A stretch of 54,855 bases of DNA, from the NCBI GenBank assembly GCA_013813875.1, contig JACCQZ010000065.1, positions 1-54,855 of the forward strand. The letters are read 5' to 3'. The translations under genes were made by a program, and so were the position numbers. Positions 1-54,855 of the stretch are shown here, piece after piece. Every line of letters begins with the position of its first letter. The stretch's first letter is position 1. The DNA comes from Gemmatimonadales bacterium (GTDB lineage: Bacteria; Gemmatimonadota; Gemmatimonadetes; Gemmatimonadales; GWC2-71-9). Below the pieces are notes generated by a model. That model worked only from the letters and a program-made list of their open reading frames with translations, was not told the DNA's origin and did no database searches.

Positions 1-2
1 GC

Positions 3-182
3 GTCACCCTGATCCTCATCGGCCTCCTGCTCTGGTCCGGCAGTCTCTCCTGGTTCGGGCGGCTCCCCGGCGACATCCGGATCGAACGGGACTCGTTCCA
101 GATCTTCGTCCCCCTCGTCTCCATGATCGTGGTGTCGGTGGTCATCAGCCTGGTGCTGTATCTGATGAAGCGATATCTCTGA
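3..182 (+). CDS. DUF2905-family small membrane protein, C-terminal part (5' end outside window)
   Basis: Frame is open from the window edge. It translates ...WFGRLPGDIRIERDSFQIFVPLVSMIVVSVVISLVLYLMKRYL*, with TGA at 180-182. The RLPGDI motif plus a terminal TM helix is typical of DUF2905. Confidence 0.6.
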   Translation, partial: VTLILIGLLLWSGSLSWFGRLPGDIRIERDSFQIFVPLVSMIVVSVVISLVLYLMKRYL

Positions 183-239
183 AGGTCGAAGGTCGAAAGT
201 CGAAGGTCTGGAGACCCTAGCCTGCGACCTTCGACCTTC
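181..239. repeat. Heptamer-array hairpin A: GAAGGTC GAAGGTC GAAAGTC GAAGGTC, 17-nt spacer, GACCTTC GACCTTC
   Basis: Read directly. Units lie at 181-187, 188-194, 195-201 and 202-208; reverse-complement units lie at 226-232 and 233-239. The element overlaps the DUF2905 stop codon and precedes the DUF4112 gene. Confidence 0.85.
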
Positions 240-264
240 TTCAGCATGTGCTTACCTTGCATCC

Positions 265-771
265 ATGAGCCCAACCCACCTCTCCCGCCAGCCCGCTCCC
301 GAAGTAGGCACCCTCGACCCGCACAGACTGGAGCGGCTGCGCCAGTTGGGGCACCTGCTCGACAACTCGATTCCCATTCCAGGAACCCGATTTCGGGTGG
401 GCCTGGACGCCATCATCGGGCTGGTGCCGGGAGTCGGAGACTTGGTGGGGGGCGCGCTCTCGCTCTACATCGTCATGCAGGCCGCTCGCTTGGGAGTTCC
501 CCGTCCGCTGCTCGCTCGGATGGGCTGGAACGTCGCGGTGGAGACCGTGGTGGGAGCAATCCCGCTGTTCGGCGATCTGTTCGACGCCGGCTACAAGGCC
601 AACCTGCGGAACCTCGCCCTCATCCAGCAGCAGGTAGACCAGCCGGTAAAATCCAAACGCGCCAGCGTGCGCTTTGCCGCGCTGCTGGCTGTCGGACTGC
701 TCCTTCTTCTCGCCGGAGCCGTGGCGCTGGGCGTGGTGCTGGTGAGACTCCTGAGTCAGCCGGTGCTGTGA
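265..771 (+). CDS. DUF4112 domain-containing membrane protein
   Basis: 168-aa ORF with GLDAIIGLVPGVGDLVGGALSLYIV...IPLFGDLFDAGYKANLRN, the DUF4112 signature. C-terminal hydrophobic helix. Confidence 0.75.
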   Translation: MSPTHLSRQPAPEVGTLDPHRLERLRQLGHLLDNSIPIPGTRFRVGLDAIIGLVPGVGDLVGGALSLYIVMQAARLGVPRPLLARMGWNVAVETVVGAIPLFGDLFDAGYKANLRNLALIQQQVDQPVKSKRASVRFAALLAVGLLLLLAGAVALGVVLVRLLSQPVL

Positions 772-1181
772 CCGCAACCCCTCCGTCGCTCTACAGCGTG
801 GCGATCTTCGTTCACGACATCGGCCGCGCCATCGAGTTCTACCGCGACAAGCTGATGTTACCCCTCACCAAGCAGGGCGCGTTCGGGGCCGAGTTTCTGG
901 AGGGAGATACCCACATCGGCGTTCACCCGGCGGTGCACCCCGATTCCCAGGCGCTGGTGGGACGCCACACCGGGATCACGCTCTTCATGCCTGACCTGCT
1001 GCACTATTGCGGGGAGCTGCACGAGCGGGCAGTCCGGTTTGTCGCCGAGCCGACTCAGCAGACCTGGGGCATCATGGCGATGGTGGCGGACCCGGACGGT
1101 AACGTACTCGCGCTCTGGGAGGATCAGCTGCCGGACAGCGAGCAGCACGTTCACCTGGATCAGGCCGATGGCTCGGCCTGA
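768..1181 (+). CDS. VOC (glyoxalase/bleomycin-resistance/dioxygenase) family protein
   Basis: C-terminal part of ORF 246..1181: SLYSVAIFVHDIGRAIEFYRDKLML...GIMAMVADPDGNVLALWE. GTG at 768 overlaps the upstream stop (GTGA); the exact start is uncertain. Confidence 0.65.
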   Translation: MTATPPSLYSVAIFVHDIGRAIEFYRDKLMLPLTKQGAFGAEFLEGDTHIGVHPAVHPDSQALVGRHTGITLFMPDLLHYCGELHERAVRFVAEPTQQTWGIMAMVADPDGNVLALWEDQLPDSEQHVHLDQADGSA

Positions 1182-1657
1182 GGCGGACGGTAGGGGGAAA
1201 CTGAACGGGCCAGGTCACTCCCCCTGAAAGAGTCTTCCACGATCTGACCCTGCTGTTCCATCCCGTAGGCATCGAACGGTTTTCCCGGCTCTATCCGATA
1301 GGCATATGGGCTTTCGCCGACACCGAGGGTCCGGTGAGCCAGATCGCGGAGCTGCGCCGCCACCCCTCGGCTGAAGTACCGCAGCGCTCCCCACCGCTGG
1401 TACTGCCCGCAATGCGTCAGCTCATGCGCCAGCACCGCCAGGTCGGCCTCGCACCAGCCGGGCAGAAACACATGGTTGCCCAACGCCACCGCCCGGCGCC
1501 GGCTCAGCGAGAGCAGCAGCCGCCGGGCCAGCCCGGAGCCGCCACCGCAGCCGGTACGATAGATCCGTACCCGCGAGCAATCCACCGCCACCGGTAGGGT
1601 GCCGAGCGCCGCGCACTCGCCCGCGGTCAGTTGCTGCCCAGCGCTGCCACGGCGCAT
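1160..1657 (-). CDS. DUF4157 (eCIS-core-like) domain protein with HExxH-like motif
   Basis: 165 aa. RVRIYRTG...ALGNHVFLPG...LAHELTHCGQYQRWG resembles the DUF4157 pattern. It lies immediately downstream of the AI-2E gene (1-nt gap), and its 3' end overlaps the VOC gene by 22 nt. Confidence 0.5.
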   Translation of the reverse strand: MRRGSAGQQLTAGECAALGTLPVAVDCSRVRIYRTGCGGGSGLARRLLLSLSRRRAVALGNHVFLPGWCEADLAVLAHELTHCGQYQRWGALRYFSRGVAAQLRDLAHRTLGVGESPYAYRIEPGKPFDAYGMEQQGQIVEDSFRGSDLARSVSPYRPPQAEPSA

Positions 1658-1658
1658 C

Positions 1659-2834
1659 TCAGTCGCCCAGAAACTCGCCGATCGGAGCCAGCGACTCGAT
1701 GTGGTCGCACATGATCTTCATCGCCGCCATCATCGGCACCGCCAGGATGGCGCCGGGAATGCCCCACAGATACCACCAGAACACCAGGCCGATGAAGAGC
1801 GCCACGGTGTTCATCTGCATCCGCTTTCCCTGTATCATCGGCGTGAGAAAGTTGCCCTCGATCATGTTGACGACGATCGGAACCGCGGGGACCAGCAGCG
1901 CCTGCGTGGTATCCTCGAACGTCAGTAGCGCGGCCAGACCGAGGATCACCGTCATGGCCGTGGCGCCGAGGTAGGGCACGAAGTTGAGCACTCCAGCCAC
2001 TACTCCCCACAGCACCGGGTTGGGCATCCCCAGCAACGCCAGTCCGACGCCGACCGCGACGCCGACTCCCACGTTGATCAGCGTGGCGGTGAACAGGTAG
2101 ATGGAAATCTGCGCCTCCGTCTCCCGCGCGATGCGGACCGCGGTCTTCTTGTCTTTGAACTGCGGCAGCACCGTGACCATCTTCTGCAGGAAGAGGTCAC
2201 CGACGGCGAGCAGAAAGTAGGTCAGAAAGATGACTACTGTGGCCGCGCTGGCGAACGTGGCGGTGCCGCCGAAGAGCTGCTTGGAGAGGCTGGGACCCTT
2301 GATCTGTACTTCCGGAGTGGAATCGTCCAGATCGGTGGCCTGCTCCACCTCCTCGGCCGCCCGGGTAACCTGCTCCATCGCGCCGCCGGACGAGCGCAGC
2401 CGCTGCTTCACCGTGGCGATGCTCTCCGGAGCCCGGGCGACCCACGCCGCGGCGGGGCCCGAGAGCCGGTAGACCCCGTAGCCGAGCACTGCAAGGAGCG
2501 CGATGACCAGGATGGCGGCTCCAAGTGGTTCAGGGAGCCCGATCCTGCGCAGCGCGCGGACCACCGGGCTCAACAGAAAGTCGAGCAGAATGGCCAGCAC
2601 GATCGGGAGGATGAAGGCTTGGGCAAAGTGCAGGGTATACAGTACCGCGAGGATGAACAGCCCGACCAATGCCACATGGCGGGCATCGGCGTGCTCGCCG
2701 AGGAGGCCCGCCAGCTTGCCGGCGTCGGGCTCGCTCTCCGCTCCTTCGGCTGAGGGAATGAGGGCCGAGGCTGAGATATCGGGAGTCAGAATCGAGCCGT
2801 CGTCCGGCTCGATAGTCGGCGTGCCGCTGGTCAT
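1659..2834 (-). CDS. AI-2E family transporter (PerM/UPF0118)
   Basis: 391 aa with multiple TM helices. ...GVVAGVLNFVPYLGATAMTVILGLAAL... is typical of the AI-2E family. Confidence 0.8.
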   Translation of the reverse strand: MTSGTPTIEPDDGSILTPDISASALIPSAEGAESEPDAGKLAGLLGEHADARHVALVGLFILAVLYTLHFAQAFILPIVLAILLDFLLSPVVRALRRIGLPEPLGAAILVIALLAVLGYGVYRLSGPAAAWVARAPESIATVKQRLRSSGGAMEQVTRAAEEVEQATDLDDSTPEVQIKGPSLSKQLFGGTATFASAATVVIFLTYFLLAVGDLFLQKMVTVLPQFKDKKTAVRIARETEAQISIYLFTATLINVGVGVAVGVGLALLGMPNPVLWGVVAGVLNFVPYLGATAMTVILGLAALLTFEDTTQALLVPAVPIVVNMIEGNFLTPMIQGKRMQMNTVALFIGLVFWWYLWGIPGAILAVPMMAAMKIMCDHIESLAPIGEFLGD

Positions 2835-2941
2835 GGATGTCTCGTGGAGGAGTTGGCCCTTGTCCCGCTACTGCGCCCCGCGGTAAGGTTACCCGGCCCC
2901 ACCTCGCCGGTCCAGCACACGGGGTCTCTCCTTCAGCCTCG

Positions 2942-3703
2942 ATGAGGAGCATGGCGCGCCTGTGGCAGTCGCTCGTCTCCATGTGGACCTGGGTGGTCAT
3001 CGCCACCTGCGTGCTGCTCTGGTTTCCACTGGTGGCCATCGTGAGGCTGGTGACGGCGCCCTTCGACCGGGAACGCTATCGAGCCGGCTATTTATTCCGC
3101 CAGCTCCCGAAAGTGATCGCCACCCTCAATCCCTTCTGGCGATTCCGCTGCGCCGGCGTGATGCCGCCGGACCCGCGCCGTCCCTTCGTCGTCGTGTCCA
3201 ACCACGAGTCGTTTGTAGACATCTTGCTGATCAGCCATCTCCCCTGGGAGATGAAGTGGCTCTCCAAAGCGGAGCTCTTTCGGGTTCCGGTTTTCGGCTG
3301 GATGATGCAGCTGGCCGGCGACATCCCCATCAAGCGTGGCTTCGGGCCCAGCGCCATCGAGGCCATGGCGCGTTGCCGCGAGGTGCTGAGTCAGCGCGTA
3401 TCGGTCATGATCTTTCCCGAGGGAACCCGCTCCGCCACGGCTGAGCTGCTTCCCTTCAAGGATGGCGCCTTCCGCCTGGCTATTGACGCCGGCGTGGCGA
3501 TCCTCCCGCTCGTGGTACGCGGAACCCGTCCGGCCCTGCCCAAGCACGACTGGCGCTTCGGCCGCTCGACCGCCGTGGTCGAGGTGCTGCTGCCGGTGGA
3601 GACGGCCGGCCTTACTCCAGAAGATGTGCCGGCGCTCAAAGCCAGGGTGCGGGGGATGATCGTCGCGGCGAGGAAAGGAGTGTCAAGTGCAAGTGACAAG
3701 TGA
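2942..3703 (+). CDS. plsC: 1-acyl-sn-glycerol-3-phosphate acyltransferase (LPLAT/PlsC family)
   Basis: NHESFVD (HX4D) and FPEGTR motifs with an N-terminal TM segment. Start chosen at ATG 2942 (MRSMARLWQ); the longer ORF from 2837 is probably too long. The last codons run into hairpin C. Confidence 0.8.
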   Translation: MRSMARLWQSLVSMWTWVVIATCVLLWFPLVAIVRLVTAPFDRERYRAGYLFRQLPKVIATLNPFWRFRCAGVMPPDPRRPFVVVSNHESFVDILLISHLPWEMKWLSKAELFRVPVFGWMMQLAGDIPIKRGFGPSAIEAMARCREVLSQRVSVMIFPEGTRSATAELLPFKDGAFRLAIDAGVAILPLVVRGTRPALPKHDWRFGRSTAVVEVLLPVETAGLTPEDVPALKARVRGMIVAARKGVSSASDK

Positions 3704-3783
3704 CAAGTGGGTGGCAAGCAGAAGGTGCGGAGTCGGGCACCGACCATCCACACTTGTCACTTGCCACTTGTCACTTGTCACTC
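3682..3783. repeat. Heptamer-array hairpin C, unit GACAAGT / ACTTGTC
   Basis: Left arm: GTCAAGT GCAAGT GACAAGT GACAAGT GG. Right arm: ACTTGTC ACTTGCC ACTTGTC ACTTGTC (3752-3779). Positions 3692-3710 are a perfect 19-nt reverse complement of 3764-3782. The element lies between the convergent plsC and Nif3 genes. Confidence 0.85.
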
Positions 3784-3788
3784 TCTCC

Positions 3789-4622
3789 TCACATCCCCGT
3801 CGGATGATCATGAAACTCCCACTCCAGCTCGAACCGCTCGGCCAGATGGGAGGCCAAGGCCTGAACGCCTAGAGTCTCGGTGGCGTAGTGGCCGGCGTAG
3901 ATGACGTTGAGGTCCCATTCCATGGCGTCGAAGTAGGTGTGGTGGGCGCCTTCGCCGGTGATGTAGGTGTCGAGCCCCGCGTCGCGCGCGGCCTGGATCA
4001 TGTTGCCGGCGCCTCCGGTGATGATCCCGATTCGAGAGACCCGCTCGGGGCCGCCCGCAATGAGCCGCGCACCGGGAGTCAGGGTGCCCAGTACGCGATC
4101 GAGTTCCCCGACCAGCGAATCTCTCGAGATCAAACCCGCGGGGGCGTACCCCCACACGCCGAGCGGGACCCCACGGTAATCGCCGAACCATCCTTCGACG
4201 CCGATGCCGAGGCGCTCGGCCATGACGACGTTGTTGCCGACCTCCGGATGCAGGTCGAGCGGAATGTGCGCGGCGTAGACGGCCACGTCCCTCTCGATCA
4301 ATGCCGCGACCCGGCGATACCTGCGTCCGGTGAACGGCACGTTGCCATCCCAGAGCAGTCCGTGGTGCACCAGCAGGAGCGGGGCGGCCGGGTCTTCGGC
4401 GATCACCCGGTCTATCGTTGCCTGCGATGCATCTACCGCCGCGACGATGCCTCCGACCCGTCCCCCGTTTTCGACCTGCAGGCCGTTCACTGCGTTCCGC
4501 TCGTCTGGAATCTCCCGAACCCGGAGATACCCGTCGAGATAGGCCACCACGTCGCTGAGCGCCGCGCCGCTCACCGGGGCCTGGCCTCGCAAAGAGTCAC
4601 CAGTCCAACAGCATGGCGCCAT
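3789..4622 (-). CDS. Nif3-like dinuclear metal center protein (YbgI/GTP cyclohydrolase 1 type 2 family)
   Basis: 277 aa. ...LLLVHHGLLW..., ...ITGEGAHHTYFDA..., ...YAGHYATETLGVQALASHL... are Nif3 family signatures. Confidence 0.8.
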   Translation of the reverse strand: MAPCCWTGDSLRGQAPVSGAALSDVVAYLDGYLRVREIPDERNAVNGLQVENGGRVGGIVAAVDASQATIDRVIAEDPAAPLLLVHHGLLWDGNVPFTGRRYRRVAALIERDVAVYAAHIPLDLHPEVGNNVVMAERLGIGVEGWFGDYRGVPLGVWGYAPAGLISRDSLVGELDRVLGTLTPGARLIAGGPERVSRIGIITGGAGNMIQAARDAGLDTYITGEGAHHTYFDAMEWDLNVIYAGHYATETLGVQALASHLAERFELEWEFHDHPTGM

Positions 4623-4632
4623 GGATTCACTG

Positions 4633-4662
4633 AATGTATCAGCAGCATCAAATTAGCGTCAA
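4633..4662 (-). promoter_or_regulatory. Candidate sigma70-type promoter for the Nif3-like gene (TTGACG-18-TACATT)
   Basis: On the minus strand: TTGACG (4657-4662), 18-nt spacer, TACATT (4633-4638), then 10 nt to ATG at 4622. This implies a very short or absent leader. Sequence match only. Confidence 0.3.
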
Positions 4663-4694
4663 AGTCACTCATTTCCACAGACTTAGTCCACTTC

Positions 4695-5114
4695 TCAACT
4701 CTTGTGGGAATCCCCGGCGGCGGCGCTCTCTGCGTCCATCTTCACCTCACCGCTGACCCTGGCGCCTTCGACAATGGCGATCCGGGGAGTGAGGATGTCT
4801 CCGGTAACTACGGCGGTGGCCTGCAGCTCGACCCGGTCCTTGGCGTAGATACCCCCACTCACCTGCCCGGCGATCACCGCCTCCTGGGTGTGCAGATCGC
4901 CTTCGATCACTGCCCCCGCCGCCACCAGCACCTGGGCGCCGACGCGGACCGTGCCCCGGACGCGCCCCTCGACCCGTACCACTCCCTCGGTCTCCAGGTC
5001 GCCGATCACGGTCATGTCGCTGGCTATGATCGAGAACGGTATCTGGTCGGTGCGTCGGCGCCGGAGCTCATTGCCCTGCTCGTCGCGCGCCGCGCTGCTG
5101 AAGATCCCCATCAC
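4695..5114 (-). CDS. Bactofilin family cytoskeletal protein
   Basis: 139 aa. A repetitive beta-helix pattern (VIGDLETEGVVRVEGRVRGTVRVGAQVLVAAGAVIEGDLHTQEAVIAGQVSGGIYA...) is typical of the bactofilin/CcmA domain. The start overlaps the M23 stop (ATGA). Confidence 0.8.
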   Translation of the reverse strand: MMGIFSSAARDEQGNELRRRRTDQIPFSIIASDMTVIGDLETEGVVRVEGRVRGTVRVGAQVLVAAGAVIEGDLHTQEAVIAGQVSGGIYAKDRVELQATAVVTGDILTPRIAIVEGARVSGEVKMDAESAAAGDSHKS

Positions 5115-5908
5115 TCCCCCTCTCTGACCATGGTTCGCGGATCCAGCGAGGTGCCCCGCTGCCGGATCTCGAAGTGCAGATGCGGCGCGGTGGACCGCCC
5201 GCTGTTGCCGCTGAGTCCAATAACCTCGCTCGGGGCCACTGTGGCGCCGGCTGTCACGATGATGCGGGAAAGATGGCCGTACATCGTCTGGTACTCCTCA
5301 GGGTGATCGAGCAGCACGAAGAAGCCGTACTCGGGATCCTCCCCTACCTGATGCACCGTCGCTCCACCCGACGCCCGCACGATAGCCCCCACCGATACCG
5401 CGATGTCAATGCCGGGATGTGCCTCCTCCCGGCTGCCGCCGCCGACCTGCCCCTGGGTCACATACCCCGTCTCATCGAGCGGCCACTCCCTCGGCAAGGT
5501 GAGGCCGAAGCTGGGCCCGCGCGACTCGGCACCTGCTGCCCGGGCTCGAAGCGCGGGTGCCAGCGGAAGCGGCGATGCCAGGGCGAGCGGGTCGCGCATT
5601 ACGTCAGCGCCGATCATCTGGCGCACTTGGGCGTACCGCGACTCCAGGCTATCGAGTGCGGAGGAAAGCTGTCTGATCTTGGCGTTATCGGACTCGAGAC
5701 GGGTTACCTGGCGCTCCAGCCCGGGCACCCGGGCGGCCGCCCGCACCACCGGGAGATAGAGGATGGCCACGAGGAGGAGGCCGGCGAGAAGGATGGCCCC
5801 GAATGTTAGGCCGAGCCGAAGCGCCCAGAGAGGAATCCGGAGGGTCTGTGACCGAACCGCGCCGTCCTGCTGGATGACGAGGGTTACGGACCGCGAGCGG
5901 CCCTTCAT
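5111..5908 (-). CDS. M23 family (LytM-domain) metallopeptidase, membrane anchored
   Basis: 265 aa with an N-terminal TM helix and a coiled-coil-like middle region. HPGIDIA ... YGHLS ... GNSGRSTAPHLHFE are M23 zinc-site motifs. The start overlaps the parB stop. Confidence 0.85.
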   Translation of the reverse strand: MKGRSRSVTLVIQQDGAVRSQTLRIPLWALRLGLTFGAILLAGLLLVAILYLPVVRAAARVPGLERQVTRLESDNAKIRQLSSALDSLESRYAQVRQMIGADVMRDPLALASPLPLAPALRARAAGAESRGPSFGLTLPREWPLDETGYVTQGQVGGGSREEAHPGIDIAVSVGAIVRASGGATVHQVGEDPEYGFFVLLDHPEEYQTMYGHLSRIIVTAGATVAPSEVIGLSGNSGRSTAPHLHFEIRQRGTSLDPRTMVREGE

Positions 5909-6798
5909 CCCTCGAAGGGCTCGCCGAGAATGAGCTCGAGGAGTCGGGCGAGGTCGTCATTGGAGTAGTAGCTGAGGGTGAGGAACCCTCGCCCCCGGCG
6001 CCGGGTCGTTACTCTCACGTCGGTTCCGAGGCGCTTGCGGAGCGCCTCCTCGACTCGGCGTACGTCGGTGGTGGCCGGGGCGCCGGGTGCGTTCCGCCGC
6101 TCCAGGGTACCCCTGCGCTTTTTCCCTGCCGGCACATCACCACGCACCCGGGACTCCATTTCCCGCACCGTCCAACCCTGCTCCACCGCCTCGCGGGCCA
6201 ACTGCAGCAGACGCTCCGGCTCGTCCACCCCGAGCAGAGCGCGCGCGTGGCCTTCGGAGAGCTTCCCTTCGTGGACCATCGCGCGCACATCGGCGGGCAG
6301 TTGGAGAAGGCGAAGGAGGTTAGCCACCGTTGAGCGGTTGCGGCCGACCACTCTCGCGATTTCGTTCTGGGCCAGCTTGAACTCTTGGCCGAGCCGCTGA
6401 TATCCCGCGGCTTCGTCTATGGGAGAGAGATCGTGCCGCTGCAGGTTCTCGATGAGCGCCAGCGTGAGCAGCGTCCGATCGTCAACGTCCTTGATGACCG
6501 CCGGAATCTTGGCCCACCCCAGCCGCTCGGCCGCGCGGTACCGGCGCTCACCGGCGATGAGCTCCCAGGTTCCATTTCGAGGCCGGACCACGACTGGCTG
6601 CAGCAGCCCCGACGCTTCCATGGAGGCGGTGAGCTCGGTGAGGGCGCCTTCATCCATGTGAGTGCGCGGCTGGTAGGGGTTCATGCGCACGCTGGCCATC
6701 GGGAGCTCGCGCAACGTGCCCGAGGCCTCCGCCTGCTGCCGCGACACCGGGCCCAAGAGCGCCTCCAGTCCACGGCCCAGCCTCTTGGTCTCGCTCAT
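5905..6798 (-). CDS. parB: Chromosome partitioning protein ParB (Spo0J)
   Basis: Starts MSETKRLGRGLEALLGP... with IENLQRHDLSPIDEA and an HTH region. ATG at 6798 overlaps the parA stop by 4 nt. The longer ORF to 7233 overlaps parA and was rejected. Confidence 0.9.
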   Translation of the reverse strand: MSETKRLGRGLEALLGPVSRQQAEASGTLRELPMASVRMNPYQPRTHMDEGALTELTASMEASGLLQPVVVRPRNGTWELIAGERRYRAAERLGWAKIPAVIKDVDDRTLLTLALIENLQRHDLSPIDEAAGYQRLGQEFKLAQNEIARVVGRNRSTVANLLRLLQLPADVRAMVHEGKLSEGHARALLGVDEPERLLQLAREAVEQGWTVREMESRVRGDVPAGKKRRGTLERRNAPGAPATTDVRRVEEALRKRLGTDVRVTTRRRGRGFLTLSYYSNDDLARLLELILGEPFEG

Positions 6799-7610
6799 GT
6801 GGCCACCTCCGGCAGCGGCTCCGGTAACTCGCTCACCACCGGTGACTCCACCCTGCGCATCAATTCCTGCGCGACCGCGAGATAACTCTTGGCGCCGATT
6901 GACTGCACATCGTATAAAAGGATGGGCTTGCCGAAACTGGGCGCCTCCGCGAGGCGGACGTTCCGAGGAATTGGAGTCAGGAACACCTTGGCGCCGAAGT
7001 ATTCCTTGGCGTCCTCCGCCACCTGACGGCAGAGATTGAGCCGCGAATCGTACATGGTGAGCAGTACGCCGCTGATGGTGAGACCTGGGTTGAAGTTCTG
7101 CTGGACCAGGCGGACGGTGTTCAGCAACTGTGAGATGCCCTCGAGTCCATAGTACTCGCACTGAATCGGAATGAGGACCGCATTGGCCGAGGCGAGCACG
7201 TTGAGGGTGAGCAGCCCGAGCGAGGGAGGACAATCCACCACGATATAGTCGTAGTCGTCGTTGAGCGGCTCGATCACCTGGCGCAGCACCGCCTCGCGCT
7301 CGCTGCGCTCCACCAGTTGGAGCTCCGCGCCAACCAGGTCCTGAGTAGCCGGCAGCACCTGTAGATGAGGGAGCCCCGGGACCGGAAGGATTGCTTCTCG
7401 AGCCGCGCGGCCGTCCACCAGAGCGTCGTACAGGGAGATCTCCAGATCGTGCTTGGTGATTCCCAGTCCACTGGTGGCATTGCCTTGCGGATCGGCGTCC
7501 AGGAGTAAAGTTCGGCGCTCGGCGATGGCGAGCGACGCCGCGAGGTTGACCGCCGTGGTCGTTTTCCCGACCCCGCCCTTCTGATTAGCGATGGCTATGA
7601 TATGGGCCAT
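6795..7610 (-). CDS. parA: Chromosome partitioning ATPase ParA (Soj)
   Basis: 271 aa. MAHIIAIANQKGGVGKTTTAVNLAASLA is the deviant Walker A motif. Confidence 0.9.
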   Translation of the reverse strand: MAHIIAIANQKGGVGKTTTAVNLAASLAIAERRTLLLDADPQGNATSGLGITKHDLEISLYDALVDGRAAREAILPVPGLPHLQVLPATQDLVGAELQLVERSEREAVLRQVIEPLNDDYDYIVVDCPPSLGLLTLNVLASANAVLIPIQCEYYGLEGISQLLNTVRLVQQNFNPGLTISGVLLTMYDSRLNLCRQVAEDAKEYFGAKVFLTPIPRNVRLAEAPSFGKPILLYDVQSIGAKSYLAVAQELMRRVESPVVSELPEPLPEVAT

Positions 7611-7745
7611 GAAAGCCTATTACAGGTGTAAGCTCTTTCGGGACAGCGACTTAGGAATCAGTTGACAACTTGTACTGAATGCGCGCAAGAAGCTATGGCT
7701 GGGTTTTCCTCAATATACGTAATCCGCTGATCTTGCGGTACCATG

Positions 7746-7761
7746 AGTTTCACGTGAAAAC
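7746..7761. promoter_or_regulatory. parS-like ParB binding site (AGTTTCACGTGAAAAC)
   Basis: Perfect 12-bp palindrome TTTCACGTGAAA at 7748-7759. It matches 13/16 positions of the TGTTTCACGTGAAACA consensus and lies 136 bp upstream of the parA start. Confidence 0.7.
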
Positions 7762-7879
7762 GCTGCACACTCAAGGTTTTGGGGCCGGTAGGGCTTGTGG
7801 ATAGGTCGTGCAGTGTGCTGTGTAAGGCTCCTGAAGCGTAAAGTACGAAGGGGCGTCGCTGGGATTAGGCAGAGAGTCG

Positions 7880-8530
7880 CTGCTGCGTAGAGTCGCAAGG
7901 AGAGGAGCCAAGCAAGCTGACGCTACAGAACGCAGGGCCGCAGGTGGACATTGGAGGTGGCCAGCGGACCGGAGCGAGGGCTGGGGGATGTAGTGAGTGT
8001 CCGAGGATAGGACCCGAGAGCACGCCGTGTTGGAAGCGGCGAGGCGAAGCGAGGTCGGCGAGTGCGAGCGAAGTCGGGGAGGCCGAAGGCAGGCGTCGAT
8101 CGGTTTTCAGGCGTACAATCGGGTTATAAGGAATGGCGGTACGTTGAGGTGGCGGACAAGTAGCCTTGTTGCGAGGGAGTTGAAGAAGGGGCGCGCATCA
8201 ACCGGGAGTGGAGACGGCGGGTGCAGCGAACGCGAACTGGACAAGGGCCCGAGGAGCAACAGGAGTGGAAACCGGTGGCGTACTAGCGGATGAAGAACGG
8301 GGCAGCAAGTGGAAGTGGAGGGAAAAAAGGCGGTGCAGCGGCGACGGGCGCTGTCGGGGTGGTGCATGGGGAGAAAGGTGGCAGGGTCCGGTGAAGGAAG
8401 CATGGAAAGCGTCAGAGGGAACGGAGTGCTGTGGAAGGTAGGCTGGACGACGTACACTCGAGATGAGGTTGGCGGCTTGGCGGAGGGGCTGAACGGCGGA
8501 GGGGAGTGTGACGGCGCGGGGTGTAGCGCA
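7880..8530 (+). other. Strongly purine-skewed (G much greater than C on the + strand) non-coding stretch
   Basis: Hand counts: 8041-8100 gives G30 A13 C12 T5, and 8281-8340 gives G26 A20 C8 T6. Only short overlapping ORFs occur, and they use rare codons (AGG, CGA, AGT, ATA, GGA). The boundaries are approximate. Confidence 0.7.
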
Positions 8531-8574
8531 GGTTTATGGGTTCGCTAGGCGAGATTCCGCTCCGGCAATCCCGC

Positions 8575-10473
8575 TCACACGGGGAATGTTTCACGTGAAA
8601 CTTCAGGCATGGAATCCCGCCTGCGCAGCTTCAACACCTCTATCACTAGACTCTGCAGGTCGCTCGGAGATACGCCGGGAACCCTTCGGGCCTGGCCGAG
8701 CGACAGGGGCCGAACCCTACTCAGCTTTTCCCGTGCTTCAAACGAAAGGGTCTGCAGCTGGGGATACTCCAGCTCGGCTGGCAAGCAGAAGTCGTCCAGC
8801 TGACTCAGCCGATCCGCGGCTCGTTGCTCCCTGGCAAGATATCCAGCGTACTTGAGTTCGATGTCGGCCCATTGGCTCTCCTCGTCTGTCACCTCGATGC
8901 CGGCGGCTGCCAGGAGCCCGCGAAGCGAGACACCGGGCCTCCTCGCTAATTCTGCCACCCGGGGCCGGTGACGGACGGAACAGGTTTCCGAATCCGGCAG
9001 AAGCGGAGCAACTGCTTCAGCACTGAGAGTCGCGCTTTCCGCAATCGCCGCAATCTCCTTCTCTCTCTCGAGTCGAGCGGCCGCAGCCCGGAGCTCTTGC
9101 TCCGTCAGGAGTCCGAGGCGCTCGGCCAGGGGAAGCAGCCGGCGCAGCGCGTTATCCTGGCGCAGCAGCAGTCGGTATTCTGAACGAGATGTGAAAAGTC
9201 GGTACGGTTCGTCTACGCCACGGGAGACCAAGTCATCCACCAGTACCCCCAGAAAGGCGATGCTGCGGGGAACGATGACCGGCTCCGAACCCAGGGCCAA
9301 TGCGGCCGCGTTGAGCCCCGCGATGACGCCCTGGCCGGCAGCCTCTTCGTACCCCGTCGTCCCATTGACCTGGCCCGCGAGGAAGAGGCCGGGTACATCC
9401 TTCACTTCAAGGCTTGGATGTAGCTGGGTGGGCGGGAAGTAGTCATACTCGATGGCATAACCCGCCCGAGTCATCCTTACACTGGCGAGGCCAGGCAAGG
9501 TCCGGAGGAACTCCAGCTGTACCGCGGCCGGGAGCGAGGTGGACAGCCCGTTGACGTAGAGCTCCGCCGTATCCAGCCCTTCCGGTTCGAGAAAGACCTG
9601 ATGACGCTCCGCGCTGGGGAACCGCACGATCTTGTCTTCGATCGATGGGCAGTAACGTGGCCCCAGACTGGCAATTGCACCACCATAGAGGGATGACTGG
9701 TGCAAGTGTGACGCGATGATGTCGTGAAGCTGTGAATCGGTGTAGGTGAGGTAACAAGGAAGCTGGGCAGGGTGGTGGGGCCGTTCGTGAAATGAGAACC
9801 AGTACTCGGCTTGATCTCCATCCTGGCGGGCAAGCCGGGTCAGGTCCACTGATCGTCCGTCTATCCGGGGCGGGGTTCCGGTCTTGAAGCGTTCTACTTT
9901 AAGTCCAAGTCTCTCAATAACTTGTGCTATCTCAACCGCTGGACTCTCCCCCGCTCTGCCCGCCGGAATCGGAGCGTCCAGGCCGACGTGCATTTTACCC
10001 CGGAGAAAGGTCCCCGCCGTCAACACCACTGCGGGGGCCAGGAACCGGCGGCCGTCCTGGGTAAGCACTCCCTCCACCCTGTGACCGTGGAACAGCAGAC
10101 CCGACACCGTTCCCTGGGCAAAATCGAGCTTCGGCTCCCGCTCGAGCAACGTGCGCACCGCTCGCCGGTAAAGCCCCCGGTCGCACTGGGCGCGGGGCGA
10201 CCAGACGGCGGGACCTTTTGACCGGTTGAGCATGCGGAACTGAATACGGGCGAGATCGGTTGCCCGCCCCATGATGCCGCCGAGCGCATCCACCTCGCGC
10301 ACCACGGTACCCTTGGCGATCCCACCGATCGCGGGATTGCACGACATCTGCCCGATGGTCTCGAGGTTTTGGGTCAGGAGGAGGGTGCGCGCACCACGGT
10401 GGCCCGCCAGGGTGGCCGCCTCAGCGCCGGCGTGTCCACCGCCGATCACGATCACGTCGTAGCGATCCGTCAT
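8575..10473 (-). CDS. mnmG: tRNA uridine 5-carboxymethylaminomethyl modification enzyme MnmG (GidA)
   Basis: 632 aa. YDVIVIGGGHAGAEAA (FAD fold), SCNPAIGG, GQVNGTTGYEEAAGQG. Confidence 0.95.
   Translation of the reverse strand: MTDRYDVIVIGGGHAGAEAATLAGHRGARTLLLTQNLETIGQMSCNPAIGGIAKGTVVREVDALGGIMGRATDLARIQFRMLNRSKGPAVWSPRAQCDRGLYRRAVRTLLEREPKLDFAQGTVSGLLFHGHRVEGVLTQDGRRFLAPAVVLTAGTFLRGKMHVGLDAPIPAGRAGESPAVEIAQVIERLGLKVERFKTGTPPRIDGRSVDLTRLARQDGDQAEYWFSFHERPHHPAQLPCYLTYTDSQLHDIIASHLHQSSLYGGAIASLGPRYCPSIEDKIVRFPSAERHQVFLEPEGLDTAELYVNGLSTSLPAAVQLEFLRTLPGLASVRMTRAGYAIEYDYFPPTQLHPSLEVKDVPGLFLAGQVNGTTGYEEAAGQGVIAGLNAAALALGSEPVIVPRSIAFLGVLVDDLVSRGVDEPYRLFTSRSEYRLLLRQDNALRRLLPLAERLGLLTEQELRAAAARLEREKEIAAIAESATLSAEAVAPLLPDSETCSVRHRPRVAELARRPGVSLRGLLAAAGIEVTDEESQWADIELKYAGYLAREQRAADRLSQLDDFCLPAELEYPQLQTLSFEAREKLSRVRPLSLGQARRVPGVSPSDLQSLVIEVLKLRRRDSMPEVSRETFPV
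8587..8602. promoter_or_regulatory. parS site (TGTTTCACGTGAAACT), inside the 3' end of mnmG
   Basis: Matches 15/16 positions of the TGTTTCACGTGAAACA consensus. The 14-bp perfect palindrome at 8588-8601 encodes ..VSRETF.. of MnmG. Confidence 0.8.
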
Positions 10474-10557
10474 AAGCGGAAATCTATGGGCGGGGAGGCC
10501 GGGGCGATACGAGGTCTGGAGGTTGCTCGAAAGGGTGTTCCCCCATCAGAGCCAAGG

Positions 10558-10851
10558 TCAGCTTCCCTGCGGCTCGAGATCCGCCAACCTCATGATGCTG
10601 GCCACCTCGGCCACCGGAACCACCACGTGCTTCTGTTCCGGGCGGATTCCGAACCGGGCACTCCGGCGGATGTACTCCTCCTTCGATTGACCCTCCGGGG
10701 TGGCTTGGTGCACACCCACGTCGAGCAGGTGCACACCGCTTTCATCCTGGTTGTCGAACCGGCCGAGGTAGGTGGTGAGGCCGTGAGTCTCCAGCACGAC
10801 TGTGATGCCGTGAAGCTCGTGATGCCCGGGGTGAAATACGTGGCCCGCCAT
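10558..10851 (-). CDS. Hypothetical small protein with His-rich N-terminus, last gene of the suf cluster
   Basis: 97 aa (MAGHVFHPGHHELHGITVVLETHG...). The start lies 13 nt after the bacilliredoxin stop, on the same strand. I recognise no family. Confidence 0.5.
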   Translation of the reverse strand: MAGHVFHPGHHELHGITVVLETHGLTTYLGRFDNQDESGVHLLDVGVHQATPEGQSKEEYIRRSARFGIRPEQKHVVVPVAEVASIMRLADLEPQGS

Positions 10852-10864
10852 GCTGGAATCCCGG

Positions 10865-11293
10865 TTAGACGGTAGCCGCGCAGAACCGGTCGAATGCTCC
10901 GGTCAGATTGGCGGCGATGGACTGGGGAGAGCGGCCCTCGATCTGGTGCCGGTGAACGAAATGCACCACCTCGCCGTCTCGCATCAAAGCCATGGCGGGG
11001 CTGCTGGGCTGGTAGTCGGTGAAGTACTGCCGAGCCCGTACCGTCGCGTCCAGATCCTGCCCGGCGAATACGGTCACCACCTGCTGCGGCTTGACCGAAT
11101 GCTCGAGCGCCAGACGGAGCGCGGGGCGGGCGTTTCCGGCGGCGCAGCCGCACACCGAGTTGACGAACACCAGCACCGTCCCCTTCTGATCGCCGAGCGC
11201 GGCGTCCACATCGGCCACGGTGGTGAGCTCCTTGGCGCCCAGTCGGGTCATCTCCTGGCGCATGGGGGCCACGAGAGTGGGATTGTACGGCAT
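10865..11293 (-). CDS. Bacilliredoxin (BrxA/BrxB, YphP/YqiW, DUF1094 family)
   Basis: From MPYNPTLVAPMRQEMT...: VFVNSVCGCAAGNARPA (CGC active site), VTVFAGQD, SSPAMALMRDGEVVHFVHRHQIEG. This closely parallels B. subtilis YphP as I remember it. ATG at 11293. Confidence 0.8.
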   Translation of the reverse strand: MPYNPTLVAPMRQEMTRLGAKELTTVADVDAALGDQKGTVLVFVNSVCGCAAGNARPALRLALEHSVKPQQVVTVFAGQDLDATVRARQYFTDYQPSSPAMALMRDGEVVHFVHRHQIEGRSPQSIAANLTGAFDRFCAATV

Positions 11294-11306
11294 CGAGAGT
11301 ACTCCT

Positions 11307-11762
11307 TCAAGGTTGTTCGGTCGAAACGATCTTGCCGGGCTGATCCAGCGCGGCCTTGAGAGCATGCCACGAAAGGCTGGCGCACTTTACCCGGATCGGG
11401 AATGCGGACACTCCGGAGAACACGGCAAGCTTGCCCAGAGTTTCCGGCTCGGACGGCTCCAGACGTCCGGTGACCAGGCGGTGGAACCGGTCGAACAGCT
11501 CCTCGGCCTGCCGGCGGCTCTTGCCTTTGACCGCGCCGGTCATGAGCGAGGCCGATGCTTTGGAGATGGCGCATCCCGAGCCTTGGAAGGTGGCCTCCTG
11601 GATCACGTCGTCCTCCATTCGCAACCACACCGTGAGCTGGTCGCCGCAGAGCGGGTTGTTGCCCTCCGCCTCACGATTCGCGTTCTCCAGCACCCGGTAG
11701 TTACGGGGTGACCGATTGTGCTCCAGGATCACGTTCTGATAGAGCTCACTCAGGCCGGCCAT
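11307..11762 (-). CDS. sufU: SUF sulfur-transfer/scaffold protein SufU (IscU-like)
   Basis: 151 aa. [54 protein letters not shown]. The start codon overlaps the sufS stop. Confidence 0.85.
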   Translation of the reverse strand: MAGLSELYQNVILEHNRSPRNYRVLENANREAEGNNPLCGDQLTVWLRMEDDVIQEATFQGSGCAISKASASLMTGAVKGKSRRQAEELFDRFHRLVTGRLEPSEPETLGKLAVFSGVSAFPIRVKCASLSWHALKAALDQPGKIVSTEQP

Positions 11763-13048
11763 CAGCCGAACACCTGCCGAGCCCGCTCGATGCCCCGCAC
11801 CAGCGCCTCGATCTCCTCGAAGCTGTTGTAGAACGCGAACGACGCTCGGGCGGTAGCCGGCACCCCAAAACGCTGCATGACCGGCTGGGCGCAGTGATGG
11901 CCGGCGCGGATGGCCACGCCCTCGTCGTCCAGAATGGTGCCGACGTCGTGCGGGTGCACTCCATCTACCACGAACGAGAGTACGCTCGCTTTGTCCCGTG
12001 CGGTGCCGATCAGCCGGACACCGGGAAGGTCCCTCACCCGCTCGGTGGCGTGCGCGAGGAGCTGTGACTCCCAGATCCGAATCGCATCCATGCCCACCGC
12101 TTCCAGGTAACTGATCGCCTGCCCCAAGCCGATCGCCTGGGCGATGGCTGGGGTGCCCGCCTCGAACTTGGCCGGCAGCGGCGCCCAGGTGGAGCCCTCC
12201 AGCGTGACCGACGCGATCATGTCTCCCCCGCCCTGCCACGGCGGCATGCGCTCGAGCAGCGATTCGCGCCCGTAGAGCACCCCGATACCGGTTGGACCGA
12301 AGAGCTTGTGGCCCGAGAAGGCGAAGAAGTCGCAATCCAGAGCCTGCACGTCCACCGCGAGGTGGGGAGCGGATTGGGCGCCGTCCACCAGGACTGGAAC
12401 CCCGCGCGCCCGGGCTCGGGCCACCAGCTGCTGCACCGGGTTGATGGTGCCCAGCGCGTTGGAGAGGTGGACAATGGCGAGGAGACGGGTACGCCCGGTG
12501 AGGAGCCGGTCGAAGGCGTCGAGGTCGAGCTCACCCGCATCGGTGATCGGCACCGCACGCAGCACCGCGCCGGTCTGCTCGCAGAGGAGCTGCCAGGGCA
12601 CGATGTTGGAGTGGTGCTCCATCCCGGTGATGAGCACCTCGTCCCCGGGCCGGAGCACGCTCCTGCCATAGCTCTGGGCGACGAGATTGATGGCTTCGGT
12701 GGTGCCGCGGGTAAAGATGATCTCCCGCGAGGACCCCGCGTTGAGGAAGCGAGCCACCTGCTCCCGCACCGCGTCGTACGCCACCGTGGCACGCTCGCTC
12801 AGGTAGTGAACGCCGCGATGGATGTTGGCGTTCTCCGCCGCGTAGAAGCGGCTGATGGCATCTATGACCGCCCGCGGCTTCTGGCTGGTGGCGGCGTTGT
12901 CTAGATAGACCAGCGGCTTGCCGCGGACGGTGCTGGAGAGGATGGGGAAGTCTCGCCGTATACGCTCTACATCGAGCGGTGGGGCACCCCCGGCCTTGCG
13001 AGTCACTCCGCGGCCGGGCGAGGCGCGCGTGGCCCCGACGCCGGACAT
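11762..13048 (-). CDS. sufS: Cysteine desulfurase SufS (class V aminotransferase, group II)
   Basis: 428 aa. [28 protein letters not shown] (PLP lysine), RAGHHCAQP. Confidence 0.9.
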
Positions 13049-14358
13049 CAGACTCCCGTCTCCAACCGCTCGAGGACCAGCCGGTCGAGCTCCTCCCGCA
13101 CCGGCGGGAGAGCGACCTCGTCAATGACCTCGGCCGCAAACGCATAGGTCAGCAACCGCTCCGCCGCCGCGGCCGGCACTCCCCGGCTCCGAGCGTAGAA
13201 CAGGGCCGCCGAATCCAGCCGGCCCACCGTGGCGCCGTGAGTGCACTTGACGTCGTCGGCAAAGATCTCGAGCTGCGGCTTGGTGTTGACCTTGGCGCTG
13301 TCGCTCAGCAGCAGGTTGCGATTGGTCTGCTTGGCATCGGTCTTCTGCGCCTCGGGCGTGACGAAGACCTTGCCGTTGAACACGGCGCGCGAGCGGTCGT
13401 CGAGGACTCCCTTGTATACCTCCCAGCTGCGGCAGTTGGGATGGTCGTGGAAGATGGCGGTGTGGTTGTCGGCCACCTGCTCGCCCCGGGTGAGATAGAG
13501 CCCGTACATCAGGGTCTCGACGTTCTCGTCGTTGAGCCGGACGTGCAGGTTGTGCCGGGCGAGGGCCGCGCCCATGGCCATGGAGAAAGACCGATAATGG
13601 CTGTCCCGCTGCTGGTCCACGTGGGTGAGCCCGACATGATAGGCGGCTTCGCTCTCGCGCTGAATCCGGGTGTGCTCCAGCCAGGAGCCGGCGCCGGCCG
13701 ACACTTCGGTGACTGGATTGCTCCAGTAGCTCTGGCCCGGGGCCAGAGTCACGTAGCTCTCGATAACCGATGCGCGCGCGCCCCGTTCCACCACGATCAG
13801 GTTGCGGGGGTGAGTCACGCTTCCTCCGGCGGCGGCGGTGCTCACGAACAGCAGATGCACCGGCTGGTCGAGATCTACGTTGGCCGGCACGTGCACCACG
13901 CCTCCCTCGCGGAACGAAGCCGTGTTCACCGCGGTAAAGGGGCTGCCCTCCGCCGGCGCATGGCGGGTGAGATGCCGTTCCAGCAGGGCCCCGTCGCTCC
14001 GAAGCGCCTCGGCCAGACTCGACACCACCACTCCCGCCGGCAGCGCGCTCGCTGTGCTCAGCGCTTCACTGTAGAGGCCATTGACGAAAACCAGCGTGTT
14101 CCATTCGGGGTGACCGAACGTGAACGGCGCGAGCTGCTCCCGGGTTACCCCCGCGGAAGCAGTCGGGGCCGCGCGCCAGACCCCCTGGGCGATTGGCCCG
14201 ATCGGCGTGAAGCGCCACTCTTCGTCGCGGGAACCGGGGAAGCCGGTCTGGGCGAACCGCTCAGCCGCGGCTCGGCGTACTGCCTCGAGCCAGTCGGGGC
14301 CTTCGGCTATTGCCGCGCCGGCCCGCGCATCGGTTTCCTGCAGCAACGTCTCGCTCAC
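13048..14358 (-). CDS. sufD: Fe-S cluster assembly protein SufD
   Basis: Has the SufD C-terminal pattern ...[25 protein letters not shown]. Start chosen at GTG 14358, which overlaps the sufC stop (GTGA); the ORF track start is 14385. Confidence 0.85.
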
Positions 14359-15122
14359 GCCATTGCCTCCGCCGCCTCTACCCACTCGTACCCCCGGGCC
14401 TCCAGCTCGAGCGCGAGTTCCTTGCCGCCCGACCTGACGATCCGGCCGCTGGAGAGCACGTGGACGTGGTCCGGCACGATGTAGTTCAGCAGCCGCTGGT
14501 AGTGGGTGACCACGATGAACGAGCGATCCTGGCTCCGTAGCTTATTGACCCCTGCGGCCACGATGCGGAGAGCGTCAATGTCGAGACCGGAATCGGTCTC
14601 GTCGAGGATGGCGAGCTTGGGCTCCAGGACAGCGAGTTGAAGGATCTCGTTGCGCTTCTTCTCACCCCCGGAGAACCCGGCGTTGACCGCCCGGCTCATG
14701 ATCTCGGACTCCCACTCGACCAACTTGAGCTTCTCCTCCAGGAGGTCAATGAAGTCCATCGAGTCCACCTCCTCCATCCCGCGCGCCTTTCGGATCTCGT
14801 TGTAGGCGGCACGCAGGAAGTAGGCGTTGCTCACGCCGGGAATCTCGACCGGATACTGAAAGGCGAGGAACACCCCGGCCTGCGCCCGTTCCTCGGGCTC
14901 CATGTCGAGAAGATCCTGCTCCAGATACGTCACCGAACCACCAGTGACCTCATACGCCGGATGCCCCGCCAGCACCTGGGCCAGCGTGCTCTTGCCCGAG
15001 CCGTTGGGACCCATGATGGCATGAACCTCGCCGGGTCTGACGGCGAGATTGATGCCCTTGAGGATCTCGACACCGCCCGCGCTTGCTCTGAGGTCCTTGA
15101 TGTTCAGCACTGTATTCTCCAA
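14355..15122 (-). CDS. sufC: Fe-S cluster assembly ATPase SufC
   Basis: 255 aa. GPNGSGKSTL (Walker A), FSGGEKKRNEILQ (signature motif), LAILDETDSGLD (Walker B). Confidence 0.95.
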   Translation of the reverse strand: MENTVLNIKDLRASAGGVEILKGINLAVRPGEVHAIMGPNGSGKSTLAQVLAGHPAYEVTGGSVTYLEQDLLDMEPEERAQAGVFLAFQYPVEIPGVSNAYFLRAAYNEIRKARGMEEVDSMDFIDLLEEKLKLVEWESEIMSRAVNAGFSGGEKKRNEILQLAVLEPKLAILDETDSGLDIDALRIVAAGVNKLRSQDRSFIVVTHYQRLLNYIVPDHVHVLSSGRIVRSGGKELALELEARGYEWVEAAEAMA

Positions 15123-15127
15123 GAATT

Positions 15128-15193
15128 GAGTCGAAGGTCGAAAGTCGAAGGTCGAAAGTCGATGTTAGGACCTTCGACCTTCGACGTTTGACC
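15128..15193. repeat. Heptamer-array hairpin B, unit GAAGGTC/GAAAGTC, between sufB and sufC
   Basis: Left units: 15133-15139, 15140-15146, 15147-15153, 15154-15160. An 8-nt loop follows. Right units: GACCTTC (15169-15175), GACCTTC (15176-15182), GACGTTT (15183-15189). It shares a 24-nt identical core, GTCGAAGGTCGAAAGTCGAAGGTC, with hairpin A. Confidence 0.85.
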
Positions 15194-15195
15194 TC

Positions 15196-16631
<1,436 letters not shown>

Positions 16632-16635
<4 letters not shown>

Positions 16636-17306
16636 GAGGTCTCCTGGGCGGTGTTGAACCGCACCTGATATTCACAGACACTGCAGCCGCGCAGAATGTG
16701 CGCTCGGCGATCCACCTCGGCGCCCAACACTTCGGCCAGAAACTTGGCTTCGGCGGCACAGACTTCGGGAAACCGTTGGGCCACCGCGGGAATGGTGCAG
16801 TTGTGCTCGGTCAGCGTGCCCACCGCGGGGCCAAGCTGCCCTTCGGCCATGTAACCTTCATCCGAGAGGGCCCGAGCCACTGCCTGCAGCCGCTCCACCG
16901 GCGGGGCATCCTTCAGCTCGGCCGCCAAGCGTAGGGCGAGCCGGCCGTAGTACGCCTGCAGCAGGGTGACGGCCGCCTCCCTTCCCTCGCGTTGGACGAT
17001 CTCCTCGAGCACGGCCGTCAGGGTTTCCTGGTACCGGCGGGGAAACAGCGCCTCCCCGGAGGGGCTCAGCCGATAGGCGAACACCGGCGCGCCGACCCCA
17101 CGGTGCTCCCGGTCATACTGTACCAGGCCCTCGACTTCCAGCTCCTTCAGGTGGTGCCGCGCCGCGTTGAGCGACAGCCCCAGCCATAGCGCCAGTTGCT
17201 TGGCGGTCAGCGGCTGCGCCCGCTTGAGCTGGTTCAAAACCGCGCCTCGCGGACCTTTGTGGCCGAGGGGGAGGTTCCAATCGCCGGTGGGAAGAGCGCT
17301 TGCCAT
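16632..17306 (-). CDS. Winged-HTH (ArsR/DeoR-like) regulator with C-terminal Cys cluster, SufR-like
   Basis: N-terminal HTH ([30 protein letters not shown]). The C-terminus has 4 Cys (..HNCTIP..EVCAAE..GCSVCEY..). The stop overlaps the sufB start. ATG at 17306 is preferred over the TTG at 17342. Confidence 0.6.
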
Positions 17307-17313
17307 GGGGCAA

Positions 17314-17342
17314 ATCATAAGTGAAACAGGCGGAATTGTCAA
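17314..17342 (-). promoter_or_regulatory. Candidate sigma70-type promoter TTGACA-17-TATGAT, predicting a leaderless sufR-like mRNA
   Basis: On the minus strand: TTGACA (17337-17342), exactly 17-nt spacer, TATGAT (17314-17319), then 7 nt (TTGCCCC) to ATG at 17306. Sequence match only. Confidence 0.4.
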
Positions 17343-17586
17343 ATCGTATGAGAACTTTGGTGTGAATTATAGGCTCTTACCGGTCAACATGTTGCGTACT
17401 GCTCAATGGCTTTTTTCCAGGCTGGAGGCAGGAACCCGTTCCCCGGGCCCAACTCTCCCATCGCCGGAGTCTGCATAACTACTCCTGTCATCGTGGACAC
17501 GAGCTACGCTGGCTACCTGGGTTTCGATTCCTCATATTGCATCAGAACACGGCGCCTGCTCACGTGCTGCGCGGGAGACACGCTTC

Positions 17587-18159
17587 ATGACCATACACCG
17601 TATCCGCTTGCTGGGTGACCCGGTGCTCCGGGCCCGCTGCGAGCCGATCACCAAGCCGCGCTCGACTGCCGTCCGGGTCATCATGGACGACATGCGGGAG
17701 ACGCTGCGCGACTGGCAGTCTCGTTTCGGCGGCGGCCGCGGGATCGCGGGTCCCCAGATCGGAGCACCGGTCAGAATGGTCTACGTGGAGATGGACAAGC
17801 CATGGCCCATCATCAATCCGGAAATCATAGACATCGGCAACGAGGATTTTGAGGTGTGGGACGACTGCTTCTCCTTTCCCAGCCTGCTGGTCCGCGTCTC
17901 TCGGTCGTACCGCGTTCGAGTCCGCTACCAGGATCTCAAGGGCGAGTGGAACGAGGAGGAGCTCGAGGGGGATCGGGCCGAGCTGCTGCAACACGAGATT
18001 GACCACCTCGATGGAGTCCTCGCCGTTGACCGGCCGCAAGGACTCGACCCCTTCTGTCTGCGAGAGGAGTGGCACCGGCTGCACGGCCCGGACGGGCGGT
18101 ACGGTCCGCCCGAGGGACGCAACGAGAGCTACGCCGCGCCCTTCTCCGGATTGCTGTAG
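17587..18159 (+). CDS. def: Peptide deformylase (divergent motifs)
   Basis: 190 aa. GRGIAGPQIG (motif 1 variant), DDCFSFP (in place of EGCLS, Cys retained), QHEIDHLDG (HExxH). Confidence 0.8.
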   Translation: MTIHRIRLLGDPVLRARCEPITKPRSTAVRVIMDDMRETLRDWQSRFGGGRGIAGPQIGAPVRMVYVEMDKPWPIINPEIIDIGNEDFEVWDDCFSFPSLLVRVSRSYRVRVRYQDLKGEWNEEELEGDRAELLQHEIDHLDGVLAVDRPQGLDPFCLREEWHRLHGPDGRYGPPEGRNESYAAPFSGLL

Positions 18160-18279
18160 CCGGGCCTGATATCCACCCCTTGCGCCACCCCATCTGACTT
18201 CGTATACCTTTGCCGAGATGCGCCGGCAGGGCGACGGAACACGCCGGCGGGCCCCTATTTTCCGCGGAGAGCCGCAGCG

Positions 18280-18543
18280 ATGACTTACGTGATAGTCGAG
18301 GCATGCATCGGGGTAAAGGACCGCGCCTGCGTGGATGTCTGTCCGGTGGACTGCATCTACGAGGGCGAGGACCAGCTCTATATCCACCCCGACGAGTGCA
18401 TTGACTGCGGAGCTTGTGAGCCGGAGTGCCCGGTAACCGCGATCTTCCCGGAGGAGGACGTGCCTCCCGCCCAAGTCGCCTTTGTCGAGAAGAACAAGGA
18501 GGTCTTCAACAGCGAGACCCCGCCGGGGAGGCCGCAGAGGTAG
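18280..18543 (+). CDS. Ferredoxin (FdxA-like, 4Fe-4S/3Fe-4S type)
   Basis: 87 aa. [29 protein letters not shown]...[17 protein letters not shown]. Confidence 0.9.
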
Positions 18544-18680
18544 GCTGTAGGTTGTGGGCTATCGGCTATCGGCTATTGGCTGTTCTGAGAAAGCGAGACC
18601 CTCCCTGATTCGGTTCAGGGAGGGTCAATCGCATCCGGGTTCGGCCGATAGCTGACAGCCGATAGCCAACAGCCCACACG
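18543..18680. repeat. Heptamer-array hairpin D, unit GGCTATC / GATAGCC, with a nested GC-rich stem-loop
   Basis: Left: GGCTGTA GGTTGTG GGCTATC GGCTATC GGCTATT GGCTGTT (18543-18584). Right: GATAGCT GACAGCC GATAGCC AACAGCC (18647-18674). It starts at the last base of the ferredoxin stop codon. Confidence 0.85.
18597..18626. terminator. 12-bp perfect GC-rich stem-loop nested in hairpin D
   Basis: GACCCTCCCTGA (18597-18608), loop TTCGGT, TCAGGGAGGGTC (18615-18626). There is no clear U-tract on the + strand and a modestly T-rich tail (TCGCTTTCTCAG) on the - strand. It lies between convergent genes. Confidence 0.45.
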
Positions 18681-18812
18681 GCGAGAAGCCCCGAGCTCGA
18701 ACTGCTTGGCCGCGAGCCCGGAGCCGGATTGGGGGGAGTGTGCTGGCGACGGAGACCGGTGGGTGCCTGGTCGCACCGTCGCTACCCAGAACGCAAGGTG
18801 GAGATAAAGGTT

Positions 18813-20024
18813 TCAGGAGAGCGTGGTGAGAAACTCGCGCAGCGCTCTGGTGGTGTCCGCGGGGCGCTCGAGTGGCGGCAGGTGGCCGGCGCCGGGCACC
18901 ACCACGAGCCGCGCGTCCGGGATCGCCCCGGCTATGGCGCGGGCCTGCTCGGGCGGCGTGAGCTCGTCGTGCTCGCCGACGAGTACCAGCGTCGGCAGGT
19001 CGGTCAACGTGGCCAGGAGGGGAGTGCTGTCCGGGCGGTCGCGCATGGCGGCGAGCGCGCCGACTACGCCGGCCACCGGAGTGGCAGCCATGACCGTCCG
19101 CACCCGCTCGGCGATCTCCGGCGAGTGGGCCCTGGTCCCGGCGGCCAGGACCTGGGACAGCATCGCGCCGGCGATCGCTTCGGCGCCGCGCTCGCGGGCG
19201 ATGGCAGCCTCGGCATCACGCGCCCGCTTGCCCTCGGCGGTATCGGGGCCGGCGCGGGTATCCATCAGCACCAGCCCCCGCACCCTCCCCGGCCAGCGCC
19301 GCAGAAACTCGAAGGCGACGTAGCCCCCCATGGACAACCCGCATAGGATCACCTGATTCACCCCCAACGTGTCGAGCAGCGCGGCGAGATCGGCGGCGTA
19401 CATCGCCATGCTGTAGCCCAAATCGGGAGCGTCGGATTGGCCCATTCCCCTGAGATCGGGGGCGATCCGGCGGAATCCCTCGAGCGAGGCTACCTGGTGA
19501 GCCCAGATGGTACGGTCCAGCGGGTAGCCGTGGACGAACAGCACCGCTGGGCCCTCGCCCCGGACATCTACCGCGAGATTCACCCCGTTCACCGTGAGCC
19601 GGAGCGTGCCGGGATCGGCGCTCCGGCGCGCGTTCATGTACTCGCTGAACTCCGCGGGTACCGGCACCGGCCGGCCGTCCCGGCCGATGCAGACGAAGAC
19701 GAACTCCGCCGTAGCGATGAGCACGTCGTCCCGCACCCGGCGGGCGGTCTGCCGCATGGTGAAGCTGGTGCGGCCGAGGTGGGTAAGGCCCTGGTGGAAC
19801 CGAAGCACGTCGCCCGGAAAGGCGGCGGCGTGGTAGTCTATCACCGTCTTTCGCACCGCGGGCCAGGCGCCGGCCCGGGTAAACACATCCATCCCCGGAC
19901 CCCGAACCAGCGTCTCCCACCGCGCCCGCTCGAAGAGGCTCAGGAAGGAGGCCTGATTGAGATGCCCGAACGCGTCGCACTCGTCGGGGTAGACGGTTAG
20001 GTCAATCTCGGGGTGGGGGGGCAT
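18813..20024 (-). CDS. Fusion protein: acyl-CoA thioesterase (4HBT/YbgC-like hotdog) N-domain plus alpha/beta hydrolase C-domain
   Basis: 403 aa. N-terminal DECDAFGHLNQASFLSLFERARWE.. is the hotdog thioesterase pattern. The C-terminal part has VLFVHGYPLD..GLSMGGYVAFEF (GxSxG)..GAGHLPPLERP. Confidence 0.75.
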   Translation of the reverse strand: MPPHPEIDLTVYPDECDAFGHLNQASFLSLFERARWETLVRGPGMDVFTRAGAWPAVRKTVIDYHAAAFPGDVLRFHQGLTHLGRTSFTMRQTARRVRDDVLIATAEFVFVCIGRDGRPVPVPAEFSEYMNARRSADPGTLRLTVNGVNLAVDVRGEGPAVLFVHGYPLDRTIWAHQVASLEGFRRIAPDLRGMGQSDAPDLGYSMAMYAADLAALLDTLGVNQVILCGLSMGGYVAFEFLRRWPGRVRGLVLMDTRAGPDTAEGKRARDAEAAIARERGAEAIAGAMLSQVLAAGTRAHSPEIAERVRTVMAATPVAGVVGALAAMRDRPDSTPLLATLTDLPTLVLVGEHDELTPPEQARAIAGAIPDARLVVVPGAGHLPPLERPADTTRALREFLTTLS

Positions 20025-20028
20025 GGTG

Positions 20029-20147
20029 GGCTATCGGCGATCGGCTGGATAACGAAGGTTGTTCACCGGAAGTAGATATACTATACCCTGTCTTTCCCGG
20101 TCAGCCCCGGCCGATAGCTGATAGCCGATAGCCCACAGCCCTAGCCC
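20029..20147. repeat. Heptamer-array hairpin E, unit GGCTATC / GATAGCC, paralog of D
   Basis: Left: GGCTATC GGCGATC GGCTGGA (20029-20049). A ~63-nt AT-richer spacer follows. Right: GATAGCT GATAGCC GATAGCC CACAGCC (20113-20140). Right-arm core is CGGCCGATAGCTGAYAGCCGATAGCC (Y = C in D, T in E), identical in D and E at all other positions. Confidence 0.85.
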
Positions 20148-20157
20148 ATAACCACCC

Positions 20158-20328
20158 ATGCCCCCCTCCACCGACTACATCCGCCACGCCGCCCGCCTCG
20201 CGCGCAAGCTTCAGATGGACGCGGCGATGGGAGGTACGCCGCAGCCCGATGCCGACTTTTACAAGGCGCTCTCGAAGGCGTTCGACGAGATCGCGGCTGG
20301 GTTGGAGCTGGTCGCCAAGGCCGAGTGA
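20158..20328 (+). CDS. Small hypothetical protein (56 aa), translationally coupled to RNase D
   Basis: Below the 60-aa cut-off of the ORF track. MPPSTDYIRHAARLARKLQMDAAMGGTPQPDADFYKALSKAFDEIAAGLELVAKAE*. 50 of 56 codons end in G/C. The stop overlaps the rnd GTG start (GTGA). No obvious SD. Confidence 0.5.
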   Translation: MPPSTDYIRHAARLARKLQMDAAMGGTPQPDADFYKALSKAFDEIAAGLELVAKAE

Positions 20329-21488
20329 CCGGGGTGCGACTGATCCAGACGGCGGGCGAGCTGCAGGAGCTGCTGGAGCGCTTTGCCGGCGAGCCGCTGC
20401 TGGCGGTTGATACCGAGGCGGCCAGCTTCCACCGGTACCACGACCGCATCTATCTGCTGCAGATCTCCTCCCGCATCGAGACTGCGGTGGTGGATCCGCT
20501 CGCCGTGGGCACGCTGGCACCCTTGGGCGCGGCGCTGGCCGATCCCGCCATCGAGATCGTTTTCCACGATGCCGACTACGACCTTCGCCTGCTCGACCGG
20601 GAGTACGGGTTTCGCGCGGCCAATCTGTTCGACACCAGGATCGCCGCGCAGCTGCTGAGTGAGCCTGGGGTGGGGCTGGCGGCGCTGCTGGAGAAATATT
20701 TCGGGCTGCGACTCGACAAGCGCTATCAGCGCGCCGACTGGTCGGCACGGCCGCTCTCTCCTGAGATGCTGGAGTACGCCGCCACCGACACCAGGCACCT
20801 GCCCGAGCTTCGCGACATCCTGCGCGACCAGCTGCGCGACCGCGGCCGGTTGGACTGGGCCGAAGAGGAGTTCGGGCTGCTGAACCTGATCCGGGGCACC
20901 GCCCCGGACGGCGCCGGTCCCGGATATCTGCGGATCAAGGGAGCCAAGGCGTTGCGTGGGCGAGAGCTCGCGGTGCTGCGCGAGTTGTACGAGTGGCGGG
21001 AAGGAGTGGCCCGGCAGGCCGACAAGGCGACGTTCCGCATCCTCAACAACGAGCCGATGCTCGCGATGGCGCGCAACCCGCCGGCCGACGTCGCGGCGCT
21101 CCGAGCGATCCCCGGCATCAGCGCCGATCAGGCGGCGCGGCGGGGCCGGGAGATTCTAGCCGCGGTACAGCGCGCGCTCAAGCTGCCCGAGAGCCAGCTG
21201 CCTCGCATCGAGCGCCCGCCGCGACGCGCGCTGGACCTGGCGTACGAAGCCCGGCTGGAGCGGCTGAAGGCGGCGCGCAACCAGATCGCGCTCCGCTACG
21301 AGCTGCCCCCCGGTGTGCTCTGTCCCAACGGCACGCTGGAAGCTATCGCCCGCGCCAACCCCACCACACTGGAGCAGCTCGCGCAGATCCCCGATCTCCG
21401 TCGGTGGCAGCTTCGAGAAATCGGTGGCGACCTCCTGGCTCAACTGGCGGCGTCATCCACCCCCGACGGCGGAGCCGGCGCGCCTTAG
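20325..21488 (+). CDS. rnd: Ribonuclease D (DEDD 3'-5' exonuclease plus HRDC domain)
   Basis: 387 aa. LAVDTEAASFHRYHDRIYLLQIS, FHDADYDLRLL, YAATDTRHL, and an HRDC-like C-terminal region. Confidence 0.85.
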   Translation: MTGVRLIQTAGELQELLERFAGEPLLAVDTEAASFHRYHDRIYLLQISSRIETAVVDPLAVGTLAPLGAALADPAIEIVFHDADYDLRLLDREYGFRAANLFDTRIAAQLLSEPGVGLAALLEKYFGLRLDKRYQRADWSARPLSPEMLEYAATDTRHLPELRDILRDQLRDRGRLDWAEEEFGLLNLIRGTAPDGAGPGYLRIKGAKALRGRELAVLRELYEWREGVARQADKATFRILNNEPMLAMARNPPADVAALRAIPGISADQAARRGREILAAVQRALKLPESQLPRIERPPRRALDLAYEARLERLKAARNQIALRYELPPGVLCPNGTLEAIARANPTTLEQLAQIPDLRRWQLREIGGDLLAQLAASSTPDGGAGAP

Positions 21489-21784
21489 AATCCCAGGAAC
21501 GCCCGCACTCTGGGGTCCATCTTCTCCGGTGTCCAGTACGGATCCCACACCAGCTCCACCTCCACGCTCTGCACCCCTTCGAGGTCGTTGACCACCCGCT
21601 TCACGTCGTCAATGATCTCCGTCCCTGCTGGGCAGCCCGGTGAGGTGAGAGTCATGCGGACATGGACATTCCCCGCTTCGCTCGCGTCGACGTCGTACAC
21701 CAGGCCGATGTCGATGATGTTGAGGTTCAGCTCGGGGTCTTTCACGGCGCGGAGCGCCTTGCGGACACTGTCTGAAGTAAGCAT
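21485..21784 (-). CDS. DUF59/MIP18 family Fe-S assembly factor (SufT-like)
   Basis: 99 aa. VKDPELNLNIIDIGLVYDV...MTLTSPGCPAG.. is the classic DUF59 motif. Confidence 0.8.
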   Translation of the reverse strand: MLTSDSVRKALRAVKDPELNLNIIDIGLVYDVDASEAGNVHVRMTLTSPGCPAGTEIIDDVKRVVNDLEGVQSVEVELVWDPYWTPEKMDPRVRAFLGF

Positions 21785-21851
21785 GGCACGCTGAGGCTAT
21801 GGGCCGGGGCTACGGGGTCACTTGGAAGCTAACAGCTTTCCCCGGTCCGGC

Positions 21852-23033
21852 TCAGCAGCGCGAGACCAACTGCTGCGCGCACCCGTGAGGCACCAGGCGG
21901 ATGGCGGCATCGGAGAGCTCGGTGCGCACCACCTTGAGCTCCTTGAGCGAGTCCCGCGCTCTCGGGTCGAAGACCCGGTTGGTGAGGAATACCAGAAAGA
22001 GATCGTGGGTCGGATCAACCCACAGCTCGGTGCCGGTAAAGCCGGTGTGCCCGTATGCCGCCTTGCTGATCAGGGTGCCGAAGATGCTGGGCTCTTCACC
22101 ATCCAGCTCCGGAGTGTCCCAGCCGAGCAGGCGGGATCCGCTGTTGGGCGTCTTGGTGAGAAAGAGTTCCATCGTCGCCGGACTCACCCACTGGCCGCCG
22201 GGACCGGCCCCACCCCTCAGCCATACCTGAGCGTAGCGCGCCAGATCCATTCCGGTGGAAAAGACCCCGGCATGTCCGGCCACACCCCCGAGAACGGTGG
22301 CGTTCTGGTCGTAGACTTCGCCCGGCACCGGTTGGCCCCGCCATATCCCGCTGGGCACGATTCGCCGGCGCAGCTTGGCGACCGGGTTGTACATGGTCTG
22401 CCGCATGTTCAGCGGCTGGAAGACCTCCGCCGCCGCGAAGCGGTCGAGCGGCTTGCCCGCGACCCTCTCGATGATGAGGCCCAGGAAGAGCGCGTTGAGA
22501 TCGCTGTACTCGGCCGATTGGCCCGGCGCGCGCACCAGCGGCTGCGCGTACAGGAGTGAGATGGCTCGTTCCCGGCTTCGGCGCGCGCGCTGGTAGATGG
22601 GAACATAGCTCTTGAGTCCGCTGGTGTGATCCAGCAGCATCCGCACGGTGACCAGATTCTTGGGCCCGCCGGAGAAGCGAGGCAGATAGCGGCGCACCGG
22701 CGCGTCCAGCGTAAGGCGGCCGGCATCCACCAACCGCATCGCCGCGCTGGTGGTGCTCACCACCTTGGTGATCGAGGCGATGTCCCACAGGGTGGAGTCG
22801 GGATCGGGCACCGTGGACCTGGGGCTCCAGGTGAAGTGGCCGTATCCGCGAGTGTAGAGGATGGAGTCCCGGCGGCCGATCACGACGACGGCTCCCGGGT
22901 AAACCCCCTGCGCTATCCCCTGGCGAACCGCCGCGTCCACCTCGGCAAACGACTGAGCCCCCGCGGGGGCGCTACAGAGGGTCATGGCGAGCACGCCCAG
23001 AAGCCTGCCGCAGCGGATCGGCACATTCATCAA
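21852..23033 (-). CDS. Serine hydrolase, beta-lactamase class C / PBP4-like family, secreted
   Basis: 393 aa with a signal peptide. Contains the ASITKVV (SxxK) motif and ..GHTGFTGTELWVDP... The start overlaps the matrixin stop. Confidence 0.75.
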   Translation of the reverse strand: MMNVPIRCGRLLGVLAMTLCSAPAGAQSFAEVDAAVRQGIAQGVYPGAVVVIGRRDSILYTRGYGHFTWSPRSTVPDPDSTLWDIASITKVVSTTSAAMRLVDAGRLTLDAPVRRYLPRFSGGPKNLVTVRMLLDHTSGLKSYVPIYQRARRSRERAISLLYAQPLVRAPGQSAEYSDLNALFLGLIIERVAGKPLDRFAAAEVFQPLNMRQTMYNPVAKLRRRIVPSGIWRGQPVPGEVYDQNATVLGGVAGHAGVFSTGMDLARYAQVWLRGGAGPGGQWVSPATMELFLTKTPNSGSRLLGWDTPELDGEEPSIFGTLISKAAYGHTGFTGTELWVDPTHDLFLVFLTNRVFDPRARDSLKELKVVRTELSDAAIRLVPHGCAQQLVSRC

Positions 23034-23842
23034 GATCCCCCGCGCACCGGGCCGGGGGGAAGCCGGTAGAGTACAGCCACCGTGCGGCGGTCCCGCTCGC
23101 TGAGCGCCCCGGTACGCGTGGCTGGGAACATCACGTCGTTGGAGTCGGCCGAGTGAGGCAGGCCGAGGGCGTGTCCCGCTTCGTGCACCGCCACGGACAG
23201 AAGCGCGGCATCGGGCAGGACAGCCCCGTGGTGGCTTCGGAGGGCGAGCGAAATAGAAGCCCGGCGCACCCGCCCCGACTGGTCCCAGGTCAGGTCGGTC
23301 TGCCCGGCGCGATCAAAGCCGAAGTTGTCGATCCAGCGCACCACTATGTCGGCCTCGCTGGTGTCCGATACCCACAGAAAGCGCAAGCCGATGCCGGTCT
23401 GCTCCCACTGGTCCATCGCCTGGCGGACAAACCCTGCCATTCTGGGCAAATAGCCCGGCGCGCCGCCTTCCACGATATGGACCCGAATCGGGGCCCCCGA
23501 ACGGTCCGGCCAGCGGCGTACGACGGAATCGGTGCTGATGATGAGCGAGTCCAGGTAGGTTGCGTCGGCCTCTCGGGACAGCTCTCGGCGCGCCGCCTGC
23601 CGGGCCAGCCGGGTCGCGTTGGCGGCGCCCGCCCGAGCGGTGGCCCCAGAGCGTCGGGTGTCATCCGCGTCCGGCTGCAGAGCGGCGGTGCCGGGGCGGG
23701 TGTCATTGGCACCCTGGACCGGACCCTGCTCTCCGTCGTCCCGGCCCAGCCCCTGGGTAGCCTGGTCGGCCAGGACCAGCACGAGCAGGCCCAGCGTCAG
23801 CGGTGGCAGGAGTCGGCGAAGCATACAGCGTAATATTGGCAA
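23030..23842 (-). CDS. Matrixin (M10) family zinc metalloprotease, secreted
   Basis: 270 aa. VAVHEAGHALGLPHSADSNDVM is the HExxHxxGxxH zinc site plus a Met-turn region. N-terminal hydrophobic signal. Confidence 0.8.
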   Translation of the reverse strand: MPILRCMLRRLLPPLTLGLLVLVLADQATQGLGRDDGEQGPVQGANDTRPGTAALQPDADDTRRSGATARAGAANATRLARQAARRELSREADATYLDSLIISTDSVVRRWPDRSGAPIRVHIVEGGAPGYLPRMAGFVRQAMDQWEQTGIGLRFLWVSDTSEADIVVRWIDNFGFDRAGQTDLTWDQSGRVRRASISLALRSHHGAVLPDAALLSVAVHEAGHALGLPHSADSNDVMFPATRTGALSERDRRTVAVLYRLPPGPVRGGS

Positions 23843-23962
23843 ACGCCGCGCCAGGCCGCCAGCGGCGCTGGCGCGGGGCCATCCGGGCGTCTAACATTTG
23901 GCCGCCCGCCTGCCCGCGACCTTCGCGACGGCACCGGAGTCTCGGAGGAGCCACTGAACCTG

Positions 23963-26336
<2,374 letters not shown>

Positions 26337-26340
<4 letters not shown>

Positions 26341-29186
26341 CTCTTCGCATCCAGCCAATTGTCTCCGACGCCGATATCCACCACCAGCGGCACCCGCAGC
26401 TCGACCACGTGCTCCATGTGCGTCCGGACGAGCCGACGCATCGGCTCCAGCTCGGCGGGGGGAACCTCGAAGAGCAGCTCGTCGTGAACCTGCAGCAGCA
26501 TCCGGCCGGCGAGCTCCTGCTCCCTGATGGCGTCGTGAATCCTGATCATGGCGAGCTTGATGAGATCGGCGGCGGAGCCCTGAAGCGGCGAGTTCTGGGC
26601 GTTACGCTCGCCGTACGCGCGCATGTTGAAGTTGCGGTCCCGGATCTCGGGGATGTAGCGGCGCCGCTTGAAGATGGTTTCGACGTAGCCCTGCTGCCGG
26701 GCGAGCTCGATCTGGCGGTCGAGGAAGCCGCGCACCCCGGCGAACCGCTCGAAGTAGCGCGCGATGAACATCTTCGCATCCTCCTGCGAGATGCCCAGCT
26801 GGCGGCTCAGCGCGAACGGACCCTGGCCATAGATGGTGGCGAAGTTGATGGTTTTGGCTCGGCCCCGCATCTCGGGGGTAACCTGATCCACCGGCACGTT
26901 GAAGATGAGGGCCGCGGTCTGGCGGTGGATGTCTCCTCCCTGCAGGAAAGCTTCGATGAACGCCGGGTCACCCGACAGGTGGGCCATCAGCCGCAACTCG
27001 ATCTGCGAGTAGTCGGCCACCAGGAATGACCATCCCCCGCAGGGCACGAAGCCGCGGCGAATCGCCTCGCCGCGGGCGGTGCGCACCGGGATGTTCTGCA
27101 GATTGGGGTCGGAGGAGCTCAATCGGCCGGTGGCGGCCCCGGTCTGGTTGAAGCTGGTGTGGATTCGTCCGGTCCTGCGGTTGACCCGCTCCGGCAAGGT
27201 GTCCACATAGGTGCTCTTGAGCTTTTGCAGCTCGCGGTGCTCCAGAAGGAGTCGGGGCAGCTCATGACCCATCGCGGCGAGCTGGTCGAGCACGTCGGCG
27301 TCGGTGGAAGGGCCGGTCTTGGTCTTCTTGAGCACCGGGAGCTGCTGCTTCTCGAAGAGCACCACGGCGAGCTGGCGGGGGGAGTTGACGTTGAGCTCGC
27401 ATCCCGCCGCCCGGGATATTTCGGCCTCGAGCCGCCGCAAGTCGCCGCCGAGCTCGGACCCCAGGCGGGCAAAAAGCGCGGGGTCAATGCCGATGCCGGT
27501 CCACTCCATGGCCACCAGCGCCCCGACCAGAGGCATCTCGATCTCGCGCAGCAGCGGCTCCATCGCCATCTCGTCGAGCGAGGGCGCGAAGAAGTGGTGC
27601 AGGGCGAGTATGGTGGCGCTATCGGCGCCGCAGTACGCGGCCGCCACCGGGATCGGCACCTCGGCAAAGGGAATCTGGCCCTTTCCCTTCCCCGCCACGT
27701 CCTCGTAGCCCGGCATGGGGCGGCCGAGGTGCTCCAGGCTGAGGGTGTCAATGGCGTGTGATCGGCGCCCGGGATCGAGAACGAAGCTCGCGAGCATCGA
27801 GTCGAACCCTGCACCGGCCAGCTCCACCCCCGCCCCGCGCAGCACCTGCCAGTCGTACTTGAGGTTGTGGCCTGCCTTGGGCACGGCAGGATCGCTGAGC
27901 AGCCGGTAGAGGCAAGCGCAGGCAAAGTCGGTAACCGGCGGCAGGTTCTTCACCGGCGCCGGCGCGGCGAGATCACCGGAAGGCGGCCGGTGCCCGAACG
28001 GCAGGTACCAGACTTCGGTCGGGCTGGCGGCCAGCGAGAGCCCGATGAGCTCGGCGTCGTGCGGCTCGAGCGAGGAGGTCTCGGTATCGAGTGCCACCAA
28101 CGGCGCCAGGCGGAGCCGCTCGGCCAAGGCGGGAAGGTCCTCCGCATCGTCTACGATGGTGACGGCGAGCCCGGGCTGGTCGTCCAGCGCGAGCCAATCG
28201 TCGGCCGAGGCGGGCACGGCCGAGGCGGGCAGCTCGGCTGTCTCCGCGATGGCGCTCTCCGCTACGTCCCCGCTCGCCTGGGCGTCACCCTCACCCAACT
28301 TTCTGGCCAGCGAGTAGAACTCGAGCTCGGACAGGATCCGGATGACCGCTTCCCGATCGGGTTCCTGCAGCCGGAGATCGTTGACGTCGAGCTCCACCGG
28401 CACGTCGCGCTTGATCGTTACCAGCTCGCGGGACAGCCGCGCGTTGTCAGCCTGGGCCAGCAGCGCCTCGCGGCTGCGCTTGGCGGTCAGCTCGGAGGCA
28501 TGGGCCAGAATGCTGTCCAGGTCGCCGTACTCGCTGAGGAGCTTCTGGGCGCCCTTCTCCCCGATTCCTTTGACACCGGGGACATTGTCGGAGGTGTCGC
28601 CCACCAGCGCGAGGAAATCCACTACCTGGCCCGGCGGCACCCCCAGCCGCTCGGAGGCGTTGGATTCGTCCACCCAGGCCTCGTCCACTGCCGCGGGGCC
28701 GCCGCGCCCAGGATTGAGCAGGACGACATTGGGACCGATGAGCTGGTAGAAGTCCTTGTCGCCCGAAACGATCACCGCCCTCAGGCCGCGGGCCGCGCCG
28801 GCGGTGGCCAGGGTGCCGATCACGTCATCGGCCTCATACCCGCGAATGGCGACGAGCGGAATCCGAAACGCCTCGAGTAGCGCGCAGATCCGCTCGACCG
28901 AGCGGTCGAAGTCAGCCTGCAGCTCCTGGTCTAGTTTTTCGCGAGTGGATTTGTACTGCGGATATCGCTCGGTGCGGAAGGAGGTGCCGGCATCGTTGAC
29001 CCAGGCCACGTAGTCCGGCCGGTACTTCTCCCGCAGCCGCAGCAGAAAGTTGACTACGCCCCAGGCCGCCGACGTGTTCTCGCCCTTGGTGGTTCGAAGC
29101 GGGCGGGAGATCATCGCGAAGAAAGCGCGGTAGATCAGCGCATAACCGTCGATGAGGAAGAGCCGGGGAGGGTCGTGGTTGGACAT
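26337..29186 (-). CDS. polA: DNA polymerase I
   Basis: 949 aa. Contains a 5' nuclease domain, a 3'-5' exonuclease domain (VALDTETSSLEP) and a pol domain (..DYSQIELRLMAHLS.., ..LLQVHDELLFEVP..). Confidence 0.95.
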
Positions 29187-29189
29187 CCC

Positions 29190-30524
29190 CTACGACTGTC
29201 TTCGCAACCGCGACAGGACTCGCTCGTATTCCGCCCGCGAGCCGGGCGAGAGCCGCAGGCGGCCAAAGCCGGTCTCGTCCTGGAAATAGATCTCGAGGCG
29301 GTAGCTGAGGTAGGTCCAGCGGACGATGCGGCTGGCGGCGCCGGGTGTGTTCTCCACGCTCTCGTCGGGGGCGCCGAGGTTGATGAGGACTTCACCGCGA
29401 TCGGTGCGCCAGCCGGCGACGCCCTCGTCGGTAAAGCGCTGGTTGGCGGCCTGCACTCGGCTGAAGTACTGGTTGAGGGCTTCGTTTTCCGGCGTGATAT
29501 CGTTGGGATCGGTCTCGGTGTAGAATTCGCGCCAGAGCCGGGCTCGCTCCGCCGGAGGCGCCCGGCGCATCTGGCCCAGGCGGTTGTCGTGTCCGAAGTA
29601 CCGGAGCAGGTCGAGCATCTCCTCGAAATTGGTCACCACCCAGGCCTGGGTGAACGATACCAGAGCCGAGACGCTGCGCTGGTCGGGCTCGTTGCCGACG
29701 GAAACGCGAAGCTCGCCGAGAGATACGCTGTCGGGCGAGAGCCGGATGACCTGACTCTCGACCGGACGCCCGCCGCGAAAGCGGAGCTCATCGCGGAAGA
29801 TGACACGCTGCTGCTCGTCGCGGACCTCGAACGGGATCGTCCTGGCCTCAGTGAAACCGTAGCCCTCGATGTAGGCCAGGAGAGTATCGCTCCCATAGCC
29901 CACGGCGCCGCGAGGGTTGAGCACCAGGGAGAGCGGATCGGCCAGACTCCCCCGCCCTGTCGCCTGATACGCAAGGATCGGCGCCGTGTAGCTGCCGGGC
30001 GCGAACGACGGCGCGATGAAATCGGCCGTGGCGCTGCTCTCCGACGTCGAGGCGGCATCGCGCAGCGCCACCGTCACCGTGTAGGTGCCGGGCAAAACCC
30101 TGAGCACCTGCTGAAAGAGGACGCTCTCGTCGCTGCGCTGGGTCTCCTGAAAGGTGGGAACCCGAACGATCTCCTCGCGGACGAGATCCACCGGTGGGAC
30201 TCCTTCCCGCTGAAAGGAGAGGCTCACCCGGTAGCGCGCGACAAAGACGTTCCCTTCCCGCTGAAACGCCAACGCACGATTCTCCAGCGACAGCCCGAGG
30301 ACGCCGATGACCGAATCGGCGGGCCCGGCGGCAAACGCCACGGTGCCGACGAACGGCAACGGCTCCGCCGCGGCCAGCCGCCCGAGCCGCTGATAGAATT
30401 GGGTGGTATTGAAGACCCGGGTAAGCGTCTCGGCGGGTGTCGGCTCGTCCTGGGTGCCGACCCGTCTCCAGCTGCCGCAGCCAAGGGCGACACTCAGCAG
30501 CAGCACGATCGCGAGCCGATCCAT
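29190..30524 (-). CDS. GWxTD domain-containing lipoprotein
   Basis: 444 aa with an N-terminal lipobox-like signal (LLLSVALGC). Contains ..DEGVAGWRTDRGEVLINLGAPDE.. (the GWxTD motif). It ends 3 nt before the polA start. Confidence 0.75.
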   Translation of the reverse strand: MDRLAIVLLLSVALGCGSWRRVGTQDEPTPAETLTRVFNTTQFYQRLGRLAAAEPLPFVGTVAFAAGPADSVIGVLGLSLENRALAFQREGNVFVARYRVSLSFQREGVPPVDLVREEIVRVPTFQETQRSDESVLFQQVLRVLPGTYTVTVALRDAASTSESSATADFIAPSFAPGSYTAPILAYQATGRGSLADPLSLVLNPRGAVGYGSDTLLAYIEGYGFTEARTIPFEVRDEQQRVIFRDELRFRGGRPVESQVIRLSPDSVSLGELRVSVGNEPDQRSVSALVSFTQAWVVTNFEEMLDLLRYFGHDNRLGQMRRAPPAERARLWREFYTETDPNDITPENEALNQYFSRVQAANQRFTDEGVAGWRTDRGEVLINLGAPDESVENTPGAASRIVRWTYLSYRLEIYFQDETGFGRLRLSPGSRAEYERVLSRLRRQS

Positions 30525-30673
30525 CGGGCACTCCCGGCAGAGCCGTATGAGCCCGCAGGATTGCGGGTGGGCGAAGGTTAGTGGCGGCGGTCAAGAGGCG
30601 TCAAGCATCGGCGGCCTTTGGGAAAAGGGTCCAACTTGCTGCCTGTTGAGATTTTAACTAGCTTGGCGGACCC

Positions 30674-31573
30674 ATGGACATTGACAATCTGGTCGGCCGG
30701 ACGGTCGCGGGATATCACCTCGCCAAGCACATCGGTGAGGGCGGCACCGCCACGGTGTATTGCGCCGAGCATCCTGATCGCGGGCCGGCCGCGGTAAAGA
30801 TCCTCCGCTCTCGCCTGGCGGCCGATCCCATCGCGATCAAGCGCTTCCTGCGCGAAGCCGAATACGGCTCCCGGGTGAGCCATCCCAACATCGTCCGCAC
30901 CTACGATTTCGGCGAGACGGATGGGCTGCACTATCTAGCGCTCGAATGGGCCCAGGGCGAGCCGCTGGCGGAATTCGTGAACCGGTCGGGCAAGCTCGCG
31001 CCGCCGCTGGTGGCTATGATCGTAGAGCAACTGAGCAGCGCGCTCACCGTGGCGCACCGCAAAGGCATCATCCATCGCGATCTCAAGCCCGCCAACATCA
31101 TGTACGATCCCGTCGAGCGCACGGCCAAGCTGCTCGACTTCGGAATCGCTCGGGACTCGGAACTGAACCCTGAGGAGCGGCTCACCCGGGCGGGCTTTTT
31201 TGTGGGCACCCTGCAGTACGTGGCTCCCGAAACCTTGAGCGGTGAGCTGGTGAGCGAACAGGCGGACGTCTACAGCCTGGCAACGATCACCTACTTTCTG
31301 CTCAGCCAAACCCTCCCCTTTGCCGGAAAAAGCCCTAGGGAGTTGTTTCAGCAACTACTCACCCAGCCCCCGATTCCGCTCAACCAGGCGGTCAAAGGGC
31401 TCCGCTTCCCGTCCGCCGTCGAAGAGGCCGTCATGCGGGGCCTCGAGCGCGATCTCACCCGGCGATTCAAGACGGTTGACGAATTCAGCGAAGCCTTCTG
31501 CACGGCCGTCCGCAACGAGCGAGCCGAGAAGGGGGGCTTTCTGGCGTCATTCTTCAGGAAAAGCAGGAGGTGA
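30674..31573 (+). CDS. Serine/threonine protein kinase (kinase domain only)
   Basis: 299 aa. GEGGTATVY (G-loop), AAVKIL (catalytic Lys), HRDLKPANIM, LLDFGIAR, YVAPE. Confidence 0.85.
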   Translation: MDIDNLVGRTVAGYHLAKHIGEGGTATVYCAEHPDRGPAAVKILRSRLAADPIAIKRFLREAEYGSRVSHPNIVRTYDFGETDGLHYLALEWAQGEPLAEFVNRSGKLAPPLVAMIVEQLSSALTVAHRKGIIHRDLKPANIMYDPVERTAKLLDFGIARDSELNPEERLTRAGFFVGTLQYVAPETLSGELVSEQADVYSLATITYFLLSQTLPFAGKSPRELFQQLLTQPPIPLNQAVKGLRFPSAVEEAVMRGLERDLTRRFKTVDEFSEAFCTAVRNERAEKGGFLASFFRKSRR

Positions 31574-32121
31574 ACGACGCAGGAGAGGCGTTGCGCCGGC
31601 TGCTACTCCAGCGGTCGGTGCGGCGAGGCGATTTTCTGTTGGCCTCGGGAGCGCGCTCTTCCTACTACATAGATTGCCGCCTCACCACCATGAGCGCGGA
31701 GGGAATGGTTCTGGTGGGGCGTCTGGGATGGGAGGCGATCAGAGCCGCGGGGTGGAGAGCAACTGCGGTTGGCGGACTGACCATGGGCGCCGACCCGGTG
31801 GCCTACGCCGTGGCGGCAGCCAGCCACGGCACCAGTCTGGAGATAGATGCGTTCAGCGTGCGGAAGGAAGCCAAAGGGCACGGAACCGGGCGGCTGATCG
31901 AGGGGAACTTCAGGGCAGGGGAAGAGGTGGTGATCGTGGAGGACGTGATCACCTCGGGGGGATCCGCCCAACGGGCGATCGCGGCGGTGGAGGACGCCGG
32001 TGGGAGAGTCGTGGGAGTGCTCGCGCTGGTGGATCGAGAGCAGGGGGGCAGGGAAGTGCTGGCAGCTGGGGGGCATTCAGTAATATCAATGATCACCTCG
32101 ACTCAACTCGGGCTGATATAG
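31570..32121 (+). CDS. pyrE: Orotate phosphoribosyltransferase
   Basis: 183 aa. GDFLLASGARSSYYIDCR..., VVIVEDVITSGGS (PRPP motif). The GTG start overlaps the kinase stop (GTGA). Confidence 0.85.
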   Translation: MNDAGEALRRLLLQRSVRRGDFLLASGARSSYYIDCRLTTMSAEGMVLVGRLGWEAIRAAGWRATAVGGLTMGADPVAYAVAAASHGTSLEIDAFSVRKEAKGHGTGRLIEGNFRAGEEVVIVEDVITSGGSAQRAIAAVEDAGGRVVGVLALVDREQGGREVLAAGGHSVISMITSTQLGLI

Positions 32122-32182
32122 TCCGGTCCTGTAGCTGCCGGCGACTTGCAGGCAGCTCATTAACGCAGCAGGGAGGGTGGCA

Positions 32183-32341
32183 GTGACAAAGCGGAACTAC
32201 CAACACGAGAAGCGCAAGAAAGATCTGGACAAGAAACAGAAGAAGGAGGACAAGAAACAGCGCAAACTGGAGAAGCACGCCGCCCAGGCCAAGGACGCTC
32301 CGGATCAGGCGCCCGATGCCGGGGAGGCGGTTCCCGCGTAA
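32183..32341 (+). CDS. Small Lys/Glu-rich basic protein (52 aa), hypothetical
   Basis: Below the ORF-track cut-off. GGGAGGG sits 5 nt upstream of GTG 32183. Translates VTKRNYQHEKRKKDLDKKQKKEDKKQRKLEKHAAQAKDAPDQAPDAGEAVPA*. The antisense 61-aa Leu-rich ORF is considered its mirror artefact. Confidence 0.45.
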   Translation: MTKRNYQHEKRKKDLDKKQKKEDKKQRKLEKHAAQAKDAPDQAPDAGEAVPA

Positions 32342-32373
32342 GTGTACGGACGGCCTCTGCCCTGATTCGGACG

Positions 32374-33387
32374 CTACGGCACCGACAACCTCCCAATGGT
32401 GTTCCGGTCAGTGCCGAACCAGATCTCCCTGGTCGGAGCATGGAACACCATGTGGCGGATTGTGTTGGGAGAGTTCCCGCCACCCACCGCGACGCTGTCG
32501 GTGAATTTCCGGCTCCTGGTATCAAAGGCCACGAGGCGGTTGGGTTGCACGCCCGTTTCCGCCAACCACACCCGGTCGCGGTCGTCCGCGGCCACTGCAT
32601 AGGGCAGCGCTCGGGCCCCCGAGGGCATCACAAACTCCTCCGCCTTTCCCGTCGCCGGATCGAGCCGGCCGATGTAGCCGCGCGCATAGTCACCGTACCA
32701 GACCGCTCCATCCGCGGTGCTGGCGTGCCGACGAGGCCGAGCCCCCTCCGGCAGAGGGTATCGCGAGAGCTTCATGGTCTCCGGGTTGATCGCGGCCAGC
32801 GCATTGGTGCCGAAGAGGTCAATCCACACCCGCTGGCGCTGGTCAACGCTGATGCCGTAGGGCCGGGTGCCCTCGCCGGTTTGCCAGAACCGGATCTTTC
32901 CGGTGGCGATGTCGAGCCGCCCGACCACCGCCGCCTGCTGAGCGGTGAACCAGGGGTTACCGGCACCGTCCAGAATCATGGTGTGCGGGTCGTCCACCGT
33001 CGCGTCCGGCATGGGGAAGTCGGTGAGCTTCCTGCTGGCGGGGTCAAGGCGCACCAGGCGGCCATTGCGGTTGCCGGTGAACCACACCGATCCCTTGGAG
33101 TCCACGACCAGATTGTGGGGATGGGTACCGGGCTCGATCTCGTAGCGCTCGAACTTTCCGCTCCGAGGCTCGAGGTAGGCCACGTAATCGCCCGCCTGAC
33201 CGACGAACCAGGCGCGCCCCTTCTGATCAACGTAGGGATCCCGGGGCCGGCTATCCGGCCAGGGTACGGTCCACTCGTTCAACTCGGGGGGCGCGGCCGG
33301 AAGGGAAGCGGGGTCCGGATTCCGCGGCGAGGCAAGGGCCACCAGTCCGGCTAGAGTCAGCGGGGCTATGGCGTAAGTCAGCGTCAT
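32374..33387 (-). CDS. Secreted beta-propeller protein, virginiamycin B lyase (Vgb)-like family
   Basis: 337 aa with a signal peptide. Has repeated ~40-aa blades (..HPHNLVVDSKGSVWFTGNRNGRLVRLDP.., ..RPYGISVDQRQRVWIDLFGTNALAAINP.., ..VWYGDYARGYIGRLDP..). Confidence 0.6.
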   Translation of the reverse strand: MTLTYAIAPLTLAGLVALASPRNPDPASLPAAPPELNEWTVPWPDSRPRDPYVDQKGRAWFVGQAGDYVAYLEPRSGKFERYEIEPGTHPHNLVVDSKGSVWFTGNRNGRLVRLDPASRKLTDFPMPDATVDDPHTMILDGAGNPWFTAQQAAVVGRLDIATGKIRFWQTGEGTRPYGISVDQRQRVWIDLFGTNALAAINPETMKLSRYPLPEGARPRRHASTADGAVWYGDYARGYIGRLDPATGKAEEFVMPSGARALPYAVAADDRDRVWLAETGVQPNRLVAFDTRSRKFTDSVAVGGGNSPNTIRHMVFHAPTREIWFGTDRNTIGRLSVP

Positions 33388-33526
33388 CGTGGGTTCCTCC
33401 TATGGTGCATGCGGCTGATACCGAAGCGTAGAAGGGGGAGCCTGTGGATAGCAACCTTTTGCGCCTTTGTCTCGTCAAACTTCGATCGTCACCGCACCGT
33501 CTCGGCCTGCCTCTGCGAGCGCTTTC

Positions 33527-35974
33527 ATGGACACTCTGCTCCAAGATCTCCGCTACAGCTTCCGGCGCCTTCTCAAGAGCCCGGTCTTCACCATCATCGT
33601 GGTCCTCACTCTGGCGCTCGGCATCGGCGCCAACACCGCCATTTTCAGCGCGGTGAACGCCGTCCTGCTCCGGCCGCTGCCCTATCGCGAGCCCGAGCGG
33701 CTGGTGACCATCGAGCATCTTTACCCTTCGCTCGGCGGGTTGCAGGCGCCGGTGTCGGCTCCGGGGTTCCGGGACTACCAGGAGCGGACCCGCTCCTTCC
33801 AGTCCATGTCGGTCCAGAGCAGCTGGGCCGCCAACCTGACTGGAGTCGGTGAGCCGGTCCGGCTCCAGGGGGCACGGGTCACCGGCCGCTTCTTCGGAAC
33901 TCTCCAGGCGCCGGCCCTGGTGGGCCGGACCCTCCAGCCGGGAGAGGACAGCGTGGGGCGCGAGCACGTGGTGGTGTTGAGCCACGGAGTGTGGCAGCGG
34001 CTCTTCGGCGCTGACCCGGGCGTGGTCGGCCGCTCGCTCTCACTCAACGGGGAGAGCTACCAGGTGGTCGGGGTGATGCCAGCCGACTTTCGGGACTTCT
34101 TCAATCGAAACCTGGAGATCTGGGCCCCGCTGGTGTTCGATGCCGAGCAGTTGAGCGACGAGAACCGCACCAGCGAGTCGCTCAACCTTATCGCCCGGGT
34201 CCGGCAGGGTGTTACGCTGGAGCAGGCAGCGGGGGAGGTGCGCACCCTCGCCGAACAGCTCAAGCGGCAGTACCAGGATCAATACCTGGAGGATTGGAGT
34301 CTCGTCCTCACCCCGCTCAGCCTCAAGGCGACCGGCAATATCCGCCCCGCACTCCTCCTGCTGCTGGGCGCCGTCGGCTTCGTGCTGCTCATCGCCTGCG
34401 CCAATGTCGCCAACCTTCTACTCTCCCGAGCTGCCGCCCGCAGCAAGGAGATCGCGGTCCGCACCGCGCTGGGCGCTACTCGCGAGCGCCTGGTCCGCCA
34501 GCTTCTCACCGAGAGCGTCCTGCTCTCGCTCACGGGAGGCGCCATCGGACTGCTGCTGGCCTGGTGGGGGGTGCGCTCGCTGGTAGCGCTCAATCCGACG
34601 AACCTGCCCCGATCCGAGGAGATCGGGGTGGATGGGACAGTGGCGCTCTTTACCTTCGTGGTGTCCATCGTCACCGGACTGCTCTTCGGCCTGGTCCCCG
34701 CGCTCCACACCTCCACCACCGACCTGCAGACCACGCTGAAGGAGGGCGGGAGGGGCAGCGCCGGCGACCGGGGGAGCCAGGCGATCCGCCGCACATTGGT
34801 CGTAGCCGAGGTCGCGCTGGCGCTGACGCTGCTCACCGGCGCCGGGCTCCTCATGAAGAGCTTCACCCGGCTGCAGGGCGTGGACCCCGGGTTCGACCCC
34901 AACGATCTGCTCACCTTCAATCTGTCGTTGCCCGAGGCTCGCTACCCCGCCGACACCCAGCAAATCGCCTTCTTCGAGCAGGCGCTGCCGGCCCTTGGAC
35001 GGGTGCCTGGAGTGCGTTCGGTGGGCGCGACGTCGGTGATGCCGTTCGGCGGGTCCTGGTCTACCGGCATCTTCGAGGTCGAGGGCTATCAGCCGGCGGA
35101 GAATCAGCCGGCTCCCTGGGGCGACATCCGGATCGTGAGCCCGGGGTTTTTCGAGACGCTGCGCATCCCGCTGTTGAAGGGCCGGCTCCTCACCGATCAG
35201 GATCGCGAGGGGGCGCCTCCAGTGGCGGTCATAGACGAGGAGCTCGTGCGCCGCTACTGGCCCGCCGTGGATCCCATCGGCAAGCGCATTACCTTCGGGC
35301 CGCCCGAGGGGGTCACCGACACCACCGCGCGTGAATGGATCGAGGTAGTGGGGGTCGTCGGGCACACCAAGCACGAGGGACTCGACGCCGAGTCGCGGGT
35401 CCAGCTCTATCTCCCCTTTCGCCAGGCGGGACTGCCATTCCTCGCCGTAGCGGTGCGGACCGCCGGCGATCCCGGCCGCTACGTCAACCTGGTGCGCAAC
35501 GCGGTGCGCTCGGTGGATCCCGACCAGCCGATCTCCGGCATTAACACGATGAGCGAGCTGGTCTCCCAGTCGGTCGGACCGCGCCGGCTCTCGATGCTGC
35601 TGCTGAGCCTCTTCTCCGGGATCGCGCTGGTGCTCGCCTTGATCGGCATCTATGGCGTGATGAGCTACTCGGTGGCGTTGCGCTCCCGCGAGCTCGGGGT
35701 CCGCATCGCGCTCGGCGCCGGACGAAACGACGTGCTGCGCCTGGTGCTCCGCCAGGGCATGTCGCTCGCGCTGCTCGGGATCGGGATCGGAGTGGTCACG
35801 GCGTTCGGTCTCACCCGGCTGATCCAGAGTCAGCTCTATGGCGTGCGCGCCAGCGATCCAGGCACATTTCTCGGCGTAGCTCTTCTGCTGGCCACCACGG
35901 CGCTGGTGGCCAATCTGGTGCCGGCGCTACGGGCCACCCGGGTTGATCCGGCAGTGGTGTTGAGAGACGAGTAG
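33527..35974 (+). CDS. ADOP-family duplicated ABC permease (MacB-like periplasmic domain plus FtsX, twice)
   Basis: Starts MDTLLQDLRYSFRRLLKSPVFTIIVVLTLALGIGANTAIFS, the characteristic ADOP N-terminus. Two FtsX-like 4-TM blocks. ATG at 33527. Confidence 0.85.
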   Translation: MDTLLQDLRYSFRRLLKSPVFTIIVVLTLALGIGANTAIFSAVNAVLLRPLPYREPERLVTIEHLYPSLGGLQAPVSAPGFRDYQERTRSFQSMSVQSSWAANLTGVGEPVRLQGARVTGRFFGTLQAPALVGRTLQPGEDSVGREHVVVLSHGVWQRLFGADPGVVGRSLSLNGESYQVVGVMPADFRDFFNRNLEIWAPLVFDAEQLSDENRTSESLNLIARVRQGVTLEQAAGEVRTLAEQLKRQYQDQYLEDWSLVLTPLSLKATGNIRPALLLLLGAVGFVLLIACANVANLLLSRAAARSKEIAVRTALGATRERLVRQLLTESVLLSLTGGAIGLLLAWWGVRSLVALNPTNLPRSEEIGVDGTVALFTFVVSIVTGLLFGLVPALHTSTTDLQTTLKEGGRGSAGDRGSQAIRRTLVVAEVALALTLLTGAGLLMKSFTRLQGVDPGFDPNDLLTFNLSLPEARYPADTQQIAFFEQALPALGRVPGVRSVGATSVMPFGGSWSTGIFEVEGYQPAENQPAPWGDIRIVSPGFFETLRIPLLKGRLLTDQDREGAPPVAVIDEELVRRYWPAVDPIGKRITFGPPEGVTDTTAREWIEVVGVVGHTKHEGLDAESRVQLYLPFRQAGLPFLAVAVRTAGDPGRYVNLVRNAVRSVDPDQPISGINTMSELVSQSVGPRRLSMLLLSLFSGIALVLALIGIYGVMSYSVALRSRELGVRIALGAGRNDVLRLVLRQGMSLALLGIGIGVVTAFGLTRLIQSQLYGVRASDPGTFLGVALLLATTALVANLVPALRATRVDPAVVLRDE

Positions 35975-36031
35975 GGAAGGGGAGCGCGCCTGACCACCTA
36001 CGCCCGCCGGCTGGGGCTATTCTCCAGCGCC

Positions 36032-37294
36032 ATGGCTGTCATCGGCGGGATCATCGGCGGCGGCATCTTCCGCACCCCCGCTACGGTGGCCGAGCGACTG
36101 GGCTCGCCGGTGCTCACGCTCGCGGCATGGGTCGTGGGCGGGGCGATCGCGCTGGCTGGAGCTCTCTGCTTCGGCGAGCTGGGGCAGCGGCGGCCCCGGG
36201 CGGGCGGCGGCTACGTGTACCTGCGGGAAGCGTGGGGTCCGCTGCCGGCCTTCCTCTACGGATGGGCGCTGCTGCTGGTAGTGGCCACCGGAGCCATCGC
36301 CGCGGTCGCGGTGACCTTCGCCAGTTACGCGCTCGCGCTTACTGGGCTCGGTGAGGGATTCACCGCTCCCGTGGCGGTGGGATCCATCGCATTTCTGGCC
36401 GCCGTGAACTATCTCGGCGTCAAGCCCGGCGCCGTCACCCAGAATATCTTCACCCTGCTCAAGCTCGCCGCCCTGGCGGCGCTGATCGTGACCGGGCTCG
36501 CCGTAGGACTCCCCTCCCTCCCTGCCACCGCTGCCGCCGCCACACCTGCGGGGTTCGGCGCCGCTCTGGTCCCGATCCTCTTTACCTACGGCGGGTGGCA
36601 GCAGACCAACTTCATCGCCGAAGAGATGATCGAGCCGGAACGCAACCTGCCGCGCGCGCTGGTGCTTGGGGTGGCCGTCGTCGTCGCGGTCTACCTGCTG
36701 GCCAACCTCGCCTATCTCCGGGTGCTGGGCTCAGCGGGACTGGCCGCGAGCACGGCGCCGGCGGCTGACGTGATGCACACGCTGCTGGGCCCCGTCGGCG
36801 GCACCCTCATGGCGGCGGGCATCGCGGCATCCACCTTCGGCTTTCTCAACCTGGTGATTCTGGTGACCCCACGGGTGCTTCAGGCGATGGCCGCTGATGG
36901 CGTATTCTTGCCCCGGCTGGCGCGGCTGCACCCGGTATACCGCACTCCCGGGGCGGCCATCGTCGCTCTCGCGGCCTGGGCGATCGTGCTCACGCTCTCC
37001 GGGAGTTTCAGCCAGTTGGTGGACTACGTGGCATTCGCCGATTGGATCTTCTTCGGCCTCACCGTCGCCGGGCTGTTCGTCTATCGTTCGCGGGACAAGC
37101 AGGGCGGCCTCACCGCCGGGACATCTGGGCAGTTCCGAGTACCGGGCTATCCCTGGACGCCGGCGCTCTTCGTCGCGGCGGCGCTATTCGTGGTGGGGAG
37201 CTCGATCGTGGCCAACCCGGGCAACGCGCTGATCGGCACCGGACTGCTCGGTCTCGGGGTGCCGGTCTATCTCTACTGGAAGCGCCGCCAGTAA
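36032..37294 (+). CDS. APC-family amino acid permease
   Basis: 12-TM pattern with ..GGIIGGGIFRTPA.. near the N-terminus. Conserved-looking residues (LTTYARRLGLFSSA) lie upstream of the first ATG, so the real start may be CTG 35990 (see findings). Confidence 0.8.
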   Translation: MAVIGGIIGGGIFRTPATVAERLGSPVLTLAAWVVGGAIALAGALCFGELGQRRPRAGGGYVYLREAWGPLPAFLYGWALLLVVATGAIAAVAVTFASYALALTGLGEGFTAPVAVGSIAFLAAVNYLGVKPGAVTQNIFTLLKLAALAALIVTGLAVGLPSLPATAAAATPAGFGAALVPILFTYGGWQQTNFIAEEMIEPERNLPRALVLGVAVVVAVYLLANLAYLRVLGSAGLAASTAPAADVMHTLLGPVGGTLMAAGIAASTFGFLNLVILVTPRVLQAMAADGVFLPRLARLHPVYRTPGAAIVALAAWAIVLTLSGSFSQLVDYVAFADWIFFGLTVAGLFVYRSRDKQGGLTAGTSGQFRVPGYPWTPALFVAAALFVVGSSIVANPGNALIGTGLLGLGVPVYLYWKRRQ

Positions 37295-37363
37295 TCCGAG
37301 CGGTCCTCGCCCGCCGGCAGATTGCGCTTACCTTTCGCTCCATCCAATCATCCGAGGACCCGC

Positions 37364-38839
37364 ATGCGTACCCCGCTCGTTGCCGCACTCTCCCTTGCCA
37401 TGCCGGCCGTCCTGGCGGCCCAGACTATCCCCCCGCCCGAGTACGCCGCTCGCCGCGACTCGCTGGCGCAGCGCATGGACAGCGGGGTAGTGGTGGCCTT
37501 CGGAGGAGCGAACCCGGTCGGCAGCGAACGCTTCGCCCAGCTGCCGGCGTTCCGCTATCTGACCGGCTTCCTCGAGCCTGATGCCGCTCTCGTGCTGGTA
37601 ATCCGAGGTGAGAAGCCCACGGGCACGTTGTTTACCCAGCCGCGGGATCCGCGCCGCGCGCTCTACGACGGTTTCCCGCCCGATTCAGCCGCAGTGGCCC
37701 GGCGCACCGGGTTGAGGGCGCGATCGTTCGCCGCGCTGACTCCGGTACTCGACTCGCTGGCGAGCTCCGGCCTGCCGTTCTACACCATCCGCGATTTCAC
37801 TACCGCCGACTACGCCGCGGAAGACTCGCTCACCCGAGGGGCCGGCTACATGCGAGCCTTTGCCGCGCGTCACGGCGGGCTGGAGCTGCGCGACGCACAC
37901 CCGGTCCTCGACAGTCTGCGATCCCGAAAGAGTTCCGCGGAGCTGGCGATGCTTCGGCGGGCGATTGATCTCACCGTGGCGGCGCAGCGCGAAGTGATGC
38001 GGACGATCCGGCCCGGGATGTGGGAGTACGAGATCGAAGCGCTGTTCCAGGGCGCATTCCGCCGGGGCGGGGGCGACGGGGCGGCGTTCGTCTCAATCAT
38101 CGGATCGGGACCCAACTCCACTCAGTATCACTACAATGCCAACGACCGCCGGATGGCGGCGGGCGAAGTGGTCGTGATGGATGTGGGAGCGGCATTCGGC
38201 GGTTACGCAGCCGACGTGACCCGCACCGTGCCCGTCAGCGGCCGCTATACCCCGGACCAGCGGGCGGTCTATCAGATCGTGCGAGACGCACAGGCCGCCG
38301 CGGAGCGAGTGGTTCGTCCCGGATCGTCATTCGAGGCCTGGCGGGAGGCGGCACGGGTCGTGGTTGCCCGGGGCGTCGCGCGACTCGGACTGACCGAAGG
38401 GGTGGACGCCACTTTCGATCCGCCCTGGGCCGACCAGTGCGGCAAGGATCCGCTCCGCTGCAATCAGGCATTTCTCTACATGGCACACGGTCTGGGACAC
38501 GGGATCGGACTCGAGGTTCACGACCGGCCGCATCCCTGGTATGGTGCCGGAACCTTCGCGGAGGGAGACGTCTTCAGCATCGAGCCCGGAGTGTACGTCA
38601 GCACCCGACTGCTCGAGATGCTGCCCGACACTCCGAAGAATCGCAAGATGATCGCCAAGGTCCGCGGGGCGGTGCGGCGCTACCAGAATATCGGCGTCAG
38701 AATCGAGGATGACTACGTGGTGACCGGGAGCGGGTTGGAGTGGGTTTCTCGGGCTCCCCGGGAGCCGGACGAGATCGAGGCCGAAATGGCCCGGCCGCGG
38801 CCATCCGCTCTACTGGAGGTCCCCCGGCAGTCGCGGTGA
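37364..38839 (+). CDS. Xaa-Pro aminopeptidase (M24B, aminopeptidase P family), secreted
   Basis: Signal peptide MRTPLVAALSLAMPAVLAAQ. M24 metal ligands in VVVMDVGAAFGGYAADVTRT, HGLGHGIGLEVHD, FSIEPG, VRIEDD. Confidence 0.8.
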   Translation: MRTPLVAALSLAMPAVLAAQTIPPPEYAARRDSLAQRMDSGVVVAFGGANPVGSERFAQLPAFRYLTGFLEPDAALVLVIRGEKPTGTLFTQPRDPRRALYDGFPPDSAAVARRTGLRARSFAALTPVLDSLASSGLPFYTIRDFTTADYAAEDSLTRGAGYMRAFAARHGGLELRDAHPVLDSLRSRKSSAELAMLRRAIDLTVAAQREVMRTIRPGMWEYEIEALFQGAFRRGGGDGAAFVSIIGSGPNSTQYHYNANDRRMAAGEVVVMDVGAAFGGYAADVTRTVPVSGRYTPDQRAVYQIVRDAQAAAERVVRPGSSFEAWREAARVVVARGVARLGLTEGVDATFDPPWADQCGKDPLRCNQAFLYMAHGLGHGIGLEVHDRPHPWYGAGTFAEGDVFSIEPGVYVSTRLLEMLPDTPKNRKMIAKVRGAVRRYQNIGVRIEDDYVVTGSGLEWVSRAPREPDEIEAEMARPRPSALLEVPRQSR

Positions 38840-40102
38840 GGCGAGGAGCGCACCGAACACACGCCAGCGGTCCACGGCCGACGCCCCGGCCGCCCGCTCG
38901 ACCCAGCGCGCTACCAGGTCCCGGCCCAGGTTGTAGTTGATCACGTAGCTGCGGTAGGTATCAATGAACCGGAGGGTCTTGGCGGCCGCATCGGGAGCCT
39001 GCAGCCAGTACCGCTGCATGGCCGCTACGGCGCCGGCGGAGTCCATCTGGCCGTCGAGATAGCGGCGGGCCACCTCGTTCCGCGCGTAGTTCAGCCCCTC
39101 CATGGCCGTACGCACCTCGGCGTTCAGCTCGGCGAGCTTCGGGTCCAGGCCGGTCAGAGGAAACAGCGAGTCCCGCTCGTACGCGGTGCGCTCGGCGCCG
39201 GGAAACGCAATGTCAATGCCGTAGTTGGCGCTTCCCTCGGCGATGAGCGACTGGGGGCTGAAGAGAGGATAGACCGAGAACTCGATCCAGCCCCGATCGC
39301 GCACCAGCGCTTGTTCCAACGCCGCATTGTACACGTGGTGGCCGGGATAGCCCTCGTGGCAGGCCAGGTCCACCGCCCGGTCCACGGCGATCGGAAAGTC
39401 CAGATTCACCTGGATGAGGCTGCGGAAGTTTCCCTGGTACCAGTTGTAGGCGTTCCACGGCGTGCCGGTGACGTACTCCAGAGCAAAGCGCTCGCCGTCG
39501 GGCAACGAAAGTCGCTGGAGAGTGCGCGCACGGCAGGCGGCGATCGCGGTCTTGAAGACCGTATCCACCCGCTCCTTCGGGATCATGACCCGGTTTCTGA
39601 AACGCTGATAGCGCACGGCGAGCGGCTGGCGCCCGGGCAGAATGGAGTCGAGTCGGGCGAGCAGAGAGTCGAAATGCGCGTCGCTGTAGCGGGGTGGCGT
39701 GACGTCGTAGAGCGCCCGCGCCTCTTGATCGAAGGTGAGCCGCTCTCCTGCCAGCATGCGGGCCCGCGCCGCCATCGAGGCCAGCTGGGTGCGCAGGTAT
39801 CGGTGGCGGAGAGCCAGGAGCGAATCGGCGTACTCCGGCGTGCTGTCTCCCAGCGCGGCAACGAGCGACTCGGCCGCCGCGCGTACCTCACCGACGGTGA
39901 GCGATTCCGCTTCGGCCGCAACCCGCAGGGAATCGGGACCATAAAAGGCATCAACGTAGTTGGCATCGTGCCGGCCGAGTGCCAGGGCCAGCCGCACGTA
40001 GCGATGGGCAACCGGGTCGAGCCCGGCAGGATCAGGGGCCGGCGCCGACGGCCGGCACGCGGCGAGACAGAGCAGGACCGCAAGACGGGGGTGCAGTGGC
40101 AT
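38810..40102 (-). CDS. DUF885-like putative metallopeptidase lipoprotein
   Basis: 430 aa with lipobox LLCLAAC. ..ACHEGYPGHHVYN.. resembles the HExxPGHH motif of DUF885. It is shorter than typical DUF885 proteins, so the family call is tentative. It overlaps the convergent pepP-like gene by 30 nt. Confidence 0.5.
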   Translation of the reverse strand: MPLHPRLAVLLCLAACRPSAPAPDPAGLDPVAHRYVRLALALGRHDANYVDAFYGPDSLRVAAEAESLTVGEVRAAAESLVAALGDSTPEYADSLLALRHRYLRTQLASMAARARMLAGERLTFDQEARALYDVTPPRYSDAHFDSLLARLDSILPGRQPLAVRYQRFRNRVMIPKERVDTVFKTAIAACRARTLQRLSLPDGERFALEYVTGTPWNAYNWYQGNFRSLIQVNLDFPIAVDRAVDLACHEGYPGHHVYNAALEQALVRDRGWIEFSVYPLFSPQSLIAEGSANYGIDIAFPGAERTAYERDSLFPLTGLDPKLAELNAEVRTAMEGLNYARNEVARRYLDGQMDSAGAVAAMQRYWLQAPDAAAKTLRFIDTYRSYVINYNLGRDLVARWVERAAGASAVDRWRVFGALLASPRLPGDLQ

Positions 40103-40204
40103 GCCTGCAAGGTAACCGTGGCAAACGCGCCCGCTGTTCCACCTGTAGATCAGATACGGCGACCGCGACCGCGGCTACGCCGGCACCTCAGAACGGAGAG
40201 TCAC

Positions 40205-40636
40205 ATGCGGCGGAAGCATTCGCTCTTACTCAGTGCCCTGCTCGGCCTTGGCGTAGCCATGCCGACGGCCATCGCGGCCCAGACCGCGGACTCGGCTCCG
40301 CAGCTCGAGGTCCGGCATGGGCAGCGCATGGCCGGTCCGGCCGAGCGGCTACTCAGGCATCGCTCCGAGCTTCAGCTCACCGAGCAGCAGGTGAAAGGCC
40401 TGGAGACGATCCGAACCAGGTACCAGGAGAAGAACCGCCCCTTGATCGAGCAGGTGCACGGAGCCGAAGTATCATCGGCCATGAGCCAACTGCGGGCCAA
40501 CCGCGAAGCTGCCCGAAACGAGGCGCTGGCTATCCTCTCCGCCCAACAGCGGCAGCGGGTGGAGCAGCACCAGGGGCATCGGCGGGCCGAAGGGAAGAGG
40601 CGTGGACACTGCCCCGGCCGCCAGCACCGCACTTAG
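40205..40636 (+). CDS. Periplasmic LTXXQ-motif protein (CpxP/Spy/heavy-metal-sensor family), paralog 1
   Basis: 143 aa with signal peptide MRRKHSLLLSALLGLGVAMPTAIAAQ. Motifs LQLTEQQVKGL and LSAQQRQRV. His/Arg-rich tail. GGAGAG SD upstream. Confidence 0.65.
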   Translation: MRRKHSLLLSALLGLGVAMPTAIAAQTADSAPQLEVRHGQRMAGPAERLLRHRSELQLTEQQVKGLETIRTRYQEKNRPLIEQVHGAEVSSAMSQLRANREAARNEALAILSAQQRQRVEQHQGHRRAEGKRRGHCPGRQHRT

Positions 40637-40667
40637 CGGCTCAGCGGGCAGGGAACGCTCCCGGGCT

Positions 40668-41258
40668 ATGGAGTGGGCGCGGGCCGGCCGAAGGACGACG
40701 ACGGACCCGAGCAGCGATGGCCAGCTCGTGGACCGCGTGCTGCAGGGCGAAATCGCCGCGTTCGACGAGCTGGCTCTCCGGTACGAGCGCCGCGCCTACG
40801 CTCTCGCGTACCGCCTGCTCCGGCATCGTGAGGATGCCGAGGATCTGGTACAGGAATGTTTCATGACCGCGCTGGACAAGCTCGACACCTTTCAGACCAG
40901 CAGACAGTTCGGCCCCTGGTTCTTCCGCATCCTCATCAATCGCGGTCTCAATCAGATCGCCTCCCGGCGCCGGCGGGAAACCGACGTGCTGTCGGAGGAC
41001 ACCGCGGGGGGCGGAGAGTCGCCGGAGCGCGCCGCCGAGCGGGCGGAGCTTCGGGTCAGGGTGGCGGAGGCGCTCGCGGGGCTCTCCGAGCGCCAGCGTC
41101 TCGTGCTGCAGTTTCATGAGCTGGACGGCTATTCCAGCGCCGAGGTGGCGGAGATGCTCGACATCGCGCAGCCGACCGTGAGGTGGACGCTGCACATCGC
41201 ACGCAAACGGCTGCGTGAAATTCTGGCTCCGCTCAGGGAGGAGGACGGTAATGGCTGA
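40668..41258 (+). CDS. ECF (sigma-70 family group IV) RNA polymerase sigma factor
   Basis: Region 2 (DAEDLVQECFMTALDKLDTF..FGPWFFRILINRGLN) and region 4 (LSERQRLVLQFHELDGYSSAEVAEMLDIAQPTVRWTLHIARKRLRE). Confidence 0.85.
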   Translation: MEWARAGRRTTTDPSSDGQLVDRVLQGEIAAFDELALRYERRAYALAYRLLRHREDAEDLVQECFMTALDKLDTFQTSRQFGPWFFRILINRGLNQIASRRRRETDVLSEDTAGGGESPERAAERAELRVRVAEALAGLSERQRLVLQFHELDGYSSAEVAEMLDIAQPTVRWTLHIARKRLREILAPLREEDGNG

Positions 41259-41667
41259 GAACACCCCGCGCGGGAGGGAGCAGGATCCCGTGCTTCGTGC
41301 GGCGCTGCACGCCCACTTCGGCATGCCGCCGGACGAGGTGGACTGGCCTGCGTTTCACCAGCGGCTCGTGGCCGGCGCTCGCGCACGACTCGCCCGGCGG
41401 CCGGCGCCGCCCCCCTGGTGGCTCTACGTGTCCCAGTGGGCCGGTCCCGCCGTACCTGTGGGCGTCGCCGCGAGCCTCCTCATCGCGATGGGGCTGGGGC
41501 TGTTCGGTGGAAACCGCGGGGCTACCGGAAATACCGCAATGGCCGACGACCCGGTCGTGGTCGAGGAGGTACTGGCCTCCGCGGCTGGGGATGCCCTCGC
41601 GGTCGAGCCGCTGCTCGCCGCCGATGAGGCCGCCTTCGTGAGCCTCATGCTCGACGTGGAGGAGTGA
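41251..41667 (+). CDS. Putative anti-sigma factor (single TM)
   Basis: 138 aa. The ATG overlaps the sigma gene 3' end by 8 nt. One TM helix (AVPVGVAASLLIAMGLGLF). The call rests on position only. Confidence 0.5.
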   Translation: MAENTPRGREQDPVLRAALHAHFGMPPDEVDWPAFHQRLVAGARARLARRPAPPPWWLYVSQWAGPAVPVGVAASLLIAMGLGLFGGNRGATGNTAMADDPVVVEEVLASAAGDALAVEPLLAADEAAFVSLMLDVEE

Positions 41668-42116
41668 TCCTGATGAACGCCACCGCCGGCCGTCCCCGCC
41701 TGCGCGCGACCCTCCTGCTCGCCGTTGCCCTCGTGGCCGGGGCGCTCGGCGGGATCGCCCTGGAGCGCTGGGTGCTGGGTGGCGACTCCGGCGCGCATCA
41801 TTCGCCGGAAAAACACGTAGGGCATGTCGGCCGGCTCCGGCTGCGGTTCGAACAGCAGCTCGCGCGGGAGCTCAACCTCTCAGCGGAGCAGCAGACCAGG
41901 GTTGACACGCTGCTCGCGGCCCAGGAGGAACGCTCCCGAGCTCTCATGCGTCAGTTTGCGCCGCAACTGCGCACCGTGGCAGCGGAAACGGAAGCCAGGC
42001 TCCGCGAGATCCTCACAGCCGGGCAATGGGAGCGTTTCGAGGTGTTACGTCGCGAGCGACTGAAGCACCGCCGCGGTCATTATAAGGATTCGGGCGAAAC
42101 CTCGAGCGGTCGCTAG
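41664..42116 (+). CDS. Periplasmic LTXXQ-motif protein (CpxP/Spy family), paralog 2
   Basis: 150 aa with an N-terminal anchor/signal. Motifs LNLSAEQQTRVDTLL and ILTAGQWERFEVL. The start overlaps the upstream stop. Confidence 0.6.
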   Translation: MILMNATAGRPRLRATLLLAVALVAGALGGIALERWVLGGDSGAHHSPEKHVGHVGRLRLRFEQQLARELNLSAEQQTRVDTLLAAQEERSRALMRQFAPQLRTVAAETEARLREILTAGQWERFEVLRRERLKHRRGHYKDSGETSSGR

Positions 42117-42148
42117 ACGTCTCGATTTCACCTCCTCAAGGTGGCCTC

Positions 42149-42577
42149 ATGCTGCCGCGTCCCGATCCGTTCGCCTTCTTCGAGCGCCACCGGGAGTACG
42201 GCGCGCTGGCGCTCCGGCTCGCCATCGGCTATCGCCTGATCTACGGCACCGCCGACAACGTGTTCAGCTACGCCCACATGGTGGAATTCGCCGAGTTCCT
42301 CGCCGCGCGCGGGGTGCCGGCGCCCCTCTTCTCGGCCTTCGTGTCCGCTTACGCGCAGTTCATCTGCGGCATCCTGTTCATTCTGGGCGCGGCCACGCGC
42401 TACGCGGCCGTGGTCATGATCGTCAACTTCATCGCCGCGCTCATCATCGCGCACCGGGGCCTGCCCTACCTGCAGAACGTGGAGCCGATCGCGATCCTGG
42501 CGGCCTCCCTGCTACTGTTGTTCCAGGGGCCGGGCCGGCCTTCGGTAGACTCCTGGTGGAACCGCCGGAGGAAATAG
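42149..42577 (+). CDS. DoxX family membrane protein
   Basis: 142 aa with 4 TM helices. ..ALRLAIGYRLIYG..FICGILFILGAATRYAAVVMIVNFIAAL.. is the typical DoxX pattern. Confidence 0.7.
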   Translation: MLPRPDPFAFFERHREYGALALRLAIGYRLIYGTADNVFSYAHMVEFAEFLAARGVPAPLFSAFVSAYAQFICGILFILGAATRYAAVVMIVNFIAALIIAHRGLPYLQNVEPIAILAASLLLLFQGPGRPSVDSWWNRRRK

Positions 42578-42593
42578 GAGGTGGGAACACTCG

Positions 42594-43799
42594 ATGTCCG
42601 ATTGGCAGCGGGAGCTGCGCGAAATCACCGGGGCACTCGGATCGCGGGCGCGGCGACTGTTCGGAGCCATCGAGCGGGCGGTGGACCGCGACCCATACCA
42701 CGCCGTAGGGTATCGCGGCTACGGCACCCGGGAGCGGGTACTGGTGCTGGGTCGGGTGGTGCAGAACGAGCGGATCGCGCCGGCGGACCCGGCGCATTCC
42801 GACTGGCGGAACCTCGTCGCCATGCTGCGTCGGCTGGAGGCCGACCCGCTGCCCTTTGCCCGAGTGCGGGCACAGCTTAACGGCGCCACCCGAGAGCTGG
42901 AGGCCGATGACGAAGGCTTTCTCCGCGGCTGGTTGGAGCTCCCCGCGCCCCTCCCCACGGCCCGCTGGCACGAGGTCGGCCTCGAGCTCCCCTACCCATC
43001 CACCGCCGCGCCTACCCGCACCATCGCTCACGTACTGACGCCGCCATCCAGCGCCGCATTCGGCGTGGTGAGCGACATGGACGACACCGTGCTGCAGTCG
43101 GAGGTGACCAACTTTCTCCGCGCCGCGCGAATGCTGCTGCTGGAAAATGCCAGGACCCGGCTGCCCTTTTCCGGCGTGGCCGCGTTTTACCGTGCGCTGG
43201 AGAACGGGGGCGTGGGCCAAGCCGGCAACCCCATCTTCTACGTGTCCAGCAGCCCCTGGAATCTCTACGATGTCATCGCCGATTTCCTGGAAGCCCAGGT
43301 GATCCCCACGGGCCCGCTGCTGCTGCGCGACTGGGATCTGGGGTCCTCGCTGGCACGCCACCGTGAGCATAAGGCCGAGTTGATCCGCGACATCCTGGAG
43401 ACCTTTCCCACCCTGCCGTTCATCCTGGTGGGAGACAGCAGCCAGGAGGATCCGAAGATCTACAGCGCGATCGTCCGGGAGCACCCCACGCGCATTCTGG
43501 CCATCTACATCCGCAATGTGGCAAGCAATCCCGGCCGGGCGGCGGCAGTTCAGAGGCTGGCTGACGAGGTCCGTGCCGCCGGCTCGACGATGGTCGTGGC
43601 GGATGACACCCTCACAGTGGCGCGGCATGCGGCGGCGCACGGCTGGATCAACCCCGCGGCACTGGCAGAGATCGGCAGCGAGAAGCGCGCCGATGAGGGA
43701 ACCTCCGGCGAGAAGGTGGAGACACCCGGCGTCGAGCAGACTGACGCCACACCGACGGTGGTGGTGGACGACGAAGTGCGGCGAGGCGATCTCGAATAG
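42594..43799 (+). CDS. App1-family phosphatidate phosphatase-like protein (DUF2183)
   Basis: 401 aa. VVSDMDDTVLQSEV (DxDxT), FYVSSSPWNLY, LLLRDWDL, ILVGDSSQEDPKIY. Confidence 0.75.
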   Translation: MSDWQRELREITGALGSRARRLFGAIERAVDRDPYHAVGYRGYGTRERVLVLGRVVQNERIAPADPAHSDWRNLVAMLRRLEADPLPFARVRAQLNGATRELEADDEGFLRGWLELPAPLPTARWHEVGLELPYPSTAAPTRTIAHVLTPPSSAAFGVVSDMDDTVLQSEVTNFLRAARMLLLENARTRLPFSGVAAFYRALENGGVGQAGNPIFYVSSSPWNLYDVIADFLEAQVIPTGPLLLRDWDLGSSLARHREHKAELIRDILETFPTLPFILVGDSSQEDPKIYSAIVREHPTRILAIYIRNVASNPGRAAAVQRLADEVRAAGSTMVVADDTLTVARHAAAHGWINPAALAEIGSEKRADEGTSGEKVETPGVEQTDATPTVVVDDEVRRGDLE

Positions 43800-43833
43800 C
43801 GCCTATCCCATCCACAATTCGACCGGAGCCGCT

Positions 43834-44361
43834 ATGTACCGGACAGCATTGGCCATCCTGACGCTGAGCGCACTGGCCACATTCACCACCGCCGCGGCGG
43901 GGCAGGCCCCCGGCACACATTCGCCGCACGCCGGCAAGGAGGCGCGTGACATCAAGGCGCTTTCCGCCCAGGAGCAGCAGGACTTCCTGGGCGGCCAGGG
44001 GGCTGGCTTCGCGATCCCGGCGGAGCTGAACCATTACCCCGGCCCTCGCCACGTCCTGGATCTGGCGCCTCGGCTGGGCCTGTCAGGCGACCAGGTCGCG
44101 CGGGTACGGGGCACCTATCAGAAAATGCACACCCGAGCCGTCGCGCTCGGCCGGCAGTATGTCGAGAGCGAGCGAGATATCGACCGCGGTTTCGCTGAGG
44201 GGAAGATTGACGAGGGTCGGCTCCGGGAGCTCGTCGGGGCGGTCGAGCGACTCCGGAGCGAGCTGCGGTTCGTGCACCTGCGGGCACACTTGCAGACGAC
44301 CGCCCTCCTCACTCCGGAACAGATCAGGCGTTACGACGCTCTGCGAGGGTACCCAGAGTAG
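43834..44361 (+). CDS. Periplasmic LTXXQ-motif protein (CpxP/Spy family), paralog 3
   Basis: 175 aa with signal peptide MYRTALAILTLSALATFTTAAAGQ. Motifs LGLSGDQVARV and LLTPEQIRRYDAL. Confidence 0.6.
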   Translation: MYRTALAILTLSALATFTTAAAGQAPGTHSPHAGKEARDIKALSAQEQQDFLGGQGAGFAIPAELNHYPGPRHVLDLAPRLGLSGDQVARVRGTYQKMHTRAVALGRQYVESERDIDRGFAEGKIDEGRLRELVGAVERLRSELRFVHLRAHLQTTALLTPEQIRRYDALRGYPE

Positions 44362-44369
44362 CCCAGCCC

Positions 44370-47300
44370 TCAGCCCACCAAGGCCTCGGCCGGCGCTCGC
44401 TTTTCCTGTGCCAACGGCTCCGGTGCTTCCTTCCGGCGCCGCAGCCACTGTTGCAGGGCATCGAAATAGGTGTAGACCACCGGAGTGATGTAGAGGGTGA
44501 TGATCTGGGAGAACACCAGCCCTCCCACCACCGCCACGCCCAGCGGCCGGCGCGCCTCGGCGCCGGCGCCATGGCCCAGCGCGATCGGCAGCGTGCCCAT
44601 GAGCGCCGCCATGGTGGTCATCATGATCGGCCGAAAGCGCACGCTGGCGGCCTGGAGGATGGCCTCCCGGGCGCTCTTTCCCTGACTTCGCTCCGCGTCA
44701 ATGGCGAAGTCAATCATCATAATCGCGTTCTTCTTGACGATACCGACCAGCATGATGATGCCCACGAAGGCGTAGATGCTGAGGTCGAGTCCGAAGAGGG
44801 CGAGCGCCAGCAGGGCACCGAAGCCGGCAAAGGGAAGCCCCGAGAGGATCGTAAGGGGATGAATGAAACTCTCGTACAGAATCCCCAGCACCAGGTAGAT
44901 GACCAGAATCGCCATCAGCAGCAGGACCAGCAGCCCCGCCTGCGCCTGCTGGAAGGCCTGCGCGGTCCCGGCGAAGCTGGTGCTGATAGTGGAGGGCAGC
45001 ACTTCGCGCGCGGCAGCCTCGACCTGTTCCACCGCAGCCCCCAGCGAGGCGCCGGGTCCGAGGTTGAACGACAGGGTGACCGACGGCAGCTGCCCCGAGT
45101 GGTTGACGGTGAGCGGGCCGGTGGAAGGCGTGACCTGCGCCAGGCTGCCCAACGGCACCGACACTCCTTCTCGTCCGCTGATGTGAAGCAGGCTCATGGC
45201 CGACAGATCCCGCTGGTACTCCGGCAGCAGCTCCATGACCACCCAGAACTGATCGTTGGGCGTGTAGATGGTGCTGACCTGGCGGGCGCCGTAGGCGTTG
45301 TACAGCGCGCTCTCGATCTGGTTGACGTCAATACCGAGCGCCGCGGCCCGATCGCGGGCGATCTGGACCTGAATCTGGGGATTCTTGATCTGCAGATCGC
45401 TGCTCACGTCAATCAACCCCGGGATCTCCTGCATGCGCCGCTCCAGCGCCGCGGCCCCCTGGTACAGCGCCGGCATGTCCGAGCTGGTCAGGGTGAACTG
45501 ATACTCGCTCTTGGCTGACCGGCCCCCGATGTTGAGCACCGGCGGGTTGGAGATGAACGACTGCAGCCCCGGCACCGCGGCCAGCTTCCGCGACAGTGAC
45601 CGGGCCACCTCGTCCGCGCTCATCTCCCGCTCTTCCGGGGGTTTGAGGTTGATGATGAGCCGGCCCTGGTTCACCGTGCTGATCCGCCCGCCGGAGCCGA
45701 CCGCCGACATGAACCCATTGACGTTCGGATCCTCCTGCACGATCGCGGCGGCGGCGCGCTGGTGCTGGACCATCGCGTCGTAGCTCGTCCCTTCGGCGGT
45801 CTCGGTGGTGCCCTGAAGCTGTGACTGATCTTCGCTCGGGATGAAGCCCTTCGGCGCCACCCGGAAAAGCACTACCGTGCCCACCAGGATCAGCGCGCTG
45901 AACGCCATGGCCAGCCGGCGCCGGTTCATGACCCAGTCGAGGGTCCGCTCGTACCAGGCGAGCGACCCGTCCCAGGCGCGTTCGATCGCCCGATAAACGC
46001 GGCCATGGCGCTCCTCCGCCTGGTGTGGCTTGAGCCAGCGGCTGCAGAGCATGGGGGTGAGGGTGAGCGAAACGAACCCGGAGACCAGGATCGCCACTCC
46101 GATAGTGACGGCGAACTCCTGGAACAGCCGGCCGATGAGCCCACCGAGAAAGAGCACCGGGATGAATACCGCCACCAGCGACAGGGTCATCGAGATGACC
46201 GTGAAGGTGATCTCGCGGCTGCCGTTGATCGCGGCCTCCATGGCCGACTCACCCCGCTCGATATGTCGGACGATGTTCTCCAGCACCACGATGGCGTCGT
46301 CCACCACGAATCCGACGGCCAGCGTGAGGGCCATGAGCGACAGGTTGTCGAGGCTGTAGCCCATCAGGTGCATGACGGCGAAGGTGCCCACGATGGACAT
46401 CGGGAGCGCCAGGCTCGGGATCATGGTGGCGCGCAGGTTCCGGAGAAAGAGGAAGATCACCATCACCACCAGGCAGAGCGCCAGGTAGAGCGTGAACTTC
46501 ACATCGTCCACCGAGGCCTTGACCGTCAGCGAGCGGTCGTTGAGCGTCGCGATCTCGATCGAAGGCGGGATCTGCCCTCGCAGGCGATCCACCTCCGCCT
46601 TGACCCGCTCCGCCACGGCGACCGTATTGGTGCCGGGCTGTCGCTGGATGGCGAGGACGACCGCGCGCTGGCCGTTGAACCAGCTGGCCCGCTTGGTGTC
46701 CTGCACGCTGTCCACTACCCGGCCGAGATCCTGGAGCCGCACCGGCGCGCCGTCGCGGTAGGCCACGGTGAGCGCCCCGAAATCCTGGGCATCGAGGAGC
46801 TGGCCCTGACTCTCGACCGAGTACGCCTTGTCGGTGCCCCAGAGGATGCCGGTCGGCAGGTTGACGTTGCCGTTCTCCACCGCCCGCGCCACCTCGTCTA
46901 TCCCTATGCTGCGGGAGGCCAGCTGCTGGGGATCGAGCTGGATCCGCACCGCATACTTCATGGATCCATAGACCTGGACTTGGGCGACGCCTTCGATGGT
47001 CGAGAGCCGCTGCGCCAGGAAAGTCTCGGCGTACTCGTTGAGTTGGGGGAGCGGCAGGGTGGTGGTGCGCAAGGCGTAGAACAGGATCGGCCGCGACGAC
47101 GGGTCCACCTTCCGGAAGCTCGGCGGCTGGATGTCCTGCGGCAGCGAGCGCAATGCCTGGGAGATGGCCGCCTGTACGTCCTGCGCCGCCGCGTCAATGC
47201 TGCGGCTCAGGGCGAACTGGAGCGAGATCGAGGTGCCGCCCTGGGTGCTGCTCGAGGTCATGGCCTCGATGCCCGGGATGGTGGAGAATTCCTTTTCCAG

Positions 47301-47498
47301 CGGCGTCGCCACCGAGGAGGCCATCGTCTCCGGGCTGGCGCCGGGCAGGCTCGCGTTGACCGAGATCGTGGGGTAGTCCACGGCCGGCAGGTCGCTCACC
47401 GGGAGCTGGCGGTACGCCACTACTCCGAAAATTAGAATGCCGGCCATGACCAGCGTGGTCATGACCGGACGGCGGATGAAGAGTTCGGTGAAGCTCAC
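44370..47498 (-). CDS. RND efflux transporter permease (AcrB/MdtB/HAE1-like)
   Basis: 1042 aa. MSFTELFIRRPVMTTLVMAGILIFG.., 12-TM topology with two large periplasmic loops. Confidence 0.9.
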   Translation of the reverse strand: MSFTELFIRRPVMTTLVMAGILIFGVVAYRQLPVSDLPAVDYPTISVNASLPGASPETMASSVATPLEKEFSTIPGIEAMTSSSTQGGTSISLQFALSRSIDAAAQDVQAAISQALRSLPQDIQPPSFRKVDPSSRPILFYALRTTTLPLPQLNEYAETFLAQRLSTIEGVAQVQVYGSMKYAVRIQLDPQQLASRSIGIDEVARAVENGNVNLPTGILWGTDKAYSVESQGQLLDAQDFGALTVAYRDGAPVRLQDLGRVVDSVQDTKRASWFNGQRAVVLAIQRQPGTNTVAVAERVKAEVDRLRGQIPPSIEIATLNDRSLTVKASVDDVKFTLYLALCLVVMVIFLFLRNLRATMIPSLALPMSIVGTFAVMHLMGYSLDNLSLMALTLAVGFVVDDAIVVLENIVRHIERGESAMEAAINGSREITFTVISMTLSLVAVFIPVLFLGGLIGRLFQEFAVTIGVAILVSGFVSLTLTPMLCSRWLKPHQAEERHGRVYRAIERAWDGSLAWYERTLDWVMNRRRLAMAFSALILVGTVVLFRVAPKGFIPSEDQSQLQGTTETAEGTSYDAMVQHQRAAAAIVQEDPNVNGFMSAVGSGGRISTVNQGRLIINLKPPEEREMSADEVARSLSRKLAAVPGLQSFISNPPVLNIGGRSAKSEYQFTLTSSDMPALYQGAAALERRMQEIPGLIDVSSDLQIKNPQIQVQIARDRAAALGIDVNQIESALYNAYGARQVSTIYTPNDQFWVVMELLPEYQRDLSAMSLLHISGREGVSVPLGSLAQVTPSTGPLTVNHSGQLPSVTLSFNLGPGASLGAAVEQVEAAAREVLPSTISTSFAGTAQAFQQAQAGLLVLLLMAILVIYLVLGILYESFIHPLTILSGLPFAGFGALLALALFGLDLSIYAFVGIIMLVGIVKKNAIMMIDFAIDAERSQGKSAREAILQAASVRFRPIMMTTMAALMGTLPIALGHGAGAEARRPLGVAVVGGLVFSQIITLYITPVVYTYFDALQQWLRRRKEAPEPLAQEKRAPAEALVG

Positions 47499-48610
47499 GT
47501 TGCCCCCAGGCGCGCGGTGTCGGCCGCGACCTCCTTGATCTGGACTCTCGAGCCGTCGCGGAGCCGCAACTGGCCGTCAATCACCACCCGGTCACCCGGC
47601 TGAACCTCGCCGGTGATGATGGCGAGGTCCCCGGCGGACCGGTCAACCTTGACCGTCTTCGTCGTGGCCGAACTATCGGGTTGGATGACGAAGACGAAGC
47701 TCCCCTGTTGTCCGGATACCACCGCCGATGCGGGCACCACCAGCGCGCCCTCGTCCACATAGAGCCGCAGTCGGATATTCACGAACTCCCCCGGCCAGAG
47801 TGCCCCCTCCCGATTGGGGAAGGTTCCCTTGAGCAGGATCGTACCGGTTGCGGTGTCAACGGCGTTGTCCACGAACGAGAGAGTGCCTTCCTGCGCCGGG
47901 CCGGCGGCGGCGCCCGCCCGGACCACCACACCGTCACCGCGGTGCCGCTGAATCAGCGACAAGTCGGTGGCGGGCACGGCGAAACGCGCCCGTATGGGGC
48001 GGATCTGATTGATGGTAATCATCGGCGCCGCTTCACTGGTCCGCACCAGGTTGCCTTCCCGCACCCGCAGACTGCCGGTCCGTCCCGCGATGGGCGCGCG
48101 GATGGTGGCGTACTGCAGATTGAGCCTGGCTTGATCCACCGCCGCCTGGCTCGCCGCCAGCGTGGCCTTGGTGGCCGCGGCGCCTGTTCGGGCTTGAGCG
48201 TACTGCTGGGCGGTCACGTATTCCTTCTCCGCCAGCGAGGAGTAGCGCTCGGCTTCCTGTTCGGCGTTGGAGGCTTGAGCCCGGTCTCGGGCGAGAATCG
48301 CCTCGGCCTGAGTCAGCGCGGCCTGGAACGGACGCGGATCGATCTGGAAGAGCACCTGCCCCTTCTGCACATCCTGCCCCTCCGAGAATGCGATCCGTAC
48401 GATCGGTCCGCTCACCTGAGGCTGGACCGCCACGGTCTGAATCGGCTCCACCGTGCCGGTTGCAGCCAGCTCGAAAGGCACCGGGCGCCGCTCGGCGGTG
48501 GCCACGGTAACGGGCACCGGCGGCGGCGGGGCCGCCGCATCTTCCCCGCACGCCAGGATAGAGACCAGCGCGAGGCAGGCAACGGCACGGAAGGGCAGGC
48601 GAGTGGTCAT
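47495..48610 (-). CDS. RND efflux periplasmic adaptor (MFP/HlyD family)
   Basis: 371 aa with a lipoprotein-like N-terminus (LVSILAC), a coiled-coil hairpin and beta-barrel regions. 4-nt overlaps with both neighbours. Confidence 0.85.
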   Translation of the reverse strand: MTTRLPFRAVACLALVSILACGEDAAAPPPPVPVTVATAERRPVPFELAATGTVEPIQTVAVQPQVSGPIVRIAFSEGQDVQKGQVLFQIDPRPFQAALTQAEAILARDRAQASNAEQEAERYSSLAEKEYVTAQQYAQARTGAAATKATLAASQAAVDQARLNLQYATIRAPIAGRTGSLRVREGNLVRTSEAAPMITINQIRPIRARFAVPATDLSLIQRHRGDGVVVRAGAAAGPAQEGTLSFVDNAVDTATGTILLKGTFPNREGALWPGEFVNIRLRLYVDEGALVVPASAVVSGQQGSFVFVIQPDSSATTKTVKVDRSAGDLAIITGEVQPGDRVVIDGQLRLRDGSRVQIKEVAADTARLGAT

Positions 48611-50094
48611 CGGGGGGGAGCCGTCGTCGTATCGGTGGTCAGGCGGAGGGTGCTGCCGCCTCGAGTGTCCAGAATGCCCGCGTCGTGCGCCAACTGCGCG
48701 AGCGACACACTCCAGGCGAGCCGAGCCTCGACTCGCTGGGCTCGGGCGCTTGCCAACGCGCTCTGAGCGGCGAGGAGATCGAGCACGCTGCCGACGCCGG
48801 CCCGGTAGCGTCCCCGGGCCACATCGCTCGACTGCTGGGCGCTCCGCAGGAGGTCGTCCGCGGTGCGGACCCGGCCGGTGGCGGTCTGTAGCGCATAATA
48901 GGCGCTGAACACCTGGAAGACGACCTGCTGCCGGACCGACTCGCCTCGGGCCGCCGCGGCCTCCGCCTCAAACTGGGCGATGCGGACGTCGTATCGCCGG
49001 GAGAAGCCGCTGAAGAGTGGAATCGTGAGCCCCAGCGACAGGTTGTAGCTGTCGGCTCCATCGGGGATGGTGGTGGCGTAGGTACGGCCGCCGGTTGCCA
49101 CGAAGCCCAGCCTGGGGAGGAGGTTGGACCGCACCTCTCTCACTCCGGCCCGCGCCGCCTCGACCTGCGAACGCGCCGCGGCGAGATCGGGCCGCCCCTG
49201 AATGGCAGCGGCGATGAGTGCGTCCACGCTGTCGGCGAGTGCGGCCACCGGCACCTCGGCCGCGGTCGAGTCAACCTCGTACGGCAGGTTGGCCGGAACA
49301 CCGAGAGACAGAGCCAGGGCTCCGCGGGAGGTCTGCAGACTTCCTTCGACCGATTGCAGGTCGAGCCGCGCCTGGCTGGTGGCGGTTCGCGCCTGGAGCA
49401 CGTCGGCAATGGTGGCGACCCCGACGCGGCGGCGCTCTTCAGCCGCGATGAGATTGGTATCCGATTCCTCGAGCGTGGTGCGCTGAGCTTCGAGGAGAGC
49501 GCGATTGGCCAGGTACTGAAAGTAGGCAACCTGGACTTGAAGGATCACGTCCTGAATGACGGCGTTGTGGGTAAAGCTCGCCGCCAGCGCCCGCTGGCGG
49601 GCCCCTCCCACCCGGCCTGAGCGGCCGCCAAAGTCGAGCAGCAGATACGATAAGGTGACGCTCGGCGTCAGCACCGACTGCTCGACAGCGGTGCGACCCT
49701 GGCTGGCGGCCGTCTTGAGCCGGACCGCGGTCACGTCGCCGTCAATGGTGGGGAGCCAGGCGCCGCGCTCCGATCCGTAAGCCGAGGCCGCTGCTTCGGC
49801 GTTGGCCCACGCCAGGCGAGTCGCCGCGTTGTTGCGGAGGCCGAGGTCCACGATCTCGGCCAGCGTAAGGCGCCGGATCCGCCCGGCCAGGTCGGGAGGC
49901 ACCGCGCCCAGCGTGGCGGTGTCGCTGGCGGTCACCCGCTGCACCGCCCCTTCAGGCGGGGTCCAGGGTACCTGAGGAGCGGGCGAGGCTCCCCGCACTC
50001 CCATGACGCTGGGCGTTCCGACGCACCCCGGAAGGAGCAGGAATGATGTCGCCAAGAGTGCGGTAAGGCGGCGGGCTGTTGTCGCTGAGTCCAT
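48607..50094 (-). CDS. TolC-family outer membrane efflux protein
   Basis: Two tandem OEP repeats. Signal/lipobox ..LLATSFLLLPGC. Start taken at ATG 50094, because the longer ORF to 50196 runs into the REP-like hairpin. Confidence 0.8.
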   Translation of the reverse strand: MDSATTARRLTALLATSFLLLPGCVGTPSVMGVRGASPAPQVPWTPPEGAVQRVTASDTATLGAVPPDLAGRIRRLTLAEIVDLGLRNNAATRLAWANAEAAASAYGSERGAWLPTIDGDVTAVRLKTAASQGRTAVEQSVLTPSVTLSYLLLDFGGRSGRVGGARQRALAASFTHNAVIQDVILQVQVAYFQYLANRALLEAQRTTLEESDTNLIAAEERRRVGVATIADVLQARTATSQARLDLQSVEGSLQTSRGALALSLGVPANLPYEVDSTAAEVPVAALADSVDALIAAAIQGRPDLAAARSQVEAARAGVREVRSNLLPRLGFVATGGRTYATTIPDGADSYNLSLGLTIPLFSGFSRRYDVRIAQFEAEAAAARGESVRQQVVFQVFSAYYALQTATGRVRTADDLLRSAQQSSDVARGRYRAGVGSVLDLLAAQSALASARAQRVEARLAWSVSLAQLAHDAGILDTRGGSTLRLTTDTTTAPPR

Positions 50095-50191
50095 CTGCCT
50101 CTCGCGGAGCGCGGTCCGGTGCGTATCCCCCTCTGTACATTCTACAGGGGCGGAGCGTTTGGGAGCATCGAACGCAGCGGGTGAGACAAAT

Positions 50192-50256
50192 GTCACGCTG
50201 AGCGTAGCGAGGCGGCCGACGCGACGTTATGGCCCCTTCGCTACGCTCAGGGTGAC
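50192..50256. repeat. REP-like palindromic element (GTCACSCTGAGCGTAGCGA..GG inverted pair)
   Basis: Left arm: GTCACGCTGAGCGTAGCGAGG (50192-50212). Right arm: CCTTCGCTACGCTCAGGGTGAC (50235-50256). A 13-bp perfect core CTGAGCGTAGCGA/TCGCTACGCTCAG is flanked by a further 5 bp. It lies downstream of the hydrolase gene stop. Confidence 0.75.
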
Positions 50257-50289
50257 AACGGTCAGCGATAGGGACTCGAGCGCAGACCT

Positions 50290-51177
50290 CTAGGCGCCGG
50301 AGAGGAACCAGTCTACCGCGCGGCGGACGATGGGCGCTGGAACGATATGGGGACCCTCGAACTCCTGGTAGAGCACGTCATAGCCGTCTCGACGCAACAT
50401 CGGCACGATCCTTCGGCTGCAGCGATCGATCGGCAGCACCTCGTCCCTGGTGCCGTGAGAGATGAACAGCTTGGGCGATCCGTGCCGGGCGGCCGCGGCG
50501 GTGAGCCCGGGCGAGAAGGCCATGGCATGGGTAAAGAGATCGCCGTTGGTGATACCGAGCGAGAGCGCATAGCTGGCGCCGTCGGAAAAGCCTTCGGCCG
50601 CGATCCGCGCCGGATCCACGGCGTAGCGGGCAAAGGTCTGCTCCAGCGCCCGGTCCAGGAACGCGACGTCAGGCCCGTACACTCCCATGACCGCGTCCCA
50701 GGTGGACTCGCGCGAGTCGGGCGCCAGGAGGAGAATCCCGGCTTCATCGGCAAGGGGCAGAAGCCGGCTGAGCTCGCGGCGGCCGGTGCCATAGGCGCCG
50801 TGCAGCACGACAACGAGTGGCGCCGGCCTCTCGGCTCGATAGCTCACGGGCACATACAAGGCGCCGTCCCGGTTGGACCCGGCAAGGCCGAGCGGGAGCA
50901 GGCCGGTGGCATGGGAGCCGGCGGCCGGAACCGCAGCGGAAGGCCGGGCGGTCAACCGTCCGCGCAAGGAGTCCTTGCGGCGCCCGCCATCATCTTTCAC
51001 GGCAACACTCCCAGGCGCCCGCCCGCTGCTGCATGCCCCCGCCACCGCCGCCAGGCCCGCTCCGGCAATGCGCAGGAGATCGCGCCGGCTCAGAGAGGAG
51101 AGCGGCGGCACCCACTCAGCACTCGTCCTCATCACTCCCATGTGTCGGAGACGACGAATACCCTGTTGCACGGACAT
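50290..51177 (-). CDS. Secreted alpha/beta hydrolase (phospholipase/carboxylesterase-type esterase), Tat signal
   Basis: 295 aa. SRRDLLRIAGAGLAAVAGA (twin-arginine-like), VVVLHGAYG, GFSDGAS (GxSxG), FISHGTRDEVLP. Confidence 0.7.
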   Translation of the reverse strand: MSVQQGIRRLRHMGVMRTSAEWVPPLSSLSRRDLLRIAGAGLAAVAGACSSGRAPGSVAVKDDGGRRKDSLRGRLTARPSAAVPAAGSHATGLLPLGLAGSNRDGALYVPVSYRAERPAPLVVVLHGAYGTGRRELSRLLPLADEAGILLLAPDSRESTWDAVMGVYGPDVAFLDRALEQTFARYAVDPARIAAEGFSDGASYALSLGITNGDLFTHAMAFSPGLTAAAARHGSPKLFISHGTRDEVLPIDRCSRRIVPMLRRDGYDVLYQEFEGPHIVPAPIVRRAVDWFLSGA

Positions 51178-51269
51178 AACCCGCTGTCGCGGACTCTGGA
51201 CGCCACGTATCTTGGGGAAAACGTATCCTACGCCGACCCTTGTTTCAGCCTCCAGCCGAGTGCTCGGCC

Positions 51270-51910
51270 ATGATTCGATTCCGCGTCAACGGCGAACAGC
51301 GCGACTGGGACGGTGATCCCGCGCTGCCCCTGCTCTGGTACCTCCGCGACGAGCTCGCTCTTACCGGCACCAAGTTCGGCTGCGGGATCGCGGCCTGCGG
51401 CGCCTGCACCGTGCATCTGGACGGCGAGGCCATCCGGGCCTGCGTCACGCCGGTCTCGAGCGCCGCGGGCAAGCGGGTCACCACCATCGAGGGGCTCAGC
51501 CGGGAAGGCGATCATCCGGTACAGCGCGCCTGGCGAGACGCACGCTCAGCATTCCGCGGGTGGACGTGGCGGTGGATGCCGGGTTCATCGCCAACCCGGA
51601 CCGGGCCCGCGCCCAGATGGAGGGCGCCACGATGATGGGGTTGGGCAACGCGCTCTATGGCGAAATCACCTTCAAGGACGGCCGGGTGGTGCAGTCCAAC
51701 TATGGAGATTATCGGGTGGCGCGGATGGACGCAGCCCCGCGTGAGCTGCACGTGCACCTGGCGCCCAGCGACGCGCCGCCAGGTGGGATCGGCGAGCCGG
51801 GAGTGCCGCCGATCGCACCGGCCCTGTGCAATGCCATCCACGCGGCCACCGGAAGGCGGATCCGCCGCTTACCGGTAGCCAACCAGCTTACCGCACCGAG
51901 CGTGGCGTAA
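51270..51910 (+). pseudogene. Deletion remnant of an aldehyde oxidase/isoquinoline oxidoreductase-type operon: 2Fe-2S small-subunit N-half joined to the last ~116 codons of the Mo-binding large subunit
   Basis: 51270-~51540 encodes [38 protein letters not shown], then loses similarity, and the second Cys cluster is missing. From ~51545, in a different frame, comes ..[45 protein letters not shown], typical of the C-terminus of the ~700-aa large subunit. Confidence 0.7.
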
Positions 51911-51916
51911 GAGCGG

Positions 51917-52156
51917 CTACTTGCCGGACGGGCCCTGGCCTCGTCCGGTTTTCTCCTGCAGGTCGTCAATACGCTTCGAAGCCTCGGCCTTGGTGAGGTT
52001 CTCCTCGACTTCCTCGCCGGCTTCGCTGGCGAGTGTCTTCAGATATGAGGATTGGGCGCCGGTCATCGGCTCGTCGCCGGTGGTCCACTCTTCAGGATCC
52101 TTGATGCGGTTGGAGGCCTCGTCGGGCCCCGGGTTGTTTTCCGCCTTGCGTGACAT
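51917..52156 (-). CDS. DUF3072 domain-containing protein
   Basis: 79 aa from ATG 52156. ..DPEEWTTGDEPMTGAQSSYLKTLASEAGEEVEENLTKAEASKRIDDLQ.. is the DUF3072 signature. Confidence 0.75.
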   Translation of the reverse strand: MSRKAENNPGPDEASNRIKDPEEWTTGDEPMTGAQSSYLKTLASEAGEEVEENLTKAEASKRIDDLQEKTGRGQGPSGK

Positions 52157-52250
52157 CGGTGGCTCCTTGGCAGATAACCTGAGACTGCTGGGACACCGAA
52201 AGAAAGCCGAAGTGAGGGCGCCGGGCAAGCGCCCTCCAGCGTTCAAGACG

Positions 52251-52454
52251 ATGCACACCATCTCCATTCCAGAGGCCATTATGCCGCTGAGGAAAGGCAC
52301 GCCGGTGATCGAGATTGATACGCTGGAGAAGCTCGTCAGTCACTGCGGAGTGGACGCGTTTCAGATCGCCAAGTCCGGCGGCGCCTGGCGCATCATCGGC
52401 CTCACCGATACCCGGCGGAGCGAAGGTTGTCCCGGCCAAGGAGCCGAGCGGTGA
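52251..52454 (+). CDS. Hypothetical small protein (67 aa)
   Basis: MHTISIPEAIMPLRKGTPVIEIDTLEKLVSHCGVDAFQIAKSGGAWRIIGL... Mostly G/C-ending codons. The stop overlaps GTG 52451 of the DUF1499 gene (GTGA). No family recognised. Confidence 0.35.
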   Translation: MHTISIPEAIMPLRKGTPVIEIDTLEKLVSHCGVDAFQIAKSGGAWRIIGLTDTRRSEGCPGQGAER

Positions 52455-53179
52455 CGCGAGTGCGCCGGCTGGCGCCGGCGCTCGCGGTCATCGCGGCGGC
52501 CCTCGTCCTTCTGTCGGGACCGGGCACGCGACTGGGCCTCTGGGAATTCTCTACCGGCTTCGTCCTGCTCCGGTGGGGCGCCTATCTCGGGTTGGCCAGC
52601 GCGGGCCTCGGCTTGATATCACTGCTGTGGCGGGGGCGGGAGGATCGGCGCTGGCTTCCGCTTCTCGCCGTGATACTGGGCCTCGCCTCGGCGCTGGTGC
52701 CGTGGCGCTTGATGCAGCAGGCCCGAGGTGTCCCTTCAATTCACGACATCACCACCGATACCGAGCGGCCACCGGAGTTCGTGGCGGTGCTGCCGCTGCG
52801 GGCCGATGCGCCCAACCCCGCAACCTATGGCGGACCGGAGGTCGCAGCGGCGCAGCGCCAGGGGTATCCCAACATCGGCCCGCTCGTGCTGGACGCGACA
52901 CCCGCCGTAGCGTTCCGCCGTGCGCTGGAGGCCGCGCGGGAAATGGATTGGGAAATGGTCGCCGCCGACTCCACCAGCGGCCGCATCGAGGCGACGGCAA
53001 CGACGCCCTGGTTCGGCTTCAAGGACGACGTCGTGGTGCGGGTACAGCCGGCCGAACGCGGCAGCCGAGTAGACGTCCGCTCGGTCTCGCGGGTCGGTGG
53101 CAGCGACGTAGGCGCGAATGCACAGCGCATTCGCGCCTACCTGGCCGAGCTGTCGAATGCCGGGGCCGATTCCGACTAG
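52451..53179 (+). CDS. DUF1499 domain-containing membrane protein
   Basis: N-terminal TM helices, then ..IHDITTDTERPPEF...GRIEATATTPWFGFKDDVVVRV...RSVSRVGGSDVGANAQRIRAYL, the DUF1499 pattern. The start is uncertain (GTG 52451 or TTG 52427). Confidence 0.75.
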   Translation: MTRVRRLAPALAVIAAALVLLSGPGTRLGLWEFSTGFVLLRWGAYLGLASAGLGLISLLWRGREDRRWLPLLAVILGLASALVPWRLMQQARGVPSIHDITTDTERPPEFVAVLPLRADAPNPATYGGPEVAAAQRQGYPNIGPLVLDATPAVAFRRALEAAREMDWEMVAADSTSGRIEATATTPWFGFKDDVVVRVQPAERGSRVDVRSVSRVGGSDVGANAQRIRAYLAELSNAGADSD

Positions 53180-54042
53180 AAGCGGAAGTCGCCGGCGTCC
53201 ACCGTCTCGCCCGCCTCCACCACCACACCTTTGACGGCGGTGGTATTCCGCCGCAGATCCTCGGCGACCACCTGGTAACGGCCCGGTCGAAGGAACGAAG
53301 CCTTGAAGCGTCCATCGGCGGTGGGGCGGGTGGTGGCCACCAGCGGACCCAACGCCACCAGCGAGTCGGTGCCATAGTGGACGCTCACGACCGAGCTCGG
53401 GATGGGGTTTCCATCCGCGCCCCTGACGGTGCCTGCCACGGCGCCGGAGCCCGCGCGGGTGATCGCCCGGAGCCAGGGAATGAAGGTGAAGCCGCCGTTG
53501 TCGTCGTAGAGGAAGCTGCGTCCGACGTCGAAGTCAATCACGATGTCCTCACCGTTCTGGTCGATGGCCATCGCCTCTTCCACCAGGGCAAACAGCTCCG
53601 GATCTTCCGCCTTCGACTGCCAGTTGATTCCGGGCGACCCGGGAGTCGAGGTGGAAACGATCTTCTCGCCGTCGGTGGTGGTGATGCTGGATCGGGCGGG
53701 GTCGAAGACGACGCGGACGGCTTGGTATTGACCCGGCGGCACATCGCCCGCGCCGAGCAGGGCCGTAGACCCGTTCTGCAGATCGAGCAGGTTGAAGGTG
53801 CGGTCGGGTGTTGTCACCGGCACCCATTCCGGAGCTCGCTTGGCGGTGTCAACCGATGTGGACACAGCGATGCTCACCACGTGGACGTCCACCCGGCTCA
53901 CCCCGTCGAAGGGGAAGGGCGCATCGGTCAGAAAGATTGCCGTGCTGCCATCACTGGGGGTCAGGGGTCCGATCTCGGAGGTAGTGCAGGCGGCCCAGGT
54001 AAGGATGCCGCCGAGCCCGAGTGCAAGGTGGAAGGTGCGCAT
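53176..54042 (-). CDS. DUF4382 domain lipoprotein with C-terminal carboxypeptidase-regulatory-like domain
   Basis: 288 aa with lipobox ILTWAAC. ..IFLTDAPFPFDGVSRVDVHVVSI..FNLLDLQNGSTALLG..PGQYQAVRVVF.. is the DUF4382 pattern. ..GAVAGTVRGADGNPIPSSVVSV.. is CarboxypepD_reg-like. Confidence 0.7.
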   Translation of the reverse strand: MRTFHLALGLGGILTWAACTTSEIGPLTPSDGSTAIFLTDAPFPFDGVSRVDVHVVSIAVSTSVDTAKRAPEWVPVTTPDRTFNLLDLQNGSTALLGAGDVPPGQYQAVRVVFDPARSSITTTDGEKIVSTSTPGSPGINWQSKAEDPELFALVEEAMAIDQNGEDIVIDFDVGRSFLYDDNGGFTFIPWLRAITRAGSGAVAGTVRGADGNPIPSSVVSVHYGTDSLVALGPLVATTRPTADGRFKASFLRPGRYQVVAEDLRRNTTAVKGVVVEAGETVDAGDFRF

Positions 54043-54177
54043 CGTCGTCTCCAGTGGTCAAAGTGATCAGCTCACGTTCTCATGGACTCGACGCTGCTCT
54101 GGGCTGTGACCACAGACCCCGAAAGCCGCGGAGGGCGGGTCCGGCTGTCACAACCGAGGGATGCGCGTGGTCAATCC

Positions 54178-54717
54178 ATGATGAGCGACAGCGATGCCGC
54201 GCTCGTCGCCCGGACGCTCGATGGTGACCTCGAGGCGTTCTCCATCCTGATGGCGCGCTATCGCGATGCGTTCGGGCGATATGCCTACCACATGCTGGGC
54301 AACCGGGAGGACGCGCAAGAAGCCATGCAGGACAGCTTTGTCCGAGCCTATCGGGCGCTCGGAGATTGCCGGCAACCCGACCGCTTCGGTGCCTGGCTGC
54401 TGCGGATCGTGGTCAACCGCTGCCTTACCATGCGCCGGCGGCTGAAGCGCCGGCAGCAGTTCAGCGCCGACCTGCCGGACCAGATGCCGGCCGGCGGGGA
54501 AGCGCCGGATTCCTTCGAGTGGCGGGACGAGATCGCCCGGGCGCTGGGCCGGCTCCGTCCCCACTACCGGGAAGCCTTTCTGTTGCGTTACGTAGAGGGA
54601 CTGGAGTATGCGGAAATGTCGAGAATGACGGGGGCCAAGGAGGCGGCGCTTCGTATGCGGGTGAAGCGCGCCGGCGACCAGCTTCGCGAGCTGCTGCGAG
54701 ACGTTCATGCCGGTTGA
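54178..54717 (+). CDS. ECF RNA polymerase sigma factor
   Basis: MMSDSDAALVARTLDGDLEAFSILMARY..EDAQEAMQDSFVRAY..FGAWLLRIVVNRCL..YREAFLLRYVEGLEYAEMSRMTGAKEAALRMRVKRA. Confidence 0.85.
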   Translation: MMSDSDAALVARTLDGDLEAFSILMARYRDAFGRYAYHMLGNREDAQEAMQDSFVRAYRALGDCRQPDRFGAWLLRIVVNRCLTMRRRLKRRQQFSADLPDQMPAGGEAPDSFEWRDEIARALGRLRPHYREAFLLRYVEGLEYAEMSRMTGAKEAALRMRVKRAGDQLRELLRDVHAG

Positions 54718-54855
54718 GCGCGACGACGAGGTCCGGGATGAGCTGCTGCAGCGGGTCGTGGCCGAGTTGCGCCGACCGGTGCGGCTCGACCCCAGCGTTG
54801 ACGCCCGGGCGCTGCGGGAAATCCGCCGGCTGGGCGCCGCCGGGCGGCCACGCCC
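54707..54855 (+). CDS. Putative anti-sigma factor, N-terminal part (3' end outside window)
   Basis: ATG 54707 overlaps the sigma gene end by 11 nt. The frame is open to the window edge (MPVERDDEVRDELLQRVVAELRRPVRLDP..). The call rests on position only. Confidence 0.4.
   Translation, partial: MPVERDDEVRDELLQRVVAELRRPVRLDPSVDARALREIRRLGAAGRPR

Follow-up and report, generated by a model that had tools for sequence, protein, structure and literature searches.

A strand-skewed mnmG-parA spacer between two predicted parS sites in a Gemmatimonadales bacterium: a candidate oversized Rho-utilisation region

Results and Discussion

The intergenic region between mnmG and parA in the Gemmatimonadales assembly GCA_013813875.1 contains a block in which G and C are distributed between the strands more unevenly than anywhere else in the genome, and we confirmed that this compositional anomaly is real. 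As judged from predicted parS sites, the block lies inside the only centromere detected in the assembly, a context missing from the first-pass annotation of this DNA. Analysis of its sequence suggests that it is most readily understood as an extreme form of an established signal type, the Rho-utilisation (rut) region. Our leading reading, which we put forward tentatively and at somewhat less than an even chance, is that the block may be an oversized Rho-utilisation or termination zone insulating the centromere and the parA promoter from mnmG. The function of the block, if any, is best explained as residing in its strand composition, not in its sequence.

The window, i.e., the whole 54,855-nt stretch analyzed here, is contig C219 of a 3.3-Mb metagenome-assembled genome (MAG; 363 contigs, 86% complete), and its MnmG is nearest to those of Gemmatimonadota/Gemmatimonadales MAGs. 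Genome-wide gene statistics were obtained with gene calls that reproduced the public annotation of L124.

Extent and composition of the block

The core of the compositional block spans positions 7800 to 8553 (about 750 bp, 63% GC). On the plus strand, it contains G335 C137 A173 T109, corresponding to a GC skew of +0.42 and 67% purine; the interval 7880-8530 contains G293 C121 A152 T85. The minus strand, which is the sense strand of both mnmG and parA, is C-rich, G-poor and unstructured, and RNA transcribed in this sense would contain about 44% C and 18% G. Cumulative G-C places the edges of the block at about 7700/7800 and at 8553. The GC skew varies from +0.36 to +0.52 in 200-nt windows between 7800 and 8600 and is close to zero in the flanking genes, which bears out the G strand asymmetry, absent from the neighboring genes, claimed by the first-pass annotation; its base counts for 8041-8100 (G30 A13 C12 T5) and 8281-8340 (G26 A20 C8 T6) were exact. 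Fifteen successive 50-nt bins have skews of +0.2 to +0.59. The skew sets in about 25-50 nt past the mnmG stop codon and ends short of the proximal parS site (parS-1) and the parA promoter described below.

Comparison with the whole assembly (61,899 windows of 600 bp, sd 0.060) demonstrated that the GC skew peaks at the block at +0.44, about 7 sd, and that windows of the block hold ranks 1-12; the top unrelated window reaches 0.27. The maximum skew in any coding region of the genome is likewise 0.27 per 600 bp, and hence captured ordinary DNA would not account for the block. The whole 964-bp gap between mnmG and parA has a GC skew of +0.35, and the others among the 40 longest listed intergenic regions of at least 400 bp lie within about +/-0.11. 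These genome-wide skew surveys ruled out the block as a general trait of intergenic regions or gene 3' flanks in this genome.

The recurring motifs noticed earlier were recovered in part: GGAGTGGA and CGGAGGGG each occur twice, and GCGAG occurs four times, not five. The sole repeat found by TRF in the block is a degenerate tandem array of 2.9 copies of a 19-nt unit (GAAGTCGGCGAGGCGAAGC; 8033-8088, 56 nt, plus strand). No excess of repeated k-mers (k = 6-12) was observed in the block relative to dinucleotide-preserving shuffles (z from -0.2 to -1.4), and neither spectral nor lag periodicity was found in it; thus, the motifs appear to be chance products of composition. Because the array is short and degenerate, k-mer z-scores do not exceed zero and periodicity is lacking, the block was rejected as a tandem repeat, a minisatellite or periodic DNA.

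Anatomy of the mnmG-parA locus

Both genes that border the 964-bp gap are encoded on the minus strand. The upstream gene, mnmG (gidA; 8575-10473), encodes a 632-aa protein with a Pfam GIDA match (2.1e-155) and C-terminal domains, and ends with the TGA stop codon at 8577-8575. The downstream gene, parA (6795-7610; assigned by Pfam and the L124 gene table), is the first gene of a parA-parB-M23 peptidase-bactofilin unit.

Two predicted parS sites flank the block. The first, parS-2 (TGTTTCACGTGAAACT; 8587-8602), is located within the last mnmG codons and differs by one mismatch from the 16-nt consensus TGTTTCACGTGAAACA, being the sole site in the assembly with at most two mismatches to this 16-mer; genomes of the same genus have an equivalent parS at the 3' end of mnmG. 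The second, parS-1 (AGTTTCACGTGAAAAC; 7746-7761), has three mismatches in the window and two in other strains. Both predicted sites approximate the 16-nt palindrome TGTTNCACGTGAAACA and lie near parAB, and their position is conserved in relatives. They are the only parS-like sites detected in the assembly (86% complete), and the block occupies the 825-bp spacer between them. Paired parS sites upstream of parA were observed in most relatives' loci examined.

The parS-1 site of the window contains an extra A at 7757 relative to the sequence AGTTTCACGTGAAACG found in three further assemblies of the species. The site is polymorphic in the species: GTTTCACGTGAAAAC occurs in the window and in one additional contig, and three contigs that lack one A restore the palindrome GTTTCACGTGAAAC. 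The variant with the additional A could be either a real variant or a homopolymer error.

A predicted -10 hexamer of the parA promoter, TATATT (7712-7717, minus strand), was identified by its conservation in the genus some 100 nt before the start of parA and about 30 nt from parS-1, on its parA side. The extended motif (C)TATATT(G/C) is found at the same distance from parA in all nine same-genus loci, and TTGCAC precedes it by 16 nt in four; this conservation suggests that parA has its own promoter. In three same-genus loci, including the window, parS replaces the -35 region of the parA promoter, an arrangement that suggests autoregulation of this promoter by ParB. In the direction of transcription, the locus is thus ordered as follows: mnmG, parS-2, the stop codon, a C-rich tract of about 750 nt, parS-1, the parA promoter, a leader of about 100 nt, and parA-parB-M23-bactofilin.

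This position raises the question of whether the block functions, at the level of DNA, as a component of the centromere. As an asymmetric spacer, it might shape the ParB-parS complex or SMC loading, for instance by adopting non-B structures, G-quadruplexes or an R-loop, or by impeding transcription or replication in one orientation. The block takes up exactly the space between parS-1 and parS-2, the sole parS-like sites of the assembly, and two parS sites upstream of parA are conserved across Gemmatimonadota. However, relatives manage with spacers of 25-100 bp; the longest pure purine tract in the block is only 14 nt, with no helical phasing; and the block contains no canonical G-quadruplex motif (G3+N1-7 x4), the nearest approach being two motifs with loops of up to 12 nt, so that a canonical G-quadruplex array was rejected. 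We are not aware of any report that ParB sliding or loading requires a particular composition, and a search of the literature brought up nothing specific. We consider such a component very improbable.

Variation within the species and among relatives

The block is unchanged in an independent assembly, GCA_030155825.1, on a contig encoding an identical ParA. In another assembly of the same species, GCA_051004595.1, a 215-nt segment (8265-8479) is missing, a length that is not a multiple of three, and the remainder of the block differs by two SNPs; the strains are 99% identical. A Logan contig, which carries the block in part, and another NCBI contig of the species both break inside the mnmG-parA gap. 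The identical copy in an independent NCBI assembly, the copy with the deletion and the partial copy in the Logan contig together ruled out an assembly artefact. A search for further strains via identical MnmG or ParB yielded none that were new.

No sequence similar to the block was found by BLAST in 18 same-genus and 12 same-order genomes, nor was any found in 80 metagenome loci with related ParA. By these searches, the block appears to be species-wide and confined to one species. Within the genus, the mnmG-parA gap varies from 265 to 964 bp and the distance between parS sites from 35 to 841 bp; this distance is about 25 bp in Gemmatimonadota that are less closely related. In a sister species (L025, G008:C268), the corresponding position upstream of parA holds a microsatellite, (GGTCTTT)n, with 17 or more units; its G>C polarity matches that of the block, and the contig ends in this array (its last ~120 nt). 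The variable gap and spacing within the genus, together with this array, point to the site between the parS pair as an indel hotspot.

The first-pass annotation had proposed a check of conservation in relatives, and the outcome was divided: the sequence is not conserved, whereas the polarity of the skew at the mnmG-parA gap is, in a weaker form. The C>G skew of the gap in the sense direction is positive in 84% of the 51 loci in which mnmG immediately precedes parA and in 36 of the 38 loci with at least 67% ParA identity. For the 16 closest loci, which are phylogenetically non-independent, the mean gap skew is +0.136, compared with +0.009 (sd 0.086; Mann-Whitney p about 1e-6) for a baseline drawn from tandem intergenic regions of 200-800 bp of this genome alone. 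One of the relatives (G004) has a 200-nt patch with 61-68% pyrimidine directly after mnmG.

These observations bear on the main rival explanation, by which the block is a functionless lineage-specific spacer in the indel hotspot between the parS sites and owes its composition to its origin, such as a decayed G-rich simple repeat or a captured foreign fragment, rather than to selection. It accommodates readily the absence of similar sequences from the 18 same-genus genomes and 80 metagenome loci, the range of parS spacing in the genus and its shortness in distant relatives, the 215-nt indel between nearly identical strains, the microsatellite of the same polarity in the sister species, the two same-species assemblies that break within the gap and the one surviving degenerate 19-nt array. 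It accounts less well for (i) the lack of k-mer excess and cryptic periodicity, which means that a repeat origin would have left no trace, (ii) a skew higher than in any other coding or non-coding region of the genome, (iii) the same polarity at the gap in relatives with unrelated sequences, and (iv) the failure to find a plasmid or phage source. Moreover, we know of no neutral process that yields 750 nt of aperiodic sequence with a skew of 0.42. A functionless spacer therefore appears rather unlikely, though it must be taken seriously.

Coding, RNA and origin candidates

The first-pass annotation had described the block as non-coding and not explained by any annotated feature, and our searches agree: no Rfam match, no Pfam-type coding signal and no similarity to plasmids or phages were found. 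Three-nucleotide periodicity, clear in mnmG and parA, is absent from the block in every frame, and GC content by codon position is flat. The minus-strand frames are long and open, with one stop in 256 codons; since the composition of the block is poor in stop codons (about 0.015 expected per codon, by arithmetic), such frames are to be expected. Six-frame translations of the gap had no similarity to the gaps of relatives in tblastn searches.

In other phyla, rsmG is often located between mnmG and parA, which, together with the open minus-strand frames, raised the possibility of a decayed or unrecognised gene, either an rsmG relic or a Pro/Ser-rich minus-strand protein. However, no GidB signal (PF02527) was detected in the six frames of the gap at E <= 10, and GidB exceeds the family cut-off in only one of the 31 genomes of the order, so that the absence of rsmG must be old; a relic of recent rsmG loss was rejected on this ground. 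The single GidB-positive MAG is 6% contaminated. The 16S m7G527 methyltransferase thus seems, from these profile searches, to have been lost order-wide or replaced by a protein too divergent to be detected. The missing periodicity, the lack of a GidB relic and of tblastn similarity, and a strain indel that does not preserve the reading frame led us to reject a coding gene or pseudogene.

A replication origin was considered along with the decayed gene, as the block has one DnaA-box-like 9-mer (TGTGGATAG, one mismatch; 7796-7804, plus strand). This box is probably incidental, being one of 112 such sites genome-wide with no cluster here, and oriC was rejected: there is no AT-rich unwinding element and no switch in gene orientation, and dnaA and better box clusters are located on other contigs. 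A decayed gene or an origin as the explanation of the block can thus be given hardly any weight. The only three-box clusters of DnaA-box-like sites in the assembly, at G000:C357:4071-4118 and C283:19976-20058, are candidate oriC regions. A single 674-aa open frame at G000:C198:6640-8196 has two Bac_DnaA (PF00308) matches about 600 nt apart (end to start) and may represent two genes joined by fusion or a DnaA whose AAA+ module has been duplicated or split. No copy of the block was found elsewhere in the genome, in plasmids or in phages, and an origin from a mobile element, plasmid or phage was rejected.

Transcription of the opposite strand would produce a G/A-rich non-coding RNA, diverging from parA and running antisense to the 3' end of mnmG, that might serve as a protein or RNA sponge or form an R-loop. 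Purine- and G-rich RNA forms very stable RNA:DNA hybrids, the block contains 22 G-runs of three or more as well as some 30 GGA triplets, and the plus strand is free of competing annotated features. Nevertheless, no Rfam family matches the block at E <= 1; its fold energy does not differ from that of shuffled sequences on either strand (z-scores of -0.52 for minus and +0.47 for plus), so that there is no excess of RNA structure; and no sigma-70-like promoter or terminator was found on either strand. CsrA (PF02599) was not found in the assembly (86% complete), and the number of GGA triplets equals the expectation from base composition (by arithmetic). The block is also not conserved beyond the species, and one strain has lost 215 nt of it. 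The suggestion of the first-pass annotation that a G/A-rich plus-strand RNA is produced is thus unsupported, and we regard it as improbable. Two narrower candidates were rejected on the same data: a known RNA family or structured RNA, given the Rfam and fold results, and a sponge RNA of the CsrB/RsmZ type, given the lack of CsrA in the 86% complete assembly and of any GGA excess.

Rho-utilisation features of the sense strand

Rho-dependent termination has been linked to C>G bubbles, defined as stretches in which %C is at least %G throughout in a 78-nt window (Nadiras et al. 2018, PMC6144790). In that study, every tested template with a bubble longer than 78 bp or larger than 700 %xbp was terminated Rho-dependently in vitro by the E. 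coli Rho. The mnmG-sense strand of the window has one uninterrupted bubble at 7710-8616, covering about 830 window positions. Its area of 20,104 %xbp is the largest of the 89,646 bubbles in the genome; the second largest measures 11,115, and the other large bubbles lie mostly in coding DNA. The block bubble contains 117 start positions of the pattern [(YC)N9-13]4 and 78 for n = 6, and YC dimers make up a fraction of 0.24 of the sense strand, compared with 0.06 of the antisense strand. The sense RNA is predicted to fold with -0.15 to -0.24 kcal/mol/nt against a GC-matched genome background of -0.41 +/- 0.04, and is less structured than all 300 random genomic segments, the least stable of which has -0.28 kcal/mol/nt; the minimum free energy of 715 nt of the block RNA is -168.8 kcal/mol. 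The earlier suggestion that read-through RNA from mnmG would have the composition of a rut region is therefore borne out at the level of sequence for every feature considered, and to an extreme degree.

The genome encodes a full-length Rho with the Rho_N, Rho_RNA_bind and ATPase domains. Three Rho_RNA_bind matches were found in the assembly (G000:C109, C273 and C275); two of them, located on different contigs, score identically, which points to strain duplication within the MAG, and the third, divergent match may be a paralogue or contamination. Canonical intrinsic terminators, consisting of a GC hairpin and a U-tract, are rare in this genome: they follow 25 of 1008 genes (~2.5%), compared with 12 in the antisense control. 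The mnmG-parA gap contains no intrinsic terminator.

The preferred reading of the block as an oversized Rho zone rests on the bubble, the weak RNA structure, the encoded Rho, the rarity of intrinsic terminators and their absence from the gap. It draws further on the onset of the skew shortly past the mnmG stop, on a skew that no coding region of the genome attains and on the C>G polarity shared by relatives whose gap sequences differ. By this mechanism, mnmG transcripts would run past parS-2 and the stop codon into the block, where about 750 nt of untranslated, C-rich, YC-rich and nearly structureless RNA would provide a long track for Rho loading and translocation. Rho would then release RNA polymerase ahead of parS-1 and the parA promoter. 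Termination upstream of parA is plausible, since parA appears to have its own promoter conserved in the genus. Hybrids of pyrimidine-rich RNA with a purine-rich DNA template are weak, and transcription in the opposite direction yields very stable G-rich hybrids; the former property would favor release in the mnmG direction. The presumed selective benefit would be insulation of the ParB-parS complex, and of the autonomous promoter of the parAB-M23-bactofilin unit, from mnmG read-through.

Several observations stand against the Rho zone. The block is about 10x longer than a rut site needs to be, and the 215 nt missing in one strain indicate that much of this length is dispensable. There is no genome-wide C>G signal 3' of stop codons (mean +0.008, n = 905), and thus Rho terminators visible in composition are not the norm here. 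Bubbles above the published thresholds are common in the genome (90th percentile of area, 996), which makes the bubble criterion non-specific. The sequence is restricted to one species. In addition, where the gap of a relative measures 80-120 bp, mnmG and parA are probably transcribed together, and this speaks against insulation being generally required.

Comparison with known systems

The block resembles Rho-dependent terminators and rut sites (PMC6144790; RhoTermPredict, PMC6407284) in that the RNA is C-rich, G-poor, YC-rich and poorly structured, and also in that it is untranslated, starts just after a stop codon, keeps its composition without keeping its sequence and occurs in a genome that encodes Rho. 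It differs in size, with a bubble of ~830 window positions and ~20,000 %xbp where 80-100 nt suffice, and in being an extreme outlier of its genome instead of one site of many. The published rules for rut sites derive from E. coli and Salmonella, and the block was compared with them at the level of sequence. The Rho-sensitive leaders or insulators of enterobacteria (e.g., those of rho, corA and mgtA) also contain a long untranslated C-rich tract, through which Rho controls the access of polymerase to the next gene; these leaders, however, are 5' elements with regulatory structures and conserved sequence, whereas the block is 3'/intergenic and has no detectable structure or conservation.

In its other aspect, the locus resembles the chromosomal parS clusters beside parAB (TGTTNCACGTGAAACA; ParB-CTP sliding clamps), with two near-consensus parS sites upstream of parA, one of them near the parA promoter, an arrangement shared with many bacteria. 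In contrast to the clusters of related families, where the spacer is about 25 bp, the spacer here has grown to 825 bp. To our knowledge, no strand-skewed spacer has been described as part of a parS cluster. A more speculative proposal is that the spacer is a polar working part of the centromere: transcription entering from one side would die fast, owing to pyrimidine RNA and Rho, and transcription from the other would form stable G-rich R-loops, which would fix the boundaries or the orientation of the ParB-CTP clamp domain and of SMC loading. We regard it as a long shot; if true, the polar spacer would be a new composition-defined class of cis element in bacterial chromosome segregation.

Implications

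If the block is a functionless spacer, it marks the region between the parS sites as a hotspot in which sequence is rapidly gained and lost, and as a cause of MAG contig breaks in the genus. Should the block prove to be a track for Rho, it would provide an unusually clear case of the transcriptional insulation of a bacterial centromere by composition only, and the mnmG-parA junction would keep its C>G polarity despite a complete turnover of sequence. Termination signals have not been characterised in Gemmatimonadota, and canonical hairpin-U terminators are rare. The conserved pattern of C>G polarity could help to locate Rho-dependent boundaries in high-GC genomes.
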